A DNA stretch of 64,000 nt from Rhizophagus irregularis (Eukaryota): NCBI RefSeq assembly GCF_026210795.1, contig NC_089431.1, positions 3,286,001 to 3,350,000 of the forward strand, in the 5' to 3' direction. The notes beneath the pieces are model-generated. The model searched no databases. It was not told the DNA's origin and saw only the letters and a program-made list of their open reading frames with translations. Made by a program: the position numbers and the translations under genes. How positions within the stretch are numbered: the first letter of the stretch is position 1; each line of letters starts with the position of its first letter. Below, piece after piece: positions 1 to 64,000 of this stretch.

Positions 1-42
1 ACATTCTGATTTATTTTATTTTATCTTTTTTTATTATATTAG

Positions 43-212
43 TTGATGCAGATGAAGCAAATGGTAATCAAACTATTTTACAATCCGATTCTGTCCCCGT
101 CGCTTCTGATGGTGGTGACATTTCACTTTACAGTGATGATGATGCAAAGAAAATCCCTGAAGACGTTGTCGACAAGGGCAACTCTGCCAAAGGAGATGGC
201 AAAGGACAATAA
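43..212 (+). CDS. Last exon of a gene that starts before the window (acidic C-terminus, unknown product)
   Basis: An AT-rich intron ends in tag at 41-42, followed by an open frame (V)DADEANGNQTILQSDSVPVASDGGDISLYSDDDAKKIPEDVVDKGNSAKGDGKGQ to TAA at 210-212. This is a different frame from the ORF track call. Confidence 0.6.
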
Positions 213-845
213 GAATTTCTTACAGGAAGATAAACGCCATCCCTTATTATAATAACGACATAATTAATAATTACACATATAAATTAATTTAATAAATATT
301 ATGTGGTTCTTTTTTTTCTGAAATTTTTTAATATAAAAGGTGTAATTTTATATTATTTGTAATTTATTTTTTTTTTCACCGTCCCTTAGAAATTTAGTTT
401 TTAATAAAGGATCTTTGTTTTAGAAGTGTAAAAAAATTATATTTTTTAAGTCCCACTATATAAATCTAACTTTTTAATTATAATTTTCTGTTCAAATAAA
501 TGATAAAATAAAAAATTTGAATAAAATAATATAAACCTTACATTTTATTTCTATTTGACCATTGTTGATGACGGGATTTATGTTGTTACACGATCATCTA
601 AACATGTAATATTTTATTTTAAAAGTAATTTTTGTTCGTTTTTCGATAAAATTGGGTTTCGCTCCGCTTCCGCTCTGCAAAATTCTTTCAATGTTTATTC
701 CGAGTTATTACTTTGTTATAATTACTTTGTTATAATAATTACTTTGTTCGGAAAAACTAATTGTAGTTAATAACACTTTACGTATTATTTCTTTTTATTT
801 GTTCCAATTGGGCCAACAATGTGGCTTGGCGTTTTTGTAACACTA

Positions 846-1065
846 TATACTAGCCTCATTAGTAAAATGATTATGATTATCTTAACACCTATTACAAACT
901 ATATTAGCCTCATTGGTAAAATGATTACCTTTTTACGTACTTATATTAGCCCCATTGGTAAATGATTACTTTTTACGTCATCTACTTAACACCTATTACA
1001 AACTATATTAGTCTCATTAGTAAAATGATTGCTTTTTACGTGATCGTCTTAACACTTATTACAAA
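846..1065. repeat. Degenerate tandem repeat, 4 copies
   Basis: The core TATATTAGCCTCATT(A/G)GTAAAATGATTA occurs four times, and CTTAACAC(C/T)TATTACAAA occurs three times in between. Confidence 0.8.
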
Positions 1066-1526
1066 AAAGTACAATCAAATTAATTTCTACTAATTTTACT
1101 AATAATAGAGTTGATTTAATTGGGATTAGATCTACATTTTTTTTATCATACAAAATTTGGGAAACACGTTTAGGATTTGATTCAAAGGTATTCGGTATTC
1201 CGGATCTTCTTAAAATGCATCAACGGATGGTCAAGTAATGGTTAATTAGATTAACAAAATTTAAATTTTAAAGTTTCGAGTATATATTATATAATCACTC
1301 ACAATCACTCACATATATCTGAAACTCGGTAAAAACTTTTTTGAAACTTTTTTATGTGTAAAAAAATATTTACGTAAAATCGCGTTAATCAAATACGTCG
1401 ATAATAATCATATTACATAATTTAAAAAAAAAAAATACCCATGTATTTATTTATTTTACATATTGTTACTTAAGAAATTATATTATTTTTATTACAAAAA
1501 AAAATCAAAATCATTCATAACCCTCC

Positions 1527-2263
1527 CTAATCACTATCGGATACTGCGGTATGATATTTTTCAACTAAAGTTAATCTTTTTTTACCACGTCGAAATTTTC
1601 TTTGATTAATAGATTTATAAGTATCAGTTCTACTAATACGAAATACTTCATATTCATCCACATTAAATCTAATATTATCATCAAAATTTGTTAAAGTAGT
1701 TGGTGAAGATGTAGTAACATTATTCGTAAGATTCCATTCATTTCCCCAAATATCATTTGAATTTGTTGAAGAAAATGATGCTCCTAAACCGAATGTAGTT
1801 GAACTCCATCTTTTTTCATCATTTGATGATGATTCCCCTGTTAAACTTTTTATAATAGTATCACAAATACCTTGTCTATAAGATTTTGAATTAGAAGAAC
1901 ATTGTTCATCTCTAGATAAATTTTCTACACACCATAAATCTCCATCTCCAAAACATGGTCCATAAGTAGCTGAATTCCAAATTGCTTTTTCAGGTTGTAA
2001 AATACGTGATAATTGTGATTGTGGATTTGATCCATAACCTAAAGAAAATATAAAACTATCTCTTGTTGTAATCCAACCAGATTGAGATTGCCATGAAGTT
2101 GGATTATACCCTCCAATAATATGATCCGTACCACTTATTCTCATTATAACTAAAGTTGGTCCTTTATTATCACATTTTTTATGAAATTCTTCAGCTGAAA
2201 ATCCATCAATACTTCCTCTAAGTAATAAACCAAAATGATATTTTAAATTATTATTATTATTAA

Positions 2264-2299
<36 letters not shown>

Positions 2300-3326
2300 G
2301 TATTTGTCCACCTCCATCAATCCAATTTGCTATAATTGATATCTGTTCTTGTATTACGAGACATGATCTAATGGCATTATTTGGTAAATATGTTAATGAT
2401 TCTTTTTGTACTCCTGTATAATAAAAACATTCTAAATCTTCATATAATGAATCTGGTAAACAACTTTTAAATGGTCTAACCATTTGATAAAATTCTGATG
2501 AATTAATTTCACAAAATCTAATAAAAGGTATCCATTGTCGTAATGTTTCTTCAAATTTATTAAAATCTTGACTTGTCCATTTAGTTATATCATTACTAAA
2601 ATTTGGATGTTTTGATGTACACCATTTAATTATATGATTCCATATATTTATCTCTCTCATTTGAAAATTACGTTGTTCTAATACGAATTCTAATGTATCT
2701 TGATCTATAGTAATAAAATCATCCGCCATTAATAATACATCTGGTTCATTATTAAGAATATTTTGACAAAAATCTTGTAATTCTTTTGAAGCTTCTAATT
2801 TAACTGAAGTCCTATAAACAAATGCGAAACTTTGATGTAACCATAATCTGTGATGATTAAGCAAATGATCTTGCATGAGGTCATGTAATTCATTCATTAA
2901 TAATTCATCAGCTGCTACCAATATCTCCAAACATCTTTCCCCTGATTTTTCTGCTAATGCCATTGTTCCAGTATAAATATACCTATATATATATATATTT
3001 AAAAAAATTTATTAAAAAAAAAATAATAATAAAATAAAAAAAAATAAAAAAAAATCCATATTATAAACCTACTCCAAAATATCACCAAATACTAATGCAG
3101 ATATATTGGGTTTATTAAAAACTATTGCATCTCCTTCTTTCTTTACCCATTGACTTGATAAAGCAGTATTAAAATAAGGTGACCTAATTCTCAATATACC
3201 AGAATGTGCTCTAAAAGTTTTAATGATTGGTTCTTTACCAGCATATATAATTACATCATGATTATAAGCTTCTTTTAATAATTTATGAAAATCTCTTGAA
3301 AGAGCTCTTAACTGTTCAAGTGTCAT
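1527..3326 (-). CDS. BTB/POZ-BACK-TLDc domain protein (2 exons: 3326-3073, 2982-1527)
   Basis: BTB motif DVIIYAG..FRAHSGILRIRSPYF is spliced (GT-AG) into YIYTG. BACK motif EINIWNHIIKW and TLDc motifs LLLRGSIDGF..FHKKCDNKGPT..IIGGYNP..GPCFG..EYEVF follow. There is a poly-Asn tract. Confidence 0.92.
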
Positions 3327-3369
3327 TTTGTATAAAAAAAAATTTAATTGAGGGAAGAAAGAAGAGAAA

Positions 3370-3401
<32 letters not shown>

Positions 3402-4147
3402 CCGAGCAAAATTTCGGGGATTTAAATTCATTTATATATAAAGTTAAAATATGACTGAATTTGGTAATTGTTTTTTGTATTGAAGGTGATAGTACGAGTA
3501 CAAATGCAACAATTGTAACGTAAAAAGTATAATTGTAATACACACGGTTATTTACAATCTAAGTTTAATTTTATACCATAACGGAAAATGCCTTTACATA
3601 TTTTGGGATGATTGAAAAACTTATGACTTACCATAAATTCTATTTCATTAGATTTATTTGGTACTCAAATAAACTTTTTGGGTAAAATTTTAAATAATTT
3701 CCGGATTCTAAAAAGAAGGAAACACAAAATCATTTTAATCATATTTAATCATTGATAAAAAAAAAAATAAACTAAAAATAGTACGATTATTAGGTAAATT
3801 TTTTTGAAACTCAGTAAAGAATTTATCCTGCTTGGTAGTCTATTATAATCTTTTTTTTTTTTTGAAAATTTTTTAAATTTTTTAAATTTTTTTTTTTTTC
3901 TTTTTTTAAAGAAATTTTTTTAGACAAAATTGACAAACAATTTAGAACTCGGCTGACGTTATAAAATTTTTGAAAAAAATATTATTATGAATAATCTATT
4001 TATTAATTGAACTACCCAAATACTCCTTAAGTACACCCAAATATTCCAAAATATTTCCATAATCAAGTTATTTTGTCGATTAATAACGTTAATACGTTTA
4101 TTATAATGAAAGAATAAATTTTATTGTGGAAAAACATAAAAAAAAAA

Positions 4148-4898
4148 TCAATAATTTGCAGGTATGACTTGAAAAACTTCATAATCCTCATCCTCAAAAT
4201 AATTGCTAAAACCGATATCTTCATAAATAATACCAGGAAAAACGCTCCAATCTAATCCAGAACGAACATCCTTACTACCCCAACAAGGACCACCATTATT
4301 ATAACAATAAATAGCTTTATCGTGTTTTTCTTTAATAACGCGTCCAATTTTTGCCGTATTCTTATCAGACCGATTTGATAATGTGAATATAAAACTTTCC
4401 ATGGTCGATTTCCATCCTGTACCATTCCAATCCAATGGATTGTAACCTCCAATAATTCTATCCGAATTCTTTTTCTTTATGATTACAATATTTGCTCCTT
4501 TGTCATCACAATGATCATGAAATGATTCATACGTATCTCCATCCCGACTTGCTCGATAAATAAGTTTAAATTCGTAATTGGATGTATCTGAGATTTTTTC
4601 TTGTTTATCAATCCAACTGGAAAAAATTGGTGAGAGTTCATTTATATCCAATAAATTAGATTTCTTTTCCATCGAGGGAACTGGTTCATATACCGTGCCA
4701 TTTCCATTTATTGTTTCTTTGGGAGGTAATTTTATTGAATCCATTAATTTCTCCAATCCGAGTTGATCTGCAGCTTCTAAAAGATTTTTTAACTCGGAAA
4801 ATTGTTGTTCGTTAAAATCAAATTGTCCTGTGTACAAATATCTAAATAAAGGTATGCAAAGATATAAAATTATTAAAATTGCTATATATATATATATA

Positions 4899-4931
<33 letters not shown>

Positions 4932-5203
4932 TAATGATTATAATAATAATAATTAAGTTTTTCTTACCTCAAGATGACTGGCCAAACAGTTGAATGAATA
5001 CTTGATTCTTCAAAATAATGTACGCCATCCTGTATTTTATTGGTATCCAAAGCTGTTGAAAAATATGGAGCTCTTGCCCTTAAAATAGTTGAATGAGCTT
5101 TAAATTCTTTTAAAGGGTCATCAGAACTTTTAATTATAACGTCGTATGGATCACCATTTTCTAATAAATTTTCAAAGTCTTGAATAATATCTGATAATGC
5201 CAT
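4148..5203 (-). CDS. BTB/POZ-TLDc protein lacking most of the BACK domain (2 exons: 5203-4968, 4841-4148)
   Basis: BTB motifs FKAHSTILRARAPYF and YLYTG; TLDc motifs LIYRASRDG..FHDHCDDKG..IIGGYNP..DYEVFQ. The intron is at the same position as in the neighbouring paralogue. Confidence 0.9.
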
Positions 5204-6926
5204 TGAAGAAGATTCTGAATATTTTGTGTAACGTAGAAATTTTCAAGTTTTTGGGGATTAAAAGCGATTTTTATTTCATATTTATGGGTTTTTTTTTCAA
5301 ATTTATTATTAGCCATATAAATTAATGATTTACTAGAAACTTTATTTTTGAAAAAATACTTACTGGTTTGGATTTAATTAAAAACTTTTTACTCGTTCAA
5401 TGATATCTTTATAATCCACTTATTAGGAATATAATAAATATCATAAATATCATAAAAAGTTAAAAAAGTTTTATTTGTTTGATTTTGCATCACACGTCAT
5501 GCCAAGGAATTTAATGATATGATCCCATTATTTCATTCTTTTATTCTTTATATTCCTTTTTTCGGTTTTTTTTTTTTGAAAAAAAAAAATAAAAATTTTT
5601 AATTCGTCAGCCAAGAAAACTTTTTGTATCATTGATACTAACTAAAAAATACTTATTACGCATTATCTCGGATCTATTTATTTATTTACTTTAACAATTC
5701 CAAATATGTCATTAATGTTTCTGTTACCCAGATCCCCCATTCCATTTGCGTAATGATGATCAAATTTTGCAAATTACTTTGAAGCTTCAAAAACATGCAA
5801 AAAATGGTTGCATTTAATCTTTCAAAGAATTTTTCACGTTTGATTTCTTTTTACATTTCTTTATCGATTTTTCTTGCAGTTTATTCTATCAACTATAGAC
5901 ATTTTCTGTTGAAAAAAATTTCAAATAACTTACGTAAATAAAGTACCCGAGTACAAAGACCCGAGTACAATTACCTTGCGATAATTTGCGATAATGAACA
6001 TATTTGTAATCCTTAATTAGATATATTAGATATGATAACATATGTATTTGTATAATCTTTCTATCTATAATTACTTGTTGATTTTCTTAAGTGTACAAAA
6101 AAGATCCTTTGAAAGAACAAAGATTATGTAAATCGTGAAAGAGGGTGAAAATCTAATACATATATGTTAACAAGTGTAAAGTTATTTTATTGTGTGTTAT
6201 TGTGTGTTCACTTTATTTGGAAATTTTGGAATTGAAATCATAATATTTTATTTAGGAATGGTATTACAAAAAAAAAAAGAAAAGTGGGAATCATGATTAC
6301 AATAATCTCTAAAAATGATTTTCAATCTTTGTCCATACTATGTATACTTTTTTTTTTTGTGTGCCCGATTTTTTTTTTTTGTCGATCTGAATAAATTAAA
6401 TAACAAACATAGTTAAGGTTTTTACACAGACACTTATCACGTGTAATTCGTGTAAAATTACTATCATTTTGATAATATTTAGTTAACGCCTAAACTTGTA
6501 CTTTTTTTTTTGTTTTTATGGTTAATTAAAAGTTAACGATATTAAGTAAGCGGGAAAAGACGGATGGTTTTAATACTATCCGTTCCATGAATGGTTAATC
6601 TTATCAATTTTTAGTGAAACGATCAGGTGAATTTCATTTCATCATGGATGGGAAATGAATCTTTATTGGTGATTTAAATCTCAGATTGTATTTTATCAAA
6701 AAAAAAAAAAAAAAAACTGAAAATCGGTTTTTTACTGGTTCACTAAAATGGATCTTAGATTTAATTGGTAAAAAAATTTTGAATGGTCTTTTTTTTTTTA
6801 TTATTTTCCAGTGCTAATTAATAAGTTGTCGTAAAGATATCGTAATATATCGTTAGATCGTAATAGAAAAAAATAATAATTTTTCAAGTGAACCTATATT
6901 TAAAAACCAATTATGTAATTATATAT

Positions 6927-9190
6927 TTATTTCCTACGCTTATTCTTTTTCTAAATTGACGATACAAAATATTAGTATGTTTAACTATAACATAGAAAGA
7001 AAATATTTGATTGAATCACCTTATTCTTCTTTGCGTCAATTCTAGCTTGGATATTTTCTGTACGTTTCTGTTGTCTTTCGGCCATACTTTTGTTAACAGA
7101 TTTGATACGTTCTTTCCTATAATTTATTCCAAGAAAAAATGTTTCATCAATAAACAATCCAGTGAAGAATAACAAATATGAATAGGAATAAAAATTTAAT
7201 ATTACCAAACTTTTTCGCTTTTCTTTTTTTTTATAATTTTCTTTTTAATGGTTTTTTTCAATAATTTAGGGTCATCTTTAACTTTTTCTCCTTCTGCCCT
7301 TTTAATTGCTTTGCTCCATGATTCTTTCTCATGTAATTCTACAGCCTTCATAAAATTTAAAGAAAATATCAACATATTAAAAAACATAATAAAATTATGT
7401 ATGTATATACAAATAAAAATCATCAAGTTACTTTTTCAGGATCTTTTTTCTTTAATTCTTTCACTTTTTTGATTTTGTCTTGTAACTATAATTAAAATAA
7501 AATTAGAATGATATATTATGTATTTTTGAATTGCAAGAAGGTTCAATTTTACCTTATTTATAAGATGAATATCATCAATTTTTTTCTTTTTCTTCTTCCC
7601 TCCCGCAAAATCAAATTTAGTAAACGTAAACTGTAAATCACTATTTTCGTGCTGAAAATCTTCTTCAATATCATCATCACCTATTTTCCTTTTAATACCT
7701 CCACTCTTCTTAACATTAAGATTTTTCGTATTTTCATCCTTTTTAATATCTTCATTCTTCTTAGCATTAAGATTTTTCGTATCTTCATTCTTCTTAATAC
7801 CTCCACCTTTCTTAACATCAAGATTTTTCGTATCGCCATCTTTCTTAATATCTCCACCCTTCTTATTATCAAGATTTTTCGTATTTACATCCTTTTTAAT
7901 ATCTCCATTCTTCTTAATACCACCCTTCTTAACATCAAGATTTTTCGCATCATCTTTTTTAATATCTCCGTTCCTCTCAATATCCTCATTCTTCTTGATA
8001 TCTCCATTCTTCTTAATATTATTTTCTCCATTTTCCGCTTTATTGCTGCCATCTTTATTAATTTTTGATTGCTTTCGTCTTAATTTCTTTTCTTGTTTCT
8101 TTGCCTCATTTAAAGCTTTTCTTTTTTCATTTTTAGACGATTTAATATTATTCTGCTGCTCTGAAAGAATAATTTTGTCAAGACGTTCTGGAATCGATAT
8201 TAACTTTTGTGGTTCTTTTTTATTTGATTTAGAAGGATGATCTAAAGTTTGTAAATTAAGATTAGTCAATGGATAATGTAAATAAATAATTATTATTATT
8301 ACCAATTTTAGTTTCATCTTTCTTGTCGAATTTGTCATTGATATCGTTCTCAGAATCTGACTGAGATCTATTGTTGCTTCCTTTATTTTCACTTTCATCA
8401 TCATCTTCCTCTTCGTCATCATCGTCGTCTTCTTTCGCTTGTTCTTTATCACTGTCATCTTCATTATCAACTTTGACATCATCATCATTATCTTTATTTA
8501 TTTCTATCTTGTCTTCAACTATTTTATCATCGTCATTATTATCTTCGATGTTATCATCTTCATCGCCCTCTTCTTCATTCTGCCTTTTTCCTTTTTGTTT
8601 TTCTTGTCTAATCTTATTCAATTTTTCTTTTTGAATGTCTTGTACAGTTTTTAAATTATTAGGATCAAGCTTAAAGTCAAAAAATAAAAATAAAAAATAA
8701 AAAAATTTAAATTAAATAATTTATCATATAAAATTCAATTAAAAGCGGGATATTCTACCTTTTGTCTTTTTGCTTGTTTTTTCTGTTCTCTGATGACTTG
8801 TTTGGAAAGTTTTTTTCTTTTATTAGGTTGAAATTTATTATCTTCCTCCGTTGCTTCTGGCTTATGAAACAAATTAAAAAAATCAAAATCAAAATCAATT
8901 AACTATTATATAACGTTATAAAAATAAAGTACAAATTACTTTTATAATACTTTACATCATTCTTGAAATAATGTTTTGGAGGAATTAAACTTATCACCGA
9001 ATCAATGAATTCACTATGTTCTTTTAACCTATCCTATATGTTATATATTTATAGTAATTCAATAAATTAAAATGTATTTCTTGTAAAAAGAAAAATTTTC
9101 AACGTTTTTTTTTTTGTTAAATTTTACGTTTTAAAATAAATTTAAATATATTACTTCTATTCCATCAAGTGTCCATGAAAATGGTATCAT
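6927..9190 (-). CDS. RRP14: Ribosome biogenesis protein RRP14/SURF6 (multi-exon)
   Basis: N-terminal RRP14-like segment DRLKEHSEFIDSVISLIPPKHYF..AKRQKLDP; C-terminal SURF6 segment WSKAIKRAEGEKVKDDPKLLKKTIKKK..KSEKVWKER..RQQKRTENI. GT-AG introns, with acidic and Lys-rich middle regions. Confidence 0.85.
7695..8015 (-). repeat. Coding tandem repeat in RRP14 (about 17-18 aa unit KKGGDIKKDENTKNLDV, about 5 copies plus shorter KKNGDI units)
   Basis: The unit is visible in the translation and as recurring AAGATTTTTCG on the + strand. Confidence 0.85.
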
Positions 9191-9237
9191 TTTTTCTCTG
9201 ATTATGTGGAAGTGTGTGGGCAACTTTAATATATATA

Positions 9238-10673
9238 TGTTGCGCCTCAGATCGATTCGCCTCAGATTAAAATCGTCATGTGAGGTGCATCAAATTTTAT
9301 TTTCACGCTTTATTTTTATTTTTACTTTATATTTTCTTTTTAGGAACATTATTAACTGTTCCTTTTTTTTCTTACAGGAACTGCTATTTGGAACGGTTAT
9401 TTTGGATTTTTAAGGTAGGTGACGCTTATATATATATATATATATTGTTTTTCTTTATAGGAATGCTATTAACCATTCCTTCTTCCTTTTTCTTTGCAGG
9501 AACCTCTCAGAACGCCATTTGGAGGTTGGAATAGCATGTGAGGATTTCTTTCGCCTTCCTTTATGTTTTTTCTTTCTAGAGATGCTAATAACCATTCCTC
9601 CTCCTTTTTTTTCTTTACAGAAACCTCACTGAACGCCATTTGGAAGTTGGAATAGCAGGTGAGGGTTTTCTTTTGTCTTTTCATTTTGTTTTTTCTTTTA
9701 GGAACGCTATTAACCATTTCTTTTACTTTTTTTCCATATAGTAACTGGTTGGAATAGCTAATTTGCAGGTGTTTTAATTTAAAAGTTGGAAAATTCAAAA
9801 AGTTTATTGTAAAAAATTAGTTTTTTATTAAATTTGAGAAATTTTGTAATAAAAATTATGTATCTTCTACTATTAAATTAAACCAATGAATTAATTTGAC
9901 CATCATTATGAATTTACTTTTTTAAATCTAATTCTTTTATTAATCATAATACAATATTATTTTTTCTATTTCAAATATCAATCTTTTTTGTTTTCTACAA
10001 CATAAACTCTTATTACTATATATCCATTTGATCTATATCCATTTGACTATACATATAAAACAAAGATTTTTTATTGTGACAATAAAAAATTGTCATATAT
10101 AATATTATATAATTCTCAGACTAATTCTTGACACTGCAATGAGTATTCTGATCAATTCCTATAAAGAAAGGAAGAGAAGGAATGGTTAGTAACATTTCTA
10201 AAAATGAAAAATATATAAAAAAATTTTAAACTTACTTTAGAAAATGGCTGTTCTATGGGGTTTCTGTAAAGAAAAAAAGAAAAATGAACGGTTAGTAGCG
10301 TTCTTAGAAAGAAAAAACATAAAGGAAGGCAAAAGAAGACCCTCACATGCTATTTAAAGAAAAAAGAAGAATGGTTAATAGCATTCCTATAAAGAAAAAC
10401 AATATATATATATATATATAAAACATCCACCCACCTTAAAAAATCCAAAATAACCATTCCAAATAATAATGTCCTAAAAAGAAAATAAAGAAAAAATAAA
10501 AAATAAAGAAAACTGGTAACTATCTTTATATCTTAAAGAAAAGGCGTGAAAATAAATTGCCCTCAAATCGAATCTGAGGCATCTCAGGTGATTGATGTTT
10601 CACTTCACGCACCTCACATGACGATTTTAATCTGAGGTGTGTGAACTTCGATTTGAGGCAAGAATCGACAACA
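9238..10673. mobile_element. Non-autonomous TIR element with long imperfect inverted arms, TGTTG...CAACA termini, in a (TA)n site
   Basis: CCTCAGATTAAAATCGTCATGTGAGGTGC at about 9260 is inverted at about 10609-10637. The (TA)n-TTGTTTTTCTTTATAGGAATGCTATTAACCATT block at 9428-9477 is inverted at about 10370-10420. No transposase ORF is present. Confidence 0.85.
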
Positions 10674-13290
10674 TATATATGTCATTGTGTAACTGATTTT
10701 TCACATCTTCCGCAGTTGTTCCAAGTCAAAAATTGATACATGACGATATATTTTTGTACAATTCACTGATTTGTGAATTTTATTATTATTAGTAGAATTG
10801 AGATAAATATATCTATTTAAGAGATAATTTAATAATATCAGATATAACTAGAATAATAAAATAATGTTATTCTGGCTTCAAACAAATGTGAAAAGACGGA
10901 GCCATCAAAATATCCACATTCCCTGAAGATCTATAGTATATAAACGTTTCCCTTTTTTATCATGGACTAAATCAATTACATGGTATAACTACTCAGAGTT
11001 TATCTGTTTTCTTATAATTACAAAAACAATTATGTGAAGGATGTAAATATAAAGTAGTGTTCAATCAAAAGAGTTACTCTCTATAGCTTGAATATACCAG
11101 AAGTTCCACAAGTACAATTTCAAGTTCATCTTGGGACAAAGAAGTTAATAGAGATAATATAAAAAGGTGAGTATTTTTCAATCCACCCGAAGTACTCTCA
11201 ATTCTTTTATATAACTTTAGTTTTCTAAAGATAATAGAAGTAATACAATATGCTACAGAATGCTACAGACGATCTTTGTGATATTTTATCTGAGCCTTCT
11301 GTTGGAATACAACAATAGAGGATTGTGTCAAAATGATCAAGTTGATACAATTAAAAAGTTGATCAAAAGCAACACAGATCAAGTTGTGTGCAATAGAATT
11401 GAAAAAGTAGCACAAGCTTAACTTTTGATAAAATAACTGTGATGAGCCTTTATAAAATAAGCTGAAATAGAAGAACTCACAAAGGGAAGCAGTTGAATGT
11501 AGCTTGTATCCAAATTGCAGGAATGGATTTGAAAAATATATTAAAATCATTAATAGATGATTTTTTTTTTTGTATTAAATGTAAATAAAAAGTTAATTTC
11601 TTAATCATAATAAAAGATTTATAAAACAACTATTATGTATGTACTGTAGATAGTAATCAAAATTCACAATGATAAATTTTTCCAAAGTAAAACATATGAA
11701 AATAAAGTTAAAATCAAGATAGTTAAGTTCATGCTATTCTTTTAGTTTTTCAAAATTCTCTTGATTATAAACTTTAGAAAATGCTTTAATTAAAAGATTT
11801 TTTTATTTTATTATTATACTCAAAGGAAGCAGTATTAATCAAAAGATAATCTTTATCTTCAAACCTATTCTTAATAGTATTATCTCTTTTCACAATAAAC
11901 TTTTGACTACAATTATTATGTTTGATATTGATATAATCTTCATTTTTAGAAGTATCACCTTGATTATTTTTTTTTAAAAAAGTATATTAAGGTAAAATAA
12001 AACATGTTTTAGATGATTTATAATATAAATATAATTATATGATCCAATAAAAATTTATGAAATAGAAGTAGTATCATTTTATTTTATCATATTAACTGTA
12101 CCTGCAAAGTTCACAATACTATTAGATTTAAATTGATATAAATCATTGCAAATTGAATAAAAGAAATAAAGTTAATGCAATCATTTTAAAGTAGCAGTTA
12201 TAAATTTACCTTAAATAACATCTGTTAAATATGTTTATACAAATGTTTTGCAAAAAATCAAATACAGTAATACCTTTCTAAGTATACCATTTCCTTTGAA
12301 ATAACAGTAAAAAAATAGTAGAATGTACATTTAGAAAAGGTGTCAGTATATTTATAAAAAGTAAAATATTAAGAGCTTTATAAGTTGAAACCAGACCTAT
12401 CATATACTTAAAAAGAATTTATATAGTGTATGTACTTATAGAAGATGTATTTAGAAAGGTGTTACTATAATGATATTATAATTATTAAAGTATTAGAGAT
12501 AATTACACTTTTTTATATTTTTATTTGAATTTAAGAATATCACTTTATTGTTCTTTACAATCTTTCTATAGATATATATAAGTTGTACATTCTTGATAAA
12601 AAACTTAATATAAAAACAGATTAAAAAATTTAAAGCTAAAAATTTTTTTTAAATAATAATTAGAAAAATTACCTTAAACTGATATATTTATAAAAAATAC
12701 AATATTTAAACTTTTTTTTAAATATAAAGTACTTTTTTTCTTTTTTTTTTTTTCTGCAATGCATTTGATAGTTTATTAAATAGTAAAATGATTTCAGATA
12801 TTACATATAGTAAATAAAAAACCTAATCTAACCATCTAATATAATTAACTATCAAACCACTCGTCATGCTACATTGAGCATCCCACGTATGCACTGTCGG
12901 GTGAAGTTTTTGCTTAAAGGGTATAGTTCGTGTGAAACGGCCATTCTTGCATAAATGCCTCTTCTTATAAAACAACGTGCAAATAAAAAAAAGATTATGT
13001 TGATAAAGAATAAAACCCTGATATATAAATTCCATTCAGATCGATTCTTTCACAAAGTGTCCTCAAAGCGTTAAAAGAAAAAGAAGCTTTTTCTATCCAA
13101 GGATTATAGATCGGAACGCATTACAAGACCAGGACTGCACGAGTTTGTAGATAAAGTGAAATGTTCCCCATTTTTGAAATCAACTAGTGTAAGGTCTCAT
13201 TTACCGTTTGAATGTTGCAAGGTGTAAAGAGAGACAGATTCTAACATTGGATGTTTGTTGTTATAACTTAATTTCTTGAACACTGTAAGC

Positions 13291-13675
13291 CAGTGTTGGG
13301 TTTTGGACTTGTCCAATTGGTTTTTTTAATTGGACAATTTTGGATTGTTCAAAACCAGTTTTGGACATAGTTTTGGACATAGTTTTGGACAGTTTAAAAC
13401 TGCTCAAGAGTCCTAATATTCATCAACTGAAACTAAAAATAAAATAAAAATATAATGTTAAAATGTTAAAAAAGTAAATATTTAATATTAATTAAATGAT
13501 AAAAATTAATATAAAATCAAATAATATTAAAAATTAATATTTAAAGATTTTTGAAGTAATTTAATAATTGAACTAGAATTAAAATTAACCAAAATTAGTC
13601 ATAATTTTAGCCAAAATTAAATTTTTTGTCATGTGATCTGTCCAAAACATCCAATTGTTCAATTGCCCAACACTA
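13291..13675. mobile_element. hAT-type MITE (385 bp)
   Basis: TIRs CAGTGTTGGG...CCCAACACTA, perfect 8-bp TSD CTGTAAGC (13283-13290 and 13676-13683), and subterminal TTGGAC repeats. Confidence 0.92.
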
Positions 13676-14218
13676 CTGTAAGCTGCCACCCATCATTAAC
13701 CTCATCTAACCAGTCAAAGTAAACTCTATCCAAATTTTTAAGAAAACATAAAAAGATAGCACTATAATTAAATCTAAAAAAAATAACTAAACATATATAA
13801 AAAATGAAAAAAGATAAAAAAAATATATGAAATGTAGAGGAAACTATTTCTACCGATCACATGGACCATTTTTTAATGAAATTTCAGCAATAATATTTTT
13901 GAAAGACTTATTATAAAAAACGGCTTCTATTGCTAACAACTTTACTTTATAAGAACTTGAAGATTTCCTTAAGCTACTTGACGAAAAGATGTTCACTTTC
14001 TTACTAGAATAAATGTTGCAAGTTTTTAAGATGACTAGCGCAACTGGCATTTATCAAACTGCCACAGACTTCGAACCTGCTATATATAAACGTTTGGAAG
14101 GATTACAAACTACATATGCTGACGAGTTCTACGAACTGGGTGTACCTAAAGAAAACTTCAACACTTTCCTTTTCTTTACTATTAATTTCAAAGATGCGTA
14201 TACATGCCTTCTCTATGA

Positions 14219-14922
14219 TAGGGATCGGAAAAGATTCGATTAAAATCGAAACTATCGAAAATCGATAAGAATCGATTTTAAATCGAATCTCGAATAAAAA
14301 TCGAATCTACTTATTGTGGCGCAGTTTCGTTAATTTGACCGTAAATTATTATTTGTTCATAATCGTTAATTTTTCGCCAAATTCATAATTCCGCCCGCGA
14401 ATCACGTGACAGAACACAAACTTCCTAAAAAGGAAATTTTATCTCCCAATAAAATTCAAGTTGCTATCGCACAAGGTTGTACAAATTTCCAAAAAGGAAA
14501 TTTGTTCGTCGATCACTGTAATTTTTTTGTAATCACGTGATATGTGTTTAAACACACATCTACCCCAGTATCGCCAGAAAATTTTTTCACCCCCACGTGA
14601 CTTTGGCCGGCATTATGAGATTTGGCTGGAATTAAGAAATTAACCATGTGTCGAATAACGTGTGATGAATAGGATTTTAGACACTGAAAAATGCTAGGGT
14701 ACAGAATCACTTTATAAAAAATGAGAAAGTGGAGGGATGTGACACGGGTGACAAATTATTTAGGGTCGCGTGGGGGTGAAAAAATTTTCTGGCGATACTG
14801 GGGAAGATTTAAACACACCTATTATAAATAGTATAAAAAAAAATCGGTATTTGCGAAACGATTAATCGCGATTAATCGATTTTAGAATCGATTCTAATAA
14901 TGGGAATCGATTCCAATCCCTA
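14219..14922. mobile_element. hAT-type MITE (TAGGG termini)
   Basis: TIRs TAGGGATCGGAA / TTCCAATCCCTA (11 of 12 match) and many AATCGA(T) subterminal repeats. The decayed 8-bp TSD (CTCTATGA / CTCTA-A-CGA) can be collapsed to rejoin ORFs 14013.. and ..15115 in frame (LLYDGSDY). Confidence 0.85.
14558..14808. mobile_element. Mutator(MULE)-type MITE (251 bp) nested in the hAT MITE
   Basis: Near-perfect TIRs of about 44 bp (ATCTACCCCAGTATCGCCAGAAAATTTTTTCACCCCCACGTGAC) and a perfect 10-bp TSD TTAAACACAC at 14548-14557 and 14809-14818. Confidence 0.9.
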
Positions 14923-17574
14923 CTCTAACGACGGCAGCGATTACATAAAAAAAGAAAAGGCATCACGTGAGACACAAACAATAATAAATGCACCCAATAG
15001 AATTCTGGGAATACCAGATTTCACTCTGATAGATATGAAAATTATTGAAAAGCCTAAACACCAATCACTAGTTATACCTCCTGTAACACAAATAAAACTT
15101 AATGTACAAGCTTAGCCGTATACCCCAAGAGGAAAGAAGTGTGTGACATATGCCAATATCACAAAAGTGTTCCAGTTTTCGACAATTTCTATACGTCACC
15201 TTCCTTGAGGATAAATGGAATATCAATCTATTTCGCGAAAGGTAAATCTAACGCTAAATAAACGCAGCAGCAGAAGATTAAAAAGTCTAAGCTTACACTG
15301 AAGAAAATGATTTCAACTGTTATGACTGGATATACACCAGAAGATAAGGCTAATGTCTGTGAGATAGTTATTTATGATATCCACTCCACCATGCTATAAC
15401 TTGATATCCTTACGAATCTAGAGAAATAGGGTCAGGTAATTGTGTTCAAAGTAAAGACGTAAAAGAAGTATTCGACTGTGACTGTGTCTATTGACTTCAA
15501 CAAGTGAACTTTGACGAATTGGAATAATGGAGTTTGGACAGCTCTGTTTAGAAGAATGCCTGTATGATAGTTTCCTGTGTCCTGAACTCTGAAGCAATGT
15601 AAAGAACGTGAGAGATTTCAGGTTGTAGTTATGGATATTTTTAAATCTGTTACTAACAATGTAGTATACAATACGGAGAACCCTGCCTAATCGATGCTAT
15701 CGCAATTAGATGGTACTTTACCTTTCAAGATTATTCAAGACTGTGGGTGTAGGAAGTTGATCGCGTATTTTGACACTTAGGCAAGCCTAAATAAAGCATT
15801 CAATACAGATTTTAACTTTGAAGAATTTAAAGGTGTTTGGACTTGATATTTTTCGTCCACTTTGAATCGGCCTAAAAATAAGCCACCAAAGAAGATGGAT
15901 TCTACTTAGAAGTAGAACTAAGACAAGAATCCAAATATTTTGCAAAAGGACTTAGATGGACAGAAATAGAAGGAAAGTCTTTAGGAAATAAGAAGCAATC
16001 TACTTTAAAAAATAAAGGCTTTGATGGCAATGACAAACTTACAATTTTAGCTGAAATTAGGGTATTGCTAAAATCACTGACCAACTGACGGGAGGACTGG
16101 ACCAAATTGGAGTTTTGGGATGTTAGAGTACTCGCCATCTAGTCTAAATTTTATTAATCCTTTTTTTTTACCCTATTATTTTTGTTTAAAATCCTTTTTT
16201 TTTTGTTTGTATTACAGTAGGTCTTGTTGAATTTTCCTAGGATTGAGACTAAGAGGAGGGCATCCCCTTTAAGAAAGAATAATTACACATTGGACTTACT
16301 CTCATAGTCCCAAATTCAGCCTGATAGTGCACACGTGGGATCCTCTTGTAAGATAATGAGTTGTTTATTAGTTACTAAATTAGTTTAAATTTATGTTGTA
16401 TTACTCGTATATGTATTAACGTGAATTTAATTTTAATAAACTAATAAATGTGTTGCAGCGACAAAAAAAAAAATATATGAAATATAGAAGCAAATAAGAA
16501 AATCTGGGCGCTATAATATCGAATTTTGTCTTTATCCTTCTTTTTCCAAGGTGTGTAAGCACAGTTAAATATGAGGTCCAAGGTCTTTATCAAAGGTTGT
16601 TTAAAGAGAAACTAAAGGCAGTTAGTTCCACAATATTGGATAAAGGTTGGACTAAATATTACACCGAAAAAGCCATTGAAATTCCGTAAGAGGTAATCCG
16701 TTCCGTGAGTTATCCCAAAATGGAAGTTTTCTTCTGAGTTTTGAATTATTTGTTGTTGTACTAGCAGTTTTCATAAAGTATTTAAAAACGCGTCAAATTT
16801 GCGACATGTTTTGATCCAAAATGCTTCGGGTGGTGTTCTAATTGGAAGTCTTGTGACTTGACGAATAGGAAACGCCAGTGGGTGTGAGTAATAAACAATA
16901 GGTATTGAAAAAGGTGTAGAAGGAGTTAAAGGCAAAATTTGTTCGTATTATTTGAGTAGGCTAGTTAAAGTCTCCTGAAGGTATTTTTGTGTGAAGTGCT
17001 TATGGTGTCGTAGAGCCATCACGTGTTTCTTGATAGCCTGATCGAGTATTTTGAAAAATGATACTGTAGTCTGTTGGTATAAAGAAAATTGTTGTGAAGA
17101 AAATCCACAAAGTCCTTGTTGTTCAGGAGTTCATTGATCGCTCTTTTCATGTCCAAGATTTAGATATTCCACTTATAAAAGGTAGTTTAATATTATTCTC
17201 ATCTTGTCGTAATCTAAAGCTTGCTTGTTCTGGGTGATACGCCTCTCCAGACCATCTTGAGTCCAGGGACCCCACAAAGAAGAAAACCGCGTAAGATAGG
17301 AAAAAATAATGAAAAAAAAATTGTATTTAATACTAAAATAAACCACTACAAATTCTTTGCTGTCAAGGTTTTACTTGAAGTATTTGAAATAAAATAAAAG
17401 TGTATAAACTATAAGTAAAAAAATAAAAAAATAATAAAAAATATTATTGAAAAATTATGGTCCAAACGTTTAGCAGAAAGAGTCCCCTTAAATATAAAGT
17501 ACTGTGATTCAAAATAAATATTAAACTATTAATAATACAACTCAAAGGTAATGTATAGTAAAATGCATTTTTAG

Positions 17575-17818
17575 TAAGGTTGCTTATCTAAACATCTTCA
17601 AAATCTTACGATTAGTTTCGTCAAAATTTTACTATAGATTTATTATAGTTTTGGCAGAGTTTTGGCAGTTTCGGCATTTATAATAAGTTTCAGCAGTTTC
17701 GCTTTTCTCCAAAGTTTTGCCAGTTTTTTAATATAACTTTAATATAGTTTCAGCAGAATTTCGCTTTTTGGCGAAACGCCATCTTGCCTAAACCCTTAGG
17801 TTTCGGTAAGCAACCTTA
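17575..17818. mobile_element. hAT-type MITE (244 bp)
   Basis: Perfect 12-bp TIR TAAGGTTGCTTA / TAAGCAACCTTA, perfect 8-bp TSD ATTTTTAG (17567-17574 and 17819-17826), and GTTT(T/C)GGCA subterminal repeats. Confidence 0.92.
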
Positions 17819-19000
17819 ATTTTTAGTAATAACTCAGTCAATATTAATGCTAAAAATGCGATTTTATTATCATTAGATTCATCTCATCAAGACAAATCTA
17901 ACAAGTTTAAATTATTTAAAATCCAATTACTGAATCGCTTAAAAATAGGGATATGTATGATAAGAAATTTAAAAATATTCTTAAAATACATAATTCTGAC
18001 TAGAATTAACATATAGCAAATTCTAATATGAGTTGTATAAGAGATGTTCAGGGTTTTATAATACTATTGAAGCAATACTTTTAAATATAATAATATAGTA
18101 ATAGTAATAATTTGAACTTATATAATAATATAATATTTTATAACTAATAATTAGTTTAATATCTTTTCTGGTTGAAAGGAGGGAAGGAATAATTTAAACA
18201 AATATAATACTTAAACATATCAAAATTTTCAGAAGTTTTGGTAAAATCAGAAATATTTGGTACATTCAATTTCAAAAAAGAGAGGGGGTACTTTAAACAT
18301 ATATAAAATAATTTTCAAAAATAAAAGGAAGGAAGATGTTAAACTAAAAATTAATGTGAAATAGCTTTATTAGAAATATTTTATTAAAATAAATTAATAA
18401 TAGTAATTTCATATTTTTATAATTGCTAGCTAGTAAGTAGTAATAAATAATTCAATAAAATATTAAAATTAGTATTATAAAAATGGAATTAAAAAATTGG
18501 CTACAAGTCTATAACAATTACATTAAATAAAAAATATAGATTTTATTAATAATGAATTATATGGTTTATTTTAATAATATTTAATAGTTAATTTTCTTAA
18601 AAGTAAAAAATACTACTAGAATTTTAAATAATATAATAATATCAAACTATATGAGTACTACATTTATTTTTGTAAATTGAACCATTTATTGATATTTTTT
18701 ATTATATACTGAAATTGTGATAATTTAAAGAATAAAATTCTTATCATATTATAAATGTTTCTTAGATATTTTTGATATTATTTTTACCAATTCGTAGTTA
18801 ATCAGTTTGACCATTTTAGCCTGACTTTGGCTTGGAGTCAGACATATTCTTAGACAATTGAATCTGTTTAAGGACATTATCACTGCCACAGTCAACAATT
18901 ACTACTTATTTTGCCCAATAAAAAATAAACACTTCAATTGTTCATAATAAATAGCCAAAAGTCTTCTTTTTGAAAATCGATTCGCTCATCGTTATTTCAA

Positions 19001-20484
19001 ATGTCTGAATCGAACAATTCTTTAAACAAAGAACTTTCTTCTTCAAATAATACTGGGGGAGATAATAAAATTAGAATATTCATTCGCTCCCCGACAACAC
19101 CTTTACCTGACGGTTATTCTATATTAACTAATATTGATTCTTCGGTTCTTTATTTGAAACAAACAATCTTCGAAACTCACCCTTTAAAACCTGTGGTCAG
19201 AGATCAAAAATTGATCTATAGAGGAAGAGTATTAAGCGATAATGACCTGATTGAAAGTATTTTGAAAGACGGACTAGAAACAGACCAAACCTTTCATTTG
19301 GTCGTTAAACCCTCCTTCCAAGCTATTGCTGAAACGACCGGAATACCTATTTCCCCTCCTAATTCTCATTCGTCTTCTCAAAACATTAGATCTCAAGATT
19401 ATACTCAATTATTACAACAGCAGAACGTTGCTGATAATGCCCAAAGTACTGGGCACTTTTATATACCTCAAAATTATGCTCAATACAATTCACAGAATCA
19501 ACAATTACCGGCAACTAACCTGCAATTTCAATTTCCAATGGGATATTATTATGTTATGATCAAGTAGGTTCTGATTAAAGAATAAGAATTTTTTTATTAT
19601 ATTTCTTGATATTAATATGTATATGTTTTTTTATTAGTGGATTACCTTATCTTATGCCAGTTCAATATCCATTTCCTTATACGTATCCATATATACAAAC
19701 ACAACCACAGATGGGTGGACAAATTCAACAACAGCCACTTGTTGCTCCAGTGGAAGAACAACATCATGATAATGCTGCAAGAAATCAAAGAAGAGCTGCC
19801 ACGTTGTGGTTAGTTGTTAAACTTGGTTTCCTTGTATATATTTTTTCGCAAAATGCTAGTGCGGAACGAATGATTTTGTTATATATTTCTGCTTTGGTTA
19901 TTTTTCTGTAAGTAATTAATTTTCACCATAAAGCTGTATTTATATAGACTATAGTATATTGACGTAAATTTTCCTCTAGGTACCAAACGGGTCGTTTGCG
20001 AATAGTACGGAGACGCAGAAGAGTTTTAGTACCATTTCAAAATGAGTTCTTTGGTAGGTAATAAAAATTTTTCAATATATTATTATAGCAAATATATTAA
20101 ACTCTTTCTTCGTATTTGGAAGTTCAACAAATGGCACAAGTTCCAGCTGTCCATAATCAGGCAGGAAATCAACCAAGGCCAGATGGAAATCAAAATATTT
20201 TAAATCAAAACAACAATACATCATCATCGTCATCATCGAATACTACTTCCTCCTCATCAAGTAGTAGTAATAATTCTACAGATAACAATAATACACCATC
20301 AACATCAACAGCCGAACAACAGAACAATATGAATGATAATGTAAATGGAGCAAATGAGATTATCGTACCGCAACAAGAGAATGGACGATCAATTACTTTG
20401 CAGGATATTGAACATGCATTATGGACCTTTGTGGCCTCTTTAATACCCACAAATGTTGCTCAACAGGAAGAAGTTGGGATGTAG
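19001..20484 (+). CDS. HERP/Usa1-like ER membrane protein with N-terminal ubiquitin-like domain (4 exons)
   Basis: Ubl motif LKQTIFETHPLKPVVRDQKLIYRGRVLSD..TFHLVV; hydrophobic hairpin LWLVVKLGFLVYIF..LYISALVIFLYQTG; C-terminal LWTFVASLIP typical of the HERP family. Confidence 0.8.
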
Positions 20485-20832
20485 ATAAGGATAGAGATAG
20501 ATTCAAAGCATTGCAATTTTGTTTAATAATCATGCAAAAAATATTCGATTGTACAATTATTAGAGATTGTACATGAACAAAGAAATTACATTCTTTATTT
20601 GTAATAAGATATAATTACATATTAGTTAATAATAAAATTATTATAGAAGCAATAATAGTTATTTATATTAAATTAAATATATTTAATTATCATTCATGAC
20701 ATTATAGTAATGTTTTATCTGATCTGTTCTTTGTTACTGAATGAGAAGAGACAGGAAATAATTTAATTTGTCATTAATGTAGGAATATGGAAACGAATAA
20801 AAATTTTTGATACTTGCGTTTTTCAAGATTAT

Positions 20833-21648
20833 TTAAAGTGGATTCTGAGCAACTGGTAAGCTTTTCAATTGGTTACTAGTGTCTTCAGAGAATGATGGAT
20901 TAATTCATAAAATTCTTTCTTTATATGAGAAAAAATCCGTACCATTGATAAAAGAAGCCAGTTTCTTCTCAAATATTTGATTTGTTTTCTCTTGGGCAAC
21001 TTCATTTTTCAAAAGCTCAACGACAATCAAATCATGCATTTGCTATAATATTTTTAGTAATATGAGTAAGGTTAATTTGGTTTTAAATATTAAATATTAA
21101 TTTTCTTACCAAATACTTCTCTTTTTCAGATCTCAATTTCTTTACGATAGAAAGCTTTTCATCCTCTAATTCCTCAAATTTGCGTCTATATTCATTAACT
21201 TTATCCTCACTGAATAAAAAGAATTTTATAAATGTCGATAAACTAAAATAATGTTACTTTATGATAAATATAATAGTTACATTTCTTTTTTTTGACGTGA
21301 AACTAGTTCATTGGTTAATCGGGACATATCTTGAATAATTTTTTCGCATTCATTTGATATATGATCTTGTTTACTTTTAACCTTATTTTCCATACGATCT
21401 ATGATAAAAACAATATATTAAATAAGTACGGTAATGAATCCTATTTATTCAGTTACCATGAAAAGCTGCAAAGATTTTAACCATATCTTCTCTATCAAAT
21501 AGGTAAAATTGATTTTATTTAATAAACTAGTCAATAGTTATTTGATAAGTAATTTGTAGTAAAATTACCCATCCTGGTCAAGACTGTTATTAGAATCATC
21601 CTCAAATGCTTTTTGTAAACTATTATGACCCGAATATTTTTGCGACAT
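20833..21648 (-). CDS. Small multi-exon coiled-coil protein of unknown function
   Basis: ATG at 21648 (MSQKYSGHNSLQKAFEDD). GT-AG-bounded exons encode RMENKVKSKQDHISNECEKIIQDMSRL, EDKVNEYRRKFEELEDEKL and QMHDLIVVELLKNEVAQEK, and the last exon is DTSNQLKSLPVAQNPL*. It is absent from the ORF track. Confidence 0.65.
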
Positions 21649-21838
21649 ACTGAATTTTCATTTAAAAATAAGTCGAGAATAGATTGAACAGTATCCAAGG
21701 TGCTTTATTTAGGAGGTATAGGAGGTAAAGAACTTTTGAAAAAGTTTGTGAGCGCAACCATGTTTATGAATAATCAATCGGCTGAATATTATTGGCGGTT
21801 GAGATCGCAAGCAAATGATTAGCTATCAAAATCTAATA

Positions 21839-21893
21839 ACGCGTAAATTACCAGAGCGCACCTCAATATTATGAAAACTTCGAAGCCGCGTTT
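21839..21893. promoter_or_regulatory. MCB-like (ACGCGT and CCGCGTTT) elements in the bidirectional NDC80 promoter
   Basis: ACGCGT at 21839-21844 and CCGCGTTT at 21886-21893 in a CpG-poor background. Confidence 0.45.
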
Positions 21894-21994
21894 CGTACTT
21901 TTCTTTTCTAAAATTATTATATGGTAAATAGAAAATAAGAATATATTTCTAGTGTCAAGTTTAACTCATTTAATAAATTATTTGGAAATAGATA

Positions 21995-24537
21995 ATGGAC
22001 CAATATACGAGAAAAACTTCTTTGCCACAACGTAGAGCCACTTTAGCTAATATTGCGGATTCAAACCAATATTTAGCTAGTTTAAGGCAACAACAACCAA
22101 TGTCAGCCATTCGTCAAAAACGTCAGTCAAATTTTCCTCAAGCTGGACGCGTCTCAAAAGTTGTTTCCGAAGTAGTAAATCCAAAAGGTTTTGGGCGTGC
22201 TGGAAGAAGTTCTATTAGGTGATTATACTCGACTTTTAAAAAATATTTCTACTCTTAATCACATGAAATTTAATTATAAATATTTTATAAAAGGCCGAGT
22301 TCTGCTTTACAAACTATACCACAAGATAGAATAAACGACAATAATAATGTTAGACAAAAAGACTGCCGTCCGTTACGTGATAAACAGTACCAAATGGAAT
22401 CAATTAATTTAATTATTGATTTTTTAAGAAATTCTAATTATCCTTACCCAATTGAACAAAGAAATTTATCAAGCCCTATTGCGAAAGATTTTCTTAATAT
22501 TTTTAGATTCTTATATAATCGTTTAGAACCTTATAAAGATATCCTAAAAACTGAAGACATTGCTGGAGCTTTAAAAGCTATAAAGTATGAATATAATATT
22601 TTCTTTTTTGTCATAATAAACTTTAATTCTTCATTTAATATTATTTAAAAGGTATCCATTTATTCATGATGTCTCAAAATCTTCTTTACAAGCCGTTGGG
22701 AACCAACAGACTTGGCCAATACTTCTTGGTATGTTAAAGTGTTATATAATCATTCTAATAAAATTTTATTAGAACTAATCCTTGTTTTTTTCTAGGAATG
22801 TTAAGATGGTTGGTGGAGGTTGTCGCTGTAAGTATTGAAACGGTTAATTTCATAAAATTAGAATAAAGCTTACGTAAATGATTATTTAATTTATTTAGAT
22901 GTGGGAAAGAGTCGAAACATTAGAAAATGATCAAAATGTGATGAGTTTAGAATTTTTGTTTTTTAATTATCTTGCTGATTCATATGAATTATTTCTTAAT
23001 GGAGCTGACGAATATCCTGAACAAGATGAAGAATTATCAATTAATTTTGGTACGAAAAATTTATTTAAGAATAAATATATGATTTCTACATGATTAACAT
23101 TAAATTATTAGAGCGTATGTGTGAGGAACTCATCAAGACTAATGATGAACTTCAAAGTGCTGTCAATGAATTAGAAAATGAATTAAATCGAATGAGTGAA
23201 ACAAAAGTAAGAAACTTGTTTTTTATATACATATAGAGCATATAGAGACTATTGATAAATTTTTTTAATCAGGATCCATTAACTGAAGTGAGAAATGACA
23301 ATCAAACGCTTCGTTCGGATATGGATAAATTTAATAGTTATACAAAACATTTGGAAGAAAAGAAGAAAAAGCTTAGTGAATCTATTACAAAATTAGAAGA
23401 TCAACAAAGGACAATTGGTAACATTAATTAATCTATTTGTTGTTTAAAAAGTTCATTATATTAAACTAATAAGCATACGTATATATTTTAAAAAAAAATT
23501 TAGAGCTGGAATTAAAACAAAATGAAGAAGAAAAAGAAAAAATACAAAGACAAGTTGATTCTCAACCAATATCTCCTGATGATGTTGAAAGGATGCATAA
23601 AGAAAGTGAACAAATAACGAATAAGCGTAACGTTATAGCAGGGAAAATGAAAGAAATTAATAAACTACAGTGGGAAAAAAAATTAGATGTTGAAAAAGAA
23701 ATTATTGAATTAGAGCATTTAATCCAAAGCCATAATTCTAATCTATTTAGAATTGGTCTTTTACCTTCGTCTTCAAGATTGGCTAATGGAGAAAATTTTG
23801 AATTATCAATTAATGTCGAAGCTGATAGAATCGAAAAAATCATTTCTTTGGATTTGAAAGATACTGTCAGGGTAAGATATAAAAATAAGGGTATTTTCTT
23901 TAATTATTTACTTAATTAATCATCAAATTGGTTTAATTTTAATAGAACAAACTTGCAGAAGTTCGAAAAGAATTTATTAATGAACTTGATAAAACTCAAG
24001 AACAAATGACTCGTGCTAATGAAGATGTACAACATTTAATTGATGACATTGGAGATAAAGAATCGGATTTACATAACTTGGAAGAAACTAAAAATTCTCT
24101 TTCAAAACAATTTGATGAATTAAAAGAATCTGACCAAAAAGAATACGATAATTTAGTTAAACGAATTGTTGCTTTTGAACAAGGAGTTAAACAATCGAAA
24201 TCTAAAGGAAACTCTAATTATATTGAATGTAAACAAAAACGTCAAGAAATTCAGATTCAGTATGTATTTAATATTAATAATGTGTCATTCGAGTCTTTAA
24301 TATTTTTGGTTCGTAAAGGAACTAACTAAAATCATAAAAACTTTTAGTTATGATCATATTTCTAGAGAGTATCATAATGCGAGAGATGCTGCGATCAATG
24401 AATTTAATCAGATTAAAAATGATCAAGTGCGTAGGTTACAAAATATTTCAGCTGCTATTACTAGTCTGACACAGTTATCTAGAGATTATTTGAAAGACGT
24501 AGTGAAGAAAGAAAAGCATCAAAAAGTTCATAGTTGA
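21995..24537 (+). CDS. NDC80: Kinetochore protein Ndc80/Hec1 (multi-exon)
   Basis: CH-domain signature KDCRPLRDKQYQ..IIDFL..P..KDFLNIFRFLY..KYPF..SKSSLQAVG..WPILLGMLRWL, followed by a long coiled coil with Q.ISPDDVERM. Confidence 0.92.
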
Positions 24538-24860
24538 TTTTTTTTGGACTAATAATCTGGTACGTTTCTTTAACATATTTTATATAATTCATTTTTCAGA
24601 CTATGATATACGTAATAATTCAACTTAAAAATGATCAGATCCTATTACATTATAAATTATAAATTTAATTTCTTGCTATCACTGTCTTCATTAAAATAAA
24701 AAATGGTTTAATTAATATCTAACTATTAAAATAGTTGGTATAAGCCTCAACTAAAAAGTATTAATGTATACGTATTAAATAAAGTATAAAGTAGAGTCAT
24801 GTGTATTATTATATATTGTATTAAATACAATTCTATAATATATATGTACATATTTTTTTT

Positions 24861-26658
24861 TTAATCTAATTGTTCCTGTTCTACCTCGCCGGGAGATGTA
24901 ACTGTATTCTTCGTTGATTGAAGAACAGATCCTTCTGGGACAAAAAAATCAGACAATCTCATAGGTCGAATGTTCACTTTCTGTACAAATAAAAATAAAA
25001 TATTTAATAATAAATTAAGAGAGAAAAGCATTTAATTTTTTTAATTTTTTGAAATGATAATATACATCAGGGTCAATATCTGTCAAATCGCCGTCTGATG
25101 TAGAATGGCTACGCATATATTCTCGTATTGGTATCATTGCTGCGTTTCGACATGCCTCTTTCAAATCACTGCCTTTAAAATCGAATAAAAATAAAAAATA
25201 AACGACTTATTTAAGAAGAAAGGTTAAGTATAGATCACATATAAATTACCTGAAAAGTTAGCAGTTTTCGCTACTAATTTGCCAATGTCGAAATTATTCT
25301 CCAAATGTTGATCTTGAAGCATCTAATTAATTGCAATAAATAAACCTTAATATATGCTAATAATAAAAAAAATGGCATGATCTTTGACTCTTACAATATC
25401 TAAAATGTTTTTTCTTTGTTCTTCATTTGGTAAACTGATCGCGAATCGTTTTGGCATACGACGAAGAATAGCATAATCTATATCATTCGGCCTATTTGTA
25501 GCACCAAGAACCTAATTATATTTACAAGCCATAATTATTAACATTCACTAAAATTTAATTCCGGGCTTATAATTAAAATTAATTAAATACAAAATAACTT
25601 ACGATTATGCGTACGCTATCATCTGTAGTTAGGCCATCCCATAAACTATTTAGAAAATTTTAGAATTATTATTTAGCATATAATTAATTATGCATCATGA
25701 ATATTAACATTCGAGAATTCCCACCTCATAAATTCGGCCTTCATCATTCCAGTAACCTCATGATCACTACTTCGCCTTTCTCTCAAAAATGCATCAATTT
25801 CATCAATAAAGATGATACAAGGTTCTAATTTTTTCGCAACTGAAAATACAGCTGATACAAGTTTATTGGATTCACCAAACCATTTGTCCGTTAATGTTGA
25901 TACATGAAGATTTATAAATGTGGCTCCAGATTCACGTGCAAGAGCTTTTGCAAGCATTGTTTTCCCGCATCCAGGTGGACCATGAAGCAAAACACCTTTA
26001 GATACGCCCAACAATCCGGAAGGTGAAGTGAACAAGTGTGGATAAGTTAAAGGATATATAACCGATTCTCTAAGGGATTGAATAATTGGATCAAGTCCTA
26101 TATTTTAAATAAATTTTAATTAAGATTGACAAAAAAAAAAATAATGTAATTCAAAACAATTACCTCCAATCTCTGAAATTAATTGAATTTTAAGGGAAAT
26201 GATCAGTAAAAAAAAACAATATAAAGAATATTACTAAAACCAAAAATAAAAGCATAAATTACGTTTGAAATTAATGGAAATTTCTTCCGGAAAGATTACT
26301 TCGGACAAGATTACTTCTTCGTACTCATTTAGTTTCATGTTTTTTCTCTGTAACGTTTAATCAAATATTCAATTATGATATCACTAAACAGTATAACAAC
26401 AGTAACACTTACTCCTAGTTTTCCTAGCACTTGTTCACTTTTTGCCTTAGCTTCTTTCTTTTTATCCTTCATGGGATCTAAACTACTAAGCACATACTTT
26501 ACGGCATAGTAAAGTGCAACCTGAGATATTGCAAAAACCACGACTAATAAATATAGAGTAAGAAGGAATTAAATTAAAATGGCAACCTGTGATCTATATT
26601 AGATCATAAAAGATAGTTTACCATCGAAAGCATATTTCTTCGCGGTTGGTGGCGGCAT
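24861..26658 (-). CDS. MSP1: Membrane-anchored AAA+ dislocase Msp1/ATAD1
   Basis: N-terminal TM segment; [76 protein letters not shown]. Confidence 0.93.
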
Positions 26659-26736
26659 TTCGTAAAACTAAAACTATCTTAGATCAACTATAAACTGTTC
26701 ATTCAACAAATTTATACGGTAGCGCTGCCGCAGATC

Positions 26737-26744
26737 TCACGTGA
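26737..26744. promoter_or_regulatory. E-box TCACGTGA (bHLH/Cbf1-type site) in the MSP1/RRP43 bidirectional promoter
   Basis: Perfect palindrome in a 151-bp head-to-head gap. The same motif sits in the MAK5/RBM18 gap. Confidence 0.45.
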
Positions 26745-26809
26745 TTCTAAAATTTCGATAGATCGCTATAATTTCAAACTTAGATCCTACTCTCGATTTT
26801 TGGTAAAAC

Positions 26810-28027
26810 ATGGGTAATGTTACAAACGAAAATATTATTAATTTAAATACTGCTATTACTTTTGAAGCTGAAACATTCCGAAGGATTCAACCCGAAGAGT
26901 ACTTACGTAGATACATTCAACAGCATGTTAGACCCGATGGTAGATCCTTCAATCATTTTCGCAAAACAACTGTAAATTTAAGTAAGTTTTTACCTTTATT
27001 TAGCTAAAATTCCACATTAAATAAATAAGTTGACGTGTTTCTTTTAGGTTGTATAACAACGGCTGATGGCTCTTCAATGGTACGAATAGGAAATACGACT
27101 GTAATTTGTGGTATTAAAGCTGAAGTATCAGAACCAAATGTAAATTTTCCTAAAGAAGGTTATTTAGGTAAAAATATTTTTCTCCGCAATTCTTATTCAT
27201 GCACTTTAAATTTTCTATTATTTATTCCTTTAATGTATTTTATAGTTCCAAATGTCGATCTATCGCCCATTTGTTCACCTAGGTTTAAGCCTGGACCTCC
27301 GAGTGAACAAGCACAGGTCTTGAGTGAAAATTTAAACAAATTATTAAAAAAGTATTGAGCTTAAATTATTTATAAGATTTATCCTTTTGACCATTTTTGC
27401 TGATTGTAATACTTTTTTTATAGTTCGAAAGTAATTGATTTAGAAACATTATGTATTGAAGAAGGGAAAGCCGCATGGGTTTTGTTTGCAGATCTTGTTT
27501 GTGTAAACTATGATGGGAATGTATTTGACGCGTGTGTAATTGCATTAATGTCTGCTTTAATGAATGGTAAGCGCATTAAACATATTTAAAGAAAAAAATT
27601 CAAATATTAACCTCATATAGTCTTGTAGTGAGACTTCCTGAAGCAGTCTATGAAGATGGTATAGTAAAGGCTACTGAGGAAAAGACAATTATTCTTGGCC
27701 TTATACGGATAACTTATTCAGCATCGTTTGCCATGTTTGATGGGTAAGTGAATTATATTTACCTTAAAAGTCATTTTAAAAAAACTTACATAAGAATTCC
27801 ACAGACAACATTTATTGGTTGATCCGAATGAAATGGAAGAATCAATCACTAAAGATGGAATTACAGTCGTAGTTGATGAAACCGGAAAATTATGTAATAT
27901 ATGGAAAACTGGATCTTCATGCTCATCAGAACAATTAAAAACATGTATATCAAAAGCTCGTGATAGATATGCAGATATAACTTCAATCATTGAAATAGCA
28001 AAACAAGCTATTAAGAAAATTGAATAA
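26810..28027 (+). CDS. RRP43: Exosome complex component Rrp43/EXOSC8
   Basis: [90 protein letters not shown]. Confidence 0.92.
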
Positions 28028-28029
28028 AA

Positions 28030-31000
28030 TTATTTATTTTGAACTTGGGAAATGAGAAATGCAAGTTCCAAAGCTACATCTTTAATTCTTTTTGACTGAT
28101 CATTTTCAGCTCCAAAATGGCCTCTTTCCTTATCAACTTTTAAAATTAACAAATTATCATTTTTATCTATTAGTTGTTTTATTCTCATTCTAGCTACCCA
28201 TTTTAATGGGTGCCAGTAACTAACTCTTTGATCTTTCATGGCTGCCGTAACCAATATTGAACATGTTTGTTGTGATTTTATAGATGAAATATTATCATAT
28301 GGCGCGTAACTAGCAAGATACTCATAGGTTTCTTTATTCTCAAGAGGATTTCCCCATTCGTTATACTCTATTCGAGTGAGTGGTAAATCAGAATTTAACA
28401 TACTTGATAGCGGGTCCAAAAAAGGAACTCTCAAAATGATTGCGCGAAATAGATCTAAGAAACCAAATAAAAATATACCAGCTTTATTCAAAGAAGTTTA
28501 GAATATTTAAAAAAAATTCCCCTACCTGGTCGCATATTAAAAGCAGCTCCTGCGAAACAAGAAAAAAATATTAACTTAGCAATATATAATATTAGCGTAG
28601 TTAAATCTTACCTAATAATAATCCTCCGGCACTAACACCTATTGACGCAACAAGAGATGGATTTGAATATCCAGTCCTAATAAGATAATCAATTACCGAA
28701 ATCAAATCGGTAATCGAATTTTTCTTGTTCATCAATCGTCCTTGGTCGTACCATGTGCTACCTAATTCTGAGCCTCCCCTAAATAAGAAAAATTTATAGA
28801 CAAAGATAATAATTAAAATATTCCAAATAGTTTTTACCTAACATGTGCAAGCGCAATTATCCAACCTCTTTCTAACAATGAAAAATGTTCAAGTTGAAAA
28901 TCAGGCTCAATGGAGACTCCATAGGTCCCGTATGATCGAATTAGTAATGGATTTCTACATAAAATAGAAATTGTCTTAATTTCATAACAATGAATCAACA
29001 ATTAAAAACAAATAGTACTTGTTATCCAGGGTCAAAGATTTTTTATGTAATAAAGTAATTGGTATTTTGGCACCATCCAACGCGTTTGCATAAGTACGAT
29101 AACAAGTGTATAAGGCGGGATCAAAATCTGATTAAATTAATAAATTACCAAATAGTTACTAAAACAGCGCGTAAGAGACATCAATACCTACTATTGATAG
29201 GATTAGATCTTACTGAACGTAGTCTCCTAGTTTCCATATTATATTCATATGTTGATGGGTGAGCGAATGGAGAGTCACAAGTAAATCTTACAATATCAGT
29301 ATCATAATCCTGAATCATAAGAGGCATTTATTTATTAATAAAATAATATAATTAACATAGTAAACTTGTAAACTCACAATGTTTGTTTCTGGAGACACCA
29401 CACAAAATTTTGTTGGTAATTCAATTTGATGCATATCTTGCGAAACGAAATTGTAGCAAAGAATTATAGGCAATCCTTCTCTTTTTGCAAATAATACGGC
29501 AAATTTCTGAAAAAAAATTATAGAAAGAAGTTGTTAATTTTTATTTTATTTTTTATTTTTATCTTTTTTTTTTTAAAAAAAAATATATAAATAATAAATA
29601 AAAAGAATTTACGCGGAATATATCAATATCTTCTATTTTTTCACTATCTTTAACAGTGAATATAGTTTCCCAGTTTTTTTTGTCACACTTTTCAAGACTC
29701 GCACGGACCAATTTGAAATTTCGTGCATTATCAGCATTCGTCAAAATGTACAGAAATTCCTTATTATACGTTAATAATATATATAAATAATTTATTTATT
29801 TATTTATAATATAACTTTTCTTTAATTTACACGTATATAATTCTACTTACATCATGATGATCAACGTAATATTCTAATCCTATTGAGCGTGGTTCAATAA
29901 GTTTTAGTTCGGGAAATCCTTTAGAAAAATCATGATACGCATCAAAAAGTCGTACTTCAGAAGTAGAAAAACCATTCGAGTTTAACGTAATAAAGGACTA
30001 TAAACCCATTAAGAATTTAGTAAATTGAAAATGAGACAAAATAAATAAAAGATGAACATAACCTTGTCCTTTGTAACTGTAATATCAACAAATGATGATT
30101 TATCCTTTTCTTCATATATAAGAATATCATCTTGTGGTGAACTTCCAATATGGTGCGCATAAACTTTGTAAGGTCTGAGTTGTTCATCTGTTATGGTATA
30201 GTAAATAATCTTACTATTACTTCCCCATACAAAATTAAATATTTTTTTTAATTTTTCATCATATATTATTGAATTTTCATTCAAATTTTTAAAATGTAAT
30301 ACACCAGTTTCTTCGCCCTCTTGTTCTAATAAGTAAGCAAGCTTTCTATGATCAGGTGATATTAATAACGATCGAATATGTTTATTTGTTTCTCTCAACC
30401 ATTTCGAGTCCAATAAAACCATTTCAGTTGAGGGAAATCCCTTTTTATTACGACAATATTTAAGTCCATGTTCAGTTAATATTGTATAATATTCATATTC
30501 GTCCGCATAAATTTTTATAGGTGCCATAGTTCCAGTTCCTTGAGTAATCAATTTTTTTTTCAATTCCTATACGTTAAAAGCGCGTATAATTCATCAATGT
30601 ATATTAAATTTATGATGTAATATGTAAGAATTCTTACGTAAGTTAAACGTTGTTGTAACAATTTGGTGCCTTTCATAACGGATTCAGTATATCTATTATA
30701 AATATAATTAAATAATTAAATAATTTATTTGTTGAAAATTATATTTACGGCATATTTAAGAAATTGCTCACTCATTTTCAGCTTTAATATATTTTAGGAC
30801 ATCCTGGAAATGATGAATTCGTGTATTAGAACTTGTTATCATATTTCGCGTCTTTATTAAAAAGTAATATCATTAGTTACGTGATTTTTGGGATTCTGCA
30901 TCCATTGAAATTCATCGCTGCGTTTAATTCCAAAATACATCGAATTGACTGGTATTTGTTTCGGAATTGGTGGTTTATAAACCTTTCTAAAAAGAAGCGA

Positions 31001-31118
31001 CGAAATTGTCAAGAAAATATTTTATCGGAACTAATATCACTTAAGTGCTATTACCTTTGTACCAAATTAATGAAGTTATTAATTGTAAAGGAATGAAAGC
31101 CGCGTAGCTTAATTTCAT
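28030..31118 (-). CDS. Peptidase S9A, oligopeptidase B/PREPL-like (start codon tentative)
   Basis: Beta-propeller exons, AHVRGGSELG..W, nucleophile GVSAGG, VPFLD..LPLT..EYNEWGNP, Asp in DQRV and His in GHFG. Confidence 0.88.
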
Positions 31119-31745
31119 TGTTCTACATAATTAAAGAGAATTTAATTAAAAAGTATTTATGCACTGTTTGAATTATATATCATTAATTGTGCACCTTCCT
31201 TCCATTGGTGTTAATTCCTGCATTGTTGTTAATAAAATTCCTAAACGTATTCACGTAAATGCGCATGGGTTCTATGATTTTTTTAAAAACGCGAAAAATG
31301 ATTTCCGTAATCAGATGATCAACATGTTGAATATAGAAAAAATGAATATATGGAACAGATGTTTTTAAGCTAAGCCACAAATCATTTGTATCATAGTATT
31401 ATGATCGATATCATCTAAGCGATCGATTGCATAACTGATAAAATGTTGAAATACTTTCCAGCCTTAATGATTTAACACAGCCACGTACAAGTCTCACACA
31501 TATATATACCTGTATTAATTAAAAATTCCTGTGTAGAGAGAGACATATATATATACACACATATATATATCTTAAAATATGTGCTTAAACGCGTCGATTT
31601 ATTTTTATTAATTTTATTGGTATTTCATTAGTTAAAAGTTTTGTATAATTTCCTGAAAAAGAAATTTTTAAATCTAACACTAGGTCTTTTATGGCATAGA
31701 ATAATCGTTTTTTCTTAGCTGAATATACTATCTGTTGATTTCGCC

Positions 31746-32821
31746 ATGAAAAAAAGTCGGTTTAATTCTATATTTACTAAACGTCCGACAAAATGTTGTT
31801 GTTGTATCCCATTCCGGCCGGGTACCATTATTCTATGCATTTTATTATTTGTACGCATATTCATATAAGAAAGTGCTCTGGTTTTTCTGAATAGCATATA
31901 TTGATGTCGATAATTTGTACGTGTTTTACAATAGATAAATGGAATTTGGAACGCTTCAATATTTCTTTCTGAAATTGCTGGTAAATATAATCATTTAATT
32001 AGTTCCCAAATACATAAGCATTAATTTTCATCATCTTACACAACTTAGCTTATTCGCAGCATACTGCAAGGGGAGTTCCGGTTTTGCTAGGACTGTTTTA
32101 TTTTCTTGTTGTCCCAATATCAATATTTGGAATATACGTAACAAGTAAAGTAAATAAGTTGATTTATTAATTCTCTACAGCACCTTTCTTATTCATTCTA
32201 AGTTTTCTTCCCTCCTCTCTTATTTAATAGAAAAATGAAAAATTAATAGAATGGTTTTCAACATTATTTTGGATATCATTATCGTTATTATTAGTTTTAC
32301 ATTTAATTGATTTAATTTTATTTTTTACATGGAAAAATGATGTAATTAGTGCATGTCAAAATGATTTAAGTTATTTTGTTCCTTCTAATTCTTCTACTGT
32401 TCAAGTTGCTTTTGATCCTAACGCTTTTACTAAAAAACAAGTTGACGATGCTTGTGTACAAGCTGTTAATTTATCTTTATCTTGGAACCTTTTTGATTTT
32501 ATCGTTTTTAAAGCGATTGTATATGTAAGTATTTTACTCTCGTTATTTTATGTTCATAATGCAAACGTCGGTTAATACATACTATTTTTTTTTTAAAAAA
32601 AAAATTAGTTTTATTTTGGTGCAGTAGTTAGTGCTTACAGCAAAAACCCTACACAAATACCAACTGATGTCAAAATAAATACAAATCCTGACAAAGAAAA
32701 AAATGATAAAATGGCTTCAGGAAAACAAGAACTTTCTTTAGATGAAGTAAAAGGTGATTCAATTAAACCAAATGATAGTATAAAGTTAGTAGGCACTTCT
32801 CGTACTGACTTTTCTATATAA
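31746..32821 (+). CDS. Four-TM membrane protein with N-terminal CCCC motif (LAPTM/tetraspan-like; exon structure tentative)
   Basis: MKKSRF..KCCCCIPFRPGTIILCILL; hydrophobic exons VPVLLGLFYFLVVPISIFGIY, WFSTLFWISLSLLLVLHLIDLILFF and LSWNLFDFIVFKAIVY-FYFGAVV; a Cys pair in the large loop; stop at 32819-32821. Missed by the ORF track. Confidence 0.7.
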
Positions 32822-33163
32822 ATTACAAAATTAATTTAATATTTGGAAATATAAAATGGTTTATATAAAATTTATAATTAAACTGGTTCAACAGGAGTAA
32901 ATTTAAAGGAGTAACAGAATCTTAGGGCTCGTTTATTTGTTTGTTTATTCAAATGTCATTAGAAATGCAGCAATTAATCTAGCCGAAAACTTTATAATAC
33001 AATATAAGAATAAAAAAATACATTTGGAAAAAAATACCTATGAAATCATATCTAGATAATGCAATAAAGATATAAGAAGATTTCCCGGATCCATTCTGAA
33101 TTTCCAAAAATTAATAGCTTTCCAACCAATGAAAAAGTTAAGTCATCCGTACAGAATTATTTA

Positions 33164-34438
33164 TCATCTTTCCTCAGTAATATTGCCTTCAAGATCGTAT
33201 ATGTGAATATTAAGTTTAGAACAATGATCTTTTTTTACACTATCGAAAAATCGTTTCTTTACTAACTTTTCACAACCCATTATATTGACATCCATTAATT
33301 GGTGCCACTTAATATCTTGAATATTATCTCCTGTAACAGATGGAAAGTATGATAAATGAATATAATTAAGATGTGGGGTGGTTCTTGCTACAACATCCAA
33401 GAAATGTCCATCATTCTCGAAATCCCTTCCTTCTAATGCCAACACTTTCAAATTTGGTGTATTTTCCACAAGATTACAGAATAACTTCTGATCTTCCTCT
33501 CTCAAAGGCATCCACAATTCTTCTAATTGTTCTCCACAATTATCTGCCAAATATTGAAGTGACTTTGTATAAATTTCTTCCCAGTTGTAGTCTGTAATAT
33601 GTGGTGGTTCAATTTGAAGGTTCTTGATATTTTTCCATGATGTTAATAATGTATAGAAATCTTCCGGTGTCTCTTTCCAATCACAACAATGAACTAATGC
33701 GCGATCTATTTTTTTACAATCGCGAAGTGCTCCAATAGTTTCTTGATTCGCGACATGCATCATTAAATCAACTTCTCGAACAGTCCCAGTAACCATTGAA
33801 ATAATATTGCTAACAGACGGTAAATTGAGTGTATCATCTTTATTGGGCCCACGTAACGCGGATGTATGAATTTTAACTCTCCGAACGGATCGACACGATT
33901 CTGATATATCTGAAAAAAAAGTATTCATTACAGGTGGAAGATCCTCGGAAATATGATCCGTGGTAACGGAGTTGAATCTGACTGCAAAAGTATGCATGTT
34001 AGGTACTGTTTTAGCAAATTTTACAATACCGTTCAATTTCTCACTTAGCGTAGACTCTGTTTCATTTTGTTTAGGATCATAATCATATTCTATATAGATC
34101 TGTCTGGTATATTTACCATAACCTTCTTGGATTATCCATTGAAATAGCTTTTCCCAGTCTCGTTCTGCGTCAAGTTGAAACAATACTTTTTGCCATATTC
34201 TCGGTACAGCTATTTGACGCCAGACTGAACACACCCTAGAAACTCTAAAAAGATCTGACTGTTCTTGTGAGAAATGATTGTCAATCGCATTGGGTATTTC
34301 CGACTCATATACTTGTTCGTCTATAATTCCTCCCCATAAATATTCAAATATTTCAGTAATGAGTTCAGGAGGTAACTTATGGTTTGGTCGTAAAGTTTGT
34401 TGTTTTGGCTTTTTTTTACGACTACTTGTTCGTGGCAT
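33164..34438 (-). CDS. F-box protein with LRR-like C-terminus (single exon, 424 aa)
   Basis: F-box motif KLPPELITEIFEYL..LFRVSRVCSVWRQIA, and LRR-like repeats (CGEQLEELWM, PNLKVLAL, PHLNYIHL). Confidence 0.85.
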   Translation of the reverse strand: MPRTSSRKKKPKQQTLRPNHKLPPELITEIFEYLWGGIIDEQVYESEIPNAIDNHFSQEQSDLFRVSRVCSVWRQIAVPRIWQKVLFQLDAERDWEKLFQWIIQEGYGKYTRQIYIEYDYDPKQNETESTLSEKLNGIVKFAKTVPNMHTFAVRFNSVTTDHISEDLPPVMNTFFSDISESCRSVRRVKIHTSALRGPNKDDTLNLPSVSNIISMVTGTVREVDLMMHVANQETIGALRDCKKIDRALVHCCDWKETPEDFYTLLTSWKNIKNLQIEPPHITDYNWEEIYTKSLQYLADNCGEQLEELWMPLREEDQKLFCNLVENTPNLKVLALEGRDFENDGHFLDVVARTTPHLNYIHLSYFPSVTGDNIQDIKWHQLMDVNIMGCEKLVKKRFFDSVKKDHCSKLNIHIYDLEGNITEER

Positions 34439-34607
34439 TTTGAAATAAATAATAAGAGGGAAACTTTAAATACAATAAAATAATAAACGGACACCAAAAT
34501 GTTGTTTACTGTAATAGTTAATCATGTGTAACCTCTTCGATCATCATAAATTGAAAACTTTTGACGTCATTAAATTTCATCTCTGATCATTATCATAGTT
34601 CGCAACA

Positions 34608-37060
34608 ATGTCTGTACAAGATGTCGAAATGGACACCGTTGACGAAGTTGTTGATGCGCAAAAAAAAGCGGCAGAAGCCGATGCTTTGGTTTTGGCTGGT
34701 ACACATTTTCATTCACATTTTTTACGAAAACATTTTGAAATTTGATTAGAACTAATACCGATTCACTTGAATTATAATAGATTTGAAACAAAACTTTGTC
34801 CTTCTTGAGCGTGCAGTAGCTACTTTTGAATCACGATTTATCACAAGAGTTTTAAGAACTGCCGCATCCATTCGAAAGCGGTTGAATGCAGAAATTTTGT
34901 CTCAAGCGATTCGAGATGTTTATCCAAGAGGTCAGACAATTCTAATAAACCAATTTGTATAGATCACGACGAATTTAGCTCTTAAATGAGCGTAACATTT
35001 CTCACGAAAGGTCATCATCAATATGATTCATGAGAATGTCACGAAATTATTCGTTTAATATAATTGTTTGCCTAACTGAAACCATTAACCTTTGAACTTT
35101 GAAATAGATGCTGTTGATAAAAGAAGACTTCTGAAATTCTTGGGAAAGGTAAACATGTTAATTATTCTTTCTTTCCTTCTTTCCTTTTAATTTGTTAAAG
35201 CTTTATTATCATGAAGGACTCAGGAGTTATGGATGTTGATTCGGATGACACGACAAAAGATAATCCACAAGTTTTACCCGAAATTGACCTTTATCTTCAT
35301 CTATTGGTGATGATATATTTGTTGGATAAACAGGACTATTATCAGGTTAGTAAAGTTAGTATACAAAATTAATTTGGATTTCTAATTTATAATTACTTCC
35401 TATAGGGTATTTTACTTTCCAATGAAACAATCCATAAAATTCAAAATTTGAATCGTCGTACATTGGATCAATTGTCGGCGCGTATATACTTTTATTATGC
35501 ACGTTTTTATGAACTCACTGAAAAATTGGCAGAAATTAGACCGTATGTTTAAAGAATGCAGTTTTTTCTTAATGTTCGTTCTGTTAAATTGATTTAATTA
35601 CTATTATTTAGTGTATTGTTAGCCGCCCAGCGAACAGCGACTTTGCGTCATGACAATGATTCTCAGGTAATTAATCTATTATGTATGAACTTAAAAAAAA
35701 ATCGGTTTACCTGATTTACAGAAAATTTGACATATACATTTCAGGCTACATTGCTCAACCTGTTGCTAAGAAATTACTTTTACTATAATCTTTATGACCA
35801 AGCTGATAAACTTGTCAGTAAAACGACTTTTCCCGACACTGCAGGAAATAATCAACAAGCTAGATACATGTATTATTTAGGTAAATAATATGTAGTAACT
35901 TTAGCGAAATGACTTTTTTATAAATACTAATATCATTTATTTCCAGGTCGTATTAAGGCAATACAACTTGATTATACGGCTTCACATATGCATTTGAACC
36001 AGGCTATTCGCAAAGCACCCCAGAATACAACTACAGCTGGTTTTCAACAAGCGGTAATTATTACTTCTCTGTTTGCTTTTTCCGTGAGAAATATTAAAAT
36101 AATTTTGCATATTTATAGGTCTATAAACTGTCCATTATTGTTCAGCTTCTCATGGGAGACATTCCCGAAAGATCCATATTTAGGCAACCGGTTTTAAAAA
36201 AGCCATTGGTTCCCTATTTGCATATCGTCCAAGGTAAATTTTATGTGATTTAAGAAAATTTAATTTAGCTGTAATTTTGATCATATGTACTCTTTCATAT
36301 GGTAGCCGTGCGTATTGGTGACTTGTCAACATTTCAAGAAACATTGGCCAAATATGGGGATGTTTTCCGCAAGGACAAAACTTTTACCTTGATACTAAGG
36401 TAACATATATACTCGTCTTGGTGTAAAATAGAGTTTTTTATTGTTAAAAATTAAATTTTATAAATTTTATTTTTTTTATTTAGACTTCGACATAACGTGA
36501 TTAAAACAGGTATTAGAATGATAAGTCTGTCCTACTCTCGTATATCTTTACGTGATATTTGTTTAAAATTACACCTTGATAGTGAAAAAGATGCCGAATA
36601 CATTGTTGCCAAAGTATGTTTCAGATATTTTATAATAAATAAAATACATGATATATTAACATATTATTACTTTTTTCAGGCTATTCGAGACGGTGTTATT
36701 GACGCTATCATAGATCATGAAAAAGGATTTATGAAATCAAAGGTAAATAATATTTCGCTATTTCTATATCAATAATTTTATAAGTATAATTATTTGATTT
36801 AAAAAAAAAATTTCTTTAAAAATATAATTTAGGAAAATGTTGACATTTATTCGACGAATGAACCTCAGAGTGCTTTTAATGCTCGTATTACATTTTGTTT
36901 AAATCTTCATAATGATTCGGTAAAAGCAATGAGATTTCCACTTAACGCACATCGTAAGGAGTTGGCTTCCGCTGAAGCACTTCGTGAAAGAGAAAGAGAA
37001 CTTGCAAAAGAAATTGCAGAAAATGATATGGATGATGACGACGAAGTTGCGGATTTTTGA
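34608..37060 (+). CDS. RPN3: 26S proteasome lid subunit Rpn3/PSMD3
   Basis: [113 protein letters not shown]. Confidence 0.96.
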
Positions 37061-37324
37061 GAATCCGATGGTTTTTTTTAATTATGTATAAATTTTGTCT
37101 TGATAAATTATGATGCATTTGCAAGATGCATAAACTTGCGACATAAAATAAACAAAATGTTAAAATATATTAATTATAACTATAAATATAATTAAAAATA
37201 AAGTTCTCCCAAATTTAGATGACCAATCTACTCGAATATGCGTAACTATGATTATATCTTAGCTAAGTTTATTAAAGAAAAAGTTTGCACTCAATTTTTT
37301 ATTACAAAAAGAGCCGTATTAGAA

Positions 37325-39208
37325 TTACTCTTCATCTACGAAAATTTTAATTTGTTTTGCATCAGCATCCATCATTTCTAAGAGTAATTCTGACCGGTCT
37401 TTAAGATCTCCCATATCTTTTTGTTTCAACCATTTTTTCAATTCTTTAAGTCTTTTACTAATTAAGTCATCAGCAACCACATCCATCTCTTCATCATCTA
37501 ATCCATGAACGATAACCACCTTTCCCTGTTTTTCTTGTCTTAATGTCTTTGCATTTACATAACTTTGTAATATTGAACTTAAAAAAAATATATGACGCCA
37601 TATTGCAACTGGTTCCGTTAAATTTCTGGTGTACGGTATACTGTATAAAAATATTTTTGTTATTTTCACTAAACTTAACGACGATAAAATTAGTTTTTTT
37701 TCTTTTTTTATATTACTAAGGTCGCTATCAAGAAGTGCTTTTTCAATAAGCTGATATTTAAAAGTATTAGACAATAAAGTCTAATAATTAAGTTCAAAGA
37801 ATTAGTTTATTTAGAATAATTACATTAAAGTTCAATTAGTTATACATACTTGTAGAAATGATATCATTCGAGACGGTTCGAGTAGATTTATTTGTAGATA
37901 CATTTCATTTTTCAATGAATCACGACAAATATGACCTGCATATGAAAGAATAATAATCTATAATAGAAACAAATTATTATAAATACATTAATACTTAAAT
38001 TTTCCGTTCTTAAATTAAATTTCAATATAAAAAATTTGGTACTTTTTTTTACCAATAACATAAGTAATTTTTTACCTGATCTAATAATCTTTGTGACAGA
38101 CGAATTGCTTCCATCGGTATTTCTTTGGAAAATACCGATGTTATTAGAGAATCAATAACAATTCTAAGGTTCGTACGTGATCTTGTAACTAGTCGTAATA
38201 GTATGGAAGAAAAAAACTTTCCTAATCAAACAAAGAATGAATATTCATTAGATAATCTACCTTCAAATGTCCAATAATACGATGTTAACGTAATCTCTCT
38301 TACTTTGTTTAATTCGCATATCAATCTCAAATACGTTTACGATTTGTTCAAGGAATAGTAAAATTCGGGTAGACTTTGAATTATTTTTTTTAAAAAAACT
38401 TATTAAATAAAATTTTAATTAAAATACGTATATATATATATATATATTATGCCTTACCTGGTCGTTGTCATCAATATTTTGCGTTAAAGAATTAAATTTA
38501 TCTTTGATAAACGCCCAAAAGCTATCATAACCTACTGGCCATACTTCTTCAGGATCTGAATGATTTTCGAAATTCCAAATATTTTCAAATGCAATTGATC
38601 CGGTTGTATATAACACATGTTGTAAAATTTTATAAGATTTAAAATTAATGTCTTTATCAACTTTTGGGTTAACAATGATCTCCATCATTTTTCTTATATG
38701 AAGTCTTCATAGAAAGAAATGTAATGTTATTATTGCATTCAAAAGACTTTGAAATATTGAAAATTTGCTTACTTTGGAGGATAAAATTGTTCATTTTGAA
38801 AAGAATCCAAAAGATCAAGCGCTGCGGTATCTTTTTGATAAACAAATCGTTTTTTCTAATCAGAATTTCTCTTTTAGTATTAATAAATTATAAAATAATA
38901 TTTACAGTGTTCTTCGTCGAGACAATTTTCGATCAATGATTGATAAGTATTTGGCATTATCTTTGAATTTGTGGAAAACGTTTTTATTGATTTATTCAAT
39001 TTTTCATATGACTCTACTATTTCAGGGTATACTTTCAACATTTCCTCTGCTTCTTTACGAACGCCTTCTGTTTCTTCAGTTTCACAGAGTAAGAAGTACA
39101 AATTACCCTCCTAAAAATATAAATGCAAGAATATAAGTATGAAAATATTTTTGATTTTATCTCTTTAAACCTCAATACCTCTTCTTTTCTATCGGAAATG
39201 TATGCCAT
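37325..39208 (-). CDS. Uncharacterised multi-exon protein (one splice junction near 38860-39030 unresolved)
   Basis: A chain of GT-AG-bounded open frames runs from MAYISDRKEE through KKRFVYQKDTAALDLL and LHIRKMMEIIVNP to ..QIKIFVDEE*. Confidence 0.6.
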
Positions 39209-39378
39209 TTTAAAGTAAAATTTTCTTCTGGTGAGAGACAAGAACGCGTTCAAAAGGTTTTTATACACCGGTGACCAGCTTCTGTGTTACCAGCTTTGTA
39301 AAAGATGCTGCGGTAGGTTGGTAGCTGGCCCGCGCTAGCATTTTTTCCGCGTTTAGACCAGTGTTAGACCATAACAAA

Positions 39379-41490
39379 ATGTTATTCAAAAAAGAAATAT
39401 TCAAAAACGTATTTTTACCTTTGAAGAATTTTCAATTCCGTCCGTACGTTTTTTCTTCATATCGCTATTGTCCAAAACTTAAAAGTCCATTTCTTAAAAA
39501 TAAAAAACAAAAATTTTATTCTACATTACATAATGATACTATTTATGCGTTATCAACTGCGCAAGGAAAAGCAGGAATTGCAATTATACGCGTTTCTGGA
39601 CCTAATGCTTCACAGGTTGTACAGTTTTTAGCTTGCTACGATAATTCATAATTTAACATTCCAGAATTAAATTTAAGGCCGCTATAAAAATGACTTCTAA
39701 ACAACTTATTCCTCGTAAAGTCACAAGAAAAAAGATTTCTCATCCCAAAACCGGTGAAATTATTGATCACGGTTTAATTTTATGGTTTCCAGGTGAATTT
39801 TTATTAAATCTTACGCGTTCGAATTATATATAGAATTATAATTTATTTTATATCTAGGGCCGAATAGTTATACCGGAGAGGACACGGTTGAATTTCATAT
39901 ACATGGTGGCACATCTGTTGTGAGAGGTATATTAGATGCATTAGGTTGTATAGAAAATTTCAGACATGCAGAAGCTGGCGAATTCACGCGTAGGTGCGAA
40001 AATAGTTGATTTATCGTTTTTCTCAATCTCATTTGATTGATACAAATGAATACCTAAAAAAAAGAGCCTTTTATAATGATAAATATGACTTGACGGAAAT
40101 TGAGGGTCTTGCTGATTTATTAAACGCAGAAACTGAGGCTCAGAGAAGACAGGCACTGCGACAAGCTCAGGTATGAAACATACTGTATGTACGCAATAAT
40201 AATCTTGCGTCTAGCGGTCAATTTCCTGTTATATTAATTCTAAAGGGCGGGTTGAAAATTTTATATGAAAATTGGAGAAAACAATTGATCGAAAATACGG
40301 CATTCCTGGAAGCTATTATAGATTTTGGTGAAGACGAAAATATCGAAGATGGAGTTTTGGAACGAGGTAAAATTGTAAATTAAAATTGAAAAAAAAAATT
40401 TCTCATGATTGTTAATATTTGTAGTGACGGAAAATATAAGAATTTTGAAAAGTAAGATTTCTGAGCATTTAAATGATAATCGTCGTGGGGAAATTTTGCG
40501 AGATGGTATACACGTGACAATTTTGGGTCCTCCGAATGCTGGCAAAAGCAGTTTCTTGAACTACTTAGCCCAAAGAAGAGCAGCTATTGTATCACCAATT
40601 CCCGGAACTACGCGTGATATTATTGAAATTTCTTTAAATTTTGGAGGTTATCCAATTATAATTAGTGATACTGCGGGTCTAAGACCCTCAAATGATGTTA
40701 TTGAAATTGAAGGAATTTCAAGGGCAAAGGATCGGTAAATGAAAATAAAGATATTATTACTATTATTGAAACAAGGAAGATAAAAGGCAAATTAACAATC
40801 TTTATTGCATATTAATTTATTGTAGAATAAAGACGGCCGATATCAAAATACTTATTCTTTCCAGCTTAGAAATAATGAATTCTATAAAATGCGACAATAA
40901 TTATTTCTATGATATAAGTTCAATAATTAGAGATACTGTAGATGTTGATACATATCTTGTTCTAAATAAATGCGACCTGATAGAACACAAGCCAGATCTA
41001 TCAAAATTAAAAGAAATATCTCTAAAGTATATATCTACAAATTATATTTGGTGCCTGTCATGTCTCACAGGGGAAGGATTCGATGAGTTCCAAAAGTCAT
41101 TTATAAATTCTCTTAAAAAGAAGTAAGGATAAAATTTCTAATTTGTGCCAAGCAAATTTCATGTTGTACAATTCTAACTAAATTAAATAAATAGATATGA
41201 TTCATCCACTTCTCAAGTCGCTTTAATCACTCAAGCTCGACACCGCGAACACTTGAGAGATTGTCTAAAGGCGCTGGAAAACTTTCTTGGTATTTTCATC
41301 AATTATATGCTTCATCTATTAAATTCTTAATACTGATGTTATTTATTTTATATGTATAGTACTCAATGATATAGTATTAGCCGCTGAAGAATTAAGATTC
41401 GCAACTCATGCACTGGGAAAAATTACTGGTCGAGTTGACGTTGAGGAGATATTAGGAGTTATATTTCAACAATTTTGTATCGGGAAATAA
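39379..41490 (+). CDS. MSS1: Mitochondrial tRNA modification GTPase MnmE/Mss1/GTPBP3
   Basis: [73 protein letters not shown]; terminal FCIGK*. The N-terminus is basic and presequence-like. Confidence 0.95.
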
Positions 41491-41518
41491 TAAAATTGAG
41501 ATCATTTAAAGGATGATA

Positions 41519-42383
41519 TTATTCTAAAATTTCTGATTCTCTTTCCCTTTCAGCGGCTTCTCTCTCTGTTGCTAATTTTTCTATTTTTTCGATTTCCTCT
41601 TTTGTACAAAGTATTTCTACTTGTCTTGTCGCTAAAGCAGTGTTGTGGTTAACTTTTTCTAATTCCCATAATGATTTATCGAGTTCTCTCTGTGATTTTC
41701 GAACACTTTCATTTAATTTTAATTCCGCCTCTCTCAATCTTTGTCCTTCCGCTCTGATTTGCGCCAACTTTATCAATTTAATCGAATTAATAAAGTATAT
41801 AAAAAATTATTAATTATAGAATGAATCAAAATACCTTTTCCTCAAGTACTGGTGCGTAAGCAGGAATTTGCACAAGTTTTGGAGGATGTGAAAAAATATT
41901 TGGTGGAGGACGGTGAGATGTGGGAGGAAATGGTGGTCCAGAATATGGACGTTGATATGGTTGATGTTGCATAGAATTTCCTCTTGTATAATTATTATAG
42001 CTAGGAGGTCCATAATCTCGATTGGGTGGTGGCCTAGGATATGGGTTATATGAATGTCCACCACGATAAGAAGGTCTTCTGTCATAAGGTTGAAGGGGAG
42101 GTATTGGTGGTCTCCCATATGGTTTTGGATCTCTCGCATTTCCACCATATGGAACCTGTCCCCTAAACATGGGTTGTGATTCTTCTTCTCGTTCATCGTA
42201 TCTACCCGGAAGCATTTGTGGTTCTCTCATCGGATAATCTGAATGACCACGAGAAGACATGTAGTGAGAACTTGAACCATAATCCCTTTCCGAAGGATAA
42301 GAATTAATGCGGTGAGGTGTTTGATCTCTTGGACGGTTATAGTTTGGTGGACTATTTCTACGTTGATCATTAGTTCTATCCAT
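41519..42383 (-). CDS. Pro/Arg/Gly/Tyr-rich low-complexity protein with C-terminal coiled coil (2 exons)
   Basis: ORF 41826-42383 is spliced (AAG/gtattt..ataaag/TTG) to the coiled-coil ORF ending at 41519. Confidence 0.7.
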
Positions 42384-42677
42384 TATCCTTAAATTAAAAA
42401 TGAATGCGTTTTGAATTCAAACAAAAAAAAATAAAATAAAATAAAAATAAAATAAAAAGGAGAATTGAATTTTTTATTATTATTTTTTTTTTAAAAAAAA
42501 AAAAATGAAAACTGATCGACATTCACTTGTGGCCAATAGAGTAGAGAGTAAAAGCATAATCCCGTGACCTCAATTGCAGATCTTGATAGTAGTGTACGTC
42601 ATCATCGAAATTGTCGTACTGTAGTACGTACTGTACATGGACCAAAATAACTTATTTACATTATTACGAACATAAAT

Positions 42678-44244
42678 ATGGAAGATAAACTTTTCACGAA
42701 ACTCTCTCAAAATTTACTCGAAATTTTAAATGATGATGAATATTATGATATTACTATTGAAGTTGGTAATGGGCCTTATATAAAATTATTTCGTGCTCAT
42801 ATGGTTATCTTATATTATCGTTCTCCTTATTTGCGAAGAATTTTGTCAACAAATAAAAAGAAAAATGATGGAACTTTGGCACATATTAAGTTACCAAATA
42901 TTTTACCCGAAACTTTTCAGATAATCTTAAGGTATGGAAGAAAGAATTCAATTATAATCAATTAATATGATTTCTAAGTTTATAAATACTTTTATTTAGG
43001 TATATTTATAGTGGAGAAATTTCTTTGAAAGAATATGATACTTCAGATATCATTAAAATTTTAGTTGCTGCTAGTGAACTTAGTCTTCAAGAATTAGTCC
43101 TTTCTTTGCAATTATTTTTGATTGAAAATGAATCAAACTGGATGGAACTAAATTTTAACCTGATATATCAAACAGGTTTTGAAAATAGTTCTTTTTTGGA
43201 ACTTCAAAAATATTGTACTGATTTAATATCCAAAGAACCAGATAAGATATTCAAATCACCAAATTTCTCTTCAATTCCGGAAAAACTTTTGGTCTCACTT
43301 ATTCAAAGTGATAATCTTCGAATAGATGAAATTCACATATGGGAATATGTACTTAAATGGGGTCTTGCTCAAAATCCGGTACTTCCTTCTGAACTTACAA
43401 GCTTTTCAAAAGAGGATTTCAATGCTCTGAAGAATAGCTTGCACCAATGTGTTCCGTTTATCAGATTCTATAATTTAACTTCTGAAGAATTTTCAGACAA
43501 AGTATTACCTTATAAAAAAATTTTGCCAAAGGAATTATATAAAGATTTATTGAAATATTTCTTAAGTCCTAATAATCAATCAATTAAGGAATCGAAAAGA
43601 AGATTACAAAAAGAATCTCTTAAGATGAATATCGTAGAAGATTCCCTTGATAACATTAATTATGGTGGCGAAGAATCAAAATTTGATATTAAATCTCACC
43701 GGGCAACTGAGTTTGAAAAGAAAGAATCAACTAGGAAAGAGAAAGTCGAGAATAGCGCACCACATATAAATATTAATGCATTTAGTCAAACGCAATCGCA
43801 AGCATCTCAAATATCCACTGCTTTTGCACAACCCACATTTGGACAAAGCGGTTTTGGTTTTGGACAACCAATATTTGGTCAATCAGGGTTTGGATCATCT
43901 TCTTTTAGTAATATTACACTCAAAATTCCAAGTGGAGGTGGTTTTGCTCGTTTTGCAAGGTACTTTGAAAAGTTTATTTTAAATAATTAATTTTCATTAT
44001 TTAATTTCGCAAGATCTACTTAAATTGTATTGTTTATTTATTTTCAATTTTACGTTACGGCAGAAGCAGCAGCGGTTTTGGCAGTGCATCAATTACTTCA
44101 AAATCGGTGTATGATATTATATATATATTTTTTATTTATTTTTTTGTCTTTAACTCTGTTTATTAATATAATGTCTTTTTTTATTGAAGCGATAAACCAC
44201 CCAACACATCGTTAGATCCAACTTGGTTTCAAATTCGTAAATGA
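42678..44244 (+). CDS. BTB/POZ-BACK protein with FG-repeat C-terminal tail instead of TLDc (4 exons)
   Basis: BTB (FRAHMVILYYRSPYL..YIYSG) and BACK (IWEYVLKWGLAQNP), then FGQSGFGFGQPIFGQSGFG..GGGFARFAR. Spliced exons 44064-44108 and 44190-44244 end ..DKPPNTSLDPTWFQIRK*. Confidence 0.82.
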
Positions 44245-45063
44245 ATATCTTGGAGCTTTTTATAATTATATCTGTTATATTAAAAGGAATTGTAGTGATA
44301 TTAACAAGTAATTAATATATTAATAAAAAAAAAGAGAGAATTACCAAAAAAAAAAATCAAAATAATATTTCCATTAACCTTTCCCTTTCCAAATGTGACA
44401 GAAGTTATGCACGTTACAGAATTTATTATGTATTCACCGGGTAAATCTTGGTTTTAAAGAAATACGAAATTTGGCGGAATTCGTACAGTACATTAAATAT
44501 TTCGTTTATTCACGAATATAGTTTGAAGTTGTGAAGACATAATGACGAATGTTTTGCTCAACGAGTTAGCTAATTCAGATGAACCCTTTTACCTATTCAA
44601 TACAGCGGAGCGCAGTCCACTCGCATCCAGAAATAACAATGGGGACGAAAACTTATTTTGTTTATTGAATTTGCATATTATTGAAACCTTCATCAGTTAA
44701 AGTTGATCATCGGTTTTGTAATTAAAAATATGGCAATAATTTAATAATTTGTTACTAATATTACTTATATGCTTATTTTTTTTTTTATTATCATAAATCG
44801 CTATATAAATCTCTAAGAATAAGGATCTTATTGAAGACATCGATTAAGTATCTTGATCCAAAAAAGCGCTTTTTGCATTCAGTCATTTATGAATAGATTG
44901 ATTTGATGATAATGACGTAAAAAGTACATCAGATCTGTTGATAAGATCGACGAATCCATCTTTCTGTGAATTAAAGAATAAAATTTTACTCTTCTATTCC
45001 GTAGAAAAAAGATCTCTTTATAGTTCAAATAATTATCTTAGATTCAATTTTTTATTTAAGGAA

Positions 45064-45719
45064 ATGTCTTGGTTTCAAAAGACGGTTAATTTAAGATCAA
45101 AATCTCGAGGATGTCATTTAATTACTAGAGAAATTGAAAAACAAGTCCCTGAAATTGAAGAATATGAAATAGGGATGGCAAATATTTTTCGTAAGTCTAT
45201 TGTTAGTATTTATTTAATTTTGGTCAAAATTTTATAATAATTTATTTTTTTTTTCCTCACAATAAAAGTTCAGCATACTTCTGCTTCACTATGTCTCAAT
45301 GAAAATGCTGATCCTGATGTAAGAGTAGATATGGAAATGGCATTGAATAAAATAGTTCCAGAGAATTTACCTTATGTTCATACCGATGAAGGTCCTGATG
45401 ATATGGTAAATTTTGTACCACTCTCGTTACATGTTTTCTTTTGAAGTTTTTTTTGTTCGTTCATATGTGATGTAAATTATAGCCTGGTCATGTTAAATGT
45501 GCTCTTGTTGGCGCTTCTTTAAACATACCAATTACAAAAGGTAAATTGAATTTAGGAACATGGCAAGGGTAAGTCAAATACATTGATGTTTTTTTCTTGA
45601 TAAATTCTTTGAACTCCTTAACAATTCTTTTTTTTTTAAGCGTTTGGTTATGCGAACACAGAACACATTCTTCTGGAAGGAGAGTAGTTGTTACCTTACA
45701 AGGTGAAAAAAGAGCTTAA
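45064..45719 (+). CDS. UPF0047/YjbQ family protein (4 exons)
   Basis: W.QKT..L..KSRGCHLIT; QHTSASL.LNENADPDVR.DM; HTDEGPDDMPGHVK; LNLGTWQG..LCEHR..RRVVVTLQG. Confidence 0.93.
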
Positions 45720-47599
45720 ACTTTCATTATAGAAAATCCTTATTATAGAATATCAAAAATTTAAAATTTTTTTTATGTAATTGTGAAGTTTGATAGTCTC
45801 CTTGAGGGATGAATGGTAGAATAAATAATATATGATTTAAAATTGGTTAGTTTGCTAATGGAAAATTAATTTTGTTCGTGATACCCATTTAACCTTGACC
45901 AAATAAAATGATAATTCTAAATACTTAGCATTCGATTATTACATTTGCACTTTGAGTTTTGTCTAGTAAGGATTTGAAAAAACTTGATCTCTTAAAAATG
46001 AAGTGATCGTTTTTATTTATTCATCCAGTATACAAAAGAAGAATTTTTACATGTTATTTTATTTTTTTGAAGAAACAAGAAATGTTTCGGAAATTGATTA
46101 TTCATTTTACATGTATCTTATTCTTATACAATAGAATGCTAAACTATTTCAAATGCTATATATATTTACATGTTGAATGCTATTTTGCTATGTGAATATA
46201 GATTGTTTAAATTTTTATTAAAAGTTGTTTGTATATTTTCTATTCTTATTTAAAGGACAATCACATTTTGAATCAAACACTTGCTTTTTTAAATAAAGTA
46301 TTATAAATGCCAATACTCTTAAATAAATGCATCACATAAAACTTTTTAACTTTATAAATAACTTTCAGATCAATTTTTAATAATATTAGTACTTTAATTT
46401 TCTTTAATTATTAAACTATTATAAATATTCTCTAATAAGATAAATTAAAATTCTACTTATTTCTAAATTTAATAAATAAATGATACTTTTTTTTATAATT
46501 AGTAATACATTTATACTTTTCGTCAAAATGACAAAATACTAATTAAATTTATTTTGACAGACGTAATGTATTTTGACAGACGTAATTAATTCATAGTAAT
46601 TTTATAATAAATAGTGAATTGGTCCGTTCGCCGAAATACGACGTAATTAATTAGCAGAGAAGTATAAATACATTCTCTTTATTTAATATCAAAAAATTGA
46701 TAATATACAAAAAATGAAAATAGCCAAAACACAATAAAAAAAAAGTATTTACATCATAACTAACTATTTTAGTTTAAAAGATTTAATTCGTAATCCACCA
46801 GTAAACCATAAAACTTGGCTATTAAATTCCGGTGAAAGTTATATATATTTACTAATAGCACGAAATCTACAGTTCCACCAATGCAAGGTACAAATTACTA
46901 AAATATTATATGAAAACTAATATTATAGGCATAAAAATATGCCATTTGGCTATCTTAATAATAAAAGACTGGTAAAAATTTTAAGCACCAAAAGACACTT
47001 TCATAAGAGCTGAAAATTTGAATTTGAAAAAAAGAAAAATTTAGTATTTTAAAATTTTAAAGATAACTCATCATCTAGTGGTTGTAGGAAAATAAAATTT
47101 AGTTCATCGAATTTGTCTCATCGAAACACATCTAATGGTAATAATTTTATGTCTCTATAACTAATGGAAGGCAAGTTATTCCATATTTTTTCTCCAGAAT
47201 CGCAGATTCTAAATTATTGATAAAAATATATATGAACTTATCACCACCTTTTAATAGTCAAATTTTATGCACAGGTCAAATGATGAAGAATCAGTAAATT
47301 GAGAGCCAGTTAAGAATCGGGACCAATCAGGTTTTTGATTCTTAACTGGCTCTTATTTTTTTTATCATTGAATAATCAGTATGCCGATACTTATATATAT
47401 TTTATCCTATTAAATATTGATAATTCTTAAATTACAATTAGTAAATAATTGACAACAAATTAGTATTCCGATTATTGGCAAATAAAATTCTGACCCGTTA
47501 TTAATCTACTAAAAAGCATCGGTAAATCATCAAATAATAATTGGTTATATGCGTAATATTTATTATTTTAATAAAATCAAATTTTACATATATTCTTAA

Positions 47600-48890
47600 A
47601 AATTTAAAGCTCTGATTTCTTTTTATGATACTTTAATAAAATAATCAAATATGCTACTACAAACAATTAACACTAGCTAGTAAATCTAAAATTATTAAAT
47701 TTTTCTAAATTGCTATTAGTGAACTAACGGGAATATACTTCCTAATATATTTGTAATATCACACTACAATTCAAAGAAAAATTTCCCTTCTCACATTTTT
47801 TCGAAGCATGCAAGTAAACCTATATGGTTGCAAGTATTAATTTCATCAACCGAATTTCACCTTTTTTGCAGCCATCAAAGCCAAATAAACGATTAAACTT
47901 GTCTATAAAATAAATAATAATTACAATAAACAATTTATTTTAGAAAAATATTAATAATAGAATATAACAAAATAAAATTACTTTCTAGTTTTTGTGTCAT
48001 TCTTCGTGCTAAATGCTCTAACAGTAACTACTTTAAAAAAAAATCTACAAATATCAAATTATAATCATCTAACTCCCATTTTGTTTGATTTCCAATTGCC
48101 TGACTTTTTAACATAATCTTAACATAATTTTTAACAAATCTAAACAAAGAAATATCTTCTTAATAAAAAAATTTTTTTAAAACAATATCCGAAGTATAAC
48201 AACCAATCACCAATTTAAATCAAATTTACTTCATTCCACGATCAATAGCTCTACTTAAATTACCAGTTTGATGAGATTAAATTGATGAAATAATAAAATA
48301 CAAAAAATTGATATGATAACAATGAAATAAATCTAAATAACAATTAATTACAATAAAGAAGTTTTAGCAATAAGAATTTTTTCGGCAATGAGTCTTTGAT
48401 TGTCTGAAAAAAAATTTCTTTTATCTCTATTTAATTACGATCTATTTAATTTAAGTAATTACAACTAATCTAAATTGTCTTGAGAAACCCTCAAATTCTT
48501 GAATAAATGTTATTCTATTTCAATAATATATACGTGACTACGTGAGCATATCTGAAAGAGATAAGCAAGCCATATTAACATAAGCAGAAATTATACTCAA
48601 GTTATTAATAGCTCAAACAAGAACATATTAACATCTCTGAATTGACATACAATTCTACCAAACTCTATATCATCACTTATTAGTAATCTACGTAAAAAGT
48701 TCTTTTTAGCAAAACTATTTTCTTAAATCCATTCAGTTTTGCCTTATCCTGATAATTTAGAAGAAACATGAGTAATATTCTGTCATAATTTTCTATAAAT
48801 TTCTCTTATTGTATCAGTATTTAACTGGTTTGTTGCATGAACATCTAATGAAAATTAATCTAAAATATGATGATGCATTCCAGTTTCCTT
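47600..48890 (-). pseudogene. Fragments of an RNF213-like AAA+ ATPase gene inside the CACTA element
   Basis: Walker A-like SG*GKTEWI (48735-48752), DVNMFLFELL and Walker B-like DEINTCNHIGLLA (about 47810-47847), with many stops and deletions. Confidence 0.6.
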
Positions 48891-49119
48891 CATTAAAGAA
48901 TACTTAGCGAAATAATTAAAAAATATTTCAAAAAAATAAAAATTCATAAAAAAAAATTTAAATCAGATTTGGTAAGTCTGAAATTAATTGTAATTAATAT
49001 GCATATCGTATCAGCAATTGGTGGTGTTAAAAAAAAAATTTTCAATTATCCAGATTCAAAGTACCAAACCTTACGCCATAACACATAATTTTGCTGAAAA
49101 ATATAGAATTTTATAAAAT

Positions 49120-52100
49120 TTAATATATCTTCCTATTAATTGGTATTACCGATATATATTTTTTTTTGCCTACTGTAAAAGAACCTTCAATAAATCGACC
49201 TAATATACTGTGCACCGGAATAATACAATCTCTACTATGTTCGAAAAATTCTTTTTTCCATAGTTCAATATTGCAAGATTCAATTTCATCATTAATTTTA
49301 CAGTGAAATCTAGTATTATGGTTATTTGCTAGACGATACCACCTAACAAATGCTAAAGCATGTTTCTTAGATCCTTCCAGTAAATGTAAAGTATGTTCAA
49401 AATAAAATTGAACAATTCTGGGATAAGTATCTTTAGTATTTCCATGGGTAAATTGTGATAAAATTTTAGCTGATGTGATGTGTCTTTTTGAATATGATGA
49501 TGCAAATACTTCTGAGCCAAGTCGTAATCGCCCATAAATATTTACCTTTGAAAGTACTGGTATAGCTTCTGGACTGGCAACATGGATATTTGCTAATGCT
49601 ACAAAATCTTTATTTTCATAGGCATTGTAATAATATTCAACCAACAGATCTAATATTTCTTTTGGTAGGTTTGTATTTATTCTTTTAGAATTAAGAAAAG
49701 TACCCAGAAAGGATTCAGAACCTGTTCCAGCCATTTTTTCCACATTTCTGGATATAGATAAAAATTTCTGGTAGTCTATTTCATCAAATTCATCTTGAAC
49801 TGCAAGACTACTACTAGTTTCTTTTAATGCTATTAAAGGTAAACAAGCCGATAAATGTTGGTGATCTTGGACGCACGAAGAAAATTGATCAAGAAGGGAG
49901 TTATAATGAATTGTTTTTAATAATTCTAGCTCAATTTTTCTGTTACTAGTATGATACGAACCTATATATATGAAATAATAAATAATTAATAAATATGAAA
50001 TATATAAATGTAATAAATTTATAAATTTAGTTAAATATAATTTTTTTTTTAATTTTAAAAAATCTGTTAAATATTTTATTTCGTTTTTATTATAGTTTTT
50101 AAAAGGTGAAAGTATTTAAAAGTAGACTGGTTTTTATTGTACTTACCCAGTAAACTATTCATTCTTTCATAACTAAAACACCAAAATGCATATAACAGTT
50201 CATAGTCTAAAGCGCAATGGCAAATATGCAAACATAAATGTAAATTTGGAGAAATTTTTTCTGGTCCGTAATTTTGCTTGATAAGTTTTACCATTGTTAA
50301 AAGCCGTTTGTGTGCCTCTTCTAATCCATTTATTGATATAGTTCTGCATACAAGTATATTATACACGCGAACAAAATTGGCAAGAATTGCTCAATCTGAT
50401 TTCCGAAGTAGATCCCAGGTAATTGTAGTTGCGTACACAAGGATAAAATTTTTCCACTGATTTGCAGTAAACCTTGAAAATCCTTCTCCTGTATCAATTC
50501 TATAGGGGATTCTGCCAATATCTTTTATTAACTTAGCCCTATTCTGCATTATTTTAAGGTCTTTTTGTGTTAATCATTCTTCTTCAATCCACAACCATAG
50601 TACAATCCATTTAGCGATACCCAAAAATAAGCAGTGCATGGGATCGATAATGAGAAATCTGACTGAATCAAAATAACTAAGCCGATACATTTCTGACCAA
50701 CGCACTGAAGTATTACATACGTGAAGACTTCTAGCATCTTTAGTTTTACATTCCAACCATTCCTGTGCATTTTTTTGAACTTGGTTGATATCTCTTTCAA
50801 CAAACCATTTATCAATATTATCGAATCCACCAAAATTTGGCTGATTTTGATCATTGAATTGTGTTTTTTTTAAACATCTATGTTCTATGACAGGCTACAC
50901 GTGCTGATATGTAACCACAGAGCTTTCTTGCAGCTGGAATATCACAAGAGCAGCATATTACTGCAGCTCGAATTGGCTTATTAGTGCTTTTATATATTCC
51001 TGATAGTTCAATCCCATTCCATAATTCTAGTAATTGATCAATTATTGGAGCCAAATAGTGATTTATATAGTGTAGGCTTGGTTCATTTGGTCCGGGAATC
51101 AAAGCTATTGTCAGAATGTTTGATGGTTTAAATTTTTCATTTCGTGAAAGGTTACATATTACACCATATATGGCTCCCACACTATAATTGGCATTATTGA
51201 ATGGCCGAAACCAATCAATATTTAACATAATACCCAAGTGTCTATCAGCCACTTCTTTCCGAAAGAAAGGTAAATTTTGGTCTTCATCCCAAAATATTTT
51301 CCAAACTCGTCCATCATAATTATCATTTAAATATTGAGGAACATTACACTGATCTGCCTATTTCCTGCATGAACTCTCAAATCCTTTTCGATTGTACATC
51401 AATTGTAATTGGTGTTTTAAACTGACAATTGGAAAAATTAAAGAAGGCTCTCCATTTATAGTGTGAACTGTCTTAGTAAGTTTCATCATACATTCATTTC
51501 TTTGATTTGCCATTGGATGATTTGGCAAGTCAATATATGTACAATGACTTTTAATAGGAACTTGAGTAGGTGTGGTAGTTGATACTTCTGCTATATTATA
51601 TAATTTACAACATTTTTCACATGCTGCATATTTTATTATATGAACACATACACCAAGTATTTTGCATGCCATATACAGTGATGTAGGAAAAGATTTATAT
51701 GTATTTGCGTCCAAAAGTACCAAAATATATCTAAAAAATTTAACTAAAGAATCGGTAGTGACGTTAGATAACTTATGCCTTTCTTGGTATAATAAAATCC
51801 ATAAGACAATCCAATTGAAGCTTTCATTAAAATCAACAATAGGTACTTCGATATCATCATATATATCATCTGTTTCTGGTGCATCAAACCCGCTAGATGA
51901 AGATTCATTTGGATTTTCTTCAGTAAAATTGAGTTCATCATCAACACTTTCACTATTATCACCATCGGCATCACCATCATCATCATAATCAGAAATATTC
52001 TGTTCGATGACAACTATTGGATATGTTATTCCACCACTACCAATATCCTTTTGTTTTCCTTTTGGTTTATCTTTCGGTAATTTCTTGGGAAGGAATGTGT

Positions 52101-52431
52101 AGGTTTTTCTTTGAGAAGGTTGATTAGATTCGATCATCATCTGATCATTATCATCAACTTCCATAGAATCCAGTCTATCTGGCAAATCTACTGATTCATC
52201 TAGACTTGGGTCATTGGTCGAATCTTGATTTAGGTCTGTATTTTCGATAATTCCTCTTGGTCTAATATTCTTTTTTAGTTCATGACTTTTTTTTGTACGC
52301 GAATCAACTAAAATTCCCTTACATTTATCGCAATTACAAGGAACTTTCCTTGTTTTACTTTTATTAGGGTGATTATTATTATTAGAAACCTTTACAAAAG
52401 ATTTTTTTATTTTTCGATATGTTCTTGGCAT
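49120..52431 (-). pseudogene. CACTA/EnSpm-type transposase with stops and frameshifts
   Basis: N-terminal CxCxxC; ACEKCCKLY; LNIDWFRPF..GAIY; CSCDIPAARKLCG; IDPMHCLFLGIAK; PNLHLCLHI..AFWCFSYERMN; C-terminal VQFYFEH..AFVRWY..IIPVHSI. Confidence 0.9.
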
Positions 52432-52860
52432 TGCAAAATTCTTATTTTATTTTTATATGATAATTTTTCAATTCTTTGAAATAATAAACGAAATATTATA
52501 TCCATTAATAAATATATTTTATTGAAATGTTGATTAAATTCTAAAAAAGGAAAATAAATTGTAGTCTAAATATAGTCTAATTTTGAATATATAAAGATGC
52601 ATCATGGATTTTAATTTGATTTTTTTTTTCTAATTCTTCGTTAGATGATTGATTTCTAAATTAATTATTGACCAAAGAAAAAAAAACATTGTAGAAAAAA
52701 AGTATAAAAAAGAATTTATTAATTTTTTCTTTTCTTTTTTTCCTAAATTATTTTCATTTTTGCTCTTTTGGTAAAAATGCGTAGGCGAAACCCGTTTAAG
52801 ATCAATAAAATTAGCCAACAACGTTTTTACACAAGTTCATATAATCGTCATTCATCAAGA

Positions 52861-54626
52861 ATGAATATTTCAAAACATCGCCGATATTCATCAAGTCCTT
52901 CTCCAGAAAGGAGGAAATATACTTGACATTCTCTACTGGGAAATAAATATTCAAGTTACTCTCGTTACTCATCACAGAGGTAAAAGTTTCCTATCTGTAA
53001 AAGCATGAATTAATAATCTAATATAATTACTTTAAAAGTGATGTTCAAAGAAAACGCTTACCAAGTACTAGAAGGGTCATTTGTTTAATATTCGAAATAA
53101 CTGCTCATCAACTTGGGAATATGAAAATGGTCACTCATCAATCAATAGGGATTCAAGAGAACATGATCGCTCATCAATCATCAGGGATTTAAGAAAACGT
53201 GATCGCTCAAGGGATTCGAGAGAACGTGATCGCTCAAGGGATTCAAAAGAACGTGATCGCTCATCAATCATCAGGGATTCAAGAGAACATGATCGCTCAT
53301 CAATTATCAGGGATTTAAGAAAACGTGATATTGGTCGTTCATTAATCATCAGGGATTCAAAATCGCCAAAAGGATACGATAGTGGTATGATTATAATTTG
53401 GTTTTTTGTAAGGATCTTTTTTTTAACTAATAATGATATTAATTTACAGTGATTGAAGCCTTAAGTAGAGCTGTCAGCTCATTTACGGAAGAAGTTTAAA
53501 GCATTAAAGCAGCCTCTCAATCAAAGCCAGATCAATCAAGACATAATCGGACAGAATCACCTCTGGAACCAGAAGCTGGCTACTATCGTTATGCTCAAAA
53601 CGTTCTTGAAAATATGGATGAAGAACAATATAAGAATTTTCATGTAAGTTATTTTTTACTATAATCACTATTTCTTTTTTTTCTTAAATATTACTAACCT
53701 TTTTTTGAATTAAGGATGAAGTAGTGCAGATCTTGAGTGGTCTTGATGACACATTACAACTGGACCATACTAAAAAATGAATCGATATTGCCTGACATGT
53801 TGCAAAAAATACAATGAAAGAGATCGATAAAGCTATGAAAGGAAGATTTCAATACAAAGATACAGAACTGAAATGGGTTTTGCAACAATTGCATCGTCAC
53901 CGTCATGAAAATTGGAGGATTAATCTTGATCCAGAAAAAGCAAAGTCAGAAAAAAAAGAAAAGGAATCAATTCTCGTAGAGGCGATGTAAGTACTTCGGT
54001 AAACTAGTTTAGCAAATTAAAACTTGTTACTAATCGATTCATTTACTTCAGATAGAAAAAGGAAAGACGCCAGAAAGGTTTGACCCACATGTTTAACGCC
54101 AAAGATAATTTACTTAGCAAGTTTAAACTATCATCTTTATCTTGGGACGAATTCAATGACGATTGTGAATTATTGATGAATGAAGGCGAATTCCATAGCA
54201 ATGAAGTGTCTGAAACTGACGATGAACTTGCCCAAGAAGAAGTCAATATGAATATCTGACCAAAAAATAAAAAACAACAGATAAACATGTTCTTCATGTT
54301 TATGACAAACCCTGGAGGTCAAGTCGTATAAGTAAATTGCTTATTTGCTTCGAGTTTGCGTAATTCATCATTTTATCGATACTGATTATTGATTTTTTTT
54401 TATTCAATAGGTTCGTGAATTACTTCGTCTATCTGATAGCGTTGGCGAGAAAATAAGTCATGTAAAAGTTTTTTGTCACCGTTGGTATGAAGATAAAAAA
54501 TGGTGCGATAATTCTAAGCCACCTGAAGATACTCCGGAATGGACAATCTCTTGATCATATGATAACAATGATGATCATCAATCAATGATTAGTTTTGGTG
54601 AGAAGGAAAATATCGAAAATGAGTAA
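52861..54626 (+). pseudogene. Divergent accessory (second) gene of the CACTA element, intron-containing, with internal RDRSSIIRDS repeats
   Basis: GT-AG introns, a basic RS-rich N-terminus, tandem repeats at about 53132-53360, the motifs WVLQQLHRHRHENWR, YDKPWRS and PPEDTPEWTIS, and several premature stops. Confidence 0.65.
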
Positions 54627-55059
54627 AAGGACGGGAAAAGAATAGTATTGTATTATATTATTGTTTGTATAGCTTAATATTGCTTGTATATAATAAATAA
54701 TAATAATATTTTATATTAACAATTTTCGGTATTAATATTGGTAAATTGAAATAAATAATACTGTAAATATCAAATGAAAATCATGTATAAAAGAGGATAC
54801 TATTGGGTTTGATATTTATATAATATTTACCCGATTGGTAAACCGATTCTTCATTAATTAAAAATGATATTTATAAAGAATAGTTTACCGATATTGTCCA
54901 GAATTTAAACATTAATAGGCAAAGAATCGGAAATGATCATCAGACTATTATAGTAGTACAATCTATGAAAAATCAGTGAAGAATCGGGTTTATGATTCTT
55001 TACAGATATACCATCATTTGACCTGTGTCCAGTAGTTCACCAAAACTGTCATGTCTTCC

Positions 55060-55841
55060 TATCAATTTTCCAGTCTTCTTAATAGTGAGCGTATTTTGGC
55101 AAGCAATGTAAGCTTACCCGACTCACTACCGTCTAAACCTTTCTTCAAATTCTTAAAAGTAGAAGAATTGTTTTTCTTTCCAGAAGGTTTGCCCTCCTTT
55201 TTCTTGTTATTTGTAGTATTTAGTCCAACCTTGTTATCCGAGTCTTGGTTCTGCTTCTGATTACGGCCACTTCTTGATTATTGATTACGACTTTTAGATA
55301 GTTGAGGGGAAAAGTATCTAGTCCAAACACCTTCATATTCATGCAAGTTCAACTTGGTATTCGTGATTTTATCCAAATCTGCCCAATTTTTGTAATACAT
55401 GATGAGCTTGCGGGTACATTTTTCCTGAACCACCTTAAAAGCTTTGCATTCCAAATGTGAGATAGGTGATTGGGAAGGGTCTGAAGGGTATAGCATTAAT
55501 AAGTTGATGACAGTTCCAGGTAAATCTTTCACCACAGCCTGAAATCGTTCTTTTTCCTTTCTTTGTTGAAGATTCCAGTTAGCAGGATACCATCGGACAG
55601 GAAAACCTCCTAAAGGAGCGGTCCAGACTCCTTGATTCTATAGATTCATAGCCCACTCATTGAAGTCAATTGAAACGGTGACCGTTAAGTATTTCTTCTG
55701 ACGTTTAGTCTTGAAAGCGATCACGTGACCCATTTCTCAAGATGCTGGAGAAATTCGAGCTGAGTCCAAGTGGAGGAGATATCGTATAAAGTAATTTCCC
55801 GAACATTGTCCTTCAATACTGGATCATATCCGGTCATTACC
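55060..55841 (-). pseudogene. Truncated LINE ORF1-like relic, paralogue of 15320-16088
   Basis: VMTGYDP..NVREITLYDI..KKYLTVTVSIDFNEW..GVWTAP..PVRWYP..KEKERFQ..LAKIRSLLRRL aligns by eye with the + strand copy. Confidence 0.8.
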
Positions 55842-55960
55842 AATTGTAATTTTACTGATTAATAATAAATAATATTAAATTATTATCATTATAATAATTT
55901 AATATTCTTTGTTAAATATAAATAAAATTTATTTTTACATATTTGAGTAAAATAATATTA

Positions 55961-56430
55961 ATGATAAAGTATTGAAATCTGAAAAATATATATATGAAAT
56001 TTTATCATCTGAAACATTAAGAAAGTAAAACTATTAGGAAAAAATATTAAGCATTAAAATACTAGATTGTAATAGATTGTATTTTGTAATAGATATAAAA
56101 AAGATATTTGGAAATCAAGAAAGAATAAATAAAAAAAAAATCTATTATACAAGAGTTAGTTTAAAGAGATAAAAAGAAAATCTTAATAGGTTATATAAGT
56201 ATTTTAGATAGAAATACTTAGACTATAAACTTATTAAAAATATCAGATTAAATTTCAAATGGAAATTTAAGTCTATTTTGAAATGATTATACTAAGAAGA
56301 TATTGATTATCTATAAGAACTGGTTTTACTACTTCACTTTTGAATTTGTTGAATACAGTAGATCTTTGTTAAGTATAATATAAGAATCATGCCATTTGGT
56401 TTAAATAATGTTAATATTGATAATATTAAA
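55961..56430 (+). pseudogene. IS607-family TnpA (MerR-like HTH plus serine recombinase)
   Basis: One frame from 55981 reads SSETLRK*NY*EKI..NRLY..DIKKIF..KKIYYTRVS(Ser at 56158-56160)LKR*KENLNR..KYLDYKLIKNIRLNFKWK, then after a frameshift IIYKNWFYYFTFEFVE. This matches TLRRW/CYARVS.KQ.DL.RQ/DIGSGLNFKR/YKDRLCRFAFE. Confidence 0.85.
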
Positions 56431-57711
56431 TCTGATAAAAGTTTACTAGAGATAAAATGGATATTAACCAAGAATTGAAAATGACAAAAAAAGATTGAAA
56501 ACATGAAAAATACTGATTTATTTAACATCTGAAAAAAGAGAAAAGCTAAGAAAATAGATAGGAACTGTAAAGTAAATGTATAATAAAATTCTTGAAAATG
56601 GTGTAAAATAATGGAATTACTAATATAAATGTTATATAAGAGTGTTATTTAAATAATAAATGCTTCACTGAAGAATTTTTATAAGTAAAAGAAACTTTTA
56701 AAAAAGTATATTTGTATGTAATTTAACAATTAATAAGCATATATAAAATGAATAAGAAGTTGTATAAAAATAATTTTTGAATAAAATACTAATTAAAGAA
56801 GAATTAAACTGAATACAAACCATCTCAATTTTTGCCAGGGATTGGAAAAGAAATAGAGGAGAATATATGTTTCTAAAGAGTATTACTTTAGAATGATTAT
56901 TAGAAATTAATAATATGATTAACATAACTATGAATCATCTGAGACATTTTTACTTGTATGTTTCCATTCTTTTGGATATTATTAATAACTAAGATGAAAG
57001 GTACTTTTACTAAATCCAGGTATTTACATGTTTATAACAGGTTATAATCCTATTGTCAATTAATTGAGTGGGATAATGGTTATTGACAAAATATTTAAAT
57101 TGTTCAAGAAATACAATAAATTACAAAGTGACAAGGATCTTACTTTGAAAAGAACAAACAAGAGAAAGAGATTTCAATTGAGAAAAAAGATGCTATGAAT
57201 CATATAATGAATCCATAATTTGATAGATGAGTGCAGTGTTGGGCAATTGGACAATTTTGGACAGGTTTGGACAGTTTTGGATAAGTTTTGGACAGGGTTT
57301 TTGACAATTCTCTTATGTCTAAAACCTTTAAAGTTAAAAATTGTGTCCAAAACTCATCACTGGATGAGTGCTATCACCAGCTGGCCTGATGGTTATGTTA
57401 GAATTACAAGATCATTTTGCTACCTGAATTCAAAACATCATATATTGTGCTCAAGAATAAAAAAAGATCCAATTGAGGATAGCCCACACAATGCTAACTT
57501 GGTTACATTTCAGATTTTGAATGTTTCTTTTGCACAAGCTAAGAGAGTACAAGTATTGCAAGGTTATCAAGTGAGGGGTACACTTCTAAGACATGTGGGC
57601 ATTGCGGACAAATCAATGACAAACTGGGTGGTTCTAAGACTTGATCGGGATGCGAATAGGGTGAGGAACATCTTACTCAAATTGTTAACGAAGGGTCAGG
57701 TTTTGGCCTGA
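56290..57711 (+). pseudogene. Fanzor2 (TnpB-family RNA-guided endonuclease), inactivated
   Basis: HTH_OrfB-like KILIYLTSEKREKLRK*IGTVK*MYNK (56492-56597); WED-like NHLRHFYLYVSI; RuvC-I LNPGIYMFITGYNP (57010-57051); IHNLIDEC..LA*WLC*NYKIILLPEF; MLTWLHFRF; EGYTSKTCGHCG..LGGSKT; RuvC-III DRDANRVRNI. Confidence 0.88.
57234..57362. mobile_element. hAT-type MITE (129 bp), same family as 13291-13675, inserted in the Fanzor2 frame
   Basis: Termini CAGTGTTGGG...CTCATCACTG, perfect 8-bp TSD GATGAGTG (57226-57233 and 57363-57370), and TTGGAC repeats. Confidence 0.9.
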
Positions 57712-57799
57712 TATGACTAACTCTATTTATTCATGTTGGATTCAATTTCAAGGGTGGTCTTATCATTTATGGTTGTACGAAGCCCATTCTAGCTTTTAT

Positions 57800-57935
57800 T
57801 CTTACCTCTCTTCTCGAAAAATCTTTGGTTTACAAATGAAAGAAATTGAAATTTGGGAACATGTATTAAAATGATGCACATGGTATATCTTATTCTCGAT
57901 TAGCTCAGTTTGGCTTCACAAACTTGAACCGCAAT
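57800..57935 (+). pseudogene. BACK-domain fragment of a BTB-BACK gene
   Basis: LTSLLEKSLV..QMKEIEIWEHVLK* resembles the intact paralogue at 43025-43990 (SIPEKLLV..DEIHIWEYVLKW). Confidence 0.65.
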
Positions 57936-58171
57936 AGTCCAGGGTCAAGAAATTAATACTCATGATAGCAATGTTAGGATCATGCCGTTAGTTACTTCCT
58001 TGACATTAATGGTCATATAATTCAGAAATTATGGAGGAGTGCTACTAAATTTTTGACGGAAAAAATAAGCAATTTTATTTTATTATTAACTATGATATTA
58101 GAAATTAATAATTTTTCTTTAAATAAGTTAATTGTTTTAATAAACTATAAATTTCCGAACTTTTCTTCTTT

Positions 58172-61100
58172 CTATAAAGGTATTGTCTTTTTTTTTGATC
58201 TTAAATCGTCAGTTGCTTTAGTATTCTTAACACCCAATATTGCTGAATTATCTATTAAAATCATAAATTATTTTAATACAGCTTTATAATAAAATAATAG
58301 GATAATAATACTTATACTTACGCGAAGATTCGTCTAACAGTCTATCCGCTAAATCACGTACAATTCCACTTGTAAGATATTTTGTAGACACTCCTCGTGG
58401 AATTAATGGTTGAGATAATAATGACTTCAATTCGAGCTTCATTGATCGAATTTTTTCCTTAATTTGTTTCTGATTTCCTCTATTAGAATCGTTAACGCTA
58501 AATAAATGCAAATTGGTTACTTCGTTGTTAGAACTATCAACCTAACTTTATAAATACCAAGAACTTACATTTCTTCATCATCTAAATCAATTTCAAATTC
58601 TTGGGCGGTTTTTTTTAACCAATCATTATCGTGGTTCATCTATATTAAAGGAAATCAATAATTGTACATATATGCATATATATAATTAGATATTTCGCAC
58701 CTTCTGCATTTTGTGTTCATCTTGATCAATTTGTCTTGCCAAGTTAATTCTCTGTTTCATTGAATTTAAAATGCCTCGGTCAACAGGAAAGTCTGCTAAG
58801 CCGTCAACTAAAATAAAGAGAAAATATATTATTTATAAAATATTTGTTGTTTTTTTTTCTAAAATATATTCAATCGGTTTTATTATATTTGAGTTTGTGG
58901 CAAACCTGTTGTTGGTGAAGTATTCATTATGAGAGTATTTAAGAAAATTCAGCGCCAATTTCTTACCCTTATTTAATTTCAAACACAACTTCTGATATAA
59001 ACTTAGTTCTTCGGGACTACACAACATTAAGCTTACACCTTCTTTCCTTGAACGGGCTGTACGACCACTTCGATGAACATATATCTAAAAAAAAAAAAAT
59101 ATTAACACAATGAATAAATTAATTATTAAAAAGATTTAGGAAAATAATTTACATACATCACTAGAACGCGGTAACTGATAGTGTATTACATGTTCAACCA
59201 ACGGAATATCTAATCCACGAGCTGCGACATCACTAGCAATCATAACGGCTTTAGGGTTCTGCTTAAATCTGTAAATATAAACGCGTTAGTTAGCCGTATA
59301 AAAATAATAAATGGTTCTTACAGTCCTTCACGTTTACCTATCTAAATTCTTTAAACGCTGCCTTTGTTGCATTTGTGCGTGAAGTCCAAAAACGTCGATA
59401 TTTAATAACTTAATTACTGGTATAAGACGTCGAATGCAATCAATACTGTTAACAAAAATAAGGGTCCGACCAGGATATCGCGTAATAAAATAATACGTAT
59501 ATATATCCTAAGAAGTATAAATATTAATAATTGAATATTAACAAACAATTTAGTAGAATCAATAATACACCTTCTCTTTGGTCAGACAATCAATTTTGGA
59601 TTCTTGTAATGTTTCAGCAACCGCATCTTCAGGAGTAATATCCAGAAATATTGGATTTGAATCATTAAATTCAAGCCGATGCATTAATTCAGCTTAATTA
59701 AATTAAATTATATTATTAGATTTTTATATTTTTGTAATTGATTTATTAATGGTTATAAATAAAAGAAAAAAAAAACCATTTACTCATTGTTCCTGTGGAT
59801 TCTTTATTTATCTTTTTCGATTTGTATTTCTTTCTCTTCAAATCTTCTTTCAATTTGTTATTGAGCGTAGCAGAATACACAAAAGTCTGCCGAGGAGTAA
59901 GTTCTAATATTGATAATTAAGTATCAATAAAAGAAAAAAGGATCTTAATAATAAAAAATTATTACCATAAGTGCATTCCTTTTCTTTAATATCATTTTCA
60001 GCCCATTCATTAGTGTTACTGTCAAATAGTTTATATTAATATTATGTAATTTAATAAAAATCTGCAATATAACTAAAAATAATTAGCTTTTTACTTTCTA
60101 GTCCTCGATAAAACAGTTAGAATATGGTTTAACTCTTCAAAATGGCCAATTTCGAGCATTCTATCTGCTTCGTCTAATACTAAAAATTTTATGCGTCGCA
60201 AATTACTAAGGTACGCATCATTCTGTAGCATAAACCAGAATTTGATAGGATCTTAAGTATGAAAGAATTATACGCTTAAATAAATTTTAAAATATTAATT
60301 AAATAAACCTCAGAGAATAATTCCCATAAACGACCAGGTGTAGCGACAATAATATTTGGATGTTTTGATAATAATCGCTGTTGTTTCTGTGTAGACATTC
60401 CTCCCACAATTGTTATAATCTTTCGATAGTAATTTAACGTTAATGTTTTTTTTTTGAAAAAAAGGTATAGCAATAACTAATTCTTACTTTTATTAGAGAA
60501 TTTTTACTAATATGTTGAAGATGGTCTCTAATTTGCATAGCTAATTCTCTTGTAGGCGTCAAAATAAGCCCTACAAGCTGATTCGAGTCCTTTACTTTCT
60601 TAAATATGTACTCTAATATAGGTATTCCAAAAGCAAGTGTTTTTCCAGAACCAGTTTCAGCAGCACCTATGACATCACGGCCGGATAAACTAAAATGAAG
60701 TGTTTTTGCTTGAATTGGCGTAGGTTTATTAAATCCGAGTGATTTTAACTCATTCATAATGATAGGAGAGAGATTGAACTGATTCCATGCGGAAAGATCG
60801 ATTCCTTTTAATGAATGTTATTAGCTAATAAGCCTATTAATAATTCAGAAATATGAATTTTCAATATTATACCTTCCATAGCATTCTGATCCGTTCCTTT
60901 TTCGTCCTGAATACTATTAATATTTGTGCTGACACTTTCTTCCATTTTTGAATCATTATCAATTTCGTCCTCATCATTCTCATCATCGTCCTTATACTGG
61001 TCTATATTATTATCAAAATTATCATCTTGTGATCCTACATTTTCTTCGGATTGCTTGTATTCTCTTATATTTTTATTCCTTATTAAAATACTCTCATCAA

Positions 61101-61761
61101 ATGTATCCAAGTCATAATACTTAGATGACTCCTCTTCTGGTAATGGTTCCTCAGGTTTAGCGCATGGGCTGTCACTTTTTGCATTTGATAATCTATTACT
61201 ACTTTTTACTTTCTGTTAATAAATTATGTTATTCAAGAATTTAATCATAAACGATAAACAATAATTTTGTTTCGCTATAGTACTGACCTTAAATTTAATC
61301 GTTTTTCCTTGTGTATCTTTATTATCATCATACTCAACATCAATATCATCAATTTCCTCTAGGCATAAAAATCCTCCTAAATCGTCTCCCATAAAAATTG
61401 AATCGGGATAATTCACTTCGGACCATTCAAGAGAATTAAGTTCAACATAACCATCGTTTTTAATAAAATTATCTTCTTGGACTGCATTTTTTCGTTTACG
61501 TTTTTTACTGATCGATGGTACTACTACTGAGAAGTCTCCTTTTTCTTGAGCAGGTACTGGAGGAGGATTTGATAATGATATCTCACGCCATTCCTGTTCT
61601 GGTAGGTTATTCAATCTATCATCCTGCTTTTTTTTCTGTCTACGAGCACGTTTTGCGGCTTTTTTGCTTAATTTTTCTGCAATTATTGCTTCAGTATCTT
61701 CAGCTGGAATAAATTGGCCTGAAAAATTAGCCTTAGGTCGTATACTTTTTTCACGTTTCAT
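58172..61761 (-). CDS. MAK5: DEAD-box RNA helicase Mak5/DDX24
   Basis: [99 protein letters not shown]. Confidence 0.93.
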
Positions 61762-61922
61762 GGACAACAAAAAAAATTTAAAATTCACTAAATTTTTTTG
61801 ATTATCAAATTTTCAGTTTTTATTTTTTCTTACTGATTGTTACACCAACAAACTCACCAATTTTCACGTGATTTTGTACATTAAATGAAGTTTCCCAATG
61901 CTAAACGGACTAAAAATTAAAA

Positions 61923-62975
61923 ATGTCAACAACACAAACTTCCGCATCTTCTAACAAGGTAAAATTTGTATTTATTTACTAAAAGTTTTGTGATCTGCTA
62001 AAATTTTAAATTATTCAATTTAGTTGGACGACAAACGTTTATATATTGGAAATTTAGATTCTTCAATAAATGAGCAAGTGTTACTTTTAAGTATATTAGG
62101 ATTCAATTAATTATCAATATCTAATTGTCTTCTTTATTTCACAGATATACTGTTGTAAAGTTATTTGAACCTTTTGGAAAAATAACCCATCTTGATTATC
62201 TCTTTCATAAGAGTGGACCAAAACGCGGTCAACCAAGGGGTTATTGTTTCTTGGAATATAGCAAAAAAGAGGTACGTTATTTTGTTTACATTGTTCCAAC
62301 TTCAACATAATAAAATAAATATTAATTGCTTTTTTAAAAAAATTACAAATTATGTGTTCTGTATACCGAATTGCACCTAGGAAGCCTTGAGAGCGATGAC
62401 AGCTATGCATTCAAAATTGATTAAGAACCGATCCATGATAGTGACCTTTGCATATGCAGTAATTATATCAGTTTTTAACCTCATTTTTCTTTTCTTATAG
62501 TTAATAAAAATGATTATTTATATACTAATATTAGGCACCTGAAAATTATGATGGTAAACAATTGGGTGGTCTCAAGAAACGACCTTCATCATCGGTTAAT
62601 AGGCCAACGACAATTTCTTTGTTAAAAGCACATAAGATGATCAATGCTAGGTTAGTTTGTAAATTGATACATCTAAATATCTAATAATTTAATGACACAT
62701 ATTTATATTTAACTAATGCCGTTTTTAGTACTGATTCAAAGATACAAGCTTTAGAGAGAAAATTAGCGCAAATGAAACAAGAAGATGTATCATCAAATAT
62801 TTCTACAACAAAATCGTATTCACAACCTTCATCTCCACAACCATCTACTTCATTTTCAACAGAGAACATAAAGGTAGAAAGGAACTTATCAGCACCAACT
62901 TCACCATCAAGAACCACAACTAAGGGTAGAGGGAAGAGATTCAACCCTTATGTTATTCCTAAAAGTGAAAAATAA
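61923..62975 (+). CDS. RBM18: RRM protein RBM18-like (multi-exon, one GC-AG intron)
   Basis: RLYIGNLD..EYTVVKLFEPFGKI..LDYLFHKSGP.RGQPRGYCFLEY; KIQALERKL..M; terminal RFNPY. Confidence 0.85.
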
Positions 62976-63780
62976 TTCCTGTGTTATATTATTATTAAGT
63001 TATTCTCTTTTTAAATAATATATAGAACAAAAATATTTCAATTTATTTTTCTGTGATCATTCCCTTTCAAAGAATTCACTGCATTTTAATAGATTTAATT
63101 ATTTCCTCTTTGGTAATATTTCCAAGTTCTTAGATATATTGTACTTAGTAATTTATCTTACGCATCAAGAGTTTTTTAATGGCTATTACAATAAAATGAC
63201 AATTTTAATCAATGTTTAAACTGGAATTAAAGCAGTGTCTTTTAAAAGCTACTTTAAACATCATTTTTTAAGAATGTAAATGTAATATATTCGAATTTTA
63301 ATAAAAATAAATAAATAAATAAATAACGATATTATAATCTCCATTTTGATCGTAATCTTTCGATCACTTATGTACATGATCTTTTTTGATCATCATAGAA
63401 AAATTCAAAATGATTCAATTATACAAAAATTAATACATCTCGCTATTCATATAAAAAAAATTTATAAAATGTTTTAACACACATATATTTGATAGAGATT
63501 TTATGGTTTTTACAATTGAAAAGTGATAACTATGCTACTTAACGTCTAGTTTTTCAACAAAGCCAAAAAACTTGTAAAAAAAAATAATTATTATTTTTTG
63601 ATGTAGTACTGCATAAGAAAAACAAGTTGATTATCATAATATACGCGTCAATTCGTCGAATCGGGATTACATAATAGGGTGCTCTATAATATATACATAT
63701 ATAGTTTCCATAACTTTTATTTTGCTTTCGCTGTTTGCATTTAATAATCAAAAGCGAAAAAAAAATATTACTATAGTAAA

Positions 63781-64000
63781 ATGTCAGAAATTTTTAATTG
63801 TTCGCTTGACTATTATATTACTGAAGAAGGTGCAGTGCCTTTGCTTCCTTTCGCTACACACGTGTCACTACAAATTATTGATACTTTACCATGGAATACC
63901 ATAATTTTACAACCAGAATCTAATTCACAAGAAGATACTTTTCAACTAATACAACCAATATTCTTTCAATCACACATACAAGAAACCTCGTGTCCTGAAC
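63781..64000 (+). CDS. Possible 5' part of a gene running off the window
   Basis: ATG at 63781 opens a stop-free frame (MSEIFNCSLDYYITEEGAVPLLPF..QETSCPE) to the window end, with higher GC than its flanks. Confidence 0.45.
   Translation, partial: MSEIFNCSLDYYITEEGAVPLLPFATHVSLQIIDTLPWNTIILQPESNSQEDTFQLIQPIFFQSHIQETSCPE

Follow-up and report, generated by a model that had tools for sequence, protein, structure and literature searches.

A dead, 5'-truncated IS607-type transposon with TnpA and Fanzor2 genes in an arbuscular mycorrhizal fungus, from a family that has likely jumped recently in other such fungi

Described IS607 and Fanzor2 systems

Fanzor2, which belongs to a class of nucleases that are RNA-guided, was defined in IS607-like elements, with one fungal case among them (Bao and Jurka, 2013), and IS607-like sequences with overlapping open reading frames were reported from fungi by Gilbert and Cordaux (2013), in whose account, in the part used here, transposition could not be proven. 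Jiang 2023 agrees on the Fanzor2 class, which Yoon 2023 (PMC10711439) defines by a catalytic Glu placed just upstream of the zinc finger, and a 2026 review treats IS607EU as a transposon class. Fz2 proteins are broadly distributed in fungi according to Saito 2023 (PMC10432273), whose tree table labels Rhizophagus and Diversispora proteins FZ2. Likewise, Tables S2, S3 and S5 of Yoon 2023 contain Glomeromycota Fanzor matches that include the family of the element described below: CAG8831838.1 (Gigaspora margarita), CAG8458869.1 (Paraglomus brasilianum) and CAG8745717.1 (Ambispora leptoticha), all in Table S2, are 78-84% identical to P0004, an intact member of that family. Unlike the present loci, those Glomeromycota rows of these tables that a search matched are mostly protein fragments, listed there without ends, target or copy ages.

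Among whole elements, ISvMimi of Acanthamoeba polyphaga mimivirus (ApmFz2, 9B0L) shares with this family a serine-recombinase TnpA beside a Fanzor2, the DPG motif, the shifted Glu and GG ends, but identity in the fold alignment is ~22%, and the present setting is a fungal nucleus, with a predicted YACGG target and, in the window, a dead copy. Cyanobacterial pro-Fanzor IS607 elements (e.g., Nostoc PCC 7120 plasmid alpha) are similar in their DPG, shifted Glu, TnpA(Ser) and long tnpA/nuclease overlap, yet are 34% identical and occupy a separate tree clade. CboIStron (IS607 TnpA-S/TnpB, 10.1101/2023.11.20.567912) has, in the sections of that paper drawn on, a GG core at both ends and a target that differs from the right end at -3, as do ACGG and AGGG here, a self/non-self logic shown for CboIStron; it is, however, bacterial and was tested in E. 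coli, and its group I intron has no Rfam match in the present loci.

Literature searches that left subscription papers outside their reach returned no match for IS607 with arbuscular mycorrhizal fungi (Repbase also lay outside this search) or for horizontal transposable-element transfer with Paraglomus and Ambispora, and for Fanzor with Rhizophagus, among the papers listed, nothing on the window family as judged by title and abstract start. The family may already be described in preprint supplements or Repbase. The novelty implied by a sequence-only reading of this DNA was therefore overstated, given that Glomeromycota Fanzor2 proteins stand in two 2023 supplements and that the kind of element is already in print. 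The present analysis adds both ends, five near-identical copies at five sites and a predicted YACGG target, as well as purifying selection on both genes, a frame-breaking A-tract and a 99% protein identity between orders.

The window element and its decay

The window is the whole 64-kb stretch of DNA that was analysed. Complete IS607-type elements of ~2 kb from soil metagenomes are collinear with its positions 55849-57754; blastn against 13 metagenome loci (L001-L013, out of 313 pattern matches) gives aligned blocks at 55849-57234 and 57363-57754, with E down to 1e-171. The earlier reading had placed a hidden IS607-type element at 55850..57800; ~90 bp of the left end are gone, and the real end is 57754. 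To judge from its sequence, this part is a real, dead IS607-Fanzor2 copy with the following features.

55849..57754, + strand: remnant of an IS607-type (IS607EU) element, from blastn to L001-L007; ~2 kb when whole
55849..55954, + strand: inner part of the left end; outermost ~90 bp, including the GG junction, gone
55955..56586, + strand: tnpA pseudogene, MerR-like HTH and serine-recombinase domain; maps to L001 238-924
56129..57711, + strand: Fanzor2 pseudogene; maps to L001 416-1957, from tblastn of P0004
57226..57233, + strand: left copy of the 8-bp target duplication GATGAGTG, from the sequence
57234..57362, strand not given: 129-bp MITE with CAGTG termini; a gap in all alignments to relatives
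57363..57370, + strand: right copy of the 8-bp target duplication GATGAGTG, from the sequence
57643..57754, + strand: predicted omega-RNA scaffold region and right end (TTCAATTTCAAGGG); conserved up to GGG in 10/13 loci
54950..55848, - strand: fragment of another multi-copy repeat, adjoining the truncated left end of the element

The identity of the element rests on the alignment of intact relatives and not on profile matches of its raw frames. When the whole window is searched with P0004 by tblastn, the only matches (E 3e-65 and 5e-26) lie in order within 56468-57708; tblastn of P0059 matches the TnpA part at 55990-56520. The profile searches suggested with the sequence-only reading succeed for the intact proteins of L001, which exceed the NF033518 and NF040570 cut-offs, but the raw read-through frames give a single weak Pfam match (HTH_OrfB_IS605, E 6e-4, under cut-off) and none in NCBIfam. 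All motifs named in that reading are present in a three-frame translation where it had located them, and codon mapping to L001 places them collinearly with the intact relatives. The excision it proposed (57234-57370) restores alignment to the relatives because the 129-bp insertion sits between two GATGAGTG copies. The window TnpA is 52% identical to that of L001 over 198 codons; the Fanzor2 pseudogene starts at ~56129, inside tnpA, and its first ~450 bp overlap that gene in a different frame. At the left, the match to a left-end profile is weak (E 0.8) and starts no earlier than profile position 92, and blastn to L005 begins 94 bp inside the L005 left end; the lost part was sought elsewhere in the 64-kb window and none was found.

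Lesions, located by codon mapping onto L001, are spread over the whole copy, which is dead, as had been claimed from its stops, the D-to-N change at RuvC-I, the loss of the second CxxC and the MITE insertion. In tnpA the start codon has changed from ATG to ATA at 55955, and YARVS now reads YTRVS, the Ser codon being preserved at 56158. In Fanzor2, DPG of RuvC-I has become NPG at 57013 and the second CxxC is gone in a 29-bp deletion, while Pro stands at 57423 and the shifted Glu (57573), the first CxxC (57594-57605) and the RuvC-III Asp (57649) are preserved. In-register stops number 14 in the 198 aligned codons of tnpA and 25 in the 467 of Fanzor2 (39 in total); there are also frameshifts, and the right-end RNA region has 30 nt deleted at 57710. 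The MITE that interrupts the nuclease gene, and which we take to be hAT-like from its 8-bp duplication, has many copies in host runs. Partial relatives of it lie at window 13328-13394 and 13638-13674, and the window contains two further TIR-bounded elements (9260-10637 and 14558-14808, with 34-bp and 44-bp arms) and a Transposase_21 fragment (50878-51252).

Left of the MITE, 345 substitutions separate the copy from L001, 275 of them C-to-T or G-to-A. C-to-T decay outside CpG is patchy and RIP-like. Within 55900-57754, conserved non-CpG C/G sites have changed at 160/337 positions left of the MITE versus 5/101 right of it. Among the other dead copies the C-to-T slope runs in the same direction in L009, L012 and L013 and in the opposite one in L010 and L011. 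A C-to-T step exactly at the MITE was considered and rejected, since the drop starts before the MITE and other dead copies have similar or opposite slopes. In Gigaspora, Dallaire 2021 reports, in the part drawn on, CG-methylated transposons and no RIP signature.

The fungal host proposed earlier is borne out, and the genomic sequence is Rhizophagus-like: the genes around the element are of BTB/BACK/TLDc and F-box types, and one of them is 99% identical to a protein of Rhizophagus diaphanus (Glomerales). Of 24 runs listed, 14 hold at least half of the words of the stretch. The element is no assembly chimera, because contigs of three host runs span its left junction and contigs of two of these its right junction. 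Other copies of the repeat at 54950-55848 align up to 55848, at about tenfold depth; the repeat, in which a Pfam search found no match, resembles a retroelement ORF1 in translation. On the right, 57790-57880 belongs to a gene family of many copies, of which it is a fragment, and host runs show many loose ends there; it resembles BTB/BACK genes, and Pfam gave no match here either. Copy number in the host was judged from run contigs. L001 recovers 3 to 27 contigs in each of four host runs, mostly <90% alike and rearranged, which suggests that the host has a few dead copies. Parts of L001 were left uncovered by these contigs. An intact copy sought with L001 in these contigs was not seen, and none spanned the element, although contigs of this kind cannot prove absence.

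Intact relatives, nuclease class and ends

A search with the C-terminal part of the nuclease returned P0004, a TnpB-family protein of 412 aa whose frame is unbroken, as the one match among 9 candidates; full nuclease frames are present in P0004, P0005, P0006 and P0010. In L001 both ORFs are unbroken (TnpA, 228 aa; nuclease, 513 aa; overlap, 505 nt). Its TnpA scores 168 bits against the IS607 transposase profile NF033518 (cut-off 110), matches Resolvase and MerR and finds IS607 TnpAs in the PDB at E 7e-26, and the nuclease is over the cut-off of NF040570 (RNA-guided TnpB). With TnpA above its cut-off and an overlapping TnpB-family gene downstream, the IS607 architecture read from the decayed copy is sustained. 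Intact copies, which had been anticipated elsewhere in the genome or in relatives, exist in relatives, whereas the four runs of the host itself yielded degenerate pieces only. Between L001 and L005, dN/dS is 0.03 in the TnpA-only part and 0.09 in the Fanzor-only part; by this comparison of sequences, tnpA and nuclease are both under purifying selection between subfamilies. The overlap of nuclease and tnpA (L001 416-921) is at least 400 nt in 47 of 51 DPG-type loci with tnpA among cyanobacterial and viral loci (L014-L174), and the N-terminal nuclease segment is conserved within it. Leaky scanning is one guess as to how both overlapping frames could be translated in a eukaryote. In L002 a second, orphan left-end fragment (3056-3262) lies directly upstream of the full element.

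The Fanzor2 signature recognized earlier is upheld in the intact proteins. Across 91 aligned relatives, picked from 120 among the matches listed, DPG, the shifted Glu (E358), four Cys (the first being C365) and RD are invariant. The best PDB match of the L001 nuclease is mimivirus Fanzor2, 9B0L, by sequence (E 3e-23) and by fold (E 6e-19, TM 0.70 for a predicted model of pLDDT 88). In the fold search ApmFz2 reaches TM 0.70 against 0.38 for SpuFz (Fanzor1), so that the modelled nuclease appears closer to Fanzor2 than to Fanzor1. Tree placement within Fanzor2, suggested as a check, agrees in a FastTree analysis of a 109-row subset with no known Fanzor1 row: the window copy, L001, P0004, P0018 and P0175 form a clade of 5 rows (support 97), nested in a 56-row eukaryote-type Fanzor2 clade (support 99) whose rows are mostly unnamed, the named ones including fungi and protists, and which lies beside the cyanobacterial group. 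More distant Fanzor2 families of Glomeromycota (P0023-P0028, P0084, P0040, P0107) occupy separate parts of the tree. More than one invasion of Glomeromycota by Fanzor2 is suggested.

The right end, TTCA[A/G]TTTCAAGGG, is found in the window and in 10 of 13 loci (two with a common flank), after which the DNA is unrelated. Eight loci reach the left junction, with GG in 7/8; counting L001 and L002 once, the independent left sites (n=7) read YACG in 7/7 and YACGG in 6/7, compared with 42 of 3006 GG sites in the window. The sole exception is L006 (519-523), with ACGC-CT in place of ACGG-TT. Neither TIRs nor target duplications are evident at the element ends in flank alignments of relatives, which have the GG at both ends expected of IS607; the window retains the right end only. 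Rejoining the L004 flanks produces a short inverted repeat with TA on either side, and for this reason, in this one case, the sequence suggests that ACG belongs to the target and not to the element; the predicted target of the family is YACGG. L001 and L002 have ~70 bp in common left of the ACGG junction while their right flanks differ, and because of this common left flank the real left end of both may be farther outward. Folds of the right-end RNA give z of -1.7 to -3.0 against shuffles in L001/L005 and -0.8 in the window, and the predicted omega-RNA fold has a double change in 1 of 51 pairs. An Rfam search of three loci found no omega-RNA or group I intron, one chance match being its only return. 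RNA run X17, which holds a small share of the stretch, is uninformative on expression because its pieces on the element are short and <90% alike.

Young copies, competing explanations and meaning

L003-L007 are 99.3-99.95% alike (99.34-99.95%), differing by 1 to 13 substitutions over ~2 kb, and have five different flank pairs and hence five sites; from their sequences they likely reflect recent transposition. The TnpA of L005 is identical on 30 contigs. From protein clusters we infer Paraglomus, Ambispora and Gigasporaceae (Gigaspora, Racocetra) as the probable hosts of L001 and L003-L007; flanks of these loci gave one weak SAM match. In all five young copies an A-tract breaks the nuclease frame (lengths 9, 9, 10, 10 and 13 A, 11 being in frame), at these positions.

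L003 1752, L004 1520, L005 2939, L006 2019, L007 1814, strand not given: A-tract, frame break

Given that the frame is broken in all five, recent spread did not obviously need the nuclease. Protein clusters contain forms for 9 to 13 A, and in the P0018 cluster 8 of 15 members among those listed read through in frame; the variation in length is either slippage or assembly error. Further, Fanzor2 proteins of Paraglomus brasilianum and Ambispora leptoticha (P0156, P0157) are 99% identical over 214 aa, despite belonging to different orders (Paraglomerales and Archaeosporales), and the Ambispora contig that carries the gene is only 1262 bp. This identity represents either recent transfer or contamination.

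Very probably, then, the window holds a dead 5'-truncated IS607-type transposon (TnpA plus Fanzor2) of an arbuscular mycorrhizal fungus, and the family of this transposon has likely made recent jumps in other fungi of the kind. This explanation builds on the architecture, the lesions, the ends, one relative with both frames intact, purifying selection and near-identical copies at different sites, all of which are shown. By analogy with the rules for CboIStron (10.1101/2023.11.20.567912) and, in the part consulted, ISXfa1 (PMC10711439), TnpA would excise the element as a DNA circle, as bacterial IS607 does, and the circle would be inserted by recombination at GG, with YAC-GG preferred here. The right end would be transcribed as omega-RNA with flanking DNA, from after the right-end GGG, as guide; Fanzor2 would cut the empty site at a predicted TAM ending in CGG, and repair would restore the element. 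The window copy would later have gained its MITE, lost its left end next to the other repeat and undergone decay, for the most part through C-to-T change.

The copies could instead descend from endosymbiont or giant-virus DNA that came in passively, never transposed in a fungal nucleus and was multiplied by segmental duplication. IS607 is of prokaryotic origin, the same layout occurs in giant-virus and cyanobacterial relatives, and Gilbert and Cordaux (2013) could not, in the text drawn on, prove transposition in eukaryotes. However, the copies are alike exactly as far as their GG ends and differ in their flanks, and the window neighbours are ordinary fungal genes. A search with P0004 patterns in prokaryote genomes and viral contigs found no close relative, full-length identity being only 31-37% (prokaryotes) and 42% (viral) against 78-90% in the family. 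Passive DNA is thus largely refuted and quite improbable. Still less credible is capture of Fanzor2 by a TIR transposon (Fanzor2*, known in algae and molluscs according to PMC10711439) with tnpA as a leftover: the TIR element that is indeed present in the window copy is the 129-bp insertion within the nuclease gene, found in no relative, the family ends in GG with no TIRs or duplications evident in flank alignments, and TnpA is under purifying selection. That the motifs arose by chance in AT-rich DNA, as the near lack of profile matches from raw frames might suggest, deserves no credence in the face of collinear matches at E 3e-65 (protein) and 1e-171 (DNA). The transposon explanation is therefore preferred.

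A further proposal, which we hold tentatively and think rather doubtful, is that the family is now transposing in mycorrhizal-fungus nuclei, with precise YAC-GG insertion, recent horizontal transfer between orders and a nuclease switched on and off by A-tract slippage. If it is true, an intact member would offer a compact RNA-guided nuclease of fungal origin, for which a CGG-type TAM is predicted, together with a recombinase that natively targets GG.

As a fossil, the copy in the window is of value for the living family to which it points, and that family matters modestly. Among the members of the family is an IS607-Fanzor2 element that is complete and apparently intact and that likely comes from fungi which need a plant in order to be cultured. 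As ends, target and guide position are predicted, cleavage and transposition are directly testable. Near-identical copies with exact ends bear on the question raised by Gilbert and Cordaux (2013), in the text used here, of IS607 transposition in eukaryotic nuclei. Finally, the identity across orders, if genuine, would mean that a transposon has recently been transferred among mycorrhizal fungi.
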